64,000 bases of DNA from Nanobdellota archaeon. GTDB taxonomy: Archaea > Aenigmatarchaeota > Aenigmatarchaeia > QMZP01. The notes beneath the pieces are model-generated. The model ran no database searches. It had not been told where the DNA came from and saw nothing but the letters and a program-made list of their open reading frames with translations. The stretch spans positions 1 through 64,000 of the forward strand of contig JBDRJQ010000029.1 of NCBI GenBank assembly GCA_043814765.1, written 5' to 3'. The translations under genes were made by a program, and so were the position numbers. Of this stretch, positions 1-64,000 are shown piece by piece. Numbering within the stretch: the first letter of the stretch is position 1; each line of letters begins with the position of its first letter.

Positions 1-237
1 GAGCGACAGCAGAATGAAGGTCAGGCTGAAGGTCTTACCAGACAAGCTGAGCGGAGGTGCATGGCCGTCGTCAGTTCGTGCTGTGAAGTGTCGAGTTAAG
101 TCTCGAAACGAACAAGACCCGCGCCCTATGTTGCAACTGTGTTTTTTAATGCAAGCACTCATAGGGGACCGCTGGTGATGAACCAGAGGAAGGGGCGGTC
201 GACGGCAGGTCAGTATGCTCTTAATCCCCTGGGTTAC

Positions 238-1028
238 ACCAGGTTTGCAAGTTGATAATCGAGCTTGTTTTGAGCATTGAATCACTACCTAGTCTCATCT
301 TTCACATTGTTCTTTTATTTCAAAAAATCAAAAAGAACATGGAAAGATTTGATGATTAGAATTTTGTGATTCAAATGGCATCAAAACATCAAACCGTAAT
401 TACTCCAATCTTTGCGTACACGTTAGGTTTAATTGGTGGAGATGGAACAATTACAGAAAATCCAAAAACAGGAGAATATAGAATATCTGTAATTGATAAG
501 TGTCTTAAATTTCATCAAAATATAATAAAACCAAGATTTGAAGAGCTGTTTTCAGTGAAAATAGTAATTTCTAGCATAAAAACAAGAAAAGGTGAAACAA
601 CTTATAGAACATGACTGTGTTCTAAAAAAGTTGTTGAAATTTACAAAAAGGCTCAAATTCCAACCAAAAACAAGACATTTTCTATGAAAACACCAAAACC
701 AATCTTCAATTCATCCAAAGACTCTATTAAAGAGTACATAAAAGGATGGATGGATTCAGAAGGTTGGGTAACTAACAAAAAAGTTAGAAAACCTAACAAA
801 ATGTACATTTATCCTAGAATAGCATTTCACGTATCAAATAAGCAAATAAGAGATGATATTGTAGTACTGTTGCAAAGGTTTGGAGTGAATCCAAGTGTTT
901 GGAGATACAAAAACATGTATGGACTTCAAATAATTGGATTCGAAAAAGTCAGGAAATATTTGAAACAAATTGGTTTCAATCATCCTGATAAGATCCAAAA
1001 AGCTCGTAATTTGCAAGCTTGGAACCAA
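238..1028 (+). other. 16S rRNA BHB intron 1 (791 nt, after ~E. coli 1226) carrying a homing endonuclease gene
   Basis: Removal restores GGGTTAC|ACGCGGCCTACAA. Central helix GGTT(232-235)/AACC(1023-1026), bulges ACA(236-238) and AAA(1027-1029), 15-bp terminal stem 239-253/1008-1022. Confidence 0.93.
375..1028 (+). pseudogene. Double-motif LAGLIDADG homing endonuclease interrupted by in-frame TGA at 612-614
   Basis: Motif 1 YTLGLIGGDG (ORF 366-614) and motif 2 YIKGWMDSEG (ORF 684-1082) are in the same frame with an open linker between; C-terminal IGFNHPDK is typical. Confidence 0.85.
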
Positions 1029-1164
1029 ACGCGGCCTACAACGACTGGGACAATGAGATGCGACTCCGAAAGGAAGAGCTAATCTCCAAACCCAGCCCTG
1101 ATTTGGATTGAGGACTGCAACTCGTCCTCATGAAGGCGAAATCCCTAGTAGTCGCTGGTCACCA

Positions 1165-1236
1165 AACACCCTTTTTACGATAGCTACCGCTTATACAAAA
1201 AGCGTGTATGGAAAAATGTGAAAAGAGTGTGTGGAT
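1165..1236 (+). other. 16S rRNA BHB intron 2 (72 nt, after ~E. coli 1363)
   Basis: Helix TCAC(1159-1162)/GTGG(1231-1234), bulges CAA and ATT, flanking stems 1151-1158/1238-1245 and 1166-1178/1218-1230. Removal restores normal h43 length. Confidence 0.92.
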
Positions 1237-1351
1237 TCTAGCGGCGAATATGTTCCTGCTCCTTGCACACACTGCCCGTCAAGCCAACCGAGTGGGATTG
1301 TGACGAGCTCCTGGTTCTTGCCAGGATCAAGTTATAGTCTTGTGAGGTGGG

Positions 1352-1403
<52 letters not shown>

Positions 1404-1528
1404 ATATTCTATATGGGACACTATCTGTCATGAAGTCCGTTACTACTTTTTATTGACTAAAGAATCAGCTGCTGCTTTTGCGGAACGAATACCAAAAGGG
1501 TTAAATAGCTAAGTACAATCAGTTTTAT

Positions 1529-2257
1529 ATGAAAAAGGAAAATCCCGTATTGGAATTTGTAGCAGGAAGTGGGTTTCCTCTAGAGAATGCAGGATGCATG
1601 ACTCCTATATTTAAAGTAAGTGAAGGGAGATATTTTGAAGCTGGAAGTGAACATACTTTTAATCAATATGTTATGGATGACCTTATTAAAGAAGAGGCTG
1701 CTGCATTATTTTATCCTGTAGATGTTAGTGAACGGTTTGATCTTGAAGAACTACAACAGTGTGACGAGTCAGATGTTTATTATGGAGATAATGCATACAT
1801 ATTGTATTTTACGGATCTGGCTTCTGATTGCATTGATTCGGAAAATCTTAAAGCGATGGGTTTAAGACATCAAGGTATCCCAGTAGAACTTTACAAACCT
1901 CCGGAAAAATTAAAAGAATTTCATCCCTTTTTCCTTTTTGGCAGGGAAAGCCTTGTAAAAGGCTTTATTCCGGAGCTGATTTATCTTTGTGGAGAGAAGA
2001 TAGATAGATTACTTGAAGTTGGAGATAAAGTTGAAGATGTCTCAAAATACTCAGTTAGTGGAAAAGATGATCCGATAGCCCAATTAGCCCAGGTTATGAT
2101 GAACATAGCCACAGAAGAAACAATGGAAAAATCAATCTCGTGTTATGGAAAAACCTTGCTTCTAAGTCCTATGGCAAAAAATTTTGATGTTTGGTTAGAT
2201 TTTGTCTGTGATCATTACGGAATAGACGAACAGCAGATCAGAAAAAAATATTTTTGA
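1529..2257 (+). CDS. Hypothetical protein in the 16S-tRNA-Ala spacer
   Basis: 242-aa ORF with TATA-like TTAAATA at 1501; no recognisable motif. Confidence 0.75.
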   Translation: MKKENPVLEFVAGSGFPLENAGCMTPIFKVSEGRYFEAGSEHTFNQYVMDDLIKEEAAALFYPVDVSERFDLEELQQCDESDVYYGDNAYILYFTDLASDCIDSENLKAMGLRHQGIPVELYKPPEKLKEFHPFFLFGRESLVKGFIPELIYLCGEKIDRLLEVGDKVEDVSKYSVSGKDDPIAQLAQVMMNIATEETMEKSISCYGKTLLLSPMAKNFDVWLDFVCDHYGIDEQQIRKKYF

Positions 2258-2374
2258 GAATAAATCTTCTCGATGCCCGCTAAACAACATCTAAAACCAA
2301 TTTATAAACAACATACCATATTTGTTATTAAGTCGATGACTAATACTGATTATAAATAGTCATCTTAGCTGTAT

Positions 2375-2493
2375 GGGCCTGTAGATCAGTTGGTAGATCG
2401 CTCGCTTTGCAAGCGAGAGGCCGTGGGTTCGAAAAGCATGACGGCTTTAATCCATATGCATAAGCCGTCTGTTTGAAACTCCCACCGGGTCCA
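2375..2493 (+). tRNA. tRNA-Ala(UGC) with 46-nt BHB intron at 59/60 (2434-2479)
   Basis: Cloverleaf GGGCCTG/CGGGTCC with G3:U70, anticodon TGC 2408-2410. T-loop split TTCGAA|T by a BHB (TTCG/TGAA helix, AAA and ACT bulges). Confidence 0.95.
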
Positions 2494-2515
2494 TATTTTA
2501 TTGTGTTGATGTGAA

Positions 2516-3031
2516 ATGAAGGTAAAAGATGCAATTGAACAGAGAAAAAGCATCCGCAAATATTCAGATAAACAGATACCTGAAGAAATTATAAAAGAGC
2601 TTCTAATTGCCGCACAAAAAGCACCATCTGCAAAGAACGTGCAATCTCATAAATATTTTATAGTAAAAAACAAAGATGTTATAGAAAAATTAAAAAAGGA
2701 GAAAGCATTTGAACAACCATATGTTTACGATGCTCCACTGATTGTCGTTTGTTGTGCAAATCCACAACTATATCCGAAAATGGAAAGTGCTGATAGTTCT
2801 TCAGATGAATATGCTTTGATAGATTTATCAATTGCCGCTTCCTTTATGGTTCTTAGGGCAGTTGAATTGGGTCTTGGTTCTGTGTTCGTGGCATGGGTAT
2901 ATCCTGACAAGATAAGAAAGGTTCTCGGAATACCTGAAGAATATATTATTCCGTTTGTTTTACCGATAGGTTATCCTGCAGAAAATCCTAACCAAAGGCC
3001 TAGAAAAGGCTTGGATGAAATAACATTCTAG
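2516..3031 (+). CDS. Nitroreductase family protein
   Basis: RKSIRKY, APSAKNVQ, AVELGLGS and IGYP motifs. Confidence 0.93.
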   Translation: MKVKDAIEQRKSIRKYSDKQIPEEIIKELLIAAQKAPSAKNVQSHKYFIVKNKDVIEKLKKEKAFEQPYVYDAPLIVVCCANPQLYPKMESADSSSDEYALIDLSIAASFMVLRAVELGLGSVFVAWVYPDKIRKVLGIPEEYIIPFVLPIGYPAENPNQRPRKGLDEITF

Positions 3032-3091
3032 TTGTTCTTTGGAGATATCGGAATCGATGTGTTCACCTTACAGGTTCTGATTGTTTCACTA

Positions 3092-3108
3092 AACCTATAT
3101 AAATATAA
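3092..3108 (+). promoter_or_regulatory. Putative TATA-box promoter for the 23S precursor
   Basis: CCTATATAAATATA upstream of a ~330-nt structured leader. Confidence 0.45.
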
Positions 3109-3437
3109 TGTGTGTTATATAGTATATCGTATATATTAGCAATTAACCGCATTGATGCTCGCGGTTAATATCATTGGTTCATCTGAACTGTTCAGAGTCA
3201 TATAGCTTGTGGTGACAACAAAGTTGTATGTAGGGAGGATGACGGAATTCGGTGACGATATCTGTCTATTTCTGAGCAGATTGATGTATCTATCTCATAT
3301 TCACTGTTTACAGTGTGGTCTCTTCATTGAACGATGAAGGGTGACTTGAAAAGGGATTAGTGATCTTACCGCTCCAGTATGAAGCTTCGGCTTGTGATTA
3401 TGTGAACACCGAGTGATGTATTCCTTTTATGATACCA

Positions 3438-3469
3438 TAGGCAAGTTACTCCTGACAAAAAAAGGACTA
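3438..3469 (+). other. 5' arm of the 23S pre-rRNA processing stem (pairs with 6601-6631)
   Basis: TAGGCAAGTTACTCC(3438-3452) is the exact reverse complement of 6617-6631, followed by a BHB-like motif with one 4-nt bulge. Confidence 0.85.
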
Positions 3470-3921
3470 AAGACGTTACATGGTGAATGGCTTGGCTCGA
3501 ATAGTGAGGAAGGACGTGGTAAGCTACGATAATCCTGGGGTAGCAGCATACATGCTTTGAACTCAGGGATTCCGAATAGGACTTCCTGCTATGCGTTCCC
3601 ATTAGGGAACACTTACGCGGCGAATTGACACATCTTAGGAGCCGCAGGAAAAGAAAGCAAATGCGATTCCCTTAGTAAGAGCGACTGAAAAGGGAACAGA
3701 ACAAACCGAATCCCTATAGGAAACTATAGGGAAATGTGGTGTTTGGACTCGGGTTCTGCCTAACTCTTGATTCTGAAGTTTGCTGGAAAGCAGTGCCGTA
3801 GAGGGTGATAGCCCCGTAAGAGGAAAGAGAAGGATGATACCGAGTATCCAGAGTACTGCCAGTTGAATATCTGGTGGGAATGTGGGAGACAATAACTCCT
3901 AATTCTAAATATACTTCGAGT

Positions 3922-3959
<38 letters not shown>

Positions 3960-4914
3960 TATCCGTAATAGGAGATGAAAAGATCCTGAAGCCATGTAAC
4001 TATAGGTAGATATGGCTTGTTCAGTTCTTTTGAAGGAAGATCCGCAAGGGTCTAATACGAAGAAAGAATATAACGAGTTATATCGTCGGTTTTGAAACAT
4101 TAGACAAGGAGTTTGCTTCTGTGGCGAGGTTAATTATAGTAGCCGTAGCGAAAGCGAAACCTACGCAGCCTGCAAGGTAGGTGGGTATGAAAGTGCCCAA
4201 GTCACAGGGGTAAGACCCGAAGCCGGTCGATCTAGCCGTGGGTAGGGTGAAGTCTCGGGAAACCGAGATGGAGGCTCGCACCCGTGTTGAGATTCAAATC
4301 GCTGGGATAACCTGCGGCTAGGGGTGAAAAGCCAATCGAGTTCGGCGATAGCTGGTTCCTTCCGAAATGAGTCGTAGCTCAGCCTCGCTGGAGATTGATA
4401 AGGGGGTAAAGATACTGATTAGGTAATCAAGGAACGAAAGTTCCAGTTACTTTGTCAAACTCAGAATACCTTATCGTTGTAGAAGGCGGGAGTGAGGATC
4501 CGGGGTAAGCTCGAGATCCGAAAGGGAAAGAACCCATCTCAAGGTTAAGGTCCCAAAATGATTGTTAAGTGAGAAAGGGAGTTTTCAACCCCAGACAGTG
4601 GGAATGTTGGCTTAGAGGTAGCCACCTTTTAAAGAGTGTGTAATAGCTCACCCACCGAGGTTGGAAGCCCTGATAATGGACGGGACTAAACAGTCTACCG
4701 ATACCTTGAACCCCGAAAGGGATGGAGTAGGAAGGTATTCCGTGGGGGCAGAAGCTTGGATGTAAATTCATGTGAACCCCATGGAAAAAAGAATCTTGTC
4801 AATAGTAACAGCATAGTAGAGTGAGAATCTCTACCACCTTATGGGCTAGGGTTCCTCAGCAACGATTATCAGCTGAGGGTTAGTCGGTCCTAAGGCAAAT
4901 CCTAACTGGAGTTT

Positions 4915-4946
<32 letters not shown>

Positions 4947-5445
4947 TGAGAAGATACGTGCGGCGACGCAAGACTTATTCCTGACGCTTTGAGATAATCC
5001 AACCATGGAAACGTGGCTAACCATTTAAGCCTGTGGAGTATCGTCATGGTGAGAAGCAGGTGAAGCTGGGAACGGCTCCGCAAGGAGTTTGGATAAATCT
5101 TAGAGCCAGTGAAAAGGGAATGAGTAAGGATTCTTCTTAACCGTACCGAGATCCGATACTGGTGTCCCTCGCTGAGAAGGCGAAGGTGTGTTAGGAGAAA
5201 TCAGTCTAGGGAATTCGGCAAAATAGCCCCGTAACTTCGGAAGAAGGGGTGCCTATTGCTCTAATTTAATTAGAAACAGTAGGTTGCAATAACAAGGGGA
5301 GTCCAACTGTTTAACAAAAACTTAGGGGACTGCTAGTCGGAAACGATTTGTATAGTCCCTGAGGCCTGCCCAGTGCCAGTCGGTTAAATTCGGGTACAAC
5401 CGGATGAAGCCCTGGTAAACGGCGGCGGTAACTCTGACCGTCTTA

Positions 5446-5483
5446 GTTGGTGGTCAACAAGTGATGTAGACTATCTAGGATAT
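5446..5483 (+). other. 23S BHB intron (38 nt, after ~E. coli 1927)
   Basis: Removal restores CGTCTTA|AGGTAGC. Helix GTCT/GGAT, bulges TAG and ATA, internal hairpin. Confidence 0.92.
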
Positions 5484-6021
5484 AGGTAGCGTAATCCCTT
5501 GCCGTTTAATTAACGGCCCGCATGAACGGCTTAATGAGATTCCCACTGTCCCAGACTGATGCCTAGTGAACTTAATTTCCTGCGCATATTCAGGAGTCCT
5601 CCAGTGGGACGAGAAGACCCCGTAGATCTTTACTACAGCCTGTTGTTGCGATATGGTGACGATTGTATAGTGTAGGTGGGAGCGATGCGGTCATGGCGAG
5701 AGCTATGGCTAAGGCGCCGATGTAACACCACCCTTTTGTTATCATATTGCTTACCCTTTAAGGGGACATCAACTGGTGGGTAGTTTGACTGGGGCGGTAC
5801 ACCCTTGACATCTTATCAAGGGTGCCCTAAGATTTCCTCATCGAGGTCAGAAATCTCGAGAAGAGTGTAAGGGCAAAAGGAAGTCTGACAGGAAACTTGA
5901 CAACAAGGTTTCCTGCCGCGAAAGCGTGGCCTAACGATCCCCTGTGCCTCATTAATTGGAGGCCAGGTCTGACAGAAAAGTTACCTCGGGGATAATGGAG
6001 TTGTGGCGCGCGAGAGTCCAC

Positions 6022-6130
6022 ACTTCGTTTCTCGATCCACTAAAATAAAGTATATTGTCTTTTGAGACATAGCGCTAGCTGTGTTGATGAAAGGAGATGT
6101 ATAACCAGGAATGGAGAAATGAAAGGTCAA
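6022..6130 (+). other. 23S BHB-like intron (109 nt, after ~E. coli 2477, H89 loop)
   Basis: Removal restores GAGTCCAC|ATCGAC. Helix GTCC/GGTC (one mismatch), bulges ACA and AAA, 10-bp stem 6024-6033/6114-6123. Confidence 0.88.
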
Positions 6131-6403
6131 ATCGACCGCGTTCATTGCTTCTCCGCCGTCGGCTCGGCTCTTCCTGGACGTGCAGCAGCGTCCAAGGGTG
6201 GGGGTGTTCACCCATTAAAGAGCCACGTTAGCTGGGTTAAATACGTTGCGAGACAGTATGGTCTATATCTACTGGAGGTGTTGGTTACCTGAAGGGAAGA
6301 TACAATCAGTACGAAAGGAACATTGTGTCGTGGTCACTAGTGTACCGGTTGTGTGATTGCAGTGCCGGGTAGCTATACCATAGCGGATAAACGCTGAAGG
6401 CAT

Positions 6404-6440
6404 TCGAAAGCTTGGTCAGTTGAACAAGCTGTCGGTCTAT
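6404..6440 (+). other. 23S BHB intron (37 nt, after ~E. coli 2754)
   Basis: Removal restores GCTGAAGGCAT|CTAAGC. Helix AGGC/GTCT, bulges ATT and ATC, internal hairpin. Confidence 0.92.
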
Positions 6441-6797
6441 CTAAGCGTGAAGCCGCCCCTGAAAAGAGGTAACCGTTGTTCGACCTGGTAGGCGACTATC
6501 GGTAAGAACAGGAAGGTCCTGTAGACGACAGGGTTAATGGAATCGGGGTGTACGTGCTAAGGTCACGAGGCATTCAGCCCACGATACCCAAACACCTGAC
6601 TGGTCCTTTGTTAAAAGGAGTAACTTGCCTAAACCTATTTTTTTCAAAATTGGTTTGGCTTAGCCACAGCTTTAATAGTATATACTAAAAGGGATATAAA
6701 ATAAAAAAGCGGGACTATTCAAATAGTCCACCTAAGCATTGACAACAAATCACGCTCAATTAAATCTTTTTAAACCCCTCAAATAACATTTCTATAA

Positions 6798-7150
6798 GCG
6801 AGTCGGTTCGGATGATTCCGCTGCGTTCTGGTCTGCAACGAGCTAACGCGGTGAGGAAGCTCTGCCCACTCAAAAGAATTGATGGCATATGCCGTCTGTA
6901 TGTAGTGCACTGCCGAGAGGCAGAGGCTGAGAAGTCTGCATCAGGCGCAGAGAAATACTGCTTCCTTGGAGTAATGAAGCAAAGGTTAACAAGGCAACTT
7001 AGTTAACTATGCAGAACGTCGAATGGGATAGTAGGTGAGATTCCTGATGATGTATGAGTGCAAGCCGTGAGGCGCTTAGACAAATATCATCACCTCGTTC
7101 ATGGTGACAAGCCGTGCGAGATGACAAAAGGCAGGCTACGACCGACACGC
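6798..7150 (+). ncRNA. rnpB: RNase P RNA
   Basis: P1 GCGAGTCGGTTCG/CGACCGACACGC, CR-I-like GAGGAAGCTCTGCC pairing with CR-V-like ACAAAAGGCAGGCTA, TGCAAG segment, TATA-like TTTTAAA upstream. Confidence 0.88.
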
Positions 7151-7185
7151 TTACCATTTTTAAACCTTGAAAACTAAATGATACT

Positions 7186-7341
7186 ATGTCACAAAAAAAG
7201 ATGCAAATGCCGCAGTCTACTGCGGGACTTATAAGGTATTTCGATGAGTCAAAAGAATCTATAAAGATAAAACCAGAGCACATTATAATATTTTCTACAA
7301 TCGTAATAGCACTAGAGGTAATTCTCCGTTTAATGTTTTGA
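7186..7341 (+). CDS. secG: Preprotein translocase subunit Sec61beta (51 aa, absent from ORF track)
   Basis: Manual translation MSQKKMQMPQSTAGLIRYFDESKESIKIKPEH followed by a TM helix. Confidence 0.9.
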   Translation: MSQKKMQMPQSTAGLIRYFDESKESIKIKPEHIIIFSTIVIALEVILRLMF

Positions 7342-7370
7342 TTTTTTAACCATAAAACCAAATTCTAATT

Positions 7371-8177
7371 ATGAGTTTTACTATTAAGTTAGGCCCAGCT
7401 GGTTCTCCAGGAAAAAGCACGCTAGAAGGCATTCCCATGATTAAAGAAATGGGATTGCACACAATGGAAGTTCAGTTTGTTCGTGGCGTTAAAATGACAA
7501 ACGACTTAGCTAAGAAGTGCGGTGACAAAGCAAAGGAGCTTGGCATTGATTTGAGTGTGCATGCCCCATATTACATAAACCTCACTTCTGAGGAGAAAGA
7601 TAAGAGAAAGGCAAGCGTTAAACGCATTCTAGATTCTTGTGAAAGAGCGCATTATTTAGGAGCAAAGTACGTAACGTTCCATCCAGCATACTATGGAAAG
7701 TACAAGAAAGAAGATGTTTTTGATGCAGTAAAAAAATCAATTCTTGATATGAAAGGTGTGATTAAGAAGAATGGTTGGGAAACAGAGCTCGCTCCCGAAA
7801 CAACTGGCAGAGTGAAACAGTTTGGTGATATTGATGAAAGTTTAAGGATGATGAAAGAAACAGGCTGTTTTCTTGTTATAGATTTTGCACATCTTTTTGC
7901 GAGAAATAGAGGTAAAATAGATTACAAAGAGATATTGGATAAGGTTCAGGATTACAAAATAAAGAAGATTCAGTGCCACTTTTCCGGAATAGAATTTGGG
8001 CAGGGCGGAGAGAGAAACCATTTAGTGATAAGCGAGGATAAACCACCTTTCAATCCTTTAGCTAAAGAATTGATGGATAGAAAGCTTAGCGCAACTATCA
8101 TTTCAGAGAGCCCAATTACCTGGAAAGACTCGCTGAAGATGAAAGAAATTTTTAAGGGTCTGGGATATAAGTTCTGA
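7371..8177 (+). CDS. nfo: Endonuclease IV (AP endonuclease family 2)
   Basis: SVHAPYYINL, FHPAYY, PETTG, DFAH, HFSG motifs. Confidence 0.92.
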   Translation: MSFTIKLGPAGSPGKSTLEGIPMIKEMGLHTMEVQFVRGVKMTNDLAKKCGDKAKELGIDLSVHAPYYINLTSEEKDKRKASVKRILDSCERAHYLGAKYVTFHPAYYGKYKKEDVFDAVKKSILDMKGVIKKNGWETELAPETTGRVKQFGDIDESLRMMKETGCFLVIDFAHLFARNRGKIDYKEILDKVQDYKIKKIQCHFSGIEFGQGGERNHLVISEDKPPFNPLAKELMDRKLSATIISESPITWKDSLKMKEIFKGLGYKF

Positions 8178-8205
8178 TTTTGGATGCAACTTTTTTAAAA
8201 GGTTT
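8178..8205 (-). repeat. Dispersed palindromic repeat copy
   Basis: Reverse complement AAACCTTTTAAAAAAGTTGCATCCAAAA matches copies at 26986 and 49731. Confidence 0.7.
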
Positions 8206-8292
8206 GGGTACAAATTCTAGCCTATTTGTCGTATTCACGCGGGTAACTTTAAAAAGCCTTTAGCTGTATTTCTATTGATATCAGAGGATATT

Positions 8293-8817
8293 ATGCAGGA
8301 AATAAGAATACACGGTCGTGGAGGACAGGGAGCTGTTACCTGTGCTATATTGATGGCAAAAGCTGCCGGTAAAGATGATAAGTACACGCAAGCTTTTGGT
8401 GCGTATGGTCCTGAAAGAAGAGGAGCTCCTGTGAAAGCCTTTTGCAGAATAGATGAAAAACCAGTTATAATAAGAAGTCAGGTTAAGAACCCCGATTATG
8501 TTATTGTCTTGGATTCATCGCTACTAGAACTGCCAGAAGTTTTTGAAGGCATCAAACCAGAAACTAAGATTCTAATAAACAGTGAAAAAGTAAACCTTGG
8601 AGTTTCAAACGAATCTTATTTTTTGGATGCGAGCGCACTTGCACTAAAACTTATAGGTAGAGAGATTGTAAACACAGCTATGCTGGGCATGTTTTCAAAA
8701 ATTAGTAATATTGTATCGTTGGAAGCTGTATCAAAATCAATAGAAGAAAACTTTCCACAGAAGCTTGCAGAGTCAAACAAAAAATTAGTAGAAGAAGCGT
8801 TTAATGCTACTAGGTGA
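8293..8817 (+). CDS. porG: Pyruvate/2-oxoacid:ferredoxin oxidoreductase gamma subunit
   Basis: EIRIHGRGGQGAVT and YGPERRGAPV. Confidence 0.94.
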   Translation: MQEIRIHGRGGQGAVTCAILMAKAAGKDDKYTQAFGAYGPERRGAPVKAFCRIDEKPVIIRSQVKNPDYVIVLDSSLLELPEVFEGIKPETKILINSEKVNLGVSNESYFLDASALALKLIGREIVNTAMLGMFSKISNIVSLEAVSKSIEENFPQKLAESNKKLVEEAFNATR

Positions 8818-8821
8818 GATT

Positions 8822-9085
8822 ATGACAGATATTGATAAGGCTGGTGTAGTGAAGAAACCTGGTTCAGCAGTTAAAAACAGAACAGGTACATGGAGAAGTG
8901 AAACCCCAGTTGTTACAGATAGTTGTATTGGTTGTAAAATATGCGAGTTTTACTGTCCAGAAGGCGTAATAAAGGTAGTGGATGGCAAAGCTAAAATAAA
9001 CTTGGATTATTGCAAAGGCTGCATGATATGCATGGAAGTTTGTTCGGTAAAGGCAATTGAAAAGAAGAGGAGACGAAATGAGTGA
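8822..9085 (+). CDS. porD: Pyruvate/2-oxoacid:ferredoxin oxidoreductase delta subunit
   Basis: TGTWRS and two 4Fe-4S motifs (CIGCKICEFYCP, CKGCMICMEVC). Confidence 0.94.
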   Translation: MTDIDKAGVVKKPGSAVKNRTGTWRSETPVVTDSCIGCKICEFYCPEGVIKVVDGKAKINLDYCKGCMICMEVCSVKAIEKKRRRNE

Positions 9086-10217
9086 AAAAACTAAAAATGT
9101 TATGTCAGGTGGTCAGGCAGCAGCAGAAGCCATAAAGCTCTGCAAGCCTGAAGTAATTCCTGTTTATCCTATCACACCGCAAACTCCTATTGTTGAATCA
9201 ATTTCTCAAATAGTTGCAGATGGTGGTTTAGATGCTGAAATAATAAACGTGGAATCAGAACATTCAGCAATGGCTGCTGCTATTGGTGCGCAGGCAACTG
9301 GCGTGCAAGCGTACACAGCAACAGCTGGTCAGGGCATGGCTCTGATGCATGAGATGCTATTTGTTGCGTCAGGCATGAGACTTCCTATAGTAATGGGCGT
9401 TTCCAATAGAACTTTATCCGCTCCGTTAAATATTTGGAATGATCAGCAAGATTCCTTTTCAGAGAGAGATTCTGGATGGATTCAGTTATATGTTGAAAAT
9501 GCACAGGAAGTTTTTGATGCTCACATACAGGCATTCAAGATTGCACGTGAAACAGAAACTCCTGTCATGGTGTGCATGGATGGCTTCATTGTTTCACATA
9601 CATACGAACCTATACAGCTTTTAAGCGAAGACGCTGTAAGAAAGTTCCTGCCAAAACATGAAGCTAAAGTTAAACTAGACCCATCAGCACCAGTTACAAT
9701 GGGTCCGGTTGCAACGCCTGAATATTTCATGAGATTCAAAAAGCAACAGCAGGATGCTCTTGAAGAATCAAAGAATGTTATTAAGAAAATTAATCAAGAG
9801 TTTGCTTCCATATCTGGAAGGAGTTATGGCAACGGTTTGATAGAAAAAATAAATATGGAAAATAAAGAGCACGCAATAATCACAATAGGTTCTATAACAG
9901 GTTCTGCTAGAGAGATTGCAGAGAAACTCGGAGTTGGTATAATAAGGGTTAGATGCCTAAGGCCTTTCCCTGCAGAAGATTTAATAGAAGCTTGCAAGAG
10001 CTTAAAATCCATCGGCGTTCTGGAAAAAGACATATCACTAGGCGCAAACGGTGCACTATATGATGAGATAAAATCAGCATTATATTCATTAGAAAACAAA
10101 CCAAAAATTTCTGGTTATATTATAGGTCTTGGTGGAAAACCAATAAGCATTGAAGACATTTCATCAATTATAGAAAAGGTAAAGGATGGTAAAGAAGGTT
10201 CTGAGTGGCTGATGTAG
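9078..10217 (+). CDS. porA: Pyruvate/2-oxoacid:ferredoxin oxidoreductase alpha subunit
   Basis: YPITPQT, ESEHSA, RPFP, GLGG. Confidence 0.95.
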   Translation: MSEKTKNVMSGGQAAAEAIKLCKPEVIPVYPITPQTPIVESISQIVADGGLDAEIINVESEHSAMAAAIGAQATGVQAYTATAGQGMALMHEMLFVASGMRLPIVMGVSNRTLSAPLNIWNDQQDSFSERDSGWIQLYVENAQEVFDAHIQAFKIARETETPVMVCMDGFIVSHTYEPIQLLSEDAVRKFLPKHEAKVKLDPSAPVTMGPVATPEYFMRFKKQQQDALEESKNVIKKINQEFASISGRSYGNGLIEKINMENKEHAIITIGSITGSAREIAEKLGVGIIRVRCLRPFPAEDLIEACKSLKSIGVLEKDISLGANGALYDEIKSALYSLENKPKISGYIIGLGGKPISIEDISSIIEKVKDGKEGSEWLM

Positions 10218-10259
10218 TGGTTTATTTAAAACATACTGATAATTTTTATTTGTGAAACA

Positions 10260-10439
10260 ATGAATTGTAAAAAATGTCCTTATTTTGATACCAAACAGAA
10301 AATGCCAATTAAAGTTCCACAACTAGTAGGTTACTGTAAGCTTCGTGAAAAGTTTGTAGATGAGATGGGTTTGGGTAAACAGTTCTGTAAAGACAAGGCT
10401 GTTATAAACATATCTGCAGATTTTAATAAGAAAGGATAA
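10260..10439 (+). CDS. Small Cys-containing protein (59 aa, absent from ORF track)
   Basis: Manual translation MNCKKCPYF...GYCKLR...FCKD, fills the intergenic gap. Confidence 0.6.
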   Translation: MNCKKCPYFDTKQKMPIKVPQLVGYCKLREKFVDEMGLGKQFCKDKAVINISADFNKKG

Positions 10440-10469
10440 AAAGTAACTATAAAACATTAATGTGATTCT

Positions 10470-11597
10470 ATGTTAGATCTTGCTTTCAAAAACATATTGA
10501 GACAAAGAACCAGAACGTTTCTGACAATATTAGGCATTGTTATAGGCATAGGAGCAATTGTTTCACTGGGTTCCTTATCAGATGGTATAGCAGCATCTGT
10601 GCAAACCGGTTTAGAGGGTAACGCAGGAAAAATAATGGTTCAGGAGAAAGGTTCATCTTCTATGTTCGGTATGTCAATTGGCTCATCTTTAGACGATGAT
10701 GATATAGATGTACTAGAGGCCATACCAGGAGTGAAAAGAGTTGTTCCAATAAACTATTATATGCAGTCTGGTGGGTTTGGTGCACCAGAATGGTTTGCTA
10801 TGGGAATAGATCCAGAAAATATAGATCTTTTCATTGGAGAGAGCATAGAAATGTACGAAGGAAGAACATTGGAAGAAGGTGATTTTGATTCTATAATTGC
10901 AGGAAAGGGTTTAGCGGATAAGTTTAATTTGCAAAAAGGAGATTATTTCCAGATAGGTGGCAAAGATTTTGAAATTATTGGAATAATAGAAGAGACAGGA
11001 AATAGTGATATTGATATTAGTTTTGTTATGTTATTAGAAGATTTATTAGATCTTCTTGAAACTAACAATTACCAAATGATATACGTTATACCAGAGGACA
11101 TAAGAGATGTTGAAGTTCTAGCTGAAGAGATAGAAGATACGGATGATGAACTGGACGCAATGACCAATAAAGACATAGCCAGACAAGCAGGAGAGATAGT
11201 CGGTCAAATAAGAATATTTACAGTTGGCATAGGAGGTATAGCAGCTGTAGTAGGTGGTCTTGGTGTTATGAACACCATGATAATGGCTGTACTAGAGAGG
11301 AGAAAGGAAATAGGTGTGATGAAAGCTATAGGAGCTACAAAAGCCGTTATATTAAAACAATTTCTAACTGAATCAGCAATGATAAGTACTATAGGAGGTT
11401 TAATAGGCTTGTTAATAGCAGCTGTATTAGTTTTTGGAATAGGTTTTGTTTTAACAGGTTTCATAAGGCCAACAATAAGTATTGGACTTGCTTCAGGAAG
11501 TTTATTATTTGCATTATTCTTAGGTGTTGTAGGAGGATTTTATCCTTCATGGAAAGCTGCACAACTTGATCCAGTTGATGCTTTGAGGTATGAGTAA
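10470..11597 (+). CDS. ABC transporter permease (MacB/FtsX family)
   Basis: [39 protein letters not shown]. Confidence 0.94.
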   Translation: MLDLAFKNILRQRTRTFLTILGIVIGIGAIVSLGSLSDGIAASVQTGLEGNAGKIMVQEKGSSSMFGMSIGSSLDDDDIDVLEAIPGVKRVVPINYYMQSGGFGAPEWFAMGIDPENIDLFIGESIEMYEGRTLEEGDFDSIIAGKGLADKFNLQKGDYFQIGGKDFEIIGIIEETGNSDIDISFVMLLEDLLDLLETNNYQMIYVIPEDIRDVEVLAEEIEDTDDELDAMTNKDIARQAGEIVGQIRIFTVGIGGIAAVVGGLGVMNTMIMAVLERRKEIGVMKAIGATKAVILKQFLTESAMISTIGGLIGLLIAAVLVFGIGFVLTGFIRPTISIGLASGSLLFALFLGVVGGFYPSWKAAQLDPVDALRYE

Positions 11598-12282
11598 TAT
11601 GACAAATAAAGCTGTAATTGAGTTGCAAGGAGTAAAGAAGATTTATAATTTAGGATTATCTTCAGAAGTGAGAGTTCTGAAAGGAATAGACCTAAAGATA
11701 AGAGAAGGGGAGATTGTTGCAATAATGGGCCCATCAGGCAGTGGCAAAACAACTCTTCTTGATATAATAGGTTGTTTGATGAAGCCAACAGAAGGTAAAC
11801 TGTTTATAGACGGCAAAGAAACTGGACTAATGGATGATGATGATCTAGCTCATATAAGAGGAGAAAAAATTGGTTTCATATTCCAGCAATATAATCTTGT
11901 ACCGGGTTTAACTGCTCTAGAAAACGTCGAACTCGCTATGAGAATAAACCACAAATCAAAAGATGAAGCTAAAAAGAAAGCAAAAAGTCTTTTGGGGTTG
12001 GTTGGTTTGGGAGACAGATTAAACAACAAGCCTTCTCAATTATCAGGCGGTGAACAACAAAGAGTTGCTATAGCAAGAGCCCTGTCAAACAATCCAAAAA
12101 TTATTCTGGGTGATGAGCTAACTGGCAATCTTGATACAAAGACAGGTGAAATGATGATGGAACTTATAAAGAATTTAAATAAGAAAGAGGGATATACTAT
12201 TATTATAGTAACACATGATTATCATATTGGTAAGCAAACAGAGAGAATAATTAAAATAAAAGATGGAGAATTGGTTAATTGA
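11590..12282 (+). CDS. ABC transporter ATP-binding protein (LolD-like)
   Basis: [27 protein letters not shown]. Confidence 0.95.
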
Positions 12283-12286
12283 TTGC

Positions 12287-13447
12287 ATGAAAACTGTTAC
12301 ATTTTTGATGAGTGTATTTTTGATTTCTATAGTATTGTCAAGTACCGTTGTTGCTATAGGAGATGTAGATGTTACTCTGGCTAAACAAACCCCTAACCCA
12401 GCAGAACCTGGAAAAATTCTCGAAGTTCAACTAGAACTGGAGAATAACGAATTTGGTGCACAGTCTGATGTTACAATAGAGTTGATTGAAAAGGATCCCT
12501 TTACACTGCTACCAGGCCAACAAAATAAGAAAAGTTTTGCTAACATAGAAGGCAAATCATCAGTACAGGTAAAATATGATCTTGCTGTTTCTGCTTCAGC
12601 ACCATCAAACGATTATGAACTAGAATTGCATGTATACACAACTTCAAACCCATCAGCATATGTAACAAAGAAGGTTACCATAAATCTTGAAGGTGATGTA
12701 AAACTTATACTAGAAAATGTTGAAACGGTCCCAGTAAATATAGAACCGGGCGGAATGGTTGACATAATAACTGACATAAAAAATGTTGGTACAGGCGCTG
12801 TAACGAATATGGAGCTTACTCTTAATTTCAGTTCTTCTGCTCTGGTACCTATTCTAGCAAAAGGTTCTGTTTATTTAGACAATCTTGGTGTTGGCGAAAC
12901 TAAACAAGCAACATTCCGTTTAAGCGTAGACACAGCTGCTGAATACAAGACTTACATAGGAACATTAACAGCTAATTATGATGATAGTTTCGGTGTTAGT
13001 AGATTCAACACTTTCACTTTAGGAGTGCCTGTTGCGGGCTCAATAAAATTAGAAATAATAAAAATAGAGCCGATTTATGACAGAGATGTGTTGAGAATCC
13101 AGTTAGTCAACAAGGGCACAGCAGAAGCCAAGTCTCTGGAGGCCAAACTGTACATAAACGATAAATTAGTTGATGTGGAATATGTTAGCTTATTGAAAGA
13201 GAATAAACAAACTACGCTAGATTATCCACTTATTCTTCGGGGTAGCGGAGAACTGGTAATAAACTATATTGGACCCAACCTGGAAAGGATAGAAGTTAGA
13301 AAAGATGTTGTTCTCAATTATGGAGATCCTAGAGTAGCTGGTACTATTGGTAATCTTGTCTTCCTAGTAATTGTATTGATAATGTTCTACTTCTTTATAT
13401 GGAAAAGGTATTTGGGTAAACATTTTGGGCATAAACATCATAAATAA
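12287..13447 (+). CDS. S-layer-domain (COG1361-like) membrane-anchored protein
   Basis: Signal peptide, PNPAEPG and NxGTxxA Ig-like repeats, C-terminal TM; usual neighbour of this ABC type in archaea. Confidence 0.75.
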   Translation: MKTVTFLMSVFLISIVLSSTVVAIGDVDVTLAKQTPNPAEPGKILEVQLELENNEFGAQSDVTIELIEKDPFTLLPGQQNKKSFANIEGKSSVQVKYDLAVSASAPSNDYELELHVYTTSNPSAYVTKKVTINLEGDVKLILENVETVPVNIEPGGMVDIITDIKNVGTGAVTNMELTLNFSSSALVPILAKGSVYLDNLGVGETKQATFRLSVDTAAEYKTYIGTLTANYDDSFGVSRFNTFTLGVPVAGSIKLEIIKIEPIYDRDVLRIQLVNKGTAEAKSLEAKLYINDKLVDVEYVSLLKENKQTTLDYPLILRGSGELVINYIGPNLERIEVRKDVVLNYGDPRVAGTIGNLVFLVIVLIMFYFFIWKRYLGKHFGHKHHK

Positions 13448-13477
13448 AACAAAAACAAATTATTATTAGGAGTTTTT

Positions 13478-14107
13478 ATGCGTTTATTTAATTTGGGTAG
13501 AATTACAATATCTTTGATTATAATAAATTTTGTAATGTATACTCTACAAATTCTTTTAGGTGATTGGTTTACTAAACTATTTTCTCTAACGCCAGCCCTA
13601 GCTTTTGACGGCGCTTATTGGCAGTTCATAACATACATGTTCATGCACTCACCAAGCTATATCCCCCACATAATGCTGAACATGTTTGTTTTGCTGATAT
13701 TCGGCATAAGGGTTGAACAGACTCTGGGCGAAAGAAACTTCATAATACTTTACATACTCGCGGGTCTTGGTTCTGCAGGACTGTTTATGTTCATAGACGG
13801 ATTTGCTTCAACCACCATGTTATTGGGCGCATCCGGAGCTGTGTTCGGTGTTTTAGCCGTGTACGCTTTCCTGTTTCCAAGAGATATTATTTGGTTATAT
13901 TTCATTCCTATGCCAGCAATAATGGTTTTGGTACTTCTTGCTGGATGGGAATTGCTATCGGGTCTTCTTGCCTTGCAAGTGGGCATAGCTAATTTCGGCC
14001 ACCTTGGCGGAATAATAGTCGGAGCTATCTTTGCTGTGTATTATAGACAAACTCATAAGAAAAAGAAATCAAAGGGATTTGAAGATGTTGAATTTGTATG
14101 GGAATAG
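13478..14107 (+). CDS. Rhomboid intramembrane serine protease
   Basis: WQFITYMFMH, HIMLNM, GASG, GHLGG. Confidence 0.95.
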   Translation: MRLFNLGRITISLIIINFVMYTLQILLGDWFTKLFSLTPALAFDGAYWQFITYMFMHSPSYIPHIMLNMFVLLIFGIRVEQTLGERNFIILYILAGLGSAGLFMFIDGFASTTMLLGASGAVFGVLAVYAFLFPRDIIWLYFIPMPAIMVLVLLAGWELLSGLLALQVGIANFGHLGGIIVGAIFAVYYRQTHKKKKSKGFEDVEFVWE

Positions 14108-14156
14108 GAAACTGAAACCTCTTATGAACTTGCAAACTGGTTCCTATAACCTTCAA

Positions 14157-14606
14157 TTAGAGGGAACCGATAATTATTATGTTTATTGCTAGATGAATTA
14201 TTCCTGCTAAGACCCCCGCAACATACACTCTTTCTATTCTAACTGGTTTTGGTATTGCATTATATCTCTTCAGTCTTTCCACTATATAATTCACTTTTTC
14301 TACATTTTTTAATGATGCAGGGTGTGGAAGCCAAGTGAAATGTTTCAGCAAAGCCAAATTTATCAAAACAACATCTATGATAACTAAGAATATGGGAAAA
14401 ATTAAGACGCCTACTGTATGCGTTACTAACATTAAATTCTCTAAATTGGTTACTCCTAATGGAGCAAACCACAACATCGGTATGTCTGGAAAAAAAGATG
14501 CCATCCATCCCCAAAGAGGGACGGATTTGTTTTTGTATATGGTATAGGTAACCAGAACTGTTAGCAAACCACTAACTATACTGATAACAGTATGAAAAAG
14601 TACCAT
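14157..14606 (-). CDS. Hypothetical membrane protein (weak similarity to membrane metal-dependent hydrolases)
   Basis: Hydrophobic, with H..FPD..TH..H pattern. Confidence 0.6.
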   Translation of the reverse strand: MVLFHTVISIVSGLLTVLVTYTIYKNKSVPLWGWMASFFPDIPMLWFAPLGVTNLENLMLVTHTVGVLIFPIFLVIIDVVLINLALLKHFTWLPHPASLKNVEKVNYIVERLKRYNAIPKPVRIERVYVAGVLAGIIHLAINIIIIGSL

Positions 14607-14639
14607 AATTTATAATTGGCTAAATAGATATAATATATT

Positions 14640-15971
14640 ATGTTAAAAACCAGAAATTACGTTTACATTCTCATATCAATCGCTATTCTTTTAGTAACTC
14701 TTGCGTTGGATATGCCCATTCCGTTTCAGGCTAAGGTGGTTTTGGCTATAACACTTTTCACAGGTGTGATGTGGCTTACAGAAGCGCTGCCACTGCACAT
14801 AACAGGTATGTTTGCAGCATTTTTACTAGTTGTTTGCGGAGGGTTTTCTGCAGAGCAGGTTTTTCACCCGTTTTTTGACCCTATAATGGTTTTGCTTTTA
14901 GGTGGTTTTGTTTTGGCTGTTGGCATGCAGAAGCATAAACTTGATGAGTTCATGGCTCTCAATTTCTTAAACAGATTTGGTAACGATCCCAAATTTGTTC
15001 TTTTAGGCATTATGTCAATAACAGCATTTCTTTCACTTTGGATAACCAACACAGCTTCAACATTAATCATGCTTCCTATAGTAATATCCATCTTGAAATA
15101 CAACGGACTGAAAGCACTCAGATCCAGTTATGGAAAGGCAATGGTTCTTGGCGTTGCTTTCGCTGCAACAATTGGAGGTATCGGAACAATAATAGGAAGC
15201 ACGCCAAACGCAATAGCAGTTAAGTTTTTAGCAGATCAAGGAGTGATACTTAATTTCTTGGACTGGATGGCATTTGGAATTCCGATAGTTATTATAATGA
15301 TTCCAATAACGTGGCTTCTTTTGATTTATGTATTCAAACCGGAAATAAAACATTTACATGTAAAAAAATTCAAAAAGAAGATCACAAAGAATCAGAAAAT
15401 AGTACTAGGCATATTCTTGGTTACTGTTGTTCTCTGGTTAACTACTGCTGTTCATGGAATAACAGCTTCTGTAATTTCTGTGGTTCCAATAATTCTGCTA
15501 TATCTTTTTGGAATGTTAAGGGGTAAAGATTTTTCAAAAGTTAACTGGGCTGCTCTTATATTATTTGGTAGTGGATTGAGTGTCGGCGTAGCAATACATA
15601 ATAGCGGTCTTGATTCAATAATAGCATCCACGTTGAGCACCATGATGGTTGGTCAGCCAATTATCATAATATTATTTGCTGTTGTTATTATTGGCGTGCT
15701 GCTTACCGCAATAGCCAGCAACACTGCAGCAGCTGCAATGTTTGTACCTATAATAATGCCTTTGGCTGCAGCGTTTGGCATAGATATCATTCCTCTGACA
15801 ATTTTAGCTGCGATAGCGGTTTCGCTGGATATGATAGTTCCAGTTGGTACTCCGCCAAACACCATAGCATATTCAAGTGGATATATTAAAATGAAAGACA
15901 TGGTAAAAGCGGGTACGATAATAACTGCAATAACCATGTTTGTGCTTGTGGGGCTGTTCTTTTTGTGGTAA
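14640..15971 (+). CDS. DASS/SLC13 sodium:anion symporter
   Basis: WITNTAS, IGSTPN, SNTAA, PVGTPPN. Confidence 0.94.
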   Translation: MLKTRNYVYILISIAILLVTLALDMPIPFQAKVVLAITLFTGVMWLTEALPLHITGMFAAFLLVVCGGFSAEQVFHPFFDPIMVLLLGGFVLAVGMQKHKLDEFMALNFLNRFGNDPKFVLLGIMSITAFLSLWITNTASTLIMLPIVISILKYNGLKALRSSYGKAMVLGVAFAATIGGIGTIIGSTPNAIAVKFLADQGVILNFLDWMAFGIPIVIIMIPITWLLLIYVFKPEIKHLHVKKFKKKITKNQKIVLGIFLVTVVLWLTTAVHGITASVISVVPIILLYLFGMLRGKDFSKVNWAALILFGSGLSVGVAIHNSGLDSIIASTLSTMMVGQPIIIILFAVVIIGVLLTAIASNTAAAAMFVPIIMPLAAAFGIDIIPLTILAAIAVSLDMIVPVGTPPNTIAYSSGYIKMKDMVKAGTIITAITMFVLVGLFFLW

Positions 15972-16003
15972 GTTATATAAACCACACAGTCTATTTATAG
16001 TCT

Positions 16004-16162
16004 ATGAAATGCAACAGCTGCGGAAAAAGAGTAGAAGCAGAAGCTTTTTGGGTAGAATTTGCCTGCCCTAGTTGCGGAAAGGAGAAGATAATCCGCTGTG
16101 AAAAATGCAAAAAACAGGGCAATCAGTACAAATGCTCTAAGTGTGGGTTCACTGGACCTTAA
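16004..16162 (+). CDS. Zn-ribbon RNA-binding protein (DUF1610/HVO_2753-like, 52 aa, absent from ORF track)
   Basis: Four CxxC pairs ending CSKCGFTGP, directly upstream of EF-1beta as is conserved in archaea. Confidence 0.9.
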   Translation: MKCNSCGKRVEAEAFWVEFACPSCGKEKIIRCEKCKKQGNQYKCSKCGFTGP

Positions 16163-16203
16163 CAGCTGTTAACTGAGATCTAATGAAGTTAAAGGATGAT
16201 AAT

Positions 16204-16455
16204 ATGGGAGATGTTATTCTTGTTTACAAAATAATGCCTGACTGTCCGGATTCTTTTGATAAAGTTAAAAAGGCGTTAGAAGAGCTTAAGCCTGTAAGGC
16301 TTGAAGAAGAGCCGATTGCTTTTGGATTAAAGGCGTTTAAATTTACTACCATAGTACCTGACCAAGGCGGTTTAGTAGAAGAACTTGAAAGGAAACTTGA
16401 GAGTATAGAAGGTGTTCAAAGCGTAGAAAACATAATGACATCATTGAGTTTGTGA
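16204..16455 (+). CDS. ef1b: Elongation factor 1-beta
   Basis: KIMP and EEPIAFGLKA. Confidence 0.93.
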   Translation: MGDVILVYKIMPDCPDSFDKVKKALEELKPVRLEEEPIAFGLKAFKFTTIVPDQGGLVEELERKLESIEGVQSVENIMTSLSL

Positions 16456-16461
16456 TTTTAA

Positions 16462-16854
16462 TCATTTCTTCTTGTCTTTTTTCTTAGGTTTATCTTTCTT
16501 CTTTTCTTCCTTTTTAGGCTCTTCTTTCTTTTCACGCTTGGCTTTTTTATCTGCTTTCTCGTCTTTCATTTTTTTTAGCGCAGCCAGATCAGGTTTTTTT
16601 ATCTTCAGTTTTTCGTATAAATTATCCTTATCAAAATGCTTAACTATTTCGCTATCTGAAGCATCAGAAGAAATATTAATCTTTTCTGAAATAGGCTCTA
16701 AATGGTTAATATTGCATCTTCTTCTCTTAACATCAGTTATCTCTTTAGGGCCAGTTACCATTACAAAGCCTGAGTCAACCTTTTTTACAATTACGCAATA
16801 TCTTCCTGCTTCTCTTCCAGCTGTTTTCACACAGACTCTTCCAACTTCGTACAT
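16462..16854 (-). CDS. rpl14e: 50S ribosomal protein L14e with Lys/Glu-rich tail
   Basis: EVGRVCVKTAGREAG and KRRRCNINHLEP. Confidence 0.95.
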   Translation of the reverse strand: MYEVGRVCVKTAGREAGRYCVIVKKVDSGFVMVTGPKEITDVKRRRCNINHLEPISEKINISSDASDSEIVKHFDKDNLYEKLKIKKPDLAALKKMKDEKADKKAKREKKEEPKKEEKKKDKPKKKDKKK

Positions 16855-16880
16855 ATTATCATCCTATGAACGTTTAACAT

Positions 16881-17156
16881 TTAAACCTTTCCCTTAAAGA
16901 CGTCTTGACTTACCCTTTTCTTTGCGCAGGTTGCACAAAGGTTTCCGCCATAAGCTCTTGTTGGTCTTTTGACGCTCTTTGCGGCGTTCTTTATTTTTGC
17001 AATAGATCCACTATTCACTCCCTTTAATGGCTTCTTGCATGTAGCGCATTTGGCGACAGAAGGATCCTTTCTTTTATAGTGTATTATATATCCTCCTCCT
17101 GGCAGTCTTTTCTTTATCTTTTTTAGGAAAGTAGTTCTCAATCCTGGTCGTGGCAT
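16881..17156 (-). CDS. rpl34e: 50S ribosomal protein L34e
   Basis: MPRP..R, CATC, KRPTRAYGGNLCATC. Confidence 0.95.
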   Translation of the reverse strand: MPRPGLRTTFLKKIKKRLPGGGYIIHYKRKDPSVAKCATCKKPLKGVNSGSIAKIKNAAKSVKRPTRAYGGNLCATCAKKRVSQDVFKGKV

Positions 17157-17254
17157 ATAATCACTTGTCTCCTTTTTATTTATTATATAATTATTTTTTA
17201 TTTGCTTTTAAGCTATTCTATGCGCTAAAGTATATGTCTTAGACTAAGATATGA

Positions 17255-18454
17255 CTAGAGGTTTAAAAAACTATCTATGCGGCTCTGAGATAGTATTTTG
17301 CTTATTTTTATGTAGTTGTTTATAGATATCTTAAGTTTTGGTTTTACGTATTCCAAAGCTTCTTGCGAAGTGTTGAATTTTTTTGGTCTTTGTTTCATGG
17401 CATTCCTAACATTCTCTCTAACCTGCCAAACTCCTAAAGGAATATTATATCCTTCATGAATCTCTCTAAAAACTACCACCCTAGACTGCTTGCGCATTGA
17501 ATCTAAGGCCTCAGTCACAGCAATCCTTGCTGCATAATAGCCTCCAGCTTCACTCTCCGCGTACTTAGTTCTTCCTTTGAAGGATTCGTACTCTTGGAGT
17601 ATACCCCAGTCCTTTTTTTGACCGTACCACTGAGAATCAGGCGTCCAAGCTTCAAAATTCTCATACTCCCAGTTTCCTGGACACATTAAAATTATGAAAT
17701 GGTTGTCAAGAAAATATGACTCGTAAACCAGGTATTCGTTTAATTGAGGATACTCTCTTATTTTTTTCATCAGCTCTTTTGCTATTATATCATCAACAGC
17801 AGTAATGGAATAGCGTGTCGGCACTAATTTCTTGTTTTTTTCCATGCCCATGACTCCAGAGGAAAGTATTGTTGATACTTTGTAAACATCTTGACCAGTC
17901 TTATACAACCTGAAACTTGCTTCAGCAGCTTTCAAATCATCGCTTACTATGCAATCAACCTTCTTTGGTATCTTTGGATTCTCTGCTATCTTCATCTTTT
18001 CAATATCTCCGCTTGGACCCATTGGCTGAACATACTGTGAAAAACTAATTCTGTAAAAAGGCTTTTTCTTGAATGACATCTCCACATCAGTGGTATTAGC
18101 CATTGCAAGATCTTGCATGTCACTAACAAACTTTGATTTAGAGAATATGTTCTGATCATTTTTTGATCTAATCAAACCTCCCCGAAGTTTTATTATTTCA
18201 CCGTAATCCATTCCAAACCAACTGCTGGGCTTGTCCATGATAGGATTCCTTTCCATGCCTATCATGGGTCCAACAAAGACGTTCGGATAACCGTAGCTTC
18301 CAACAAACACTGAGTATGTCGGACCAAAGACATCCTTTGTTAGCTTTAGGTCTTTTGGCTGAATCATATAGTTAGAAAGTATGTCACATCTTCTCTGTTC
18401 TGCTGGCGTATGAAATTTCTTGCATTTTTTACAGAACAACTTCTGAGAAATCAT
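17255..18454 (-). CDS. nreA: Nre family DNA repair protein
   Basis: VFVGSYGYP, LVPTRYSITAVD, GGYYAAR, PLGVWQVRE and C-terminal PIP box QSRIDSF. Confidence 0.92.
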   Translation of the reverse strand: MISQKLFCKKCKKFHTPAEQRRCDILSNYMIQPKDLKLTKDVFGPTYSVFVGSYGYPNVFVGPMIGMERNPIMDKPSSWFGMDYGEIIKLRGGLIRSKNDQNIFSKSKFVSDMQDLAMANTTDVEMSFKKKPFYRISFSQYVQPMGPSGDIEKMKIAENPKIPKKVDCIVSDDLKAAEASFRLYKTGQDVYKVSTILSSGVMGMEKNKKLVPTRYSITAVDDIIAKELMKKIREYPQLNEYLVYESYFLDNHFIILMCPGNWEYENFEAWTPDSQWYGQKKDWGILQEYESFKGRTKYAESEAGGYYAARIAVTEALDSMRKQSRVVVFREIHEGYNIPLGVWQVRENVRNAMKQRPKKFNTSQEALEYVKPKLKISINNYIKISKILSQSRIDSFLNL

Positions 18455-18518
18455 ATTAGAATTTTAAATAAAGTATTTAAAAGAAAGTCTATAGTTAATA
18501 ATAACTGTTGGTATGTAT

Positions 18519-19202
18519 ATGAGCGAAAAATGTCCCAGGTGCAGAGCAGAAACAAAGAAGGAATGGAATTACTGTCCTGAATGCGGTTATGTGTTCAGTA
18601 ATCAAATAGGATTCAACATCTTTAGTGATAAGTTTTTTGATCAAATATTCACTAAAATGAGAAATCAAATGAAGGATATGGATAAAGTGTTCGATAAAGA
18701 ATTTGAGGTTCGTGACTTAACTCCACTTTTCAAAAATGCGCAAAAGAAGGGTTCTGGTTTTACAATAAAAATAGTTAGAGAAAACGATAGCAAGCCTAAA
18801 ATCTCTATTAAACCTTTTGGAAACGTTAACAAGGAAGATATCACAAGAGAGATATCAGAGCATCTAAATGATCTGGGTATAGAACAACCAATTGCTAGTG
18901 AAATAACAAATGAGCCAAAAAAAGAGAAAAGCTTCTGGCCATTTGGAAGAGACAAATTTCCTAAAACAACAGAGGAGCCAAAAGCTGAAGTCGTTACAAC
19001 ACCTGTCAATGTTTCTGTTGATGTGAAGCTGCCGGACGTAAAGGAAATCAAGGACATAGAAGTCAAAGATCTTGAAAATTCAATAGAAGTAAAGGCAGTG
19101 TCTGGTGACAAAGCATATTTCAAGATACTCACGAAACCCTCACAGTTCAGGCTGAAAAGCAAGACTTTTGAAAAAGGTGTGTTACATTTGGAGTTTGCAT
19201 AA
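18519..19202 (+). CDS. Zinc-ribbon protein with C-terminal Hsp20-like domain
   Basis: CPRC..CPECG N-terminus; EEP...LPDV...F.KGVL C-terminus. Confidence 0.75.
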   Translation: MSEKCPRCRAETKKEWNYCPECGYVFSNQIGFNIFSDKFFDQIFTKMRNQMKDMDKVFDKEFEVRDLTPLFKNAQKKGSGFTIKIVRENDSKPKISIKPFGNVNKEDITREISEHLNDLGIEQPIASEITNEPKKEKSFWPFGRDKFPKTTEEPKAEVVTTPVNVSVDVKLPDVKEIKDIEVKDLENSIEVKAVSGDKAYFKILTKPSQFRLKSKTFEKGVLHLEFA

Positions 19203-19227
19203 ATAAATAAAAGCACAATAATAATAT

Positions 19228-20163
19228 ATGAAGTTTGTTAAAATAGCAATTGTTTTGTTTTTTGTGTTGTTTGTACCTGTAAATGTTCTGGCCCAGGATT
19301 ATTCAGAAACAAATGACTGTTGCCTATTGGTGATAAGCTGTGTCGAGGAAGGTTTAACTACAGTCTTAGATTATATCTGCCTGCCAGACACCACTATTTT
19401 TGGGGTGGATGAGGAATTCACCAGCGAATTTTCTTGCGAGTTTTTCAAAGGGGTGCTGGAGGAAAAAAAATCAATGGGCGAGAATTTCACCTTTGGCAAC
19501 TGCGTCATACTCAGCATAGAAACTGTTAAATGCAATGAGGATGCATGCAAGATGTATGATGGTTGCTGCTATACCAATTCCGGTCATTTCTCTTCCACAG
19601 AGGAGCAGTGCAAAAAAATCTATGAAGGATTCAACGCCGAGTATGGCGGGTATGATTGGGAATGGGTTGCAAAACCCTGCAATTATGATTGCGAATACAA
19701 GGCTTGGTGTGATGGGTCAAAAATGATGAGGCTGAGTAGAGAAACAGGTTGCGAACCCGAAGAAGTTGCTGATTGCAAATTTTATAGCACAGGCAAAAAC
19801 GGCGTTGTGCATGATAACCCGAGGTGTATAATAGATTATCTTGGCATTCCCACTTGTGTGTGCGATAATGCATGCTGGTGCGACACCGTTGATACTATTA
19901 ATTTTCTTAAAACAGACTGCGTAATAGAATCTGTATATTGTTATCCGGATAGATGCCAAGACTGTGAGTGTGTACCCGGTCCAAGCAGTAAAGAAAGCAT
20001 AATAGGAGATTCGAACGCACCGTTAGGTATTGGCTGGGCAGCAGGACCGTTTGGTGCAGGATATAATGTCATTGTTATCAGCCTTTTGATTGTTATTGTA
20101 GTTGCATTGCTGAGCGGTGGTATCCTCTACAAAAAAACCAAAAGGAAGGGAAAGAGTTTCTGA
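19228..20163 (+). CDS. Cys-rich secreted protein with C-terminal membrane anchor
   Basis: Signal peptide, many Cys, GPF-TM-basic tail; related to 59735 and 60475. Confidence 0.85.
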   Translation: MKFVKIAIVLFFVLFVPVNVLAQDYSETNDCCLLVISCVEEGLTTVLDYICLPDTTIFGVDEEFTSEFSCEFFKGVLEEKKSMGENFTFGNCVILSIETVKCNEDACKMYDGCCYTNSGHFSSTEEQCKKIYEGFNAEYGGYDWEWVAKPCNYDCEYKAWCDGSKMMRLSRETGCEPEEVADCKFYSTGKNGVVHDNPRCIIDYLGIPTCVCDNACWCDTVDTINFLKTDCVIESVYCYPDRCQDCECVPGPSSKESIIGDSNAPLGIGWAAGPFGAGYNVIVISLLIVIVVALLSGGILYKKTKRKGKSF

Positions 20164-20178
20164 ATATCTAAACGGTAA

Positions 20179-20550
20179 TTACTTTGTACATTTCTCACAG
20201 TCGTGTAATGTTGTATACATTGCTTTATGAGCTTCACAAAAAGCTCCATCTTGGCGAAGGGCACGACAGAAGTCGCAAAATTCTAGAGTAACATCATATT
20301 GATTATGATTGCCTGATGCTACTTTCTCTGCGATAGCGTGTATCAATGCCGCGATTCTTGGATTGTTATCATAATTATCTGTTAATCCTCTTACGCCTTT
20401 CATGTATTGGGATATAGCAGGCTGTGTTATGCCCATCATATCAGCTGATTTTTTCTGTGTAAAACCAAAATCGTCCATTAACCTCTTAGCTACCATTGCC
20501 CTGAAGTTGGGCAAGAATTCCTTTACGATAATTTCACAAGGAGGTTTCAT
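20179..20550 (-). CDS. HTH transcriptional regulator (COG2522-like)
   Basis: PPCE, GITQPAISQY...RG and C-terminal Cys/His cluster. Confidence 0.88.
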   Translation of the reverse strand: MKPPCEIIVKEFLPNFRAMVAKRLMDDFGFTQKKSADMMGITQPAISQYMKGVRGLTDNYDNNPRIAALIHAIAEKVASGNHNQYDVTLEFCDFCRALRQDGAFCEAHKAMYTTLHDCEKCTK

Positions 20551-20603
20551 GTTTTATAATGTGTAAGATAATTAATAAATAACACTGTTATTAGAGGTGT
20601 TTT

Positions 20604-20927
20604 ATGTCAGAAGGAGAATCTTTACTAATAAAGTCTAAGGACTATGAGATAAGTTTCATAAAACCATGCGCTACTACACGTAAAAAAATATTAGCAGAAG
20701 TAATGTTGAAACATGGTTTCAAACCAAGAGCTTTATGTGAGCTCATATCAAAATCGAAAATAGCTAAATACGCTAAATGCTCTGAGGATCTTGGTGTTGC
20801 AAGGATTGAATGGGAAGGCAAAACCATTATTGTGTTCGCTTCTGGAGAGGTCAGCATACGAAGGGCTGATGATAAAAAAGACGCCATAAAGACTGCTAAT
20901 TTTATAAAGGATATACTACTAGGTTAA
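20604..20927 (+). CDS. Hypothetical protein
   Basis: 107-aa ORF with SD GAGGTG; IVFASGEVSI hairpin-like segment. Confidence 0.7.
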   Translation: MSEGESLLIKSKDYEISFIKPCATTRKKILAEVMLKHGFKPRALCELISKSKIAKYAKCSEDLGVARIEWEGKTIIVFASGEVSIRRADDKKDAIKTANFIKDILLG

Positions 20928-20972
20928 AAGTACACACATTGATAAAGATACAACATAAGCGAGGAATTAGAA

Positions 20973-21680
20973 ATGAAAAATGGAGACTTCATAAAAATGG
21001 ATTTTGTAGGCAGGCTCGTAGCAACAGGCGAAATATTCGATTCTACATCAGAAGAGCAGGCTAAAAAGGATGGCGTTCACGATCCAAAACAAAAATACGG
21101 ACCTATTCTCATAATAATCGGAGCCAGTATGACGGTTCCTGGGGTCGAAAAACATCTCATGGAAATGAGGGTTGGAGAAGAGCGGGAGTTTGATGTAAAA
21201 CCTAGCGAAGCATTTGGTCAGCGAAGCCCAGAATTAATGAGGGTATTGCCAATAAACAAATTTATCAAGGAAAAGATTAATCCTGTTCCTGGAATGTTTG
21301 TTACAATAGACCATAGGCAGGCAAAAATACAGTCAGTGTCTGGTGGTAGGATTAGGGTTGATTTTAATCATCCATTAGCTAGCAGAGAACTGCACTATAA
21401 GATTAAGATTACAGAGCTTATAGAAAACCCACTGGAGAAAGCAAAAACTATAGCAGATTATTTCGCAATAAAATGTGAAGCAGAACTAAAAGAAGACGCA
21501 CTAACCATAAAAACAGAGAAAAAGGCACCTGCTATTGTAGAAAAATTGTTAGGTGACTGGATAAAAAAATACATAACCGATATCAAGAGTATTGCTTTTG
21601 TCTCTAAAGAGGGGTCCAAGACAAAACCTACTGAAAAAAAAGAAATTTCCACCGGAAAAAATCCTGATACAAAGCCTTAA
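20973..21680 (+). CDS. slyD: FKBP-type peptidyl-prolyl isomerase (long archaeal SlyD type)
   Basis: GEIFDST, EAFG, VDFNHPLA. Confidence 0.94.
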   Translation: MKNGDFIKMDFVGRLVATGEIFDSTSEEQAKKDGVHDPKQKYGPILIIIGASMTVPGVEKHLMEMRVGEEREFDVKPSEAFGQRSPELMRVLPINKFIKEKINPVPGMFVTIDHRQAKIQSVSGGRIRVDFNHPLASRELHYKIKITELIENPLEKAKTIADYFAIKCEAELKEDALTIKTEKKAPAIVEKLLGDWIKKYITDIKSIAFVSKEGSKTKPTEKKEISTGKNPDTKP

Positions 21681-21781
21681 AAAACTTACTTCTATTACAT
21701 AACTTAGAGCAGTTTACATGATATAACAAAACTTGCTCTTGTATGCTGTTATCAAATTATTTAGTGATAGGAGGAATTGTT

Positions 21782-22915
21782 ATGTATGGTGCAACAGGAG
21801 GGGGATATTCATCGCAAGACGTTGTAAGCAAAGTTCTTGAGAGAGATAATATTGAAGCTAGAAAAAATGTTGAAGCTGATGAGCAATTGAGAAAGATTCT
21901 TGAGTCTCGTAAAGCCGAGATTAAGGTTGTTGGTGTCGGAGGAGCCGGTGGTAACACAATATCCAGGCTAATGGAAGTTGGCATTGTTGGCGCTGAAACC
22001 GTTGCCATTAACACAGACGCACAGGACCTGTTATACACAGATGCTGACAGAAAAGTTTTAATCGGTAAAGAAATAACAGGCGGGCTTGGTGCTGGTGCTG
22101 ATCCAAAAATCGGACTAGAGGCTGCAAAAGAATCAAAGGATGAAATAAAGAAGGCTTTGGAAGGAGCTGACATGGTTTTTGTCAACTGCGGACTTGGCGG
22201 AGGAACTGGTACAGGATCCAGTCCTGTGGTCGCTGATATTGCAAAGAAGCTCGGAGCTTTAACAGTAGGTATTGTTACAATCCCCTTTACAATGGAAGGT
22301 CATCAAAGAAAGAAAAACGCTATGGAAGGTTTAGAAGCCCTTGAATCTGTTGTAGATACCCTCATAGTAATTCCAAACGACAAGTTGCTGGAAATCGTGC
22401 CTGATGTATCTGTTATAACAGCGTTTAAGGTTGCAGATGAGATACTTGTTAACGCTGTAAAAGGTATAGCAGAGTTAATTACAAAACCTGGACTAGTGAA
22501 CTTGGATTTTGCAGACATCAGAGCTGTCATGGGATCTGGCGGACTGGCAATGATTGGCATGGGAGAGTCTGACACAGAGAACAGGGCAATAGAGTCTGTT
22601 GAGAAGGCACTAAACAATCCGCTTCTTGATGTGGACATAGAGGATTCTGTAGGAGCATTAATTAATGTCTCTGGAGGATCTGATGTAACAATCAGAGAGT
22701 GCCAGGAAATAGTGGAGAGTGTTTCTTCAAAAATCAACCCAGACGCCAAGATAATCTGGGGAGCACAGATAATCAAAGAGCTTGGTGACACAATAAGATC
22801 AATGCTGATTGTCACTGGAGTTCGATCATCCCAGATATACGGTGCAGAAAAAACCTATACAGAAACAAGGCAGAAAGAGATTGAAAAAGTCTTAGGCGTT
22901 GACTTTGTGGGTTAA
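21782..22915 (+). CDS. ftsZ: Cell division protein FtsZ
   Basis: [21 protein letters not shown]. Confidence 0.98.
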
Positions 22916-22954
22916 ACACCCACAAACATTTTATTTTCTTTTGGTTTTGTCAAC

Positions 22955-24070
22955 TTAATGAGACTTAACTCCATCATAATCTATTGTAGCATCGACCAGA
23001 TAGAAGCCCGCTTCCTTCCAGGTATTTTTGACTTTTTCTGCGGATTCATTGTTGAAGCAAACAGCTATGCCACAATCTCCGCCACCTGCGCCTGATAGCT
23101 TTCCAGCAGCACCAGCCTCATTTGCTAGTTCGCTCAACTGTTTCAGTTCAGGCGTTTCTATGTTGACACCTGAAGCTTGGCCAAGTTCTCTAAGATAATC
23201 TTCATTCTTTCTAAGAAGTTGTAGTATTGCTTCTTTATTTTTGTCTTTCCATTGAGGTATAAGCTCTCGAACAAGGTCTGCTATTTGTCCATAAATTCTG
23301 TTATAATCCTCTTTATGATCCGCAGCCCAGACATTCAACTGCTTCACCATTGCAGATGTGGAAGCTGATTCTTTTGTCCAGCCTATAACAAGCTTGAAGC
23401 CTTCTGGTATTTCCAGAGGCTCTGCTTTGAACCCTTTCCATTCGGCCCCAATAGCCTCGTTTATTGTTTTGCCGGATTCCATGAACTCAATAAGCCATTT
23501 TGGATCAAATCTTTGATAATGAAAGACTCCACCATATGTGGATGCTGCGACATCAAAAGCAGAACCAACTTTGCCCTGAGTAAAATAATGGGCGAGTGCA
23601 GCAAGCTTGTATATTTTATCCTTGGCTTCTTTGCTTTCAATATCATGACTATGAAGTTTTAGCAATGCAGATGTTATTGCTACAACAGATGCTGCAGAGG
23701 AACCAAAACCTATTTTCTTTGTCTCTCCATTTTCTAAAGTAATTTGTGACAATTCGCCCCAGGATCTCATTTTGAATGTTTTCCATTCACCGATGTATTT
23801 CAAAACAGTTTCTATTGTTCTTTTTGTAAACATCAATCCTTGCACCTCTTCTTTTGTGGGTTCTTGTCTCCATTTAAGTTCAGTTCCATCAAAATCAGCC
23901 TTGAAATCTTTGATTCCAAAATCATCTATTGTTATAGTTATTTCATCAGCTGGCTCAATTTCCACATGAACCCTTTTATTAACAGCTAGGACAAGTCCTG
24001 GATTGCCCACTTCAAGTATTGCCCATTCTCCGCTCAAAAACTGTTTTCCTGGTGCACTAACATGAATCAT
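22955..24070 (-). CDS. mvaK2: Phosphomevalonate kinase (Gram-positive/ERG8 type)
   Basis: APGKQFLSGEWAILEVG, KIGFGSSAA, KLSGAGGGDCG. Confidence 0.9.
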   Translation of the reverse strand: MIHVSAPGKQFLSGEWAILEVGNPGLVLAVNKRVHVEIEPADEITITIDDFGIKDFKADFDGTELKWRQEPTKEEVQGLMFTKRTIETVLKYIGEWKTFKMRSWGELSQITLENGETKKIGFGSSAASVVAITSALLKLHSHDIESKEAKDKIYKLAALAHYFTQGKVGSAFDVAASTYGGVFHYQRFDPKWLIEFMESGKTINEAIGAEWKGFKAEPLEIPEGFKLVIGWTKESASTSAMVKQLNVWAADHKEDYNRIYGQIADLVRELIPQWKDKNKEAILQLLRKNEDYLRELGQASGVNIETPELKQLSELANEAGAAGKLSGAGGGDCGIAVCFNNESAEKVKNTWKEAGFYLVDATIDYDGVKSH

Positions 24071-24079
24071 TTATTCACC

Positions 24080-25015
24080 TCAAATACCCATCCTCGTCTT
24101 TAATGTTTCAAAACCTTCTCTCTCTATGGCTTCTGCAACTCTGTCCTGTAGCTCTGTTCCTGGTGTAAGGATTACAAGGCTTCCTCCACGGCATGTTCCT
24201 GTGAGCTTTGCTCCTAATGCGCCTTTTTCTTTTGCTACTTTTATTATCTGTTCAGCTTCTGGACAAGATAATGTCATTTCCCTCAGAAGCTCCTGATTTT
24301 TATTCATAAGCATTCCAAACTGATTCAAGTCAAAGTTTTCCAGCGCATGTTTAGCTTCTTGGAACACATTTTCATAGTCAGAAAATATCCTTCCAAACTT
24401 TTCAGGATATTGTTCCCTTTTGCTACGAATGTTTGCAACAACTTCTTTTGTGTCCTGGGTTATGCCTGTGTTTGCCAACACAATCTCGAAAGGTTCTCTT
24501 GCCTTCATTTTTTCAATTGCATTCGGACCGCCTTCTAGGTTCTTCTTAAATATAAGAAGACCACCATATGTTGCTGCGGTGTTGTCTATTCCAGAAGGAG
24601 TTCCTGCTGAACCCTTCTCGCCTTCGTAGGATATCTCATTTATCTTGTCGTCGTCTAGGTTTAGGTTGAAATGTTCAGAAAGTGCTCTTCCAACAGCAGT
24701 TGCCATTGCAGCGCTTGCTCCTCTGCCACCGACGCATTTCAGGTTGCCCTCAAGGGTTATTTTCAGCGGAGTCTTTTCAACATCAATATTCATGAATTTC
24801 AGAATAAGCTCCATAGCCCTGTCCTGCTCTCCTTTTTTCTTTTCTTTGTAACCTTCTGTTGCAGGCCTGTTATCAATCATCGTTAAACCACTTCCAGGTT
24901 CGCCTGGTTCTACCCTTGCAGTGGTATAAGAGTCCAGAGCAGCAACTATTCCCGGAAGCCCATAGACCACAAAATGCTCTCCAAACATGATAACTTTAGC
25001 ATAACCCATGTTCAC
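24080..25015 (-). CDS. mvk: Mevalonate kinase
   Basis: KVIMFGEHFVVYG, GTPSGIDN, GAKLTG. Confidence 0.92.
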   Translation of the reverse strand: MNMGYAKVIMFGEHFVVYGLPGIVAALDSYTTARVEPGEPGSGLTMIDNRPATEGYKEKKKGEQDRAMELILKFMNIDVEKTPLKITLEGNLKCVGGRGASAAMATAVGRALSEHFNLNLDDDKINEISYEGEKGSAGTPSGIDNTAATYGGLLIFKKNLEGGPNAIEKMKAREPFEIVLANTGITQDTKEVVANIRSKREQYPEKFGRIFSDYENVFQEAKHALENFDLNQFGMLMNKNQELLREMTLSCPEAEQIIKVAKEKGALGAKLTGTCRGGSLVILTPGTELQDRVAEAIEREGFETLKTRMGI

Positions 25016-25075
25016 ACAATCACCCCTAAATTGTTCTAATTACCTTGAAAGTTAGAAAAAAGATTTAAAAAGTTA

Positions 25076-25246
25076 TCATAAACCAACTGTTTTGGCGTAT
25101 TCTCCAATTGTTTTTGTCATGCCTTCTGTATTTCGGATAACGATAACTCTTCCGTCTTCATCAGCTTTTTCGAAATCATGAGTAACAGATGTTACATCTC
25201 TTTTCTCTTCTTTAGCGATTTTTTCTATTTCCTTAATCGGCAGCAT
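25076..25246 (-). CDS. Hypothetical protein (56 aa, absent from ORF track)
   Basis: Manual translation MLPIKEIEKIAKEEKRD...KTVGL; AAGGAG upstream; overlaps the Nudix stop. Confidence 0.55.
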   Translation of the reverse strand: MLPIKEIEKIAKEEKRDVTSVTHDFEKADEDGRVIVIRNTEGMTKTIGEYAKTVGL

Positions 25247-25667
25247 TTTCCATCTCCTTTAATTTATTTACAGCTGTTTTAGAATATATGGTCAGCTCTA
25301 CTCTCTTCGTCTCTTCAAGGGTAAACCACCCAGAATCTGAGGATTCATTATTAATTTTAACTTCCTTTGGGTCTCCCTTTATCTTTGCCATGAAACAGTG
25401 CGCACGATGAATGTGTTCAGGAAGATTGTCATGCGGTCCAGCTTGATGCTCAAAAACAAAAAACGGGTCATATTCATCCAGTTCTATTTCCACACCAACC
25501 TCTTCGCTGGCTTCTCTTTTGATACATTCTTGTATTGTTTCACCTGGGTCCAGATGTCCGCCAGGAAAACACCATTTTCCTTTTTCAGGCTCTATTGCTC
25601 TTCTGACTAGGAGAAACTTTCCATTGTTTTCTATAACAACCAAAGCGGTTTTATGATATTCATCCAT
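25233..25667 (-). CDS. Nudix hydrolase
   Basis: Nudix box GGHLDPGETIQECIKREASEEVG. Confidence 0.93.
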   Translation of the reverse strand: MDEYHKTALVVIENNGKFLLVRRAIEPEKGKWCFPGGHLDPGETIQECIKREASEEVGVEIELDEYDPFFVFEHQAGPHDNLPEHIHRAHCFMAKIKGDPKEVKINNESSDSGWFTLEETKRVELTIYSKTAVNKLKEMENAAD

Positions 25668-25690
25668 AAAAATAAGATAAGAAAAGCATC

Positions 25691-26683
25691 TTAAAATAGA
25701 TGCTCATTTATAATCTTTGCAGCGTCGCCTGGCTTGCAAATTATTGCTTCTTTGACGCCTGGAAGCTGTTCAAGGCGGGTTTTTAATTCATCCGCATCCT
25801 TGGCCATGCACATGACCTTTACATTGGGTCCTGCATCCATTGTGAAGTAGGATTCCAGGTCCTCTTCTCTCCAATCCTGAATCGCATGTAGAATTGACAT
25901 TGTGGCAGGATTCCAGTATATGATAGGAGGTTTTGTTGTTATCATTGTTGCATGCATCTTCAGTGAGTTATGTTCGGCTGTCTGACCAACTGTGGTGAAA
26001 TCTTTGCTCTTGATTGCTTTTCTCATTACATTTATGTCATCTCCGACAGTAGCAAGCCACTTGTCATAATACGGACATGTGGCGATTGTCTGTGCCATGC
26101 CTGCCCTGCTCTTGACTTTCTTTTCTTCTGTGCTAACAATTGTTGTAATCATTCTGAAGTCCCAGTAGTCTTTAGGGGCTATCTGTTCACCAAAGCTGTC
26201 TGTTCCATCTTCCTTTTCGCCGCGGTGCCATTCTACAAAACCGCCTTCTATTGAACGTGTCGCGGAGCCGGAGCCTCTTCTCGAAAGAATTGAAAGTTCC
26301 TTGTTGTCAAGATTCAAGCCAACGGCCTTTGAAGCAGCAAGGCTCAGTGCAGCAAAACCAGAAGCTGAAGAAGCCAGGCCAGCTGCTGTTGGAAAGTTGT
26401 TCTTGGAAACGACCTTTGCTTTTTCATTAATTCCGGCCATCTCTCTAACAATACCCAAATGATCAGAAACCTTTTTTATTTCGCTTTCATCAGTAACTTC
26501 TTGATCATTGATTACAACAATATCTTTTTCATAATTTAGACTGAATTCAACAGTGGTTGTTGTATTTAATCCCTCCAAAGTCATCGAAATGCTACCATTT
26601 TGTGGGAGCATTAGTTTACTATCACGCTTTCCCCAGTATTTGGTTAAAGCGATGTTAGCATTTGCAACTGCAGTCGCCTTCAT
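25691..26683 (-). CDS. mvaD: Diphosphomevalonate decarboxylase
   Basis: NIALTKYWGK, AGLASSASG, RRGSGSA, TMDAGPN. Confidence 0.93.
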   Translation of the reverse strand: MKATAVANANIALTKYWGKRDSKLMLPQNGSISMTLEGLNTTTTVEFSLNYEKDIVVINDQEVTDESEIKKVSDHLGIVREMAGINEKAKVVSKNNFPTAAGLASSASGFAALSLAASKAVGLNLDNKELSILSRRGSGSATRSIEGGFVEWHRGEKEDGTDSFGEQIAPKDYWDFRMITTIVSTEEKKVKSRAGMAQTIATCPYYDKWLATVGDDINVMRKAIKSKDFTTVGQTAEHNSLKMHATMITTKPPIIYWNPATMSILHAIQDWREEDLESYFTMDAGPNVKVMCMAKDADELKTRLEQLPGVKEAIICKPGDAAKIINEHLF

Positions 26684-26737
26684 GAAATCACCTCTAAGTT
26701 GAATAATATAGATTTACAAGAAAGGTTTATAAATGAG

Positions 26738-26871
26738 TGGGAGCACAGGGAGTCGAACCCTGATCTACCGGTATCTCTCTGCCGAAGCACATACCAGATT
26801 CCAATCATCCTTGGAAAGTCATCGCTCCAGTCAAACTGGAGCCGATAATGATGCCATTACACCATGCTCCC
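26738..26871 (-). tRNA. tRNA-Trp(CCA) with 63-nt intron at 37/38 (26773-26835)
   Basis: GGGAGCA/TGCTCCC acceptor stem, anticodon CCA (26837-26839), GGTTCGACTCC T-arm. Confidence 0.94.
26773..26835 (-). ncRNA. Intron-encoded C/D-box guide RNA in tRNA-Trp
   Basis: Guide CTGGAGCG followed by D'-like ATGA places C34 at the -5 position; C'-like GGATGA and a second segment CTGGTAT complementary to the 3' splice region. Confidence 0.7.
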
Positions 26872-26915
26872 TCTGATGTATATTCTTATAACTTAATTAT
26901 ATAAAATAAAAACAT

Positions 26916-27071
26916 GCCTCGTTAGCTCAGTCGGTAATGTGGTTTTTCCAAAAACCGTGTCGGTAGAGAGCGCAGCGTTGGTAAGAAACCTTTTTCATAA
27001 AAGGTTTCATCCAAAAGGAGTTAACACGTCCAAAAACGCTGAGGTCCCGGGTTCAATTCCCGGACGAGGCT
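26916..27071 (+). tRNA. tRNA-Thr(GGU) with two introns: D-loop (26937 to ~26965/26967) and 37/38 (26984-27035)
   Basis: GCCTCGT/ACGAGGC acceptor stem, CAGCG-TT-GGT-A|A-CGCTG anticodon arm with TTGG/CCAA BHB helix, GTTCAATTCC T-arm. Confidence 0.92.
26986..27016 (+). repeat. Dispersed palindromic repeat copy inside the tRNA-Thr intron
   Basis: AAACCTTTTTCATAAAAGGTTTCATCCAAAA. Confidence 0.75.
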
Positions 27072-27103
27072 TATTATTATTACAGTATGAGTAATAATTA
27101 TAC

Positions 27104-27532
27104 ATGAAGGGACAGGCTGCTTTTGAATATATTATGATATTCATAATAGTGTTAGCTTTTGTTGTTCCTGTTTGGTTCTATCTTATAACTGTCCAAACTG
27201 ATACCACAACAGAACTGCATCTTACATACGCTAAGATAGCAGTAGAGAATATAGCAGAGAAAGCGGATCTAGTTTATTCACAAGGCGCCCCCGCAAAGGT
27301 TACTATAAAGGTGTATATGCCCAAGAATATAATAAACGCAAGCATTGTCAGTAAAACAGTCTTATTGAACATGAAGGTAAATTCACATGATACTTTTGTA
27401 ACGGCAACTTCCACAGCCACATTAGACGGCTATCTTCCTCAAACAGAGGGAGTGTATATATTTGAAATAGAGGCCATAGATGGTGTCGTTAATATATGTC
27501 CTAAAGGGGATGAGTTTGCAGGATTTTGTTAA
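27104..27532 (+). CDS. Class III signal peptide (pilin-like) protein
   Basis: MKG|QAAFEY followed by a hydrophobic helix. Confidence 0.85.
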   Translation: MKGQAAFEYIMIFIIVLAFVVPVWFYLITVQTDTTTELHLTYAKIAVENIAEKADLVYSQGAPAKVTIKVYMPKNIINASIVSKTVLLNMKVNSHDTFVTATSTATLDGYLPQTEGVYIFEIEAIDGVVNICPKGDEFAGFC

Positions 27533-27944
27533 AAAAAATAAAGCACAGAGCTCGATAGAGTTTTTGTTGATTTTTGCCTTTTTGATAGCAATATTGCTTT
27601 CAGTAAGTTTTATAGTTTTTCACAAGTCGAATAGTGTTTTGGATGCTCAAAATGATTTTGAAGCTGACGGACTTCTAAAGGAAGTAGCAAATAAAATAAA
27701 CACCGTCTTCATAGAAGAGTCTGGATTTTCAATGAATATAACAATACCAGAAACTATATCGGGAGAAGACTACAATTTTTCTATTGTGGGAGGTGCCAAC
27801 CTCTTAAGACTCTCAATTTTTGAAAAGACTTATGATATGTTATTGGTAACAGAGGACGTGGTTGATATCAATAAACTGAATAATAAGAATGGAAAATACC
27901 TATTAAAAAATATTGATAGTATAGTTTACATAATAGATATATAG
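27510..27944 (+). CDS. Class III signal peptide (pilin-like) protein
   Basis: KKNKA|QSSIEF followed by a hydrophobic helix. Confidence 0.85.
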   Translation: MSLQDFVKKNKAQSSIEFLLIFAFLIAILLSVSFIVFHKSNSVLDAQNDFEADGLLKEVANKINTVFIEESGFSMNITIPETISGEDYNFSIVGGANLLRLSIFEKTYDMLLVTEDVVDINKLNNKNGKYLLKNIDSIVYIIDI

Positions 27945-27953
27945 AGTGATTTT

Positions 27954-28448
27954 ATGAAAGCTCAAGTTTGGTCAACTGATTTCATTGTTTCAGCAGTTAT
28001 ATTCTTATCAGCATTCCTTCTCCTCATGTTTTCTTGGAGTTATGTAACAATCATAACACAGGAACAGGCTGCTACAAATGATATAGAAAGCGCAGTACTA
28101 GAGGTCACTGATATACTGGTTAGAAGTCCTGGATTGCCTAAAAACTGGACAGTTATAAACGTTAAGAGTATAGGGTTAGCTGTAAAGGAAAATGAACTGG
28201 ATGATGTTAAGATTGAAAATTTCTTAGCACTTGATTATGGTAAGTCTAAAGATCTTTTAGGCATCAGGAACTATGATTATTATTTAGAAGCGTACAATCT
28301 AGACAATTCCACAGTAAAGACTCAGAGCGGAACTGATATTATAAAGGGCCAGTATCCAGCAGATCCTGCTATAGTAATACCGCTTGAACGGTACGCTCTC
28401 TATAATGAAAATATAGTAAAATTAAAATTTGTTTTCTGGGCAGGATAG
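27954..28448 (+). CDS. Class III signal peptide (pilin-like) protein
   Basis: MKA|QVWSTDF, hydrophobic helix, SPGLPKNW...IGLA. Confidence 0.85.
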   Translation: MKAQVWSTDFIVSAVIFLSAFLLLMFSWSYVTIITQEQAATNDIESAVLEVTDILVRSPGLPKNWTVINVKSIGLAVKENELDDVKIENFLALDYGKSKDLLGIRNYDYYLEAYNLDNSTVKTQSGTDIIKGQYPADPAIVIPLERYALYNENIVKLKFVFWAG

Positions 28449-28709
28449 CTACAGTTCCAGTTCAAAAAACTTATACTTTATTTTGATTTTAAATCCTAAT
28501 TTCTTTGCAGAACTCAAAATAGGCTTATCTGCCTTATTTTTCTTAAACATTTCTTGTATTCCAAATTCAAGAGCTAGAATTGGGTTTTTAACCTCAATTT
28601 TTATTTCTTTGTTCTTAAAATGAACTATAAAAGCAGGTTTGTTTTCTATATAAAAAACTATATTTGCCTTTCCTGAAACATTTTCTAAAAGTTGTGATAA
28701 AGTTCCCAT
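28449..28709 (-). CDS. Hypothetical protein
   Basis: 86-aa ORF co-oriented with the neighbouring gene. Confidence 0.65.
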   Translation of the reverse strand: MGTLSQLLENVSGKANIVFYIENKPAFIVHFKNKEIKIEVKNPILALEFGIQEMFKKNKADKPILSSAKKLGFKIKIKYKFFELEL

Positions 28710-28733
28710 ATCTACACACTGTAGTTCTAAAGC

Positions 28734-28934
28734 CTACTTTTTCTTTTTGGTTTTAGTTGGTGCAATAGTTAGGTTGATAGTGCCACTCAATTTTACTTGC
28801 ATGTTTTTACCTAAAATGAATTTTATTCCATCCAAATTCAAATCTGCACTGGCTTGCTTTCCTTCAAGAACATTGATTATTTTAACAATTATTTCTTCTT
28901 TATGCTCTAAAATTTCATCAACAATACCTGCCAT
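28734..28934 (-). CDS. Hypothetical protein
   Basis: 66-aa ORF with SD GAGGTGA. Confidence 0.7.
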   Translation of the reverse strand: MAGIVDEILEHKEEIIVKIINVLEGKQASADLNLDGIKFILGKNMQVKLSGTINLTIAPTKTKKKK

Positions 28935-28996
28935 TTATTCACCTCTTTATATGTTTGGTTAAATATTATTATTTTAGATAATATAAAGATAAAGAT

Positions 28997-30304
28997 ATGG
29001 AAAAAATAATTGTTGGTAGGGATCGTGATGATATTAAACGTTACGGCTCTAAGGCTACTATTTTTATAGGTAAGCATATCGTAGGCGAGGGTGAGGAAGC
29101 ACACCTCACAAACCCTGTATACCTGGATGTTAACAGACCGCATGTTATGCTGATATGTGGTAAAAGGGGTAGTGGTAAATCGTACTCTAGCGGCGTCATA
29201 GGAGAGGAGTTCATGGCACTGCCACCAGATTTGAGAAAAAATCTTTCTGCTCTAATAATAGACACCATGGGAATATACTGGTCTATGAAAAGTCCAAACA
29301 GTCAGCAGACTGTTTTATTAAAAAGATGGGGGCTCAAGCCCAGTGGCATAAATACGAACTTCCTCGTACCAAAACCGTATGTTGAGGAATATGAAACCCT
29401 TGGGATGAAATATGATGGTACCTTTACATTTACTTGCTCTGAATTAACAGCAACAGATTGGATACTAGCATTTGGTTTTTCTCCTATAGATCCGCATGGA
29501 GTGGGCATAGAAAAAGTGATTAGTAGAGCCCGCAAAGATTATGAAAACATCTACGGAATAGATGATATAATAAGACTGATAGAGGAAGATGATGAACTGG
29601 GGCATGATGTAAAAAATTCTCTCATGAACAGGTTTTCTCTGGCAAAGGATTGGAACGTTTTTGAAAAGAAGGGCATGGATGTAAATAGCTTCTTTAAGCC
29701 TGGCGAATTAACAGTTTTGGATGTGTCAAGGTTTTCAGGAGCTTCTACAAGCTGGTCTGTGAGAAACATGCTTGTTGGTCTTTTGTGCAGAAAGATATAT
29801 CAAAAGAGGTTAGTTTCTAAAAAGGCAGAAGAGTTTGGTTTAATAACATACCATGAAAAGAAAACAATACCAATGATATGGATTATGATAGATGAAGCTC
29901 ATCAGTTTTTACCAGATGTGGGTGAGACTGCGGCATCTTCTGCTCTCCACACCATAGTAAAACAGGGAAGGGAACCAGGCATATCATTGGTTCTGATGAC
30001 TCAGCGTCCGAATAAGCTGCATCCGGATGCATTGGCACAATCTGATATTGTTATATCACACCGCCTTACTGCAGAAGCTGATCTTACAGCTCTTCGCTCT
30101 ATAATGCAGAGCTACATGTTAGAAGATATTCAGGATAAAATCAATAATCTTCCACGACAGAAAGGAACTGCTGTTGTTTTAGACGATAATTCAGAGAGGC
30201 TTTATTCTATACAGATCAGACCAAGAATATCATGGCATGCCGGTGGTTCACCAAGTGTAATAAAAAAGAAGACGTTTTTTGAGGAAGAAGAATTTGATGC
30301 TTAA
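28997..30304 (+). CDS. HerA/DUF87 family ATPase
   Basis: GKRGSGKS, IDEAH, KQGREPG, TQRP. Confidence 0.9.
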   Translation: MEKIIVGRDRDDIKRYGSKATIFIGKHIVGEGEEAHLTNPVYLDVNRPHVMLICGKRGSGKSYSSGVIGEEFMALPPDLRKNLSALIIDTMGIYWSMKSPNSQQTVLLKRWGLKPSGINTNFLVPKPYVEEYETLGMKYDGTFTFTCSELTATDWILAFGFSPIDPHGVGIEKVISRARKDYENIYGIDDIIRLIEEDDELGHDVKNSLMNRFSLAKDWNVFEKKGMDVNSFFKPGELTVLDVSRFSGASTSWSVRNMLVGLLCRKIYQKRLVSKKAEEFGLITYHEKKTIPMIWIMIDEAHQFLPDVGETAASSALHTIVKQGREPGISLVLMTQRPNKLHPDALAQSDIVISHRLTAEADLTALRSIMQSYMLEDIQDKINNLPRQKGTAVVLDDNSERLYSIQIRPRISWHAGGSPSVIKKKTFFEEEEFDA

Positions 30305-31542
30305 CGTTTCTTGTCTCTGTCTCGCTTCCAAAAAAATATTATGAACGGTATCACCAATAGAATTATTATTAACTGTATTAGAAACCAGTTAGTACAGCCA
30401 CTTAAACATGTTCCACCGCAATCAATTCCTTCTTCATTGGAGTTTTGTATTCCATCGGAACAGTGTTCACAATTATCATCAACAACTCCGCTACAATCAT
30501 CATCCAGTTCATTAAAACATGTCTCTTCTTCAGAATAAACAGCATTTATGCAATCTCCCCAGAGCTCGTTCTCACCGCATGTGGATATTCCAAACTCGCA
30601 AATGCCTAATTCTGTGTTTGGTCCGCAGTCTCTTGTTTCTCCGGGAACAAAACAACAATCAGCGTAATCATCAATTATGCCATTACAGTCATCATCAATA
30701 CCGTTACATGACTCTTGTGTCGGATCCTGGCCGCCAACGCAAAAGCATGAAGTTTCCTCTACTGATATTGCACCGTATAAATCATCTATTATGTCATTGC
30801 AATCATCATCAATTGTGTTGCAAGCTTCATCTGAGGGATAAACAGCATCTTGACAATCTGTCCATTTTTTGTTTTCGCATTTCATTACCCCCTTTTTGCA
30901 TGCACCAGTTTCATCATCTGGTCCGCATGGTTTGGTGGATCCTTCTTTGCATATAACAGCGGCTCCTCCGCCGCCTCCGCCACCGCCGCCTCCGCCTCCG
31001 CCAGAGTCACTAGAGCCTCCGCCGTCGTCGGTGGATTGACCGCAATTAGAATCATCTAGCACGCAGTCGCTCCAATAACCACTAACACAGCTCTTGTAAC
31101 CGGTGCAATTTACTTCGTTTATGATTTCAAAACAACTAATTGGGTCATTGGTTACGTTGCAGTCAAAACAGGACTCAGAACAACAAAACATAGATTCCTC
31201 TGGAAGAACGAATTCCGTCAAGGTATCATTACAAAACTGGTCTGGTCCGCAACCATAATAACCGTCATCATATGAGCAAGTGTAAACACAGTTAGCATCA
31301 CAAGGGGAGCTTTCATTAACACACTCTGCGATTAAACCACTATATTCTTGACATGGATTATCCACGCTACACTCTGGTATAGTACAAGTATCATTACAGC
31401 AGAATTCTCCTGCTATTTGATTGCAATCATCATCAATAGAACAGAGGACATTAGCTCCTGTTTCTCCTGTAATAGCAAAAACCTGATTGGCAATAAATAA
31501 AACTGAAAATATCATGATTAGAGAAATCAGCAAAATTCTCAT
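30301..31542 (-). CDS. Cys-rich surface protein with E-x-C-N-x-x-D-D-D-C repeats, poly-Gly linker and C-terminal TM
   Basis: Three ExCxxxDDDC repeats, CSDGIQNSNEEGIDCGG module, 13-Gly run. Confidence 0.85.
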   Translation of the reverse strand: MRILLISLIMIFSVLFIANQVFAITGETGANVLCSIDDDCNQIAGEFCCNDTCTIPECSVDNPCQEYSGLIAECVNESSPCDANCVYTCSYDDGYYGCGPDQFCNDTLTEFVLPEESMFCCSESCFDCNVTNDPISCFEIINEVNCTGYKSCVSGYWSDCVLDDSNCGQSTDDGGGSSDSGGGGGGGGGGGGGAAVICKEGSTKPCGPDDETGACKKGVMKCENKKWTDCQDAVYPSDEACNTIDDDCNDIIDDLYGAISVEETSCFCVGGQDPTQESCNGIDDDCNGIIDDYADCCFVPGETRDCGPNTELGICEFGISTCGENELWGDCINAVYSEEETCFNELDDDCSGVVDDNCEHCSDGIQNSNEEGIDCGGTCLSGCTNWFLIQLIIILLVIPFIIFFWKRDRDKKR

Positions 31543-31565
31543 AATTATTTATTGGTCTTTCTCCT

Positions 31566-32219
31566 TTAGATGTTTTTGTCTCTTCTAACTATTTTTAGAT
31601 CGTCTGTTGGAAGATTATATACTTTGACTAGAGTTAAATCATCTAATTTATGACACTTATGAGAATCTAGTAATAACATATCATTTTCAAGTAGTTTATT
31701 TCTAATTTTCTTTATTTTTTTCATGTTAATAGAAGGTGTAGCTATCTTTCCTTTTGGTGCCGAAGGTGCATCGTTTCTATTTGAATAATATGATAGTGGT
31801 ATTTTGTTTTCTACAAAAGAAATAAGATTGGATGATCCAAAGATTATAAATTTTTTTGAATCAAAAAGGAAATGAACTAGTTTATAATGATCATAAACGT
31901 TTTTTATATTATTAACAAAATATTCTGATTGATATGTTTCATCTGTTAGATGCCTCTCAAAAAAATTTATAACATCGTCAAAATTATGGGCTCCTAAAAA
32001 GGTCTCATAAAACTCTACCATAGAAAATTTATATGAAGTCACACTATCTATCTCTTCATATCTGTTTTCATCGGAATTTCCAAAGAGATAGTCTCTTCTG
32101 TCAAATCTATATTGCAGAAAGGGATTCAAATCTATTATGCTTAAATCTTTGTGAAATTCCAATGTTTTAATTCCATCATTTCCAGGCAACATGCCGTAAG
32201 GTACTAAACACCCGCTCAT
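31566..32219 (-). CDS. Hypothetical protein
   Basis: AT-rich 217-aa ORF with no motif. Confidence 0.7.
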   Translation of the reverse strand: MSGCLVPYGMLPGNDGIKTLEFHKDLSIIDLNPFLQYRFDRRDYLFGNSDENRYEEIDSVTSYKFSMVEFYETFLGAHNFDDVINFFERHLTDETYQSEYFVNNIKNVYDHYKLVHFLFDSKKFIIFGSSNLISFVENKIPLSYYSNRNDAPSAPKGKIATPSINMKKIKKIRNKLLENDMLLLDSHKCHKLDDLTLVKVYNLPTDDLKIVRRDKNI

Positions 32220-32234
32220 GAAAATAGTTGGGTA

Positions 32235-32606
32235 TTAGTTTTTTATTGTGAATGTTCTGAATTCTATTTTTCCTTGATTAACAAGATCCTTTATTCTGTT
32301 CTGTTTAACTGACAGCCTGGAGTCTCCTGTCTTGAACTCTATGAATATTACTTTGTCATCTTCGAACTGTACACCATCTATCGGGCTTCCCAAAAAACGG
32401 AAATTTTGCTGGTTGTATGGATAAACATCCAAAAACGGCATGAATTGTTCTGTCATTTTACCGTATTTAGTACTAAGGCTCTGTTTTTTTGAAATAGTGT
32501 CATCCACTAAAGCCCCTAGCCTTCTGTTTTCCTTGTAAGATCTTCTATATAGATAGAGAATCACAACTATAAAGAGTGCTAGTATAGCAAAAACAAATTC
32601 ATTCAT
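32235..32606 (-). CDS. Holliday junction resolvase-like endonuclease with N-terminal TM
   Basis: GKMTEQFMPF, RFLGSPID, FIEFKTG. Confidence 0.88.
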   Translation of the reverse strand: MNEFVFAILALFIVVILYLYRRSYKENRRLGALVDDTISKKQSLSTKYGKMTEQFMPFLDVYPYNQQNFRFLGSPIDGVQFEDDKVIFIEFKTGDSRLSVKQNRIKDLVNQGKIEFRTFTIKN

Positions 32607-32656
32607 GTTTTAATACTTTGAATGATAATATATATTATAGGAGGTAACGTTTTGAT

Positions 32657-32872
32657 ATGAAAGGAGAAATATCAAGAGGTATTGTAACAGGTCTCATAGT
32701 GGTACTAGTTTTGGTTTCTGTAATTGGAGCAAGTGCAGTATTATCAAGCATATCAGCAACTGACGTTCCAGTAGCATTAGAACAAGACAAAGACAGTGGC
32801 ACAGTAGGCGCTAACATAAAACCTCCAAATTCAATAACAGTAGGAGAAGTTAGTTTAACCGTTACAGGTTAA
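32657..32872 (+). CDS. Small secreted or pilin-like protein
   Basis: MKG|EIS plus hydrophobic helix; SD GGAGGT. Confidence 0.7.
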   Translation: MKGEISRGIVTGLIVVLVLVSVIGASAVLSSISATDVPVALEQDKDSGTVGANIKPPNSITVGEVSLTVTG

Positions 32873-32886
32873 TATAGGAGGATAAA

Positions 32887-33453
32887 ATGGTAGATAATAA
32901 CATATTAGCGGCTCTTGTTGTAGTTGCAATAGTGGTCTCTCTTGGGACAGTTGCTGTTACATACAACACCCTAAGCAGTATAACAACAGTTGGAGCAGGA
33001 ACAGCTCTTGGACAAACTTTTTTAGATCTTCAAACATCAACAGACATATCACTTCCTACGAACACTGTACTGTTCGGTACAGTTAACGTTGGTGAAACAC
33101 ACGACACAACTGATGACGTACCATTGCCATTCACTGTTCAAAATGATGGCAGTGTAAACGTGGATGTTGAGATTAAAGCAACTGATTTATGGACAGCAGA
33201 AGTGAACCCAACACCATATTATCAAGCAATGTGCGGCAATTCATTAGAAACAGTATGTCCAATAGGTTCAGTTATGTTGTTTAGTAACATACCTGAAAAT
33301 GATGCTCTTATTGGATTACAGGTGATAAAAAACATGGATTTCGCTGATGCAAACGATTTGCTTGAAGTTGAAATAAGAATAGAAGTGCCACCTAGCGAAG
33401 GAGCTGGAACCAAATCGTCAGATGTAACATTTACAGCAACACAAGCATTATAA
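32887..33453 (+). CDS. Secreted surface protein (acidic, beta-rich)
   Basis: N-terminal hydrophobic helix, FTVQNDGSVNVDV, VPPSEGAGTK. Confidence 0.8.
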   Translation: MVDNNILAALVVVAIVVSLGTVAVTYNTLSSITTVGAGTALGQTFLDLQTSTDISLPTNTVLFGTVNVGETHDTTDDVPLPFTVQNDGSVNVDVEIKATDLWTAEVNPTPYYQAMCGNSLETVCPIGSVMLFSNIPENDALIGLQVIKNMDFADANDLLEVEIRIEVPPSEGAGTKSSDVTFTATQAL

Positions 33454-33514
33454 GGGGTCATCAGACCCTTTTTAACTTTTTAGTTATTGTTATCTAAATT
33501 AATACAGTGAGCAA

Positions 33515-34429
33515 ATGGACGGTAAAAAATTAATAATATTAACTCTTGTTTTGAGTTTTAGCTGTATGATTTCAAGCTCTGAAGCTATTGGGGTATCTCC
33601 TAGCAGACTCGTAATTGATTTTGAGCCCGGTCTTCAGGAAATACGCGAATTTAGCATCTTGAATAACGGTGAAAACACACTAAACATAGAAATATACAAA
33701 AAAGGTGATCTAGCCGAATACATAACACTTTATGACACTGCTTCTTCATTAGAACCTGGTGAGAGAAAATATTTTACTTATGATATAAATCTTCCAGAAA
33801 CACTGGAGGGTTTTGGTATATTTGATACGAGAATAGGTGCTGTTGAAGCCGCACCAGAAGGCTCTATGATGGGTGGTAGAGCTGCTGTAGAATCACAGTT
33901 ATGGATTAAAAAATTATTCGATGGAAAATATGCAGAAGTTAATCTCATATTAAACAACATTTATGCCGGCGATATTATGAATTTCAGAATAAAAATATCC
34001 AATTTCGGCACTGAAACAATAGACTGTGATACTATTTTGAAAATATACAATTCTAATGATGAAAGCGTAAAGGAAATAGCTCTTGAAGATATTGTAATAA
34101 GTTTTGATGTAGTTGATTATCTGAACAGTGAATGGGATACTGAAACAGTAGAAGCGGGTGACTACAAAGCCGTTGCAATAGTTTCTTATAATGGCAAAGA
34201 AGCTACTGATGAAAAAATGTTTACACTAGTACAAACAGAATTTGAAGATGAAGTTGATGTTAATACAGAATCAAACGATATTATAATAGGTGATACAGAA
34301 AAACCTGCAGAAACAATTGCGCAGGTTACAAATGAAGGATTTCCTATCCAATATCTGCTTATCATATTTTTCATAGGAATTGGATTGATTGGCGCCATAC
34401 TCTATTTCACAAAATTGAGGGTGAAGTGA
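33515..34429 (+). CDS. Secreted Ig-like protein with C-terminal TM
   Basis: Signal peptide, AIGVSP, two beta-sandwich-like domains. Confidence 0.8.
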   Translation: MDGKKLIILTLVLSFSCMISSSEAIGVSPSRLVIDFEPGLQEIREFSILNNGENTLNIEIYKKGDLAEYITLYDTASSLEPGERKYFTYDINLPETLEGFGIFDTRIGAVEAAPEGSMMGGRAAVESQLWIKKLFDGKYAEVNLILNNIYAGDIMNFRIKISNFGTETIDCDTILKIYNSNDESVKEIALEDIVISFDVVDYLNSEWDTETVEAGDYKAVAIVSYNGKEATDEKMFTLVQTEFEDEVDVNTESNDIIIGDTEKPAETIAQVTNEGFPIQYLLIIFFIGIGLIGAILYFTKLRVK

Positions 34430-34843
34430 TTGGAAACAAGATTCAAAATTATTATAGCTACATTCGTTGCAATGTTTTCTATTATAGCTGTTTTTTTCTA
34501 TTTTTATTTGCCTGTTGAGACTCAGGCAATAAAGATGTATGTAACTGTAAGCAATTACACGGGGTTCAATGTTGACACAGATGCTATTTATTTTGGAACT
34601 CTTCCAGGCGTAGGTACAGCTAGCCGAAAGTTCAATCTAACAAACAATATTAAAGAGGATCTCTTTGTACACATTTCATCTGATGGTAATATATCAGAAT
34701 TCCTTTCTATCTCTAAAAACAATTTCTTAATGGAAAGAAGTTCTGTTGAAGAGATTGTAGTTGCAGTAACTATTCCAAATGGCAATGAAATTGGAGAATA
34801 TTCAGGCACTTTGTATGTTAAATTCACTAGAACTATTTCTTGA
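34430..34843 (+). CDS. Membrane-anchored hypothetical protein
   Basis: N-terminal TM, GFNVDTDAIYFG, GEYSG. Confidence 0.75.
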   Translation: METRFKIIIATFVAMFSIIAVFFYFYLPVETQAIKMYVTVSNYTGFNVDTDAIYFGTLPGVGTASRKFNLTNNIKEDLFVHISSDGNISEFLSISKNNFLMERSSVEEIVVAVTIPNGNEIGEYSGTLYVKFTRTIS

Positions 34844-35981
34844 TGTGTAGTTCCACTATGTCATTATCTTGCAGTTTCTTTTCTGGTCCTATCTTCTGTC
34901 CAGGGAACTTTGCAGAAGGCCCCCACAATCTTGCGAATGTAAACCTGTCCTTAAACATCCTATGTATCGTCGTACAGACGTCTTCTATGGTGGAGTTCTT
35001 CCTTAAAACGAGAGGCTCTTTCATGTCAGGCTCTTTACCTATTTTCTTAAGGAATATTCTTATTAGACCAAGGGTTTTCCATATATTATTCTTAAGATCC
35101 TCTATGTTTTCACCCTTATCTGCAGATATTGGTATTACGTTGTTCTTTCTGCAAAACATCTCTACTTCTTCTTCTCTCATTAAATCTGTTTTATTGAGCA
35201 AAATTATCATAGGAGCATAAGTTCTGTTGCCTAGCACAACATCAATGAACTCGTCTGCTGTTATGTCATTCCTTATAAGAACGTCCGCATTGTGTATGCC
35301 GAATGTGTTTGCAATGGATTTTATTTCATCTATGCTAGTCTTTGTCAACTTGACGGTAGATTCTACGCTTATTCCTCCCATAGATTTCTTTTCTATTTTA
35401 ACATCAGGAGGATGCTGATTTATTCTGAAACCAGATTCATAAAGTTCCCTTTTCATCACTTTTATTTTTCTTTCTGGATCCTTGTTATCCAGAACATAAA
35501 CTATCAAATCAGCTACTCTAACTACAGAAAGGACTTCCTTACCACGACCCTTTCCAGCAGAAACTCCTTCTATAAGCCCAGGAACATCCAATACCTGTAT
35601 TTTAGCGCCATTGAGTTCCATTATGCCCGGAACAACTTCCAAAGTTGTAAACTCGTAATGAGCAACTTTAGATTTTGCATCAGTTAATTTGTTCAGAATA
35701 GTGGATTTTCCTACTGATGGATAGCCCACAAGTACAACAGTAGCGTCACCGGATTTTTTTATGCCATAACCAAGACCCTGAGGACCACCAGAGGTTTTTT
35801 GTGCCTCTTGACGAAGCTTGGCAAGTTTGGCTTTTAGAGCACCTATATGTTTCTGAGTAGCCTTGTTGTATTTGGTTCGTTTTATTTCTTCCTCAATCTC
35901 TGTTATTTGTTCCTGTTTTCCAGAGATTTTCGTCTTTTTGACCTCTTCTTCCAGTTCTTTTAATTGGTGCCTCTTTCCCAT
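34833..35981 (-). CDS. DRG/Rbg1 OBG-family GTPase
   Basis: NKATQKHIG, GYPSVGKS, FTT, DVPG, NKTD, TGS domain. Confidence 0.95.
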   Translation of the reverse strand: MGKRHQLKELEEEVKKTKISGKQEQITEIEEEIKRTKYNKATQKHIGALKAKLAKLRQEAQKTSGGPQGLGYGIKKSGDATVVLVGYPSVGKSTILNKLTDAKSKVAHYEFTTLEVVPGIMELNGAKIQVLDVPGLIEGVSAGKGRGKEVLSVVRVADLIVYVLDNKDPERKIKVMKRELYESGFRINQHPPDVKIEKKSMGGISVESTVKLTKTSIDEIKSIANTFGIHNADVLIRNDITADEFIDVVLGNRTYAPMIILLNKTDLMREEEVEMFCRKNNVIPISADKGENIEDLKNNIWKTLGLIRIFLKKIGKEPDMKEPLVLRKNSTIEDVCTTIHRMFKDRFTFARLWGPSAKFPGQKIGPEKKLQDNDIVELHIKK

Positions 35982-36019
35982 AATATAATGATTTAAGCAG
36001 TCTTCCTTTAATAATCAGT

Positions 36020-36565
36020 ATGGACAAGGACCAACACTTCATGATTGATAAAGAAACTATTAGAAAAATAGTTTCACTCGCAGAGATTGGACCAGAGGAA
36101 ACAGTCATAGAAATAGGCGCTGGGCATGGAGCAATGACAAAGGAGCTTGTAAAGCATGCAAAGAAAGTCATTGCAATAGAACTGGATAAAAAACTGAAAC
36201 CCATTTTAGAGAGGAATGTTGGAGGTTTTAAAAATGTTAACTTGCTAATAAAAAACGCACTCAAAACAGATCTATCTGCAGACAAGATTATTGGAAACTT
36301 GCCTTATGCTATATGTGAAGCTCTAATTCAGAAGCTTTCTGAACATGATTTCAAGAAGGCTGTTTTCACTGTTTCCAAGTCTTTTGCCTACAGGCTTTTA
36401 GCAAAATCCGGCGATCAAAATCACAGCAAATTGTCTGATTTCTCGCAGAAAAATTTCAAAATAAGGATAGAAATGAGTGTCCCAAAAGAGGTTTTTAAGC
36501 CAAAACCAAAAACTAATTCTGTAGTAATTTCTTTAGTAAAAACCGATAGAAAGCGACTTAAATAA
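36020..36565 (+). CDS. ksgA: 16S rRNA dimethyladenosine transferase (short form)
   Basis: QHFMID, EIGAGHG, NLPY, FKPKP; C-terminal helical domain absent. Confidence 0.88.
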   Translation: MDKDQHFMIDKETIRKIVSLAEIGPEETVIEIGAGHGAMTKELVKHAKKVIAIELDKKLKPILERNVGGFKNVNLLIKNALKTDLSADKIIGNLPYAICEALIQKLSEHDFKKAVFTVSKSFAYRLLAKSGDQNHSKLSDFSQKNFKIRIEMSVPKEVFKPKPKTNSVVISLVKTDRKRLK

Positions 36566-36668
36566 AGCTATTTATAGCTTAAAAATCAATATATAATAAT
36601 ATATTAACAGTTAATAGACAAGGTAATTTAATATTCTAAAGGAACTAAACAAGTTAAACGGAGTTACT

Positions 36669-38306
36669 ATGACTGAAATAAAAACTGCAGAGCTTATGGC
36701 TAAAGATCAGAAAGAGATAAGCATAAGCCAATTTTTTGAAAAAAATAGGCACCTTTTAGGTTACGATAACAAAATCAAGGCACTTCTAACTATAGTAAAA
36801 GAGGGTGTAGACAACGCTCTTGATGCTACGGAAGAGGCAAGAATTCTTCCTGATATATATATAAAAATAGAGGAAATGGATAAAGAAAAATACAAAATTG
36901 TTATAAGAGATAACGGTCCTGGCATTGTAAAAAATCAAATTCCAAAAATATTTGGTAAGCTGCTTTATGGAAGCAAGTTTCATAGGCTTCGTCAATCCCG
37001 TGGACAGCAGGGCATAGGTATTAGCGGTGCTGTTCTTTACTCTCAACTAACCACAGGTGAATCCACGAAAATACTTACTTCTACTGGCAAGGGAGAAACA
37101 CATAAAATAGAACTTAAGATTGATGTTAAAGTCAACGAGCCAAAAATACTGAAAGATGAGGTAATAAAAAATGGTGCTGATTGGCGTGGCTTACAGATAA
37201 CGTTTATTGTTGAAGGAATATACAGAGAACACAAGCAGTCTGTTTTAGAGTATCTGAAACAGGTGGCTATATCAAATCCTTATGCTAATTTAACCTTTGA
37301 TTCGCCAAATGGTCGGATAGATTTTAAACGTGGTGTTAATCATCTGCCAAAAGAGCCTAAGGAAATCAAACCACATCTTTATGGTATCGAAGTTGGTATA
37401 ATGACCAGAATGCTTCAGGAAACAAAGGCCCGTTCTGTTCTGGGTTTCTTAATTACAGAATTTAGCAGAGTAGGTAAAACTAGCGCTGAAGAGATTGGTA
37501 AGAAAGCTGGCATTAACACAAAGGTAAGCCCTAAGAAACTGGAACATAAAGACATAGTTTCAATGGTAAACGCTGTAAAGGAAGTTAAGCTTTCAAGACC
37601 CCCTACAGATTGCCTGTCTCCGCTTACACAAGAGCTTATAGAAAGCGGCATGCAGAAGGAACTTAATCCAGAATTCGTTGCATCAATATCAAGGCCACCA
37701 AGTGTTTACAGAGGATGGCCGTTTCAGGTTGAAGTTGGTATTGCATACGGAGGTTCTATACACGAAGGGACTGTAATGAGGCACGCCAACAGGGTTCCGC
37801 TACTATATCAACAAGGGGATTGCGCAATAACAAAAGCTGTTGGTCAGGTTGGTTGGAAAAGGTATGGTTTGCCAGGAGATAAAATACCAGAGGGTCCCAT
37901 TGTTATCTTCGTTCATTTATCATCTGTTTGGGTTCCATTTACATCAGAATCTAAAGAGGCTATAGCCTCTTACACGACAATAATAAAGGAGATAAAACTT
38001 GCTCTACAGGACTGTGCAAGAAAGCTATCTTTATACCTTTCTGGTATTAGAAGAGCTGGGAGAATAGCCGAAAAGAAAAAGATATATGAAAAGTATGCAC
38101 ATGAGACTGCCATAGCTCTTAACGAGCTTACAGGAGATGAAAAGGAAAAGATAGAGAAGATGATTTTAAAAATAGTTGAAGAGCGGTGGGGGGACATAGA
38201 AAAAGAGGAAAATGGAGAAAACAATAATGAAGAAACTCTTGAAAAGAAGGAAGCTCCTGAAAAAGAAAATAAAAAGAGTGTAGAAGAGGATAAAGAGGGT
38301 GAATAA
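36669..38306 (+). CDS. top6B: DNA topoisomerase VI subunit B
   Basis: [39 protein letters not shown]. Confidence 0.97.
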
Positions 38307-39396
38307 AATGACAGAAAAAGAAACTATTGAAAAGCTTTCAAAACTTGGAAACGAGGTATTGAATGATATAAAAAAGGTGAAAAACCCAGACATACAGCTA
38401 CCAGTAAGAACATTATCTAATATTTATTTTGATGAAAAGAGCAGATTGATTAAGCTCGGTGATAAGGTAAGCCATAGAAGCTACATGAATATTGCTCACA
38501 CAAGAAAATTCATGCAAACGCTACTTGTTGCAGCAGAGTGCAAGAAGATAATAAATCAAAACGTTTCAACTTCTATCAGGGATTTGTATTATGCTGTAAA
38601 GCACACCATTCCTGGCACAAAAGAAAACACGTTTGAAGAGCAGAGTGAATCAGATCCTATAATAGAGGATATAGAGGCAGCTTTAAACACGTTAAGAGAG
38701 ATGCTTCATCTTCAAGCAGATAGAAAGGGGTATCTCGCAGGAAGTCTTATAATTAATGATACAGGCGATGAAATAGATTGTGGTAAAATGGGTTCATCTG
38801 GCTGGGCAATACCATCAAATGCTGAAGACAATAGAATAAAGTTTGAAAAATGCGATGCTGATTATGTTTTGATGGTGGAGAAAGACGCCATATGGCAGAG
38901 GCTGAATGAGGATAAGTTCTGGAAAAAACAAAACTGTTTAGTACTAACAGGAAAAGGACAGCCTGCTCGTGGAACAAGAAGATTAGTTAACAGGCTTCAC
39001 AGAGAACTAAAACTTCCTATATACGTGCTTACTGATGCTGATCCTTGGGGATATTATATTTATTCTGTCTTGAAACAGGGTTCTATTAATCTGTCTTTCC
39101 TTTCAGACAGGCTAGGGACACCTGAAGCCAAGTTCATCGGTTTGACAACAATAGATGTTGAAGAATTTGAAATACCAAAAACTGTAACAATCAAATTAAA
39201 CGAAGGTGACAAAAAGAGAACAGTAGAAATGATGAACTACGTCTGGTTCAAGCCAAAAGAGTGGCAGGATGAGATGAAGAACATGATGAAGGTTGGTTAC
39301 AAACTAGAACTTGAGGCTCTGTCTGCTAAAGGCATCAAGTTCATCAGCGAGAAATATTTACCACAAAAAATAGAGAATAAGGAATTTTTACCATAA
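38299..39396 (+). CDS. top6A: DNA topoisomerase VI subunit A
   Basis: RDLYY, QSESD, VEKDA, GKGQP, TDADP. Confidence 0.97.
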
Positions 39397-39427
39397 ACTT
39401 TTAGGAAAAAGTTTAGCTTCCAGAAAA
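39395..39427 (+). repeat. Degenerate palindromic repeat copy or terminator
   Basis: AAACTTTTAGGAAAAAGTTTAGCTTCCAGAAAA between convergent genes. Confidence 0.55.
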
Positions 39428-39428
39428 A

Positions 39429-39887
39429 CTATACATCACAACCGAATGTGTTAGCAAGACTTTCTAATGATTTCTCTCCTGGATAGCTTTTACCAGAACC
39501 TATCCAAGTTGGATAACCGCCAACGCCTGCTGTATCACAAGCTGCTTTGTCTTCAGTGCATTCTACATAATCAACGTATTGGAAAGCGTCTCCAAACATT
39601 GTTTTTTGATTATTGCAGTGACCGCACCAGGAAGCACCGTACATTTTTACACCCTTATCAGTAAGGCATTTCGCAAGGGCTTCCTCATAGCTAACTTCTC
39701 CTGCAATTACATTATTATTGTTATTATCGCTTCCTGTGTTAATATCGTCCATTGCAAAACCAAAAATACCACAAACCATGCCTGTAGCAGTTGTTTGGCA
39801 GGAGCTAATATACACTAAAGCTATGCCTATGAGCGCAATTACTACTATTGCGGCTATTACAACAATGTTTCTTGTTTTCTTGTCCAT
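39429..39887 (-). CDS. Membrane-anchored thioredoxin-like protein
   Basis: MYGASWCGHC, YVEC, GYPTW. Confidence 0.88.
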   Translation of the reverse strand: MDKKTRNIVVIAAIVVIALIGIALVYISSCQTTATGMVCGIFGFAMDDINTGSDNNNNNVIAGEVSYEEALAKCLTDKGVKMYGASWCGHCNNQKTMFGDAFQYVDYVECTEDKAACDTAGVGGYPTWIGSGKSYPGEKSLESLANTFGCDV

Positions 39888-39950
39888 TGAATCACTTCTT
39901 TATTGTTTTATGCAAGTTATTTAAATACTTCCCTTAAACAATAGTTTTCT

Positions 39951-42098
39951 ATGAGCTATACTTTGATAATAACAGAAAAACCAAGTGCAGCAGAAAAGAT
40001 AGCAAATGCGCTAGCAGAAGGCAAGATTGATAAAAAAACCAAAGGTAAAGTTAGCCATTACATAATTAACAGAAAGGGAGAAAAAATTGTTGTTGTTTCT
40101 GCTGTAGGGCATCTGTTTGTAATTGATGAAGAAGACAGCAAAATTAAATGGACTTATCCTGTCTTTAAAGTGAAATGGGTACCAACATTCACTGAAAAGG
40201 GTAGTGCATGGGCAAAACCTTATTATGAAAACATAAAAACACTCGCAAAGGGAGCAGACAATTTTGTTTCTGCATGCGATTATGACATAGAAGGTTCTAC
40301 CATAGCCTTCAATATTCTTAGATTCATTTGTGATACTGAAAAAGGTAGAAGAATGAAATTCTCTACGTTAACAAAAGAAGAGTTGATAGAGGCTTATGAA
40401 AAATCTTCTCCAACTCTGGACTTTCCGCAAATAGAAGCTGGCCTAACAAGACACCAGCTTGACTGGTATTTTGGTATAAACCTGTCGCGTGCTCTAACAT
40501 TATCAGTGGAGCATGTTGGTGGTTTTTGGACGCTTTCCACAGGCAGAGTTCAGGGACCAACACTTAAAATTCTTAATGAAAGAGAAAAGAGTATCGCAAA
40601 ATTCGTGCCAAAGCCTTACTGGGAAATAGAAGCCCATTGTTTATTGGGTGAAAAAAACGTAGAAGCTCATCACGAAAATGACAAGTTCTGGAAGAATGAT
40701 GAAGCTAATAAAATATTCAATAAATGCAAAGGTAAGAACGGTGTTGTGGATGATGTGAAGAAAACAACACAGAAGCAGAAGCCACCTGTTCCTTTTGACT
40801 TAACAACTCTTCAGCGAGACAGCTATAATCTTTTCAAGTACTCTCCTAAAATGACTCTGGATGTGGCTCAATCATTATACGAGCATGCACTAATAAGCTA
40901 TCCAAGAACATCCAGTCAGAAACTTCCTGCAAAGCTTGGTTTAAAGAAAATACTAACAGATCTTTCTAAGCAAAATGAGTACGCTGCTTACTGCAAAGAG
41001 CTTCTAGCTAAAAAAGAACTGAAGCCAAACGAAGGAAGCAAGACAGATTCTGCACACCCAAGCATATTCCCAACAGGTGTGGTTCCAAAGAAACTTAACA
41101 ACTACCAGAAGAGAATTTATGATCTTATTGTAAAACGGTTCTTTGCTGTATTTGGCGATCCTGCTATTCGTGAACATATATGTGTAAAGATAAACGTTAA
41201 TGACGAGATTTTCGTAACAAATGGTGTGAGAACTGTAAAAGCTAACTGGATAGATTTATACAAACCATACGCAAAATTCAAAGATCAAGTTCTTCCAGAA
41301 GTTAAGAACGGTGATAATGTAAAGATTAAAGACTTGAATCTTCTTGATAAGAAAACAGAGCCTCCTAACAGATACAGCCAGGCATCAATACTGAAGGAGA
41401 TGGAATCTTTAAGCCTTGGAACAAAAGCCACACGTGCAGGCATACTGCACACACTGTATGAGCGAGGTTATATAAGAGATGCCTCTATAAGCGTGACCAA
41501 GCTAGGACAGGCTGTCACATCAGCGCTTTCAAAACACTGCCCTGAAATAATCTCTGCTGAACTGACCAAAAGATTTGATCAGGAAATGGAAGACATACAA
41601 TCAGGCAAACAGAAAAGGGAAAAAATAATAAAGGATGCTGAGAAAGAGCTGACAAAAATATTAACAGATTTCAAAGCGCATGAGAAAGAGATAGGCAATG
41701 AGATGCTTGGAGCAATAAAGGAATACGAGCATATTCTGCACACTCTGGGACCATGCAACAAATGCAAAACAGGAGAGCTTCATATTATTCATTCGCCCAA
41801 AACCCATAAGAGATTCATAGGATGCACAGGCTATCCAAAATGTTCCAATTCACTGCCTCTACCACAGAGAGGATGGATAGAGGCAACAAAGAGAAAATGC
41901 AAAGACTGCGGTCTCTTCGAGCTGCTCGTAAAATCCAAGGGAAGAAGGCCATGGAACTTCTGTGCAAAGTGCGGTTATGAGAAGTACAAAGCAACTCTAG
42001 CAGCGAAAGCAAAGGCTGGAAAGACTGTTGTAATAAAAGGCGTTTCAAGCACAGTCAAAAATAAAGATGTTAAAGCTAGTTTTGCCAAGAAAAAATGA
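39951..42098 (+). CDS. topA: DNA topoisomerase I (type IA)
   Basis: ITEKP, DYDIEG, STGRVQ, ISYPRT, LGTKATR and C-terminal Zn ribbons. Confidence 0.97.
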   Translation: MSYTLIITEKPSAAEKIANALAEGKIDKKTKGKVSHYIINRKGEKIVVVSAVGHLFVIDEEDSKIKWTYPVFKVKWVPTFTEKGSAWAKPYYENIKTLAKGADNFVSACDYDIEGSTIAFNILRFICDTEKGRRMKFSTLTKEELIEAYEKSSPTLDFPQIEAGLTRHQLDWYFGINLSRALTLSVEHVGGFWTLSTGRVQGPTLKILNEREKSIAKFVPKPYWEIEAHCLLGEKNVEAHHENDKFWKNDEANKIFNKCKGKNGVVDDVKKTTQKQKPPVPFDLTTLQRDSYNLFKYSPKMTLDVAQSLYEHALISYPRTSSQKLPAKLGLKKILTDLSKQNEYAAYCKELLAKKELKPNEGSKTDSAHPSIFPTGVVPKKLNNYQKRIYDLIVKRFFAVFGDPAIREHICVKINVNDEIFVTNGVRTVKANWIDLYKPYAKFKDQVLPEVKNGDNVKIKDLNLLDKKTEPPNRYSQASILKEMESLSLGTKATRAGILHTLYERGYIRDASISVTKLGQAVTSALSKHCPEIISAELTKRFDQEMEDIQSGKQKREKIIKDAEKELTKILTDFKAHEKEIGNEMLGAIKEYEHILHTLGPCNKCKTGELHIIHSPKTHKRFIGCTGYPKCSNSLPLPQRGWIEATKRKCKDCGLFELLVKSKGRRPWNFCAKCGYEKYKATLAAKAKAGKTVVIKGVSSTVKNKDVKASFAKKK

Positions 42099-42101
42099 AT
42101 T

Positions 42102-45100
42102 TCAAATTTTAGAAGTTACTTCATCATCTGTTAATGGAGGTCCGCCAAAATCTCCTGCAGGTGGTCCTGGCCAGTATGCTGTCCAATCGGCATATTCAGC
42201 ATATGCGCTTATTCCTGCTCCAGTAGCCATTGTAGCATATATTGATGCCATCGCAATCCATCCTGCTCCTCCAGTTAGTATTCCAACTGCTAATACTCCG
42301 AGTGTTCCTACCGCTACACCAGTCCATTTTAATCCTGCTTGTCTTGCACCCAGAGGATTTACGCAGTAATTGTATTCTCCTCTTTCAACTGTCTCAAGTT
42401 TAGGAGTTATTACTATTGTTTCTGAAGCACACTTGGGATCTACAGAATAAGTGTCGAATGTACCATCTTCATCAACATCCGTAAGTATGAGCTTATAATC
42501 AATATCTCTAATGAAAACCCCTCCAACTTCATGGAATATGAACGTTATGGTTTCAAAAGAAGAGTCCAGTGGATCTTCTCCAATATCGGAATATATTCTT
42601 CCTGCATTCATTTCATCTTCAAAATCAACATTCTGGATATTGACTTTCATTGGGTCTTCCCTGCCAGGAATTTCTATGCTGAATTCCTTTGTATATATTC
42701 CATTATTAATTCTTTCTCCTTCCGAATTATCTGGATCTATATCAAATGTTGTCAAAAGATCTTCTCTTTTCAGGTTGAATAAATCGCTGATTGTCAGTTG
42801 CTGTCCATTGCGATTGCTACTTGGAGCGTTTATTTTAATTCCTCCAAAATTTATGCTTTCGAATATTTCATTAATTGAGCATGAAGGAACGTCTGAAGGG
42901 CAGGCATCAGTCCCAGCACTGCCTTCTGTAAATATTTTTGAATTCTCGCATGTCGATGCACCTTCTTCAATTATGCTTTCCCATTTGTTGTTGATGCCGA
43001 AAAAATTCACATCTTTGTAAACATATGTGTATAGCTGGCAGATTACACACTCATTTTCTTCTGTTCCTGGCACTATCTTATTAATTTCAAGTGTGTCAAT
43101 CTTGCATGGAGAGACAAGATGAAATGGCTTCCTTCTTTCGAAGCTGAATGTATCTGGGTCCCAATATATTATAACCGGTGTTCCTTTCATTTCATCAGGA
43201 AGTTTGTAAACAACCTCTTTATTGAAAGGCTCTTTGAGAACTATTGAATTCGCATGCTGGTTGTATTTTGCATTATAGCTGTCTACAATAGAAGCTGCCC
43301 ATGTAGCTCCGCCAACCGTCAGTCCAACTAAAGCACCAGCAACCGTTCTCTTGCTCAAAACTAACTTTACACCATTGATTCCAATATTAAGAGCCCTCGT
43401 CTTAAAGGCATTTATGAGATTATCTCTAAGGAATTTTCCTGCGGCATTTTTTAAGGCCATGCCAATTATTTGAGATCTAGTAAGCGATAAACCTTTTAAT
43501 GCGGCCTTTTCAGCGGCATATTTTACTCCAAGATTAGCAACTCCATTTGCTACTGTACCTACAACTTTGCCTATGGGTATTGCCGTAAGAAGAGCCAAAC
43601 CTGCTGCTAATTTCCAGTTAGGTTTGTATGTCCAGGTGTCTTGGTCTGCTGGGAACTCCTGCCAATAAATTATGTATTCCGGGTCTCCATATTTTGCTAT
43701 GAACTTGTCTTGCCATTTGTTAACCTCTTCAATGGTTTGTGGTAAATATATGTTTTTTATTATGCAAGTATCAAAATTTTCAGGTAAAATAAAAAATGAA
43801 TTTTGTGTAATTATAGAATTAGGTGTTCCATAAATCTTAGAAAAGTCTTTTCCGCTGATACTAGTCTTTCCAGAAAACAAACAATTAACATTAGTTGTTT
43901 CTGTTGATAAACTTTCTCCTTGAACACCAAAAAATCTTTCACACCTTTTTGGATAGTTTGGAACTTCGTTCATTAACTCGTCAGCTATTACATTAATATC
44001 ACCTAAAGTTTCATGCCTGTAAGTTTCTGATATTCCATTTGAATATTCTATACGTATTTCATGATTTGAAGAAGCATCTAAAGCTAGCACACTAAAAAGC
44101 TTTTTAATTCCCTCTTTATAGTCATTTTTATATGACCATAAAAGGTCTGCTATAGTTGCATAATGAACACCATCAGTTGGGGTATCTAAATCAAATTTGA
44201 AATAGGATTTTTTAGGATCTTCGTCTCCAAATCTTTCATATTTTGTTGCACCTTCGAAAAAATCGTTATTGCATCCAGGACATCGCCATATCCATTCCTT
44301 ATTCTTTGCATCAAAATAATAATATATATCCTTAGTTGCACCCGATACGAAATTATCTTTATCGTCATAGATGAAGTGCGGCATTATTCGTTCACAATTA
44401 TTATCATCAATATAAAATGGGTCTGGTAATGTTGTTATATGCATAGGCTCAGCGTCAATTACTGGCAACAAAGCAAGGGTGAAACCTCTCTCTATTTGAC
44501 TGTTAATACAATTATTGGAAACTCCATCCGTATACTGAATATCGGATAAACTTATTATATGATAGTTCGATATGGTATCTACTGTATCCAAAACTCTTAC
44601 TAAATCCCCTCTTTTTAATTCACAAAAAACATCATCAAAATTTACTTCGTCGTAAAGATTTCCATCTGTTTCAAAATATATACTGGCTTTTTCTCTTTCA
44701 TTAGGTCCTGAAGAACCATCAAGAGTCATTGGTTTAATCACATACCAATATTCTTCTAGCTGTAAATCTATTTTTTCTTCCTTACCAGTAATTTCTTCAT
44801 CATTTACAGCTGTTGGGGATAATAAGAACCCACCTAATATACCAGATAACCCTGATTCATCTTCATTATTCTCTGCAAAATCGTTATTCTCTTTAAGAGC
44901 ATCCACAACACCTCCACCAACAACAACATCTGCACCACATGGAGTATTCATATCACCAGTAACTGTCCATGTCAATGCACAGTGTATGGCTTCTGCAGCT
45001 ACTGTTGCACTATCGTCGGAAAAACCAGTTGTCTTTCCGCACATCTCTGGATATCTCAAACAAAGATCTTGATATAAACCGTATCCTAAAACAACGACGC

Positions 45101-45257
45101 CTATTATTATTGCTACTACGACGATGAATGAAACAACCTGTAGAATAATATCAGCTGCTGGTTTGGTCATTGCCCACTCGGATTGTTTTAAAGGTCTGCG
45201 AATGTTTCCTTTAGAAAAAACACTATTAGAATTTAAGTTCAATCCGGTAATTCGCAT
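42102..45257 (-). CDS. Large membrane-associated hypothetical protein (start may be 45170)
   Basis: 1051-aa ORF with N-terminal TM and several Gly/Ala-rich hydrophobic segments. Confidence 0.85.
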   Translation of the reverse strand: MRITGLNLNSNSVFSKGNIRRPLKQSEWAMTKPAADIILQVVSFIVVVAIIIGVVVLGYGLYQDLCLRYPEMCGKTTGFSDDSATVAAEAIHCALTWTVTGDMNTPCGADVVVGGGVVDALKENNDFAENNEDESGLSGILGGFLLSPTAVNDEEITGKEEKIDLQLEEYWYVIKPMTLDGSSGPNEREKASIYFETDGNLYDEVNFDDVFCELKRGDLVRVLDTVDTISNYHIISLSDIQYTDGVSNNCINSQIERGFTLALLPVIDAEPMHITTLPDPFYIDDNNCERIMPHFIYDDKDNFVSGATKDIYYYFDAKNKEWIWRCPGCNNDFFEGATKYERFGDEDPKKSYFKFDLDTPTDGVHYATIADLLWSYKNDYKEGIKKLFSVLALDASSNHEIRIEYSNGISETYRHETLGDINVIADELMNEVPNYPKRCERFFGVQGESLSTETTNVNCLFSGKTSISGKDFSKIYGTPNSIITQNSFFILPENFDTCIIKNIYLPQTIEEVNKWQDKFIAKYGDPEYIIYWQEFPADQDTWTYKPNWKLAAGLALLTAIPIGKVVGTVANGVANLGVKYAAEKAALKGLSLTRSQIIGMALKNAAGKFLRDNLINAFKTRALNIGINGVKLVLSKRTVAGALVGLTVGGATWAASIVDSYNAKYNQHANSIVLKEPFNKEVVYKLPDEMKGTPVIIYWDPDTFSFERRKPFHLVSPCKIDTLEINKIVPGTEENECVICQLYTYVYKDVNFFGINNKWESIIEEGASTCENSKIFTEGSAGTDACPSDVPSCSINEIFESINFGGIKINAPSSNRNGQQLTISDLFNLKREDLLTTFDIDPDNSEGERINNGIYTKEFSIEIPGREDPMKVNIQNVDFEDEMNAGRIYSDIGEDPLDSSFETITFIFHEVGGVFIRDIDYKLILTDVDEDGTFDTYSVDPKCASETIVITPKLETVERGEYNYCVNPLGARQAGLKWTGVAVGTLGVLAVGILTGGAGWIAMASIYATMATGAGISAYAEYADWTAYWPGPPAGDFGGPPLTDDEVTSKI

Positions 45258-45332
45258 AATATATTATTGGATTATACTTTATATTAATGCTCTGATAACA
45301 GTTAATTAGGTATGTTGTTTAGCGGTGCAACC

Positions 45333-45575
45333 ATGACAAAGAAGTGGACAAAGGAAGAGAGAAAGGAAAATACCAGATCAAAATTCTATAAGAGAAGAGA
45401 GAAGCTCTTGACTGTTTTTTTCATAGCAATAATCTTCATAGTGTTATTAGCTGCATTATCTTTTGCTATACAGATAACCAATTTTGCTCTGATAGCTCTG
45501 CTTGTTTTGCTGTTGATTGTTTTGGTGCCATTCTCTATTTTTGTAACGGATACAATCTTTTTTGAGACTGAGTAA
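45333..45575 (+). CDS. Small two-TM membrane protein
   Basis: Basic N-terminus followed by two hydrophobic helices. Confidence 0.65.
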   Translation: MTKKWTKEERKENTRSKFYKRREKLLTVFFIAIIFIVLLAALSFAIQITNFALIALLVLLLIVLVPFSIFVTDTIFFETE

Positions 45576-45604
45576 ACCTTTTTCAGAAAAGGTCTTATCT
45601 CCAA
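45574..45604 (+). repeat. Dispersed palindromic repeat copy heading a hairpin array
   Basis: AAACCTTTTTCAGAAAAGGTCTTATCTCCAA. Confidence 0.65.
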
Positions 45605-45753
45605 TATAATGGAGTAAGAGATAATCTCTAACTCAATATGATAGGAGATTATATCTCATCTCAAATCTCAATGAATGAGGGATGGTCTCTGCGCTCATTA
45701 TAATGTGAGACGCAGATTTAATCCAAAAGGAGCTAACGCTTCCTAAATAGAAT

Positions 45754-46734
45754 TTATTGCTGACTGTTTAGGATTATCTTCTTTATTTCAATAGGCTCCT
45801 TGTTGCTTGGTTCTCTGATAGCCTTTCTTAGCATAATAAGTCTTTTCTTTGGTCCTGGAATAGAGCCGTGTAGTAGCATGTAGTCTCCTTTAACTTCGCC
45901 GTATTTCAAGAAACCGCCTTTAGGTGTTATGTCTCCTTTACCAATCTTCAGGACGCGCTTGTTGTATTCTGTTCTTGTTTGGAAACCGAGCTGACCAGGC
46001 ATTGCAATCTTTCCTGGAAACACTCTGCCCTGTCCAACAGAACCTATGTTTCCAATATGCCTTCTCTTTTTTTCGTGCTTTCTTCCGCGGATTGTGACAC
46101 CGAACCTTTTTACAGGTCCTTGAAAACCTTTTCCTGTGGTTACTGCTCTAACATCAGTCCACTCGCCTTCCTTGAAGACTTCCTCTGGTTTTATTTCTTT
46201 TCCAAGCTTCTCTTTGGCGTAATTCCACTTGTCTTCTAGCTTGCCGCCAAGATTCAGTTCAAACAACTCTGGTGTCTTTTTGCCAAAAGCATCTCTTGGC
46301 TTTGTGCAAACCAGAAGTCTTAAATTAAAATGATTGCTTATATCGCTGTTCATTTGTTCAATGTCTTTTTTGTTGTCATTTTTTTCTCTTATAGGTGTTT
46401 TACGATTCAGGTCTTTGGGTAATTTTTCAGCCCAGATAGTTTTTGTGTTTTTGAGGCCATAAGCTGTCTTTTTGTAAGTCTTTATTCCGCAAACAATTAT
46501 TGAAGGGCATTCTAAAACAGAAACAGCCTCTGTAATATCATGACCGTTTGTCGGTGAGTTTTTACGGTTGTCTGTATAAATTACCTGTACCATTCCTGCC
46601 TTGTAGCATGCAAAGTTTAGTGGCACTGCTTCTGATGAATCAACATTACTCTTAAAGCTACTATATATCCTCTTTGCCCTTTTCTTTGGCCAGTATGCAC
46701 GAGAACCGGCAACTGGTTTGTGTCCCTTAGCCAT
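45754..46734 (-). CDS. rpl3: 50S ribosomal protein L3
   Basis: GSRAYWPKKRA, YKAGM, GKGFQGPVKR, RTEYNKR. Confidence 0.96.
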   Translation of the reverse strand: MAKGHKPVAGSRAYWPKKRAKRIYSSFKSNVDSSEAVPLNFACYKAGMVQVIYTDNRKNSPTNGHDITEAVSVLECPSIIVCGIKTYKKTAYGLKNTKTIWAEKLPKDLNRKTPIREKNDNKKDIEQMNSDISNHFNLRLLVCTKPRDAFGKKTPELFELNLGGKLEDKWNYAKEKLGKEIKPEEVFKEGEWTDVRAVTTGKGFQGPVKRFGVTIRGRKHEKKRRHIGNIGSVGQGRVFPGKIAMPGQLGFQTRTEYNKRVLKIGKGDITPKGGFLKYGEVKGDYMLLHGSIPGPKKRLIMLRKAIREPSNKEPIEIKKIILNSQQ

Positions 46735-46767
46735 AATATCTAATTCCCTAATTACATTTAATTTTCT

Positions 46768-47361
46768 TTAAATTCTCCTGCCACGCCTTCCGCCTGGTTT
46801 TCTTGTGTGATCATGGGGTATTGGTGTAACATCTTCTATATTGCCTATGCGCAATCCTGTACGAACAAGTGCTCTTATGGCAGGCTGTGCACCCTGCCCA
46901 GGCATCTTTCTTTTATGCCCTCCAGGCGCTCTAACCCTTAGATTAACACCCACTATTCCTTTAGTAAGTGCTTCGCTTGCAACTTTCTTCGCAATAAGCA
47001 TTGCAGGAAATGCTGATCCCTTGTCTTTGTCTTTTTGTGTAACCATACCACCAGAGCATATTGATATTGTCTCTGCTCCTGTTATGTCTGTTATATGAAC
47101 TATAGTGTTGTTGTTTGATGAGTAAATATGAGCCACTCCCCATTTTCCTTCTTTCTTAGGTGGACTAAATCTTTCAGTTCTTCTATCAAACCTTCTTGGT
47201 CCATTTTCATTAGAAGTAGTGTTTTCTTCACTTTTTGATTCTACTTTTGGTTCTGCTTTCTTCTCTTCCTTAGGAATTTCTTTTTTTTCTGCAGGTTTGG
47301 ATACAGTCTTTTCTAAAGGCTGATTAGGCTTCTCTTCCTTTTTTGGTATTTTTTCTGCCAT
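46768..47361 (-). CDS. rps11: 30S ribosomal protein S11 with N-terminal extension
   Basis: [13 protein letters not shown] and [10 protein letters not shown]...GGRRGRR. Confidence 0.96.
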
Positions 47362-47362
47362 A

Positions 47363-47833
47363 TTATTTCCTCATCTTTGAATTTTCTTGAAATGCTATTT
47401 TATTCTCCTCTTCAAGAGGAACTAAATATGAAGGAAACACTATCCTTCTGTCATCTATAACAATATGACCGTGTGTTATCATCTGTCTTGACTGTTTTGG
47501 CGTTTTAGCCAATCCTTTGTTTTTCAAAATTGTTTGAAGTCTTCTATTAAGAATATCAGTAACTTGTAAAGCAAGAACATTATCAAGATCCTTTGTTCCC
47601 TTAACTAGACCCAGCTTGGAAAGTTTGTCTAAAAGAAGCTTCTCCTTTTCTTCGTTTTTCTCTCCAATTAAAGCTCTTGCTCTCTGACGAAAATTACGCA
47701 AAATAGCCTCTGCTGAACGAAGCTCTTTTTTTCTCTGTAAACCATAAGTGTTCATTAGCGTTCTCTCTTCTTTTATCTGAACCTTGTTCCAAGGCGCTCT
47801 TGGTTTCTTGGTTTTCTTTCTTATCTTTCTCAT
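47363..47833 (-). CDS. rps4: 30S ribosomal protein S4
   Basis: [19 protein letters not shown]. Confidence 0.96.
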
Positions 47834-47841
47834 ACAAACAC

Positions 47842-48372
47842 CTATTTACTTCTAGCCTTTCTCTTTACACCAACTGCCTTGCCTTTTCTGAATGATCCTC
47901 TGGTTCTCTGTCCACGTACAGTCAATCCAAGACCATGTCTTATGCCTCTATAGCTTCTTATTTTTTTCATCGCGTCAACGTCTGTTCTCTTTCTCATGTC
48001 TAGACGTGACACAGAAAGATGCTCAGTAACACCTGTTAAAGGATCGTTTTTTCTATTGAAAAGCCAATTTGGTATTCCATATTTCTGAGGATTAATGATA
48101 ATGTCTTCTAGTTTCTTTAGTTCTTCTTCGTTTAATAATCCAACCTTTTTGTCAGGATATGGATATTTAGAAACAATGGCATTGCTGAACATGAATGAAA
48201 TGCCTTTTATTTTTCTTATAGCAGATTTAACAGGTTTTGTACCATCTAAATTTGTCTCAACTAAACGTATAATTTGTTGTACATCTTCTGCAGGCTTACC
48301 CTCTTTCTGAGGATGGGCCTTTTCCGGAGGTTTTCCCCCAGCTTCAACGGCTTTGTCCTCTGCCATACTCAT
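47842..48372 (-). CDS. rps13: 30S ribosomal protein S13
   Basis: IPNWLFNR and YRGIRH.LGLTVRGQRT. Confidence 0.96.
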   Translation of the reverse strand: MSMAEDKAVEAGGKPPEKAHPQKEGKPAEDVQQIIRLVETNLDGTKPVKSAIRKIKGISFMFSNAIVSKYPYPDKKVGLLNEEELKKLEDIIINPQKYGIPNWLFNRKNDPLTGVTEHLSVSRLDMRKRTDVDAMKKIRSYRGIRHGLGLTVRGQRTRGSFRKGKAVGVKRKARSK

Positions 48373-48536
48373 TAATTCCTTGTTTATGTTTGTTGATTAT
48401 TATAAAGACAGCTATATGCATTTTATTAGCTGTCAACAATATCCTGTATTTGATTAGTAGTTAACTTATTAAGCTGTAATAACATTTAAATTTACTTATA
48501 TATATAAAAAGCTATTCATTGGTAGATAGTGGTATT

Positions 48537-49328
48537 ATGAAAATTCCTGTGTATGGTTTGGAAGGGAAGGTAACATCTCATATAGATGTTAAAAGATTAT
48601 TTTCTGAACCTGTGAGGAAGGATCTGATAAAAAGAGCTGTTTTAGCTGAAAAGTCTATGGAAAGACAGGCATACGGTACAGATCCTATGGCTGGCAAGAG
48701 AACTTCTGCGCACTATCATGGCAGCAGACATTACAAGCATAGTATGATGAATCGCGAGATGGCAAGAATGAAGAGGATTCACGGTTCTGGTTTTTTGAGC
48801 ATGAGAGCTCGTTTTGTTCCTCAGGCTGTAAAGGGTAGAAAAGCTCACCCTCCAAAAGCTGAGAAGGTTTGGAAACTGAAAATAAACAAGAAAGAGCATC
48901 TGAAAGCTCTAATGTCTGCAATAACAGCAAGCTCTGTAAAGGATATTATTGCTGAAAGAGGACACCGAATAGAAGATGTAAAGCATGTTCCCTTAGTATT
49001 TGATGATTCCTTTGAGAAATTAAAGAAGGTTAAAGAAGTTATAGCAGCATTAGAACACGCAGGTTTAAAGGAAGAGATAGAAAGAGTAAAAGAAAAGAAG
49101 ATTCGTTCTGGTAAAGGAACCATGAGGGGAAGGAAATACAAGAAAAGGAAAGGCCCTATTATAATAGTAAACAATGATGATTTGATAAGCAAGACTGCAA
49201 GAAACCTTTCTGGTTTCGATGTTGTAGTAGCAAAGAATCTATGTGTTGATTCTCTTGCACCAGGAACAGAACCTGGTCGTTTATGTGTTTGGACAAAATC
49301 AGCAATAGAAAGCCTTGATAAGAGTTAA
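48537..49328 (+). CDS. rpl4: 50S ribosomal protein L4
   Basis: DPMAGKRTSA, GRKAHPPK, LAPG..PGRL. Confidence 0.96.
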   Translation: MKIPVYGLEGKVTSHIDVKRLFSEPVRKDLIKRAVLAEKSMERQAYGTDPMAGKRTSAHYHGSRHYKHSMMNREMARMKRIHGSGFLSMRARFVPQAVKGRKAHPPKAEKVWKLKINKKEHLKALMSAITASSVKDIIAERGHRIEDVKHVPLVFDDSFEKLKKVKEVIAALEHAGLKEEIERVKEKKIRSGKGTMRGRKYKKRKGPIIIVNNDDLISKTARNLSGFDVVVAKNLCVDSLAPGTEPGRLCVWTKSAIESLDKS

Positions 49329-49396
49329 AAAAGTGCTTTTTCTCTATAAACCTTTTATATATAATTATATTAATTCATCTATTACTATTGATTGAT

Positions 49397-49732
49397 ATGG
49401 CTGAAAAGAAGGTTAAAGCAGTGAAGAAGGAAGTTCCTAAAGAGGAACCTAAAAAAGTTAGTGCTGAAATTACCAATGAATGGGATGTTTTAATATATCC
49501 TCATCTAGCAGAAAAATCAATGAACATGATAGAACTTGAAAATAAATTAATATTCGTAGTTAAACGCAACGCCAAGAAAAGCCAGATAAAAGAAGCTCTT
49601 GAAAAAGGATTTAACATAAAAGTACTGGAAATAAACACAGAAATAACAAAGAGTGGTGAAAAGAAAGCTTATGCTAAACTGCATCCTGACAGTTCGGCTA
49701 TTGATATCGCTACCAGGATGGGAATGATATAA
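49397..49732 (+). CDS. rpl23: 50S ribosomal protein L23
   Basis: ENKLIFVV, KKAY, AIDIATRMG. Confidence 0.95.
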   Translation: MAEKKVKAVKKEVPKEEPKKVSAEITNEWDVLIYPHLAEKSMNMIELENKLIFVVKRNAKKSQIKEALEKGFNIKVLEINTEITKSGEKKAYAKLHPDSSAIDIATRMGMI

Positions 49733-49760
49733 ACCTTTTGAAAAAAGGTTTAATCCAAAA
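49731..49760 (+). repeat. Dispersed palindromic repeat copy between rpl23 and rpl2
   Basis: AAACCTTTTGAAAAAAGGTTTAATCCAAAA. Confidence 0.75.
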
Positions 49761-49775
49761 CATTATGGTGATAAA

Positions 49776-50444
49776 ATGGGTAAGAGAATAATTGCACAAA
49801 GACGTGGAAGAGGTACATCAACATACAGGGTACCGGAATATTCGTTTAAACCAAGGATTATATACAAAAACCAAAAAGGCAAGGTTATTGATATTGTTAC
49901 AGATAGAATACACAATGCTCCTTTAATTGAAATATTATACGAAGACAAGTCAAAGGGTTACATTGTTGCTCCTGAGGGCATAAAAGTCGGTGATGAAATA
50001 AATGACATCGTAAAACCGCTTTCGAAGATAGAAGAAGGAACTCGGGTATTTGCTATAGAGAGTTATCCAAACTCTGGTCCTAAGTTCTGCAGAACAGCAG
50101 GATCATCTGCAGTTGTTGTTTCAAAGGACAAGAAAAACGTTATAATTGAATTCCCTTCAAAGAAAATCAAAAAACTTAATATTAATTGCAGGGTAACAGT
50201 TGGTATACCAGCAGGCGAAGGCAGAAGAGAAAAGCCTTGGGTCAAGGCCGGTAAGAAATGGATTGCAATGCATAAACGAGGAAAACTATACCCAAGAACT
50301 TCAGCAAAGGCAATGAACGCTGTTGATCATCCTTTCGGTGGTGGTGGAATAGGTAAAGCAAGACCTCCTGTATCAAGAAATGCTCCTCCTGGAAGAAAGG
50401 TTGGAACACTGGCTTCGAAGAGAACGGGTAGGAAAAAGAGGTAA
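49776..50444 (+). CDS. rpl2: 50S ribosomal protein L2
   Basis: [13 protein letters not shown] and [11 protein letters not shown]. Confidence 0.97.
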
Positions 50445-50446
50445 AT

Positions 50447-50827
50447 ATGGCTAAATTCACTTTAAAGGGAAAAAGTATTGAAGAAATTGAAAAAATGAAC
50501 TTAGAAGAATTTAGAAACTTATTGCCTGCTAAGCAGAGAAGATCATTAAAAAGGTCTCTAACTCCTGTTCAGAAAAAGTTTTTAGAGAAAGTAAAGAATG
50601 AGCCAAAAAAGTTTCACAAAACTCATAACAGAGATCTTATTGTGCTACCAGAATTGGTTGGTAAAAAGATCGGAATTCATACTGGAAAGGAATACGTTAC
50701 CATTGAGATAAACCCTGAAATGCTTGGACACAGACTGGGTGAGTTTGCACCAACAAGAAAAATAGTAAAACATTCTTCGCCTGGTTTCGGTGCAACAAGA
50801 TCATCCAAGTTCGTTCCATTAAAGTAG
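50447..50827 (+). CDS. rps19: 30S ribosomal protein S19
   Basis: MLGHRLGEF and [12 protein letters not shown]. Confidence 0.97.
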
Positions 50828-50835
50828 AGGTTATT

Positions 50836-51219
50836 ATGATAAAATACGCTTTAAATCCAAAAGCTTCAAAGTCTGCAAGAGTTTATGGTAGAGCTCTAAG
50901 GGTTTCAAGAAAGAGTTCTGTATTAGTTTGTAAGAAATTGAGCAAAATGAAGCTTGAAAGGGGTAAAAGTTTCCTTAGAAATCTTATAGATGAAAAGGAA
51001 AACATTAGCGGTAAACACTATACAAACACTGCAAAAGAGTTGTCAAATTTGCTAGCTTCTGCTGAAGCCAACGCAGAGGCAAAGGGTTTAGACTTGAATA
51101 AAATTTATATTTCCGCATCTGCGAACAAGGGTTTCACTTTTTGGAGGCCAAGAAACTGGAAGCAGAGAAGAACCAAGAGAAAAATGTCAAATATACAAAT
51201 AGTGCTGGAGGAGAAGTAA
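50836..51219 (+). CDS. rpl22: 50S ribosomal protein L22 (compact form)
   Basis: LRVSRK, AEANAEAKGL and operon position. Confidence 0.92.
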   Translation: MIKYALNPKASKSARVYGRALRVSRKSSVLVCKKLSKMKLERGKSFLRNLIDEKENISGKHYTNTAKELSNLLASAEANAEAKGLDLNKIYISASANKGFTFWRPRNWKQRRTKRKMSNIQIVLEEK

Positions 51220-51998
51220 TGTTAAATCAATACTTCATAAAACAGGGAATAAAGGAAGCTGAGATAGAAAAATTTATCAGAAAGGAATTTCCAATGGGAG
51301 ATTATTCTAAAATAGAGCTTCAGAGAACGCCTATTGGTATAAAAATTGTGATTCATACTAACAAGCCTGGAAAAATTATAGGTCGTGGAGGATCCAATAT
51401 AAACGACATAACAGAAGCTGTAAAGAAGAGGTTTGAACTGGAAAATCCACAAGTTGATGTTAAAATGGTTAAAAATCCTGATTTGGATGCAAAGATAGTT
51501 GCAAAACAAATATCATCTGCACTTGAAAAGGGATACAATTACAAGAAAATTGGCAATTTAACTATCAAGAGAATAATGGATGCAGGCGCAGTAGGTGCTG
51601 AAATATTAATTTCAGGGAGGATAAGCGGCAGTAAAGGTATGAAAGGAAGATTTAATCAGGGTTATCTAAAGCACTGCGGATATCCGGCAAAGGAGCTGGT
51701 TGATTATGGTTTTGAAGAGGCTAACACAAGACCCGGAAAGATTGGTGTTAAAGTTAAAATAATGAAGCAATTTATGGATATAACAGGAGAATTAAGAAAT
51801 AAAGTTGAGCCTGTTCGTGAATCTGCTAAAAAAGAAGAAGATTTAATAGAAGAAAAAATGGAAGGTGTTAAGATTTCTAAGAAACCAAGCAAAAAGATTG
51901 CTAAAAAATCAGCTAAGAAAGATGTCAAGAAAAGGCCTTTAGAAAGGGCTGACTCTAAGACGAGTGAAAGAAATAAAAAGACTTCGGTTAAAAAATAA
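51219..51998 (+). CDS. rps3: 30S ribosomal protein S3
   Basis: KPGKIIGRGG, GYLKHCG, GVKVKIM. Confidence 0.96.
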   Translation: MLNQYFIKQGIKEAEIEKFIRKEFPMGDYSKIELQRTPIGIKIVIHTNKPGKIIGRGGSNINDITEAVKKRFELENPQVDVKMVKNPDLDAKIVAKQISSALEKGYNYKKIGNLTIKRIMDAGAVGAEILISGRISGSKGMKGRFNQGYLKHCGYPAKELVDYGFEEANTRPGKIGVKVKIMKQFMDITGELRNKVEPVRESAKKEEDLIEEKMEGVKISKKPSKKIAKKSAKKDVKKRPLERADSKTSERNKKTSVKK

Positions 51999-52012
51999 TT
52001 AAGGATATTAAA

Positions 52013-52231
52013 ATGGTTATTTCAAGATCAAAAGATTTAAGGAAAATGAATGAAAAGGATTTAGATAAGCGCTTAAAAGAACTAAACTTAGAGCTATCTA
52101 AAGAAAGAGCTAACATAAGCATAGGCGCTTCTGTTGTTTCTCCAGGTAAAATACATGAAATAAGAAAAACTATTGCTCGAATTAAAACCATTAAAAAGGA
52201 AAAAACGGAGGGTAAAGAAACGAATGAGTAA
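52013..52231 (+). CDS. rpl29: 50S ribosomal protein L29
   Basis: PGKIHEIRKTIARIKT. Confidence 0.94.
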   Translation: MVISRSKDLRKMNEKDLDKRLKELNLELSKERANISIGASVVSPGKIHEIRKTIARIKTIKKEKTEGKETNE

Positions 52232-52529
52232 GATTTGCGACAAGTGCGGTTTACCCAAAGAGCTCTGTGTATGTGAAACAATAGCAAAGGAAAAGGAAAA
52301 AATAAATGTTTCTTCTGTCAAACGAAGGTTTGGTAAGATAACTACCTTAGTTGAAGGCATAAGCAAAGATGTTGACAATAAAAAAGTACTAAAGGAGCTT
52401 AAGGGAAAACTTGCATGTGGTGGAACATTAAAAGGTAATACAATAGAACTTCAAGGAAATCATAAAGACAAGGTTAAAGGCATCCTTGTTAAGATGGGAT
52501 TCTCGGCTGACCAGATTGAGGTTGTATAA
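52224..52529 (+). CDS. sui1: Translation initiation factor SUI1/aIF1
   Basis: CGLPKELCVC, KLACGGT, IELQGNH. Confidence 0.95.
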   Translation: MSKICDKCGLPKELCVCETIAKEKEKINVSSVKRRFGKITTLVEGISKDVDNKKVLKELKGKLACGGTLKGNTIELQGNHKDKVKGILVKMGFSADQIEVV

Positions 52530-52953
52530 TCACGAAGGGAAGGTAATCATTGTCGTCATTGATAGTTTTAGTAACGAATATGCCGTCATCCATAGAAATG
52601 TTTCCAGAAAGGGACTGGTAAAAAAAATCTAAAAAGTCAGCTAATTCTTCTTTATCAAAAAACTCATTTTCAAATTCAGTATCAAATAAATACCCAAATA
52701 TTATGCATTCTTGATCATAAATCTGATTATCAGCACTTTTTTGATTTGTTTTTATTTTTCTCAAGTCTTCTACATAAAAATCAGGACAAGCTTTTGTTAT
52801 AATATAGAAGGGGCTGTTCGGTATCTCTTCTGGTCTGGCTTCTAAATTAAATTTGATAGGACAATGAAAATAGACTCCCCTGTTAAGATAATCTTGTATT
52901 GTTTTTCCATTTCTCCAAAGATATATGGGTTCTGATAGAAAAGGGTTCTTCAT
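52489..52953 (-). CDS. Hypothetical protein, antisense within the r-protein operon
   Basis: 154-aa ORF filling the sui1-rnp1 gap. Confidence 0.65.
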   Translation of the reverse strand: MKNPFLSEPIYLWRNGKTIQDYLNRGVYFHCPIKFNLEARPEEIPNSPFYIITKACPDFYVEDLRKIKTNQKSADNQIYDQECIIFGYLFDTEFENEFFDKEELADFLDFFYQSLSGNISMDDGIFVTKTINDDNDYLPFVIIQPQSGQPRIPS

Positions 52954-53041
52954 ATGAGATTCTTTGCCATAGTAATCAGAAACTAGTTGGCCTATTAAAC
53001 CACCTAATTGAATATATAATGCACATAGCTAAATATTTAAC

Positions 53042-53320
53042 ATGAATCCGAAGGATATAGTAAAACACGAACTGATTGGTTTACATGTAGAGGTAGTTGA
53101 TTCCACAGATCCAAGCATGGTTGGATTAGACGGTCGTGTAATAGATGAGACTAGAAACACTCTAATCATAGAAAAGGAAGACGGCTCTGCAAAAACCATT
53201 GTAAAAGAGAACTGTACACTCAGTTTTGAATATGAAGCTGGTAAAAGAGTCAAAGTTGTGGGTAAATTGCTCGTGGCTAGGTCAGAAGACAGGATAAAGA
53301 AAAAACTGAAAAAATGGTAA
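53042..53320 (+). CDS. rnp1: RNase P protein component 1 (Rpp29)
   Basis: HELIGL and GRVIDETRNT. Confidence 0.95.
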   Translation: MNPKDIVKHELIGLHVEVVDSTDPSMVGLDGRVIDETRNTLIIEKEDGSAKTIVKENCTLSFEYEAGKRVKVVGKLLVARSEDRIKKKLKKW

Positions 53321-53404
53321 ATGGCTCTGTTTTAGCTTGTTTTTGAAAATGTTTATATATTTATTAATTAATATAGCAACTTATAGTTACTGTAACATGA
53401 TATT

Positions 53405-53731
53405 ATGAAAAAATCAATAGGGGTGAGGCTAGAACCTCCAAAGGAAACTTGTAATGATTCGCACTGTGCTTGGCATGGTCAGTTAGCTGTAAGAGGAAAG
53501 GTTTTTAGTGGTGTTGTTAAATCTGACAAAACTAAAAATACTTCGGTTGTTGAATGGAAATATCACAAAAAAATACAAAAATATGACAGATATGAGAGAA
53601 GAAAATCACGAGTAACTGCACACAAACCCGATTGCATGAAGGCTAAAGAAGGTGACAGGGTTGTAATAGCTGAATGCAGACCACTTTCAAAGACAAAACA
53701 TTTCGTCGTGGTTGCTGTTGTAAAGGAGTAA
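53405..53731 (+). CDS. rps17: 30S ribosomal protein S17
   Basis: CNDSHCAWHG and ECRPLSKTK. Confidence 0.96.
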   Translation: MKKSIGVRLEPPKETCNDSHCAWHGQLAVRGKVFSGVVKSDKTKNTSVVEWKYHKKIQKYDRYERRKSRVTAHKPDCMKAKEGDRVVIAECRPLSKTKHFVVVAVVKE

Positions 53732-53735
53732 TCAT

Positions 53736-54134
53736 ATGAAAGCGCTGCAAACCAAACCCATAAAGTCGTTGCCTGTGGGCGCACGCCTTAACTGTATCGA
53801 CAACAGTGGTGCAAAAATTCTGGAGATAATTGCTGTTCGCGGACACAAGGGCACTAGAAGGAGCAAACCAAAAGCTGGCGTAGCGAATATTGTAATGTGC
53901 AAGGTAATAAAAGGTAATGAGAAGGTAAGACATCAGGTTTTCAAGGCTGTCATAGTGAGACAGAAAAAGGAGTACAAACGACTGAATGGCATGCGAATAA
54001 GATTTGAAGATAATGCAGCTATTTTGGTTGACGATAAGTTTGAAGCAAAGGGAACTGTTATAAAAGGTCCTGTTGCAAAGGAATCTGTTGAAAGATTTCC
54101 TGTAATAGGAAAAATAGCCAATATTGTTGTTTAG
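53736..54134 (+). CDS. rpl14: 50S ribosomal protein L14
   Basis: DNSGAK, FEDNAA, GPVAKE. Confidence 0.97.
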   Translation: MKALQTKPIKSLPVGARLNCIDNSGAKILEIIAVRGHKGTRRSKPKAGVANIVMCKVIKGNEKVRHQVFKAVIVRQKKEYKRLNGMRIRFEDNAAILVDDKFEAKGTVIKGPVAKESVERFPVIGKIANIVV

Positions 54135-54145
54135 ATGGTGATAAA

Positions 54146-54472
54146 ATGGAAAATGTATCATTTGACGAGTGGCAGAAGATGGATGTAAGAGTAGCAAAAA
54201 TAGAGTCGGCAGAAAGGATTGAAGGCGCTGATAAACTTCTAAAGCTTGTTGTTAGTTTAGGCAAAGAAAAAAGGGATTTGGTAGCTGGCATAGCAGAATT
54301 CTATGCATCTGAAGAGCTTGTAGGCAAGACAATTCCTATTCTCACAAATCTTGAACCGAAACAGTTCAAGGGCGTAACAAGTCATGGTATGATTCTGGCA
54401 ATAGAACATAAAGGAAAAGCTGTTTTAATGTTGCCTGATAAGGATGTTAAAGAAGGAAGTAAAGTAATGTAG
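54146..54472 (+). CDS. Stand-alone tRNA-binding OB-fold protein (Trbp111/CsaA/MetRS-C like)
   Basis: DVRVAKI, ADKLLKL, NLEPK, SHGMIL. Confidence 0.92.
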   Translation: MENVSFDEWQKMDVRVAKIESAERIEGADKLLKLVVSLGKEKRDLVAGIAEFYASEELVGKTIPILTNLEPKQFKGVTSHGMILAIEHKGKAVLMLPDKDVKEGSKVM

Positions 54473-54479
54473 GTGTTAT

Positions 54480-54968
54480 ATGAAAAAAGCATGGTCAACT
54501 AGTTGGGTGAGCAGCAAGCAACCAAGAAAGCAGAGAAAATATAGATATAATGCTCCTATGCATGTAAGACAAAGCTTTGTTTCTGTTCATCTTTCACCTT
54601 CTCTAAGAAGTCAATTCAAAACTCGTTCTGTTCCTGCAAGGAAGGGTGACGAATTAAGAATTATGGATGGATCGTTTAAAGGGAAGACAGGAAGTGTTGA
54701 AAAAGTCAATCTTAAAAAATGTAAAATTTATGTTGATAACATAAAAATCAAAAAAGGAGACGGTTCTGAAGTGATGAAAGCTCTTGAACCGTCAAATCTG
54801 ATGATAACTAAATTGAACATGGATGATAAATTAAGACAAAAATCATTGAATAGGAAACGCCTGAAAGGTAAAAAACCTTTAGAAAAACCTAAAGAAAGTG
54901 TTTTAGAAAAACCAGCAAAGAAAACTGTTAAAAGTGTTGTAAAGCATAAAAAGGATTCTGGCAAGTGA
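54480..54968 (+). CDS. rpl24: 50S ribosomal protein L24
   Basis: SKQPRKQRK and PSNLMI. Confidence 0.96.
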   Translation: MKKAWSTSWVSSKQPRKQRKYRYNAPMHVRQSFVSVHLSPSLRSQFKTRSVPARKGDELRIMDGSFKGKTGSVEKVNLKKCKIYVDNIKIKKGDGSEVMKALEPSNLMITKLNMDDKLRQKSLNRKRLKGKKPLEKPKESVLEKPAKKTVKSVVKHKKDSGK

Positions 54969-54973
54969 TGATT

Positions 54974-55657
54974 ATGGCTCATTTAAAAAGATACTCAATG
55001 CCGAACATATGGCCCCTTTCCGTTAAGGATAAGGTTTGGGTAGGCAAACCTATGCCTGGTACACATAGAAAAGACAAGTGCATAACAATGAGCATACTAG
55101 TCAGAAACATTTTAAAATATGGAGATAGCGCAAAGGAAACTAAAAAATTAATAGGTGAAGGAAAAATTCTAGTTGATAAGATTCCTAGAAAAGAACCTAA
55201 TTTCCCTTTAGGTTTTATGGATATTATTGAAATTCCTGAGATTAAAGATTATTTCAGGGTTAACATAAATAACAAAGGCTTGGTTTTAGAGAAGATAAAT
55301 TCTGCTGATTCTGAAAAAAAGATGTGCATAATTCTAGACAAAACCATAATCAAAGGTGGAAAATGTCAATTAAATCTGCATGATGGAAAAAATCTCATAG
55401 TTGATAAACCAAAAACTTATAAAACCGGTGACACTGTAATAATAGATTTGACCAGTAAAAAAATAATCAAACACTTCCAGTTGAATAAAAACGCATCAGC
55501 TCTAATAATTGATGGTAGAAACAGAGGATTAACAGGAAAAATAAAGGAGATAAAGGAAAGAGGAAGTGTACAAGAAAAGGCTAGCATTATCATGAATATT
55601 AAGGGGAAGGAAATAGAAACTCTTAAAAAATATGTTATGGTTGGTGATTTCGCATGA
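54974..55657 (+). CDS. rps4e: 30S ribosomal protein S4e
   Basis: HLKR, GFMDII, QLNLHDG. Confidence 0.96.
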   Translation: MAHLKRYSMPNIWPLSVKDKVWVGKPMPGTHRKDKCITMSILVRNILKYGDSAKETKKLIGEGKILVDKIPRKEPNFPLGFMDIIEIPEIKDYFRVNINNKGLVLEKINSADSEKKMCIILDKTIIKGGKCQLNLHDGKNLIVDKPKTYKTGDTVIIDLTSKKIIKHFQLNKNASALIIDGRNRGLTGKIKEIKERGSVQEKASIIMNIKGKEIETLKKYVMVGDFA

Positions 55658-56178
55658 AAACAGAAAATCCCATGAAGCAGATAAAAATTGAAAAAATCAC
55701 TATCAATCGAGGTGTAGGAGAAGCAGGACCTGGAATAGAGAAAGCACAAAAAATGCTTCAAATGATTACAGGAAACAAGAAAGTTGTTGTAACAAAAACT
55801 CATAAAAGAAACACGTTTGGTGTTGCAAAAGGCAGACCTATAGGAGTAAAGACAACCGTAAGAGGAAAGGATGCAAAAGTTTTGCTGGAAAAACTTCTAG
55901 GTGAATCAGAAAAAATGATAAAACCTTCATCTTTTGACAATCAAGGCAACTTTTCATTCGGAATTCATGAGTACATAAACATACCAGGTGTGAGATACGA
56001 TCCTGATATAGGTATTCTTGGCATGGATGTATGTGTTACACTAGAAAGGCCTGGATTTAGAGTTAAAAAACGTAGATTAAAGAATAAAATAGGCAGATCT
56101 CATAGAATAACAAAAGAGGAATCAATCGAGTTTGCAAAAAAGGAACTCGGTGTTAAACTTATAGAGGATAAGGAATGA
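55654..56178 (+). CDS. rpl5: 50S ribosomal protein L5
   Basis: GNFSFGIHE and YDPDIGILG. Confidence 0.97.
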
Positions 56179-56396
56179 GTTACGAAAGAGTTAGAAAACA
56201 GATAGAGAATAAGCCTGAAAAACTGGCTAGATTTGAAAAATTCAATAAAGCCAGGGATAGAAAATTCGGGAAAGGTACGTTTAAATGTAGAAAATGCAAT
56301 AGACATGGTGGCATAGTCAGAAAATACGGACTTTTCTACTGCAGACAGTGTTTTAGAGAAGAAGCTGAGAATATTGGCTTCAAAAAATATTCATAG
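56175..56396 (+). CDS. rps14: 30S ribosomal protein S14
   Basis: CRKC...CRQCFRE...GFKKY. Confidence 0.95.
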
Positions 56397-56406
56397 GTGG
56401 ATTGAT

Positions 56407-56793
56407 ATGAAACATGATTTGGTCGCAGACATGTTCTGCAATATAAAGAATGCGGAGAATATAGGTAAGAAAGAATGCCTTACACCTGCCTCTAAAACTA
56501 TAGAATCTATTCTAGCTATAATGAAGAAAGGTAATTATATTGGTGATTTTGAAAGAATAAAGGATGGTAAAGGTGATAGATTTAAAATCAATCTTTTAGG
56601 AAAGATAAACAATTGCAATGTCATAAAACCGAGATTTTCTATTAAAAAAAACGATTTCATAAAATGGGAAAAGAAATTCCTGCCTGCTAACAGCATAGGA
56701 ATTCTTATTTTAACAACATCCGCTGGCGTAATGAATCAGAAAGAATCTATGGATGGAAATATTGGCGGCAAACTTTTAGGTTTTGTTTATTGA
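56407..56793 (+). CDS. rps8: 30S ribosomal protein S8
   Basis: IKPRF and GGKLLGFVY. Confidence 0.96.
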   Translation: MKHDLVADMFCNIKNAENIGKKECLTPASKTIESILAIMKKGNYIGDFERIKDGKGDRFKINLLGKINNCNVIKPRFSIKKNDFIKWEKKFLPANSIGILILTTSAGVMNQKESMDGNIGGKLLGFVY

Positions 56794-56800
56794 GGTTGAC

Positions 56801-57061
56801 ATGAGCGAGAAAGATATCAAAAATGCAATAAAAGAGAAGAAAATTGAAATTGGCAGCAAAAGCGTGATTAACGGTCTCAAAAACAGCCTTTTGGCAACTG
56901 TTTTCTATGCTGACAACTGTCCAGAAACAGTATTAAATCAATTAAATCATTATTCTAAGGTTTCAAACATAGCAATTAAAAAGTTTAATGGTAATTCAGA
57001 AGTGCTCGGTGAGCTATGCGCAAAACCATTTAATATACTAATGGTCGGCATAAAAAAGTAG
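56801..57061 (+). CDS. rpl30e: 50S ribosomal protein L30e
   Basis: ADNCP and LGELCAKPF. Confidence 0.92.
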   Translation: MSEKDIKNAIKEKKIEIGSKSVINGLKNSLLATVFYADNCPETVLNQLNHYSKVSNIAIKKFNGNSEVLGELCAKPFNILMVGIKK

Positions 57062-57105
57062 AAGACTTAAATAAAATCATGTACAATTAAAACTAGTGGG
57101 ATACG

Positions 57106-57510
57106 ATGAGTGTTAAACTTAAAACAGATGATATAAGAACTATTGCAGTTTTTGAAAATATGACAAAGGTTCACGCAAAGGATTGTATTATAACAGACGA
57201 TTGTGTGTATTTTCTTGTTGACCAGAAAAAAATTGGCCTGGCTATAGGTAAGAACGGTGTAATTGTAAGAGAGGTTAGAAATGCTCTCGGAAAGCCAATA
57301 AAAATATTTGCTTATTCCAGTAACCCAAAAGAGCTTATCAGCAACATGATACCCAACATAAAGAATCTTGATTTTAGCGGCGACTCAATGACAATAACAA
57401 TTCCAGCTGAGGAAAAGATGGGGGCTATAGGAAAAAACGGAAAAAACATTAAAATTATAAAATCTATCATGGAAAGGCATTTTAACATAAAGAACGTTAA
57501 AATAAGATAA
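57106..57510 (+). CDS. nusA: Archaeal NusA (KH-domain) transcription factor
   Basis: Two AIGKNG KH motifs. Confidence 0.93.
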   Translation: MSVKLKTDDIRTIAVFENMTKVHAKDCIITDDCVYFLVDQKKIGLAIGKNGVIVREVRNALGKPIKIFAYSSNPKELISNMIPNIKNLDFSGDSMTITIPAEEKMGAIGKNGKNIKIIKSIMERHFNIKNVKIR

Positions 57511-57590
57511 AACGATTGTAAGCAAGACATAACTTTATAATTCATAATCTACAATAAAGTTTATAAACTAGAAAGATAATTGAGTTTGTT

Positions 57591-58364
57591 ATGAAAACAA
57601 AGATTCTATCCAAGAAAGGAGATCACTTGAGTTTTTTGCTGGAAGACACTACACCTGCTTTTGCAAACGCTCTTAGAAGAATAATGATTTCTGAAGTGCC
57701 AACAATGGCTGTAGAATGGGTTGATTTTCAAGACAACTCTTCAGCACTATTTGATGAAATAGTAGCGCACAGGTTGGGAATGTTACCTATAAAATTTAAT
57801 TCAGACAAGTTCAATTTCACAGAAGATTGTAAATGCAAGGGTAAGGGATGTCCTCTGTGTCAGGTTGTTTTTTCTGGAAATAAAGAAGGGCCTGGTATTA
57901 TCTATTCAGGGGATATGAAATCATCTAATTCCAGTGTTAAAATAACAGATCCTAATTTTCCTATCGTAGAACTATTGAAAGGTCAAAAAATTAAATTTAA
58001 TGCTGTTGCACGCTTGGGTATAGGTAAAAATCACATAAAGCATCAAGCTGCGAATGCCGCTTACAGATATTATCCTGAAATTGTGGCTGAAGGAAAGGAC
58101 TGGAAAAAGTTTGTCAGCTCTTGCCACAGGGATCTAATAAAAGCAGGAACTCAGCCAAAACTCAGCGATCCTGTAAAGTGTAATCTCTGCAGGTCATGTG
58201 AGGAAATCAGCAATGGAGAGCTTCGTATTATAGGCAATGAAAACGCCTTCATATTCAATATTGAATCTGTTTCAGGTCTTACTCCTGCTGATATTGTAAT
58301 AACCGCATCAAATATACTCGGTAATAAAACATCTGAATTTAAAAAGCTGGTTGCCAAATTATAA
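57591..58364 (+). CDS. rpoD: RNA polymerase subunit D (Rpo3)
   Basis: ANALRR, LFDEIVAHRLGMLP, Cys clusters. Confidence 0.96.
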   Translation: MKTKILSKKGDHLSFLLEDTTPAFANALRRIMISEVPTMAVEWVDFQDNSSALFDEIVAHRLGMLPIKFNSDKFNFTEDCKCKGKGCPLCQVVFSGNKEGPGIIYSGDMKSSNSSVKITDPNFPIVELLKGQKIKFNAVARLGIGKNHIKHQAANAAYRYYPEIVAEGKDWKKFVSSCHRDLIKAGTQPKLSDPVKCNLCRSCEEISNGELRIIGNENAFIFNIESVSGLTPADIVITASNILGNKTSEFKKLVAKL

Positions 58365-58380
58365 ATGTTTGGTGTAATTA

Positions 58381-58575
58381 ATGACTTCAAAGGCTATAAC
58401 TTTTTGGATAATTGGAGCTTTGTTAATTTTTGCAGGTTCTTGGATAATAGGCAACCTCGAATTAACAGTTGGTGTTGACGTGGGTATTTACACCATAATG
58501 GCTGTAGTTTCGTTCCTTTTTATATTGATGGGCGGAATATGCTGGATATACGTAAGTAAAAGAGATATCAAATAA
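58381..58575 (+). CDS. Small two-TM membrane protein
   Basis: 64-aa hydrophobic ORF. Confidence 0.7.
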   Translation: MTSKAITFWIIGALLIFAGSWIIGNLELTVGVDVGIYTIMAVVSFLFILMGGICWIYVSKRDIK

Positions 58576-58644
58576 ACCAACTTATTTATAAATATACTGT
58601 TTATATTGTATAGTTATACAATCATTTCGAGATGGAGTAATTAC

Positions 58645-59070
58645 ATGCCAGGAGAATTCGCTGCACGAACTTTGAAGAAGAAAAGAAACAAGTTTAGATG
58701 GAAGTCTACGCCTCATAAGATAAAAAAGATGAAGCTTTGGGCACTCAGGCCAATGAGAGGTGCTCCTCGTGCAAAAGCTATTGTTTTAAAGAAAAAGGGT
58801 ATTGAGCAAAAACAGCCGCACTCTGGTATAATAAAGGCAGTCCGTGTTCAGCTAATAAAAAATGGCATACATGTAACAGCTTTTGTGCCAAAAACAGGTG
58901 CCATAAAACACATAGATGAGCACGATGAAGTTACTATTGAAGGCATAGGCGGTTCTCAGGGCGGTGCAGTTGGTTCTATGCACGGCATTAAATATAAAGT
59001 AGTTGCTGTTAATGGTGTCTCTTTAAATGAGATATTAAAGGGTAAGAAGGAGAAACCAAAGGGTGCTTAA
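58645..59070 (+). CDS. rps12: 30S ribosomal protein S12 (divergent)
   Basis: [22 protein letters not shown]. Confidence 0.96.
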
Positions 59071-59071
59071 T

Positions 59072-59668
59072 ATGACTGATATTCTTTTGTTCAATAAATG
59101 GAACTTGACTGATGTAAAAGTCGAGGATCCAGGACTAGTTAGCTACATAAATTTAAGACCTGTTATTGTTCCAAAATCTAGCGGAAAGTACTCCGCAGGC
59201 ATGCACAAAAACAAGATGAATATTGTTGAGCGCTTCATAAACAGACTGATGGTTCCTGGCCATAGAGGAAAGAAACACAAGATAACTTCTGGTCATTCAC
59301 CGGCAAGTTACAACGCTATATATCTTTCTGTAAAGGATGCTTTTGACATAATAGAGAGAAAAACCAAGAAAAATCCTGTTCAGGTTCTCGTCAGTGCTGT
59401 TGAAAATTCAGCTATGATGGAAGAAGTTGCTTCTTACAGACTTGGTGGAACAATAGCGAGAAAAGCAGTTGTATGTACTCCACAGAGAAGAGTAGATCTT
59501 GCTCTAAGATACCTAACACAAGGCATTTTCAAAGTAACATTCAAGAATAGGAAATCATTTGCGAATGTTATAGCTGATGAATTGATTACCGCATCAAACA
59601 ACGACAGCAAGAACTTCGCCATCTCTGAAAGAAACAGGCTGGAAAAGGAAGCAGAAGGTGCAAGATAG
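59072..59668 (+). CDS. rps7: 30S ribosomal protein S7
   Basis: IVERFIN, NPVQVLV, PQRRVDLAL. Confidence 0.96.
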   Translation: MTDILLFNKWNLTDVKVEDPGLVSYINLRPVIVPKSSGKYSAGMHKNKMNIVERFINRLMVPGHRGKKHKITSGHSPASYNAIYLSVKDAFDIIERKTKKNPVQVLVSAVENSAMMEEVASYRLGGTIARKAVVCTPQRRVDLALRYLTQGIFKVTFKNRKSFANVIADELITASNNDSKNFAISERNRLEKEAEGAR

Positions 59669-59734
59669 AAAGCGCAAGATAAAGTCCACAAGATATATAT
59701 GTGTTTATTTCTAATAATATAATATCATTCAAAG

Positions 59735-60418
59735 GTGGATAAAATCAAAAAAACATTTTTCATTTCAGGAATATTGGTTTTGTTATTCTTTTTTGTAATC
59801 GGCAGTGTTTCTGCAGTTCAGGATGACCTATGCGACACATCCAACCCGGAAGGGTATGGCTGCATGCGCTTTGAATGGATATGCTGGGATGCACCTTTTA
59901 TTAATATATTCATAGATACAACTTGCTATAGCAGTAATCTTAATCCATATAAGTTTCCGTATCCAGATTCAGATTGTGAAGACCTAGAACCTTTTTGGTG
60001 TTATAATGATAAGGGAGTAGCGACGCACCTAGCGCGCATATACGTTGATTGCGCTGATTGTGATGTCATTAAAGGGTGCTGTTACAACATAACAAAACCA
60101 TATAATCACTTAATTTTAATTGGGATTTTAACTGAAGAAGAATGCTATGAAAACGACATATATGATGAATATTACTGGGACAAAGATTGTATGAGGGGGT
60201 ATAATGATTTTTGGCCACTTGTTGCTAGGGCTGTTTCACGCTCAGGAGAGCCTGCCGTTTCTCCTGCATCAGGCCGAAGCATGGGACCTTTCATTGATGC
60301 GCTTCCGCAGATAAGCGTCATCGTCATTGCAGCGCTTGCGTGCTTGTTTGTCTATGTGATGACGGCTGGAAAGTTCATAAAGCGCAGAACCAAAAAGAAG
60401 GGTAAAAGGAAGAAGTAA
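59735..60418 (+). CDS. Cys-rich secreted protein with GPF-TM-basic tail (paralog 1)
   Basis: Signal peptide; N- and C-terminal parts near-identical to the next gene. Confidence 0.85.
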   Translation: MDKIKKTFFISGILVLLFFFVIGSVSAVQDDLCDTSNPEGYGCMRFEWICWDAPFINIFIDTTCYSSNLNPYKFPYPDSDCEDLEPFWCYNDKGVATHLARIYVDCADCDVIKGCCYNITKPYNHLILIGILTEEECYENDIYDEYYWDKDCMRGYNDFWPLVARAVSRSGEPAVSPASGRSMGPFIDALPQISVIVIAALACLFVYVMTAGKFIKRRTKKKGKRKK

Positions 60419-60474
60419 GTTTTATTTTTCATCTGGGAAAAGGTAATATATTCGCGCGCACCAATTATTAAGCA

Positions 60475-61338
60475 ATGAAAAATATTCTTTTCGCAGGGAT
60501 TTTATTCATATTTGCATTTTCTATAATCGGCAGTGTTTCTGCAGTTCAAGATGACCCGTGCGATACATCCAACCCGGAAGGGTATGGCTGCATGCGCCTT
60601 GAGTGGATATGCTGGGATGCACCTTTTATTAATATATTTATAGATACAACTTGCTATAGCAGTCGTCTTGGTCCAGACGCGTTGAAAGGTATTGGGCATC
60701 CAGATTCAGACTGCAAAAACCTAACACCTCTTATGTGTTACAATGATAACGGAGTAGCGACACACCAAGCGCGCATGTATCTTGATTGTGATGATTGCGA
60801 AGTCATTAAAGGGTGCTGTTACGGCAAAGAGCCAGGATTTTACCCACGTTTTATTGGGTTTACAACTGAAGAAAAATGCAGAGACTTCGGAGAATACTAT
60901 TCCTGGAGCAAAGATTGCAAAGGAGCTGACTGCTTTCAATATTCTCTTTGTGAAAGTGATGATGTTATAGTATACGGAGATGAAAATTGCATAAAACATT
61001 ATGTAAGTTGTTCAGAGATAGCTGAAGGCGTTGATTCACCACATTGTGAACAAATAACCGGTAATAGTGCAGAATGCCGATGTGATCCAGGTATTTACAA
61101 AACAGCTGACAGCGAAGAAATAAGAATTGGATTTGATTGTAGAAGGGTTCCTATCTTACGATCTTTGCCGCGGCCCATTTCACCAACATCGGGCTGGGGT
61201 GTAGGACCGTTTATTGATGCGCTTCCGCAGATAAGCATCATCGTCATAGCGGCGCTTGCATGCTTGTTTGTCTATGTTATGACGACTGGAAAGTTTGTAA
61301 AGCGTCATACCAAAAGGAAGGGCAAAAGGAAGAAGTAA
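60475..61338 (+). CDS. Cys-rich secreted protein with GPF-TM-basic tail (paralog 2)
   Basis: Tandem duplicate with an extra Cys module. Confidence 0.87.
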   Translation: MKNILFAGILFIFAFSIIGSVSAVQDDPCDTSNPEGYGCMRLEWICWDAPFINIFIDTTCYSSRLGPDALKGIGHPDSDCKNLTPLMCYNDNGVATHQARMYLDCDDCEVIKGCCYGKEPGFYPRFIGFTTEEKCRDFGEYYSWSKDCKGADCFQYSLCESDDVIVYGDENCIKHYVSCSEIAEGVDSPHCEQITGNSAECRCDPGIYKTADSEEIRIGFDCRRVPILRSLPRPISPTSGWGVGPFIDALPQISIIVIAALACLFVYVMTTGKFVKRHTKRKGKRKK

Positions 61339-61355
61339 AGTTTTAAATGGAAGGT

Positions 61356-63707
61356 TTAAAATCTGAGAACTTTAGTTGCTTCATCAGATTCCTTTTTTCT
61401 TTCAAGTTTGTAGAAATGTCCTGTGACACCTTCGCTAATTCGTTCTTCATGTGTAATTAGAAAGACCTGGTTTGCGAAGTTGTGTATTTTTTCTCTCAGT
61501 ATGCTGGCGAATTGCATGATTGCATTCTGATCTAAATTATGAGTTGGTTCATCTAAGATGAGCCATTTAAGGTTTGGTATGAAAGCCATTGAAAAGGCAA
61601 TGCGCAAAGCGAGACAAGCAAGCGAGCGTTCTCCGCCAGATACTGTTCCTTCTACATTGACCCAGCCTTCGCTTGTTTTTAATTGCAGTGAGTAATCTCC
61701 GCTCTCTATGAAAAACTGTATCTCTTTGAAATCTCCATAAGGATAAAGATCTTCCCAGATTTCGTTCATTAAATTATTAACAGTCTTCAGGAACTCTTCC
61801 CTTAATTGGTCCTGTGTTGCTCTCAGAACTGTTATGAAAGTATCAAGATTATTGGCTATTCTCCAATCATCGGTTATCTCTTTCTGATATTTCTTCATCA
61901 TGTTATATTCGCTTTCAATTTCAGAAAGCCTTGCTTGTTTTTCTTTTAATAAATCATCTATAGAAGATATCTTTACGTATAATTCTGCTTCCCTTGCCAA
62001 AGCTTCTTTGTGGCGTTTCTTAATTTCATTTATTTCAATGCTCTTTATTGAGTTGTCTATCAGAGCTTTCTCCTCTATTAATCTTCTAGATTTTTTAATG
62101 TTTTCTTTGATTTTGCTCTCAACTTCATCAAACTTTTCTACAAGCTCTGAAATGTTTTTGGCTTCTATAAATTTCTCCCTCATTAAAACAACATTATCTT
62201 CGTCTTTCTTTATGGTTGATTCAACTGTCTGTATTTTTGCCACGTTGCTCTTTACCAATTCCCTGTGCTTTTTAGCCTTAATTCTGGCATCTTCCAGATC
62301 TTTTTTTACGTTTTCAAAATTCTTGATTCTCTCCTCGATTAGAGCCATTTCTTGTTTATCCTTTTCCAAGGAATATATAACATTCTTCAAATCCTCTATA
62401 ACAATGTTGTTTTTCTCAATATCCGTCTTGAAAGTCTCTATTAGCCCCATTTTCTCCTTCAAAACGTGCTCTCTGTGCTCTTCTGTAAGCTCTCTGGAGC
62501 ATGTTGGACATATAGCTTTCGCGGATTCAAGCTCTGTAATCTGTTTAAGCGCCCCCTCTTGCTTTGCACGCATAGAAGAGATGATTTGGTATAGGGTTTC
62601 CATCTGTTTTTTCTTCTCTTCTATGGATTCCCTTTCAAGCTTGTCTCTTAATTGCTCCAGTTTAGTTCTCTGCTTAAAAACCTCCTGAATCTGTTTTTCC
62701 ATTTCAGGTATCTTCTTTTTCTCCAAATCAGATATTATTGTGTTGGTAGAAGCTGTTTCTTCTCTCATTTTGTTGGCAAAACTCTTGTTATCTGAAATGT
62801 TTTTTTCAAAGAGTTTTATGTCTCTTTCTATGTTTTCTTTCTCTCTAAGTATTCCTTCTACGCTTTTACCTTCTGTCTTTGCTCTTAAATCATTCAAGTT
62901 ATTTTTCATTTCACTAAGCGTTGCCTCAACAGAAGCAATCTCCTTTTCAACAACGTTTAATCTTTCTGTTTTTTTATCGAATTTTGCTATCTGCTCTTCA
63001 AGCTTGTTTTTTGTGTCAGAAAATCTTTTTTTATCAATATCAAAAAGTGATTTTTCCTTTTCCATTTTGCGAACTTTTGTTCTGAGTTCGTTAAGCTTCT
63101 GATCAAGATCCTTCCTCTCAAAATCAGTTAGCATCCTTATCTTCTCCTCGTTTTGATGCATAAGCTTGTTCTTTAGCTTTACCGTACCTTCTCTTGCTAA
63201 TTCAAATCTGTCAACCTTCAACATCTTATCTATTTGCTGCATTCTATTGCCCTTGGGTATCCTGAGGAAGTAGTCTAGACCGTTTTGTTCTGAATAAACT
63301 GCTTTAGAGAATAAATCATAGTCTACCTGCAGAATTCTTTCTATCTCTTTGCTAACAGCAGCTGGGTTAACGTTTAACTGTGTACTGCCTTCTATTATCT
63401 CTGCATGCGTGGTTCCTTTGCCTAATTCTATTCTTCTTATAACAGTGTATTTTTTCCCGGCGTTTTCGAATGTCAATGAAACCTCTGCAGTGCTTTTGTT
63501 TTGAGGTTTTTTCATTATCAAGTCATCAATCTTTATTTTTTTGTTCTGCAGTGCAGGAAACGTACCAAAAAGCGCAAAAGATATTGCCTGCATTATCGAG
63601 CTCTTGCCAGAACCCATGTCTCCAATAATGCAATTTATTCCCTGTGAAAAATCAAAACTAGAATCTAAATGAGATTTCCAGTTCTTCAGAGAAAGGTTTG
63701 TTATCAT
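61356..63707 (-). CDS. rad50: Rad50/SbcC SMC-like ATPase
   Basis: GDMGSGKS, zinc hook CPTC, SGGE, LDEPT, coiled coils. Confidence 0.94.
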   Translation of the reverse strand: MITNLSLKNWKSHLDSSFDFSQGINCIIGDMGSGKSSIMQAISFALFGTFPALQNKKIKIDDLIMKKPQNKSTAEVSLTFENAGKKYTVIRRIELGKGTTHAEIIEGSTQLNVNPAAVSKEIERILQVDYDLFSKAVYSEQNGLDYFLRIPKGNRMQQIDKMLKVDRFELAREGTVKLKNKLMHQNEEKIRMLTDFERKDLDQKLNELRTKVRKMEKEKSLFDIDKKRFSDTKNKLEEQIAKFDKKTERLNVVEKEIASVEATLSEMKNNLNDLRAKTEGKSVEGILREKENIERDIKLFEKNISDNKSFANKMREETASTNTIISDLEKKKIPEMEKQIQEVFKQRTKLEQLRDKLERESIEEKKKQMETLYQIISSMRAKQEGALKQITELESAKAICPTCSRELTEEHREHVLKEKMGLIETFKTDIEKNNIVIEDLKNVIYSLEKDKQEMALIEERIKNFENVKKDLEDARIKAKKHRELVKSNVAKIQTVESTIKKDEDNVVLMREKFIEAKNISELVEKFDEVESKIKENIKKSRRLIEEKALIDNSIKSIEINEIKKRHKEALAREAELYVKISSIDDLLKEKQARLSEIESEYNMMKKYQKEITDDWRIANNLDTFITVLRATQDQLREEFLKTVNNLMNEIWEDLYPYGDFKEIQFFIESGDYSLQLKTSEGWVNVEGTVSGGERSLACLALRIAFSMAFIPNLKWLILDEPTHNLDQNAIMQFASILREKIHNFANQVFLITHEERISEGVTGHFYKLERKKESDEATKVLRF

Positions 63708-63806
63708 AGAAGTAACTTGTAACTAAACAATTTATTACTATTTCTAGTTCTAAATTTATATGGAAGTTAAAACAATTATAATACAATAAATGGAGGGTGA
63801 TATTTA

Positions 63807-63983
63807 ATGGTTGTTTCCCAGCTTTTGGTTATACTAATTGCAGCTTTTGCAGCTCTGGTATTATACGTATTCACGAATCCTGCATCAAGAAGAACATCGT
63901 TTTTAAAATCAACAACTAGAGCATACAAACCAAAAAAGACTGTAAAAATAGTTGCTACAAAGAAAACAAACAAGAAAAAATAA
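63807..63983 (+). CDS. Small TM protein with Lys-rich tail (58 aa, absent from ORF track)
   Basis: SD GGAGGGTGA; MVVSQLLVILIAAFAALVLYVF...KKTNKKK. Confidence 0.65.
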   Translation: MVVSQLLVILIAAFAALVLYVFTNPASRRTSFLKSTTRAYKPKKTVKIVATKKTNKKK

Positions 63984-64000
63984 GACCTTTTGGAACCTTT

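Follow-up and report, generated by a model that had tools for sequence, protein, structure and literature searches.

Introduction

The closest described counterparts of the intron analysed here are introns of the bulge-helix-bulge (BHB) type in archaeal rRNA genes that carry a gene for a LAGLIDADG homing endonuclease. For Desulfurococcus mobilis, secondary sources report that the excised intron is a stable circle and that this circular intron encodes or yields a 194-aa endonuclease (PMC5387670, PMC11724312). Whether archaeal intron endonucleases are made from the circle, from the linear intron or from the precursor is an old and rarely tested question, and each of the three routes predicts a different C-terminus. 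For 16S rRNA genes, the excerpted text of Jay and Inskeep 2015 (PMC4496867) gives 13 intron loci in Thermoproteales, Desulfurococcales and Aigarchaeota, at positions 374, 548, 722, 781, 803, 901, 908, 919, 978, 1093, 1205, 1213 and 1391. BHB introns in rRNA genes of DPANN archaea were already noted by Nawrocki, Jones and Eddy 2018 (PMC6125680, in excerpt), so that the kind of element described below is not new in such hosts.

We analysed an intron in a DNA stretch of 64,000 nucleotides, in the following called the window, which forms the start of contig C29 in the genome assembly of a Nanobdellota archaeon. All features of the window mentioned here lie on its forward strand. A first-pass annotation had described a 16S intron with a homing endonuclease gene that evolved to be read from circular RNA and whose stop codons exist only in the circularised intron. 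Our analysis leads to a different reading, to which we assign a probability of about 0.55: The element is a mobile BHB intron, the enzyme of its relatives is likely made from the circle, the stop codon encountered there is incidental, and the copy in the window is broken.

Results and discussion

The host and the insertion site in the 16S rRNA gene

The genome has a size of 0.86 Mb (859 kb) in 39 contigs with a G+C content of approximately 37% (33-40%) and is that of a mesophile-type DPANN archaeon. The most closely related loci are titled Candidatus Aenigmatarchaeota (MAGs), which indicates a DPANN-like host, as had been supposed from the sequence before. The Rfam model SSU_rRNA_archaea matched positions 1-1402 of the window with model positions 934-1478, interrupted by two large insertions of 811 nt and 74 nt. 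According to this match and to the alignment to E. coli rrsH, the 16S exon upstream of the intron covers 1..237, with base 237 aligned to E. coli 1226, and the downstream exon covers 1029..1402. A second mini-intron of 72 nt (1165-1236) is located inside the downstream exon. The 3' end of the 16S rRNA was read at 1393-1402. The 16S rRNA gene is single in the genome, and its 5' part was found on contig C37:105-942(-). The start of C37 forms an exact 29-nt overlap with the first 29 bases of the window, indicating that the gene is split by the assembly alone.

Rfam, the alignment to E. coli and the search for a BHB structure consistently placed an intron of 791 nt at 238..1028, at the 16S site E. 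coli 1226/1227. Removal of 238-1028 resulted in a gapless alignment to E. coli rrsH over E. coli 1216-1295, in which the insertion follows E. coli 1226, so that the approximate site given in the first-pass annotation was borne out. Because the AC at 238-239 is repeated at 1029-1030, the borders can be moved by 0-2 nt to the right, with the same exon product and the same circle sequence as result. Site 1226 is 13 nt downstream of locus 1213 and is absent from the 13 loci that the excerpted text of PMC4496867 gives for Thermoproteales, Desulfurococcales and Aigarchaeota, in line with the earlier remark that it did not seem to be among the described crenarchaeal sites. The element itself is of a known kind, and it is the 1226 site that is new compared to the published Thermoproteales list, as far as this list is excerpted.

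Structure and predicted splicing of the intron

The BHB search was exhaustive around both borders and asked for a 4-bp helix between two 3-nt bulges. It yielded 238..1028 as the sole strong solution, while the runner-up totalled 4 bp. The 5' half of the structure (232..238) is composed of the helix strand GGTT at 232-235 and the bulge A236, C237 and A238, with the splice site after 237. The 3' half (1007..1029) contains the 3' strand of the inner helix at 1007-1022, the central AACC at 1023-1026 and the bulge A1027, A1028 and A1029, in which the border follows A1028. In the central helix, 232-235 and 1023-1026 form 4/4 pairs between the bulges 236-238 and 1027-1029, and the 5' strand of the inner helix (239..254) pairs over 16 bp with 1007-1022, with zero mismatches. 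The outer helix between the two exons has 2 bp only, which makes the BHB a relaxed form on the exon side. The 16-bp inner helix was also recovered in the minimum-free-energy fold of 200-1070 (z = -10.5). The splicing endonuclease (tRNA_int_endo domain, PF01974; C37:39348-39605, 76 bits) and the ligase RtcB (PF01139; C20:36929-38197, 523 bits) are encoded in the same genome.

We give hardly any probability to a self-splicing element of group I or group II in place of a BHB intron. Group I introns with LAGLIDADG genes are known in DPANN rRNA, one of them in the LSU of an Aenigmarchaeota member (PMC6125680, in excerpt), but none of the group I or group II models matched here, neither at the gathering score in 1-12000 nor at E <= 1 in 200-1100. 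Moreover, a canonical BHB with covariation among the homologous introns (see below) accounts for the intron borders, and the group I/II identity was rejected on these grounds. The stretch 238-1028 is thus a protein-spliced bulge-helix-bulge intron in the 16S rRNA gene; its splicing, circularisation and translation we each infer from the sequence. The pre-rRNA would be cut in both bulges, and RtcB would join the exons and close the intron into a circle, on which the 16-bp helix would be capped by a 7-nt loop that holds the junction. If the circle were read by ribosomes, the helix strand 239..254 would encode the tail added behind the junction.

The endonuclease gene and its premature stop codon

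A two-motif LAGLIDADG frame lies inside the intron and was matched by the Pfam model LAGLIDADG_3 in two stretches (E 6.6e-14, best 119-200). Together with the BHB solution and the covariation, this match sustains the initial description of the locus as a BHB-type 16S intron with a LAGLIDADG homing endonuclease gene. The first half of the gene (375..614) contains motif 1 with D23 and ends in a premature TGA at 612-614, and the second half (615..1028) contains motif 2 with D127/E129 and is open to the last base of the intron. Four nucleotides before the ATG at 375, the sequence GTGAT (366..370) may act as Shine-Dalgarno sequence, being complementary to the 16S 3' end at 1393-1402, and the same letters precede the ATG in two homologous introns, L009 and L006. 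A protein search found 15 homologues with E <= 1e-39 and 48-89% identity, and the nearest solved chains were 2dch (E 4.6e-7) and I-DmoI. G21 G22 D23 and D127 E129 G130 are invariant in a 7-row alignment of homologues. We assume a catalytic role for the acidic residues of the motifs by analogy with I-DmoI. On the basis of these similarities, we assign the gene to the two-motif LAGLIDADG homing endonucleases of the I-DmoI / 16S-intron type.

The in-frame TGA at 612-614 separates motif 1 (375-611) from motif 2. The absence of a stop ahead of the 3' splice site, as stated in the first-pass annotation, consequently holds for 615-1028, which is open to the CAA at 1026-1028, but not for the gene as a whole. 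In the alignment column of codon 80, Arg is found in 14/14 covering homologues, and the codon is AGA in L009 and L006, the two closest DNA relatives, versus TGA in the window. The simplest reading is one A-to-T change (AGA to TGA), by which the enzyme would be truncated after 79 residues. With the TGA as a sense codon, owing to a changed genetic code or programmed read-through, the gene would be intact and form a single uninterrupted frame of 218 codons. We regard this as highly improbable, because TGA closes 171 of the 718 stop-to-stop open frames with at least 150 codons, approximately 87% of the genome is coding under the standard code, and the homologues carry Arg (AGA) at this site and not Trp or Gly, which is most simply explained by the single A-to-T change. 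With TGA in regular use as a stop throughout the genome, the sense reading was rejected and the window copy should be unable to produce the full enzyme.

Outside codon 80, the window branch carries 15 synonymous changes next to 12 non-synonymous ones, versus 20 and 7, respectively, on the L009 branch, and this comparison gave no clear indication of relaxed selection. Hence, the loss of the enzyme looks recent, or the TGA is an assembly variant or error; it could also represent a variant in the population rather than a fixed state. According to our preferred reading, the codon 80 change would have cost the window copy its enzyme, and the intron would persist as a spliced passenger that, with its BHB intact, must still be removed from the rRNA. 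A nonsense change would match the usual decay of homing endonucleases once their intron is fixed. Elsewhere in the family, the intron of L022 is a further decayed copy of 522 nt that lacks the middle of the gene, and the proteins P0015 and P0016, each on a contig of 1133 nt, together resemble one copy broken in two.

Homologous introns at site 1226

To obtain the DNA of the relatives, we used the 7-row alignment as query and scanned contigs from genomes and metagenomes as well as 371 genomes of the phylum. Eight distinct introns were present at the exact site, namely those of the window, L009, L006 (identical to L016), L010 (identical to L018), L008 (identical to L019), L012, L015 and L022. 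L013 and L014 agreed with L012 in coordinates and scores and were counted with it, and three more loci (L007, L011 and L020) were 5'-truncated. All eight introns keep the BHB with central pairs of the GGNT / NNCC type, the bulges and an inner helix of 7-16 bp. The central helix has 4/4 pairs in seven of the introns and 3/4 in L010. The sequence of the inner helix is wholly different between clades and yet fully paired in all eight introns, a pattern that gives strong covariation support to the predicted BHB structure.

In each of the eight introns, the stretch from the core of the enzyme to the 3' splice site is stop-free (the TGA of the window copy at 612-614 lies between its two motifs), and the 5'-truncated loci L007 and L011 likewise run through the splice site. 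The last 7-10 codons of the ORF double as the 3' strand of the splicing helix, and as a result the frame continues past the 3' end of the intron. Outside the closest clade, these codons are poorly conserved at the protein level, suggesting that they lie beyond the functional core. Zero, one or two nucleotides are left over at the 3' splice site of the different introns, so that exon 2 is entered, and ORFs are called into it, in all three frames.

In the window, the frame reaches the 3' splice site exactly on a codon boundary, with CAA at 1026-1028. When 1028 is joined to 238, and only then, the tandem TGA TAA at 253..258 comes into frame with the ORF: Read in ORF phase, 238-258 contains five sense codons followed by TGA (253-255) and TAA (256-258). 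This arithmetic of the earlier description proved correct. When the precursor is unspliced, however, this frame ends with the TAA at 1080-1082, 17 codons into exon 2. A stop codon is therefore not exclusive to the circle, contrary to what had been claimed, while the C-terminus drawn to 1082 in the ORF track had rightly been interpreted as read-through into exon 2.

Past the circle junction, the first in-frame stop follows after 5 codons in the window and in L009, after 6 in L006, 15 in L010, 21 in L008, 1 in L015 and 20 in L022, and no stop follows in L012. In the precursor, the corresponding distances into exon 2 are 17 codons for the window and L009, 10 for L006, 20 for L010, 7 for L008, 14 for L012, 6 for L015 and 27 for L022, and thus all eight frames end 6-27 codons behind the splice site. 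L009 carries TGA TAG at the same place as the tandem stop of the window, and in L006 the stop is a single TAA, located one codon further on. In the two wrong frames across the same eight junctions (16 readings), the first stop occurred after 0-43 codons with a median of approximately 11. Compared to these two frames, there was no in-frame excess of early post-junction stops in the eight introns, and a stop within approximately 6 codons is at the level expected by chance, as the in-frame distances are no shorter than those in the wrong frames.

The first-pass annotation had suggested that homologous introns be examined for the same stop placement. In this comparison, the lack of a stop before the 3' splice site was found in all eight introns, but the position of the stop after the junction varied. 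The clearest deviation is L012 (and apparently also L013 and L014), in which the circle of 654 nt (218 codons) is stop-free and the enzyme frame is intact; by its sequence, an intact member of the family can lack any terminator on the circle. Since only about 8 codons of the leader of L012 need to be open for this, its stop-free circle may be due to chance. A second deviation is seen in the proteins P0006, P0007, P0017 and P0018, whose ends each lie one residue ahead of the splice site and which are encoded on four contigs of 972-1287 nt. Their identical ends on contigs of different length suggest that they carry a stop of their own as the last codon of the intron.

Introns located elsewhere in the rRNA genes of the phylum were considered as well. 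Searches with blastn against the rRNA of this genome yielded 15 candidate gaps, and 13 of the 25 loci L021-L045 had no rRNA match. A simple BHB search found usable borders in 8 of the 15 gaps, of which five count as strong (inner helix of at least 12 bp) and three as weak (6 bp); the remaining 7 gaps, located in L023, L024, L025 and L034, had ambiguous BHB borders and were left out. All eight BHB introns contain an endonuclease frame. In six of them, this ORF closes 0-23 nt ahead of the 3' splice site, and in the other two it runs through. A stop inside the intron is consequently the commoner layout at other sites.

These data bear directly on the proposal of a gene that evolution adapted to being read from circular RNA, with the TGA TAA at 253-258, reached via ligation of 1028 to 238, as a selected feature of the family. 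It could build on the eight frames in which no stop precedes the 3' splice site although the sequence of the stem has turned over completely, on the stop kept at codon +6 or +7 past the junction in the window and its closest relatives L009 and L006, and on the use of all three frames of exon 2, owing to which an exon-encoded tail is not conserved; archaeal intron circles are also described to yield endonuclease in secondary sources (PMC5387670, PMC11724312). We nevertheless consider it improbable. The place of the stop is not conserved across the family, ranging from 1 to 21 codons, and comes no earlier than in the wrong frames; it is absent from L012 with its intact enzyme frame, and proteins of the P0006 type probably stop at the last codon of the intron. 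Furthermore, an ORF that ends inside the intron is found in 6/8 introns at other rRNA sites, and the window copy, on which the proposal was founded, is truncated at codon 80 by the TGA at 612-614 anyway. Judged by the eight introns, the run-off at the splice site is a layout common to the family, while the idea that a stop restricted to the circle is an adaptation finds no support.

How the endonuclease may be produced

In the intact relatives of the window intron, the enzyme would most likely be made from the excised and ligated circle, as reported for the D. mobilis intron. Taken by itself, the role of the circle as messenger in these relatives has slightly less than even odds. A ribosome on the circle would cross the ligation junction and halt at the next stop in the 5' stem or the leader. 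The position of this stop would be incidental and not an evolved device, and the tail added past the conserved core would be dispensable.

The enzyme might instead be translated from an RNA that contains exon 2, either the pre-rRNA or a transcript initiated inside the intron, with an end at 1080-1082 and without any involvement of the circle. This route agrees with the stops in exon 2, which all eight introns have in frame at a distance of 6-27 codons, and for L012 exon 2 offers the sole termination, so that its stop-free circle would fit translation of the precursor better than translation of the circle. In addition, a T/A-rich block some 55-60 nt ahead of the ATG is conserved between the window, L009 and L006 and, by eye, could be an archaeal promoter. 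In L012, however, only 22 nt lie between the splice site and the ATG, which leaves no room for an internal promoter, and in the precursor the 3' end of the ORF, and in L012 also the ribosome-binding region, would be locked in the helix of 7-16 bp. In the work of Dalgaard and coworkers from 1993, the expression of I-DmoI was reportedly due to excised species of the intron rather than to the precursor, which also counts against this route. Overall, we deem translation through exon 2 somewhat unlikely; the probability left beside it and the circle is taken by other routes or by no expression at all. Since stops are near in the precursor as well, termination on the circle and in the exon cannot be separated by sequence alone.

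A more far-reaching possibility is that the family gene has no terminator of its own and that the topology of the RNA sets the end of translation. Once RtcB has ligated the intron, the ribosome would then cross the splice junction in the 7-nt junction loop and continue into the 5' strand of the helix, and the endless circle of L012 could yield tandem endonuclease units by rolling-circle translation. If true, the family would be a natural case of junction-spanning and possibly endless translation of circRNA in a prokaryote. We regard this as quite unlikely.

With the intron described here, the catalogue of archaeal BHB introns bearing homing endonuclease genes gains a 16S site, located after E. 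coli 1226, and a host lineage among the DPANN. Such introns defeat 16S primers regarded as 'universal' and cause rRNA genes to be split in assemblies, and also in this genome the 16S rRNA gene spans two contigs. The overlap between the 3' end of the gene and the splicing helix, which extends across the family, provides a clean test system for the route of expression. The gene of the window copy is conserved apart from a single nonsense change, and the copy may be regarded as an element caught in the decay phase of its homing cycle.

Comparison with known systems

Circular RNAs with an endless reading frame were described among eukaryotic circRNAs and for a viroid-like satellite RNA (PMC11724312, a secondary source). 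The stop-free circle of L012 is similar to them, with the difference that translation of this circle is conjectural and that its stop-free state could easily have arisen by chance. The window intron differs from them in having stops on its circle of 791 nt.

The D. mobilis intron that encodes I-DmoI resembles the window intron as a BHB intron in an rRNA gene with a two-motif LAGLIDADG enzyme, and chains of I-DmoI are among the nearest solved relatives of the window enzyme, with E about 3e-4 over motif 1. In contrast to the 16S rRNA gene of a DPANN archaeon in our case, the I-DmoI intron is found in the 23S rRNA gene of a member of the Crenarchaeota, and the sequence similarity is low. Moreover, the window frame runs off the intron and its copy is truncated. 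The premise of the first-pass annotation that I-DmoI is translated across the circle junction stands in part: Secondary sources support a circular intron that encodes or yields the 194-aa enzyme, but in excerpt contain no statement that its frame lacks a stop of its own or crosses the junction. Likewise, we found no statement in the excerpted secondary literature that the ORF of any described archaeal intron crosses the junction of the circle. The excerpted text of PMC6125680 catalogues group I introns and carries neither a list of BHB sites nor a remark on the termination of ORFs.

The introns at 1205/1213 in the 16S rRNA of Thermoproteales, for example Pog.S1213 with I-PogI, share with the window intron the BHB structure, the region of the 16S rRNA and the LAGLIDADG genes. 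Hairpin-only mini-introns adjoin these Thermoproteales introns, as the one at 1165-1236 does here (PMC4496867, in excerpt). The window insertion differs from them in its position after 1226, 13 nt past 1213, and in its DPANN host with 37% G+C. The best solved match of the window enzyme, extending over both domains (query residues 12-191, E 4.6e-7) at low identity, is 2dch, which we take to be I-Tsp061I from a 16S intron of Thermoproteus.

Homologous introns at the 1226 site and a 23S rRNA intron

At the same 16S rRNA site, directly after E. coli position 1226, the related locus L012 carries a homologous intron (2473-3126) of 654 nt, which corresponds to exactly 218 codons, and its endonuclease frame would not contain any stop codon if the intron were circularised. 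Judged from its sequence, the L012 circle would thus constitute an endless reading frame. On the linear precursor, the same frame is closed by a stop located 14 codons into exon 2. The introns of the related loci L013 and L014 are apparently identical to that of L012. Locus L022 (1211-1732) also carries this intron at the same site, in a form of 522 nt in which the middle of the endonuclease gene is missing but the bulge-helix-bulge (BHB) structure is retained and the frame is open up to the 3' splice site. The L022 intron represents a further stage of decay.

A 23S rRNA (LSU) intron from another genome of the phylum (locus L038, G311:C56), located on the reverse strand at 1195-1971 in the coordinates of the locus, contains an endonuclease frame. 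This frame is closed by a TAA that forms the last three bases of the intron, and the stop codon therefore overlaps with the 3' bulge of the BHB.

Other LAGLIDADG genes in the genome and the phylum

Besides the gene in the 1226 intron, two more LAGLIDADG-like matches were detected in the genome to which the window belongs. The first (G000:C1:10402-10998) lies inside a 304-aa open frame, the second (G000:C37:1950-2567) on the strand opposite to the 16S gene, approximately 1 kb upstream of it, and contains an internal TAA. A LAGLIDADG match at E <= 1e-10 occurred in 94 of the 371 genomes that were scanned from the phylum.

Organization of the rRNA locus and further insertions

The assembly is interrupted inside the 16S gene near E. 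coli position 990, and the two contig ends, window 1-29 and G000:C37:1-29, both within this gene, overlap exactly by 29 nt. Between the 16S gene and the 23S gene (window 3459-6611), two protein genes are located on the same strand as both rRNA genes, an ORF of 242 aa (1529-2257) that had no Pfam match and a 171-aa nitroreductase-family protein (2516-3031; E 4.5e-26). The spacer also contains tRNA-Ala(UGC) (2375-2493), with an insertion of approximately 45 nt in the T-loop region; the Rfam match was partial (34 bits), and ARAGORN found no tRNA gene at this position. Probably, this tRNA gene harbours a non-canonical BHB intron.

A second insertion in the window's 16S gene, near E. coli position 1360, is a mini-intron of 72 nt without ORF (window 1165-1236). 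Its BHB is canonical, with a central helix of 4 bp, bulges of 3 nt and an outer exon helix of 8 bp. The 16S gene of the related locus L006 contains an additional insertion of approximately 30 nt (within 2255-2330), which precedes the 1226 intron by a few bases and is thus near locus 1205, a known site of hairpin introns.

Follow-up and report, generated by a model that had tools for sequence, protein, structure and literature searches.

A probably functional archaeal large-subunit rRNA with a re-coded layer behind its catalytic site, which resembles yet differs from known divergent peptidyl-transferase centres

The peptidyl-transferase centre is a textbook case of near-universal conservation. 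The 64,000-nucleotide stretch of archaeal DNA analysed here (the window) carries a large-subunit (LSU) rRNA gene in which about twelve closely grouped bases around the catalytic site, nearly invariant elsewhere, have changed (Table 1), and the question is whether such a gene still encodes a working rRNA and, if so, what kind of centre that rRNA would form. We consider it probable (roughly 80%) that the gene encodes the 23S-type rRNA with which an archaeon of the Aenigmatarchaeota (DPANN) makes its working ribosomes, with a re-coded layer directly behind the catalytic site that is fixed throughout the order. That the ribosome of this lineage functions is concluded from conservation.

Table 1. 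Positions of the features discussed, in window coordinates; base numbers are those of E. coli.
Feature	Position	Strand	Details
LSU (23S-type) rRNA gene	3459..6611	+	RF02540, 2502.6 bits (cut-off 50), model positions 1-2987
2055-2063, letters CGAGAAGAC	5610..5618	+	C2055 (5610) instead of archaeal consensus A
Central loop of domain V, 5' strand (2447-2454), letters GAUAAUGG	5991..5998	+	C2452U (5996), A2453G (5997)
A+U-rich insert, helix 89 loop	6022..6130	+	109 nt, boundary +/-1 nt; 111 extra bases by Infernal
Central loop, 3' strand (2497-2506), letters UCUCCGCCGU	6150..6159	+	A2497U (6150), C2499U (6152), U2500C (6153), A2503C (6156), U2504C (6157)
A loop (helix 92, 2547-2561)	6200..6214	+	Closing pair C2551-G2557 replaced by G.A: C2551G (6204), G2557A (6210)
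2572-2576, letters ACGUU	6225..6229	+	A2572 (6225) instead of archaeal consensus U; G2576U (6229)
2583-2586, letters GUUA	6236..6239	+	U2586A (6239); G2583, U2584, U2585 unchanged
uL3 gene, 326 aa	45754..46734	-	PF00297, 231.9 bits; open reading frame; PDB alignments; 51-sequence alignment; comparison with E. coli

The gene is a full-length match to the archaeal LSU model, aligned by Infernal with high posterior probabilities, and it is the single LSU match across the genome of the window (859,335 bases in 39 contigs, 88% complete). Its G+C content is 0.48; a low rRNA G+C content speaks against hyperthermophily. E. coli numbering was obtained by local alignment to K-12 rrlH (L032:260-3163) and cross-checked against the Infernal alignment. 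The two alignments agreed on every substitution that had been listed in a sequence-only reading of this DNA, including the apposition of G2551 and A2557 that closes the A loop, which Infernal marks as non-canonical. Two more deviations from the Rfam archaeal consensus, A2055C and U2572A, were absent from that reading. An apparent G2032U in the local alignment was a misalignment; the window shows the archaeal consensus at this position.

Both alignments also place the retained bases A2451 (position 5995), G2505, U2506, G2553, U2585 and A2602 where the sequence-only reading had them. Further unchanged bases are G2447, A2450, C2498, C2501, G2502, U2552, U2554, U2555, A2600, A2601, G2061-C2063 and the P loop UGGGGCGG, as well as G2058, A2059 and A2060, with A2057 paired with U2611. 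The first-shell catalytic and tRNA-binding bases (A2451, U2506, U2585, A2602, G2553 and the P loop) are thus conserved. The proposal of a "natural alternative active-site architecture" has to be narrowed in consequence. What is supported is that the peptidyl-transferase centre has a natural alternative arrangement, the gene being the sole LSU gene of its genome, order-wide, and represented in contigs from RNA libraries. The term "active-site" is too strong because the rewiring is confined to the second shell and the tunnel entrance and leaves the first shell intact.

The distribution of these letters was determined across the order of the window and the rest of its phylum. The core 13-mer was found in 52 of the 91 genomes of the order (the genome of the window included) versus 2 of the 280 genomes of the other orders; 38 of the 91 genomes, which are incomplete, have no readable strand. 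All readable strands of the order agree (28/28 for the 3' strand and, counting contiguous reads, 18/18 for the 5' strand, with the letters of the window), and one genome, G012, deviates only at 2497, a variable bulge. Chance is an unlikely source, because the same letters occur throughout the order wherever a strand could be read. The two genomes outside the order with the 13-mer are G246 and G256, and the LSU strand of G246 itself reads GGCGUCGCU. A scan of 185,579 species genomes gave 58 matches, 51 of them in an rRNA context; by title, these 51 comprised 20 Aenigmatarchaeota, 26 entries named only as archaeon, 2 Nanoarchaeota and one each of Micrarchaeota, Freyarchaeota and Desulfobacterales. 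The fear that the haplotype depends on this one assembly is put to rest by the independent assemblies that carry the same letters. It had also been feared that the haplotype might already be described as common: it is common within its order, but no description of it was found in the literature searched.

The individual changes differ in how widely they are shared. At 2055, 19 of the 21 loci readable in the order have C, and 52 of the 53 genomes readable in other orders have A. All 30 loci examined in the order have the A-loop reading GGUGUUCAC, U2576 and A2572; of the 60 genomes from other orders, 59 have G2551/A2557, 59 have U2576 and 58 have A2572. A2586 was found in 29 of the 30 loci of the order; the twelve commonest readings of the other orders show C or U at this position, and no A. 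The survey for G2576U, A2503C and the G.A closure of the A loop covered the genomes of this phylum. Among the 44 genomes of other families in which both strands could be read, there were 23 haplotypes besides that of the window (62 genomes in all), including such partial states as CA/CU/CU (only A2503C changed), UG/UU/CU and UG/UC/CU; these two-strand counts use only 5'-exon readings that continue contiguously, and so leave out loci that have introns at 2449-2452 or are truncated (12/30 in the order, 16/60 in other orders). C2554 and/or C2555 occur in several sister families (f16-f22). The strand of G133, assigned to f21, is typical of f11 and may lie on a foreign contig; it was retained in the tables. 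G050 has two additional canonical fragments in a bin of 1.9 Mb, approximately twice the usual size, and is likely to be contaminated.

We also examined covariation between the two strands of the central loop. The earlier suggestion that 2453 and 2500 covary held: of the 33 distinct sequences, a set whose relatedness inflates covariation scores, 29 have a standard pair there (A-U in 4, G.U in 15, G-C in 10), and the G.U intermediate is held by sister families. Positions 2453 and 2499 form a standard pair in 12 of the 33, and both 2452/2504 and 2452/2500 are pyrimidine-pyrimidine in all 33. Helix 89, which served as a positive control, was 95.7% paired with compensatory changes across the set. 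Compensation at the centre is imperfect: in many sister families the base opposite G2453 is G2499 or A2499, and a standard 2453-2500 pair is missing from 4 of the 33 sequences.

For E. coli, the text of the preprint by Nissley et al. (bioRxiv 10.1101/2024.11.12.623245) describes two base pairs here, Psi2504-C2452 and A2453-U2500. Simulations of the Haloarcula ribosome, as described in the body of PMC4652758, give hydrogen bonds U2504-C2452, U2500-C2452, U2500-A2055 and C2499-A2453, with A2055 stacked on U2504 and with 2055 and 2572 restraining U2504. When the changes of the window are placed upon this network, the contacts to the tRNA ends and the reacting groups (A2451, U2506, U2585, A2602, G2553, G2583, U2584, G2061-C2063, G2447, A2450, C2501, G2505 and the P loop) would be unaltered, and because these contact bases are unchanged the chemistry of peptide-bond formation should be ordinary. 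What has changed is the network of hydrogen bonds and stacking that gives the A-site cleft and tunnel entrance their shape: 2055, 2452, 2453, 2499, 2500, 2503, 2504, 2572 and 2576 are replaced in it, along with the closing pair of the A loop and 2586. We infer that the geometry of the centre is preserved despite these changes. Replacement was probably stepwise and partly compensatory, with A2453-U2500 passing through G.U to G-C, C2452.U2504 passing through U.U to U.C, and the A2453.C2499 contact of Haloarcula becoming G.U. G2576U, U2572A and the G2551.A2557 closure are common to the phylum, A2503C/U and C2452U/A2453G belong to most, not all, of its families, and U2504C, A2055C and U2586A would have been gained at the base of the order of the window together with a uL3 finger longer by one residue. 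This order of events is tentative because the uL3 tree represents a single gene and was rooted at its midpoint.

The finger of ribosomal protein uL3 that reaches the catalytic centre is itself divergent, having no tryptophan and an order-specific RV(L/F/I)PG motif. The segment corresponding to that with E. coli Q150 has 15 residues and this motif in 15/15 uL3 proteins of the order, whereas in other families 29 of the 32 uL3 proteins that could be read have 14 residues (three more are unreadable); the one-residue-longer finger is also found in two other families. Between G..G and GQ.G the segment has 15 residues as in E. coli, with the extra residue placed by MAFFT elsewhere than that of E. coli. 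A published idea holds that a shorter uL3 loop permits variation in the catalytic centre. The centres of Thermoprotei and Methanomethylicia do have a short uL3 loop beside A2572, whereas the segment of the window is one residue longer, which runs counter to this idea.

The statement of the sequence-only reading that divergent centres are reported in some archaea is correct: the text of Nissley et al. describes them in Thermoprotei and Methanomethylicia, with a structure of the Pyrobaculum calidifontis ribosome (bioRxiv 10.1101/2024.11.12.623245; Nat. Microbiol. 10:1940, 2025). The centre of the window is similar but not identical to these archaeal centres, whose first description dates from 2024. 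As far as the preprint's text describes them, both are clade-wide natural variations in 2447-2453 and 2500-2504 that are not singly mutable in E. coli, both include U2500C and U2504C, both keep the catalytic bases, and in both uL3 differs near the centre; evasion of inhibitors was proposed there. The window has five substitutions within these two segments (2452, 2453, 2500, 2503 and 2504). From the set given in that text for P. calidifontis (G2447A, A2453C, U2500C, C2501A, U2504C) it shares only U2500C and U2504C, keeps G2447 and C2501, and has G rather than C at 2453. The alleles that differ are C2452U, A2453G, A2497U, C2499U, A2503C, G2576U, U2586A, A2055C, U2572A and the G.A of the A loop. 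The A-loop variants U2554C/U2555C that the same text reports from Thermoproteota likewise alter helix 92 beside the A-site tRNA end, but the window keeps U2554 and U2555, and its change is the phylum-wide replacement of C2551-G2557 by G.A. The host lineages also differ, being a DPANN group with an rRNA G+C of 0.48 in one case and hyperthermophile classes in the other. The searched text of the preprint, taken apart from its figures and supplement, makes no mention of DPANN, Aenigma, A2503 or G2576.

Laboratory and clinical resistance mutants are altered at the same positions as the window (2452, 2453, 2499, 2500, 2503, 2504 and 2576), with U2500C and U2504C identical as alleles; G2576U is the common clinical linezolid allele. 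Such mutations are single or double and usually carry a fitness cost, whereas in the window at least ten changes occur together, are compensated and are fixed order-wide. By analogy with these mutants, the chances are about even that the altered cleft surface binds drugs of the cleft and tunnel entrance poorly. This raises an alternative account of the cause of the haplotype, as distinct from its nature, namely that natural inhibitors of the catalytic centre selected and maintain it, giving an intrinsically multi-drug-insensitive ribosome, in place of drift and compensation. In its favour, the text of bioRxiv 10.1101/2024.11.12.623245 cites U2500C and U2504C for resistance to linezolid, anisomycin or chloramphenicol in haloarchaea, the text of PMC4652758 links a mutation of C2499 to linezolid resistance and has simulated linezolid binding governed mainly by C2452 and U2504, and A2503 is, according to 10.1101/2025.09.18.677109, the target base of Cfr. 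U2500C and U2504C are, however, the only alleles of the window that coincide with the resistance alleles in the preprint's text, and A2453G, C2499U and A2503C differ from the alleles cited in these sources. The many haplotypes across the phylum and the fast-evolving, intron-ridden rRNA also count against selection by inhibitors; given this diversity and rate, relaxed constraint in small-genome symbionts fits at least equally well. We regard such selection as a rather unlikely cause, though as the likeliest of the alternatives considered here.

If a working, re-coded centre is accepted, one may tentatively go further, although we would give the following less than an even chance of being right as a whole. 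The ribosome of this order might have a distinct A-site cleft and tunnel entrance with a reshaped uL3 finger, might represent a second independent solution that holds the same catalytic bases, and might be insensitive to several classes of drug directed at the centre and lack the A2503 sensor of the nascent chain. The phylum would then preserve stepwise viable intermediates between the universal centre and that of the window. According to the text of bioRxiv 10.1101/2024.11.12.623245, a change at just one of several of these bases is enough to inactivate the E. coli ribosome, and an order of DPANN archaea of mesophile type with nearly the whole second shell replaced would be a natural map of workable combinations, extended by the partial states of the sister families, including the 2453-2500 G.U. 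Such a map would bear on ribosome engineering, where mutants altered at several sites of the centre are difficult to make, and on how alleles of the resistance type can be carried free of cost. The case also speaks against tying variation of the centre to high temperature, and offers in the uL3 finger a co-varying protein element that is directly testable.

A potential concern with the reading of the gene as a working rRNA is that it could be a decaying or non-functional copy, or an artefact of assembly or binning, with working ribosomes made from a canonical copy that was left unassembled. Ribosomal RNA operons are frequently absent from such bins, and the genomes of the order, that of the window among them, are incomplete, so a second, canonical operon is possible. 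A decayed copy is at odds with the quality of the full-length match and with the first shell and the pairing of the helices, both intact. The 52 independently assembled genomes carry identical letters, G011 and G346 in both of their copies; compensatory changes are seen in helix 89 across the set; and the gene has a high depth in RNA libraries. On these grounds we judge a decayed or artefactual copy very improbable.

Contigs from metatranscriptomes span both strands of the centre, with summed depths of 3338, 8779 and 169 in the bin 5992-6027 and of 15428, 832 and 180 in the bin 6136-6171; these contigs are at least 90% alike to the window and may be those of relatives, and RNA libraries can contain DNA. 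For the groundwater and aquatic libraries, the contigs stem from relatives, with a likeness of 90-99% in most cases. The RNA contigs also bear upon the idea that editing restores the letters (for example by C-to-U changes at 2500, 2503 and 2504) and so brings the mature rRNA nearer to the canonical one. In the DNA, three bases have changed from U to C or from A to C, which would suit editing, with nothing that points to it directly. Among the matches listed for three studies, no alternative letters were found at 5996, 5997 or 6150-6157, and the partner bases have changed in a compensatory manner that editing would undo, leaving editing still less credible than a decayed copy.

The insert in helix 89 separates the two strands of the centre, being located 24 nt past 2453 and 19 nt ahead of 2496, and the feared misalignment that it might have caused, the least probable of the alternatives, is refuted by six insert-free relatives of the order, which align to E. 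coli 2440-2512 over 73 columns with no gap and, because they carry letters identical to those of the window, indicate that the insert does not disturb the alignment. The insert is probably an intron excised from the rRNA. RNA contigs from three studies connect 6021 directly to 6131 (depths 2644.7, 146.3 and 81.1), a join that intron-free relatives could also yield; RNA depth is zero over 6028-6099, and a contig from a DNA run retains an insert. After joining, the loop of helix 89 has the length of that in E. coli. A clean canonical bulge-helix-bulge motif, with a 4-bp helix between two 3-nt bulges, was not found at the junctions in the minimum-energy fold, in which both junctions meet at the base of a long stem. 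Among relatives the insert ranges in size from 0 to 347 nt.

We numbered the bases of the peptidyl-transferase centre by aligning E. coli K-12 rrlH onto the window's large-subunit (LSU) rRNA gene, and cross-checked the result against an Infernal alignment to the archaeal model. The gene has a G+C content of 0.48 and is the single LSU match across the 39 contigs of its genome (859,335 bases, completeness 88.2%, contamination 1.2%). All coordinates assigned to the substitutions by the sequence-only reading proved correct by both alignments; the table also lists two second-shell changes. C2551G and G2557A together make the closing pair of the A loop (helix 92) a G.A. A further change suggested by the rrlH alignment, G2032U, was rejected as a misalignment upon checking against the archaeal-model alignment. 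The substrate-contacting bases are all unchanged: G2447, A2450, A2451, C2501, G2505, U2506, U2552-U2555, G2583-U2585, A2600-A2602, G2061-C2063 and the P loop. The earlier proposal thus stands as to a natural alternative centre but, with these bases kept, narrows from a whole active site to the tunnel entrance and the second shell, the base network behind the catalytic and tRNA-contacting bases. The accompanying proposal of insensitivity to A-site cleft drugs is a plausible conjecture by analogy with laboratory mutants.

Features of the window; substitutions carry E. coli 23S numbering
Feature	Position	Strand	Remark
SSU rRNA, 3' part	1-1402		model positions 934-1478
SSU-internal ORF 1	366-614	+	LIGGDG-like motif (by eye)
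SSU-internal ORF 2	684-1082	+	adjoins ORF 1; LAGLIDADG_3, E 1.1e-09
242-aa ORF between SSU and LSU genes	1529-2257	+	no Pfam match
tRNA match, 57 bases	2375-2431		Rfam, 34.1 bits
171-aa nitroreductase-family ORF between SSU and LSU genes	2516-3031	+	E 4.5e-26
LSU rRNA, archaeal, full-length	3459-6611	+	RF02540, 2502.6 bits, model positions 1-2987
A2055C	5610	+	second shell, vs archaeal consensus
C2452U	5996	+	
A2453G	5997	+	
A2497U	6150	+	
C2499U	6152	+	
U2500C	6153	+	
A2503C	6156	+	
U2504C	6157	+	
C2551G	6204	+	
G2557A	6210	+	
U2572A	6225	+	second shell, vs archaeal consensus
G2576U	6229	+	
U2586A	6239	+	
tRNA match, 156 bases	26916-27071		Rfam, 44.9 bits
uL3 gene, 326 aa	45754-46734	-	

Misalignment caused by the adjacent intron, named beforehand as a possible refuter, was not borne out, nor was a fault of a single assembly. 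The loop of helix 89 carries an A+U-rich insert of 109 nt (111 extra bases by Infernal) that separates the two strands of the centre. No insert is present in six genomes from the window's order and in 27 from other families, which give 73 ungapped columns against E. coli 2440-2512; the window's letters are exact in all 6 of the order, and the insert therefore leaves the alignment undisturbed. Nor are the letters specific to one assembly: 52 of the order's 91 genomes, counting the window's own, contain the 13-mer UCUCCGCCGUCGG. The changed letters themselves are thus confirmed. By family of the order, with the window's genome left out, the counts are f1 28/46, f2 14/23, f3 1/1, f4 4/5, f5 1/1 and f6 3/14, and outside the order 2/280 genomes of the phylum's other families. 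Among the fetched loci of the order, the haplotype was found in 28/28 readable 3' strands and 18/18 contiguous 5' strands; two genomes (G011, G346) have two copies each, all variant, and in one without the exact 13-mer (G012) the sole difference is the bulged position 2497. An exact 21-mer scan of one genome per species (185,579 species) gave 58 matches, 7 of which lacked rRNA context and were rejected as chance matches in bacterial records (expected number about 4). The remaining 51 matches are rRNA and overlap the genomes counted by 13-mer, such that the two counts are not independent; their record titles are Candidatus Aenigmatarchaeota or Aenigmarchaeota (20), archaeon or uncultured archaeon (26), Nanoarchaeota (2), Micrarchaeota (1), Freyarchaeota (1) and Desulfobacterales (1). 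Among the listed matches of a separate pattern with 2496-2504 left free, a 1.9-Mb genome of the order (G050) has a variant copy plus two extra canonical-strand LSU fragments (C42:4076-4106 and C78:429-459), likely from foreign contigs in the bin.

We also compared the window at 5560-6620 with contigs from three RNA libraries, each of a different study, and from a single DNA run. The helix 89 insert is very probably an intron, because RNA contigs of the three studies join 6021 to 6131 (depths 2644.7, 146.3 and 81.1), the DNA-run contig retains its own insert, and the joined loop, GAGUCCAC/AUCGAC, equals the E. coli loop in length. The RNA contigs of the three libraries have no depth over 6028-6099. 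Intron-free relatives could alternatively be the source of the joined contigs; insert sizes among relatives range from 0 to 347 nt. A search for a bulge-helix-bulge motif at the insert found no clean one. No other letter occurs at the changed positions among the listed rows of RNA contigs from the three libraries, which tells against RNA editing and supports the view that the variant rRNA type is abundant in the cells. Many relatives carry a 5'-strand insert directly after 2449-2452, of 600-683 nt (loci L004, L007, L011, L014, L029) or, in short form, of 33-49 nt (L020, L028, L030); the window has none there.

Covariation was analyzed in an intron-free alignment of 34 rows, 33 of them distinct. 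The covariation of 2453 with 2500 proposed from the window holds: they form a standard pair in 29/33 rows (A-U 4, G.U 15, G-C 10). In the slid-register control, 89.0% of cells were paired, compared to 29.8-60.6% with the register slid. This control is safer than shuffle statistics, which overstate significance because the sequences are related. The alternative partner of 2453, 2499, gives a standard pair in 12/33 rows (G.U 11, C-G 1) under scoring that gives no credit to the canonical A.C. As an internal control, helix 89 was 95.7% paired, with both-side changes in 5 of 7 pairs. Both 2452/2504 and 2452/2500 are pyrimidine-pyrimidine in 33/33 rows, and the G.U intermediate of 2453-2500 persists in sister families. 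In E. coli, C2452 is the pairing partner of Psi2504 and U2500 that of A2453, and in H. marismortui C2499 is contacted by 2453, 2500 and 2504 (Nissley et al., bioRxiv 10.1101/2024.11.12.623245). Simulation of the H. marismortui subunit describes hydrogen bonds U2504-C2452, U2504-U2500, U2500-C2452, U2500-A2055 and C2499-A2453, with A2055 stacked on U2504 and with 2055 and 2572 restraining U2504 (PMC4652758). All members of this simulated network are replaced in the window, and partners change jointly in either register (A2453-U2500 to G-C, A2453.C2499 to G.U, C2452.U2504 to U.C, C2452.U2500 to U.C). Such joint changes suggest that contact geometry may be preserved.

The main value of these data is a series of viable intermediate states across one phylum. 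A pattern with 2496-2504 left free matched 189/371 phylum genomes, and sites outside the order were read in 60 fetched genomes of 28 other families. In these, U2576 (59/60), A2572 (58/60) and the G2551/A2557 closure (59/60) are phylum-wide, and U2504C is specific to the order, 2504 being U in 60/60. C2055 is found in 19/21 readable loci of the order and A elsewhere in 52/53; A2586 is found in 29/30 loci of the order, with C or U in the twelve commonest readings elsewhere. Written as 2452,2453/2499,2500/2503,2504, with CA/CU/AU canonical, the order's haplotype is UG/UC/CC, and 23 further haplotypes were counted in the 44 genomes of other families for which both strands were readable. The states include CA/CU/CU, with A2503C alone (f7, f11, f13), UG/UU/CU (f14), UG/UC/CU, a single step from the window (f7, f15, f16, f18), UG/UC/UU (f18), UG/GU/xU (f17, f18, f19, f21, f22, f26-f28, f31, f39), UG/AU/xU (f7, f21), CC/AU/xU (f35, f37) and UC/GU/UU (f37). 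In a midpoint-rooted single-gene tree of uL3 the order is monophyletic (100/99) and its sister (98/94) is a clade in which f18 branches first; the f18 haplotypes, UG/UC/CU or UG/UC/UU, fit U2504C as the last step, as a single-gene indication.

Changes at other positions were seen in the same survey. U2552, a 2'-O-methylated base in E. coli, is A (GGAGUUCAC or GGAGUCCAC) in 10/60 genomes of other orders (f26, f27, f29-f31; loci L094, L106, L107, L141-L144, L146-L148). Of the 53 genomes readable at this position in other orders, at least 16 have U2059 (AGAGUAGAC or AACGUAGAC; f21, f22, f26-f30; for example loci L128, L133-L135, L094, L141-L147), mostly with U2503 in the f21 genomes inspected and with C2503 in f26-f30, a possible second case of covariation, between 2059 and 2503 at the tunnel entrance. 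C2554 and/or C2555 (GGUGUCCAC, GGUGCCCAC) are found in f16-f22 (for example L091, L095, L104, L108), and the A-loop changes published for Thermoproteota thus recur in small-genome archaea of this phylum.

A second value lies in a candidate co-evolving protein element, uL3, of which a loop near E. coli Q150 has been linked to mutability of 2453, 2500 and 2504 (Nissley et al.). Aligned to GSVGQGRVFPGK of the window, the finger of the four best PDB matches reads GPWHPARVM-WT (6skf, 9sra), GAFNPSRVS-WR (9nri) and GPQAPALMFTQ (9e6q). The Trp-His-Pro tip of 6skf/9sra is present in 0/51 aligned phylum uL3s, with a tryptophan at the preceding residue in one of them (G235, f27). An RV(L/F/I)PG form, one residue longer, is found in 15/15 uL3s of the order and also in one f15 genome (G103) and two f22 genomes. 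The G..G to GQ.G segment has 15 residues in RV(L/F/I)PG genomes and E. coli, and 14 in 29/32 readable uL3s of other families (3 more were unreadable); the longer segment is at odds with the simple view that variation is allowed by a shorter loop. By these alignments finger and centre covary by lineage, with contact a candidate relation only.

The closest precedent is the divergent centres of Thermoprotei and Methanomethylicia clades, where 2447-2453 and 2500-2504 carry as many as six changes (Nissley et al.). As in those clades, natural variation is clade-wide at bases intolerant of single change in E. coli, and U2500C and U2504C are held in common with the P. calidifontis structure (G2447A, A2453C, U2500C, C2501A, U2504C). 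The rest of the window's allele set differs, however, its sites extend to 2055, 2497, 2499, 2503, 2572, 2576, 2586 and 2551/2557, its lineage is DPANN with low-G+C rRNA, and its uL3 form is another. The text of that preprint, by term search, makes no mention of DPANN, Aenigma, A2503 or G2576; in a later paper with Aenigmatarchaeota and 23S rRNA the mention located is confined to a figure legend on hibernation factors, and no description of the haplotype was found in the literature searched. We conclude that the centre is of a known kind, the natural divergent archaeal centres, and that its allele combination is a new form.

The window starts in the interior of an archaeal small-subunit (SSU) rRNA, whose 3' part spreads 545 model positions over a stretch with about 850 extra bases. 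These resemble an rRNA intron that carries a gene for a homing endonuclease, which may be divided between SSU-internal ORFs 1 and 2. With protein ORFs in between, the SSU and LSU genes stand about 2 kb from each other and form no compact operon. ARAGORN called zero tRNAs over the entire window; the 156-base Rfam tRNA match presumably contains an intron.
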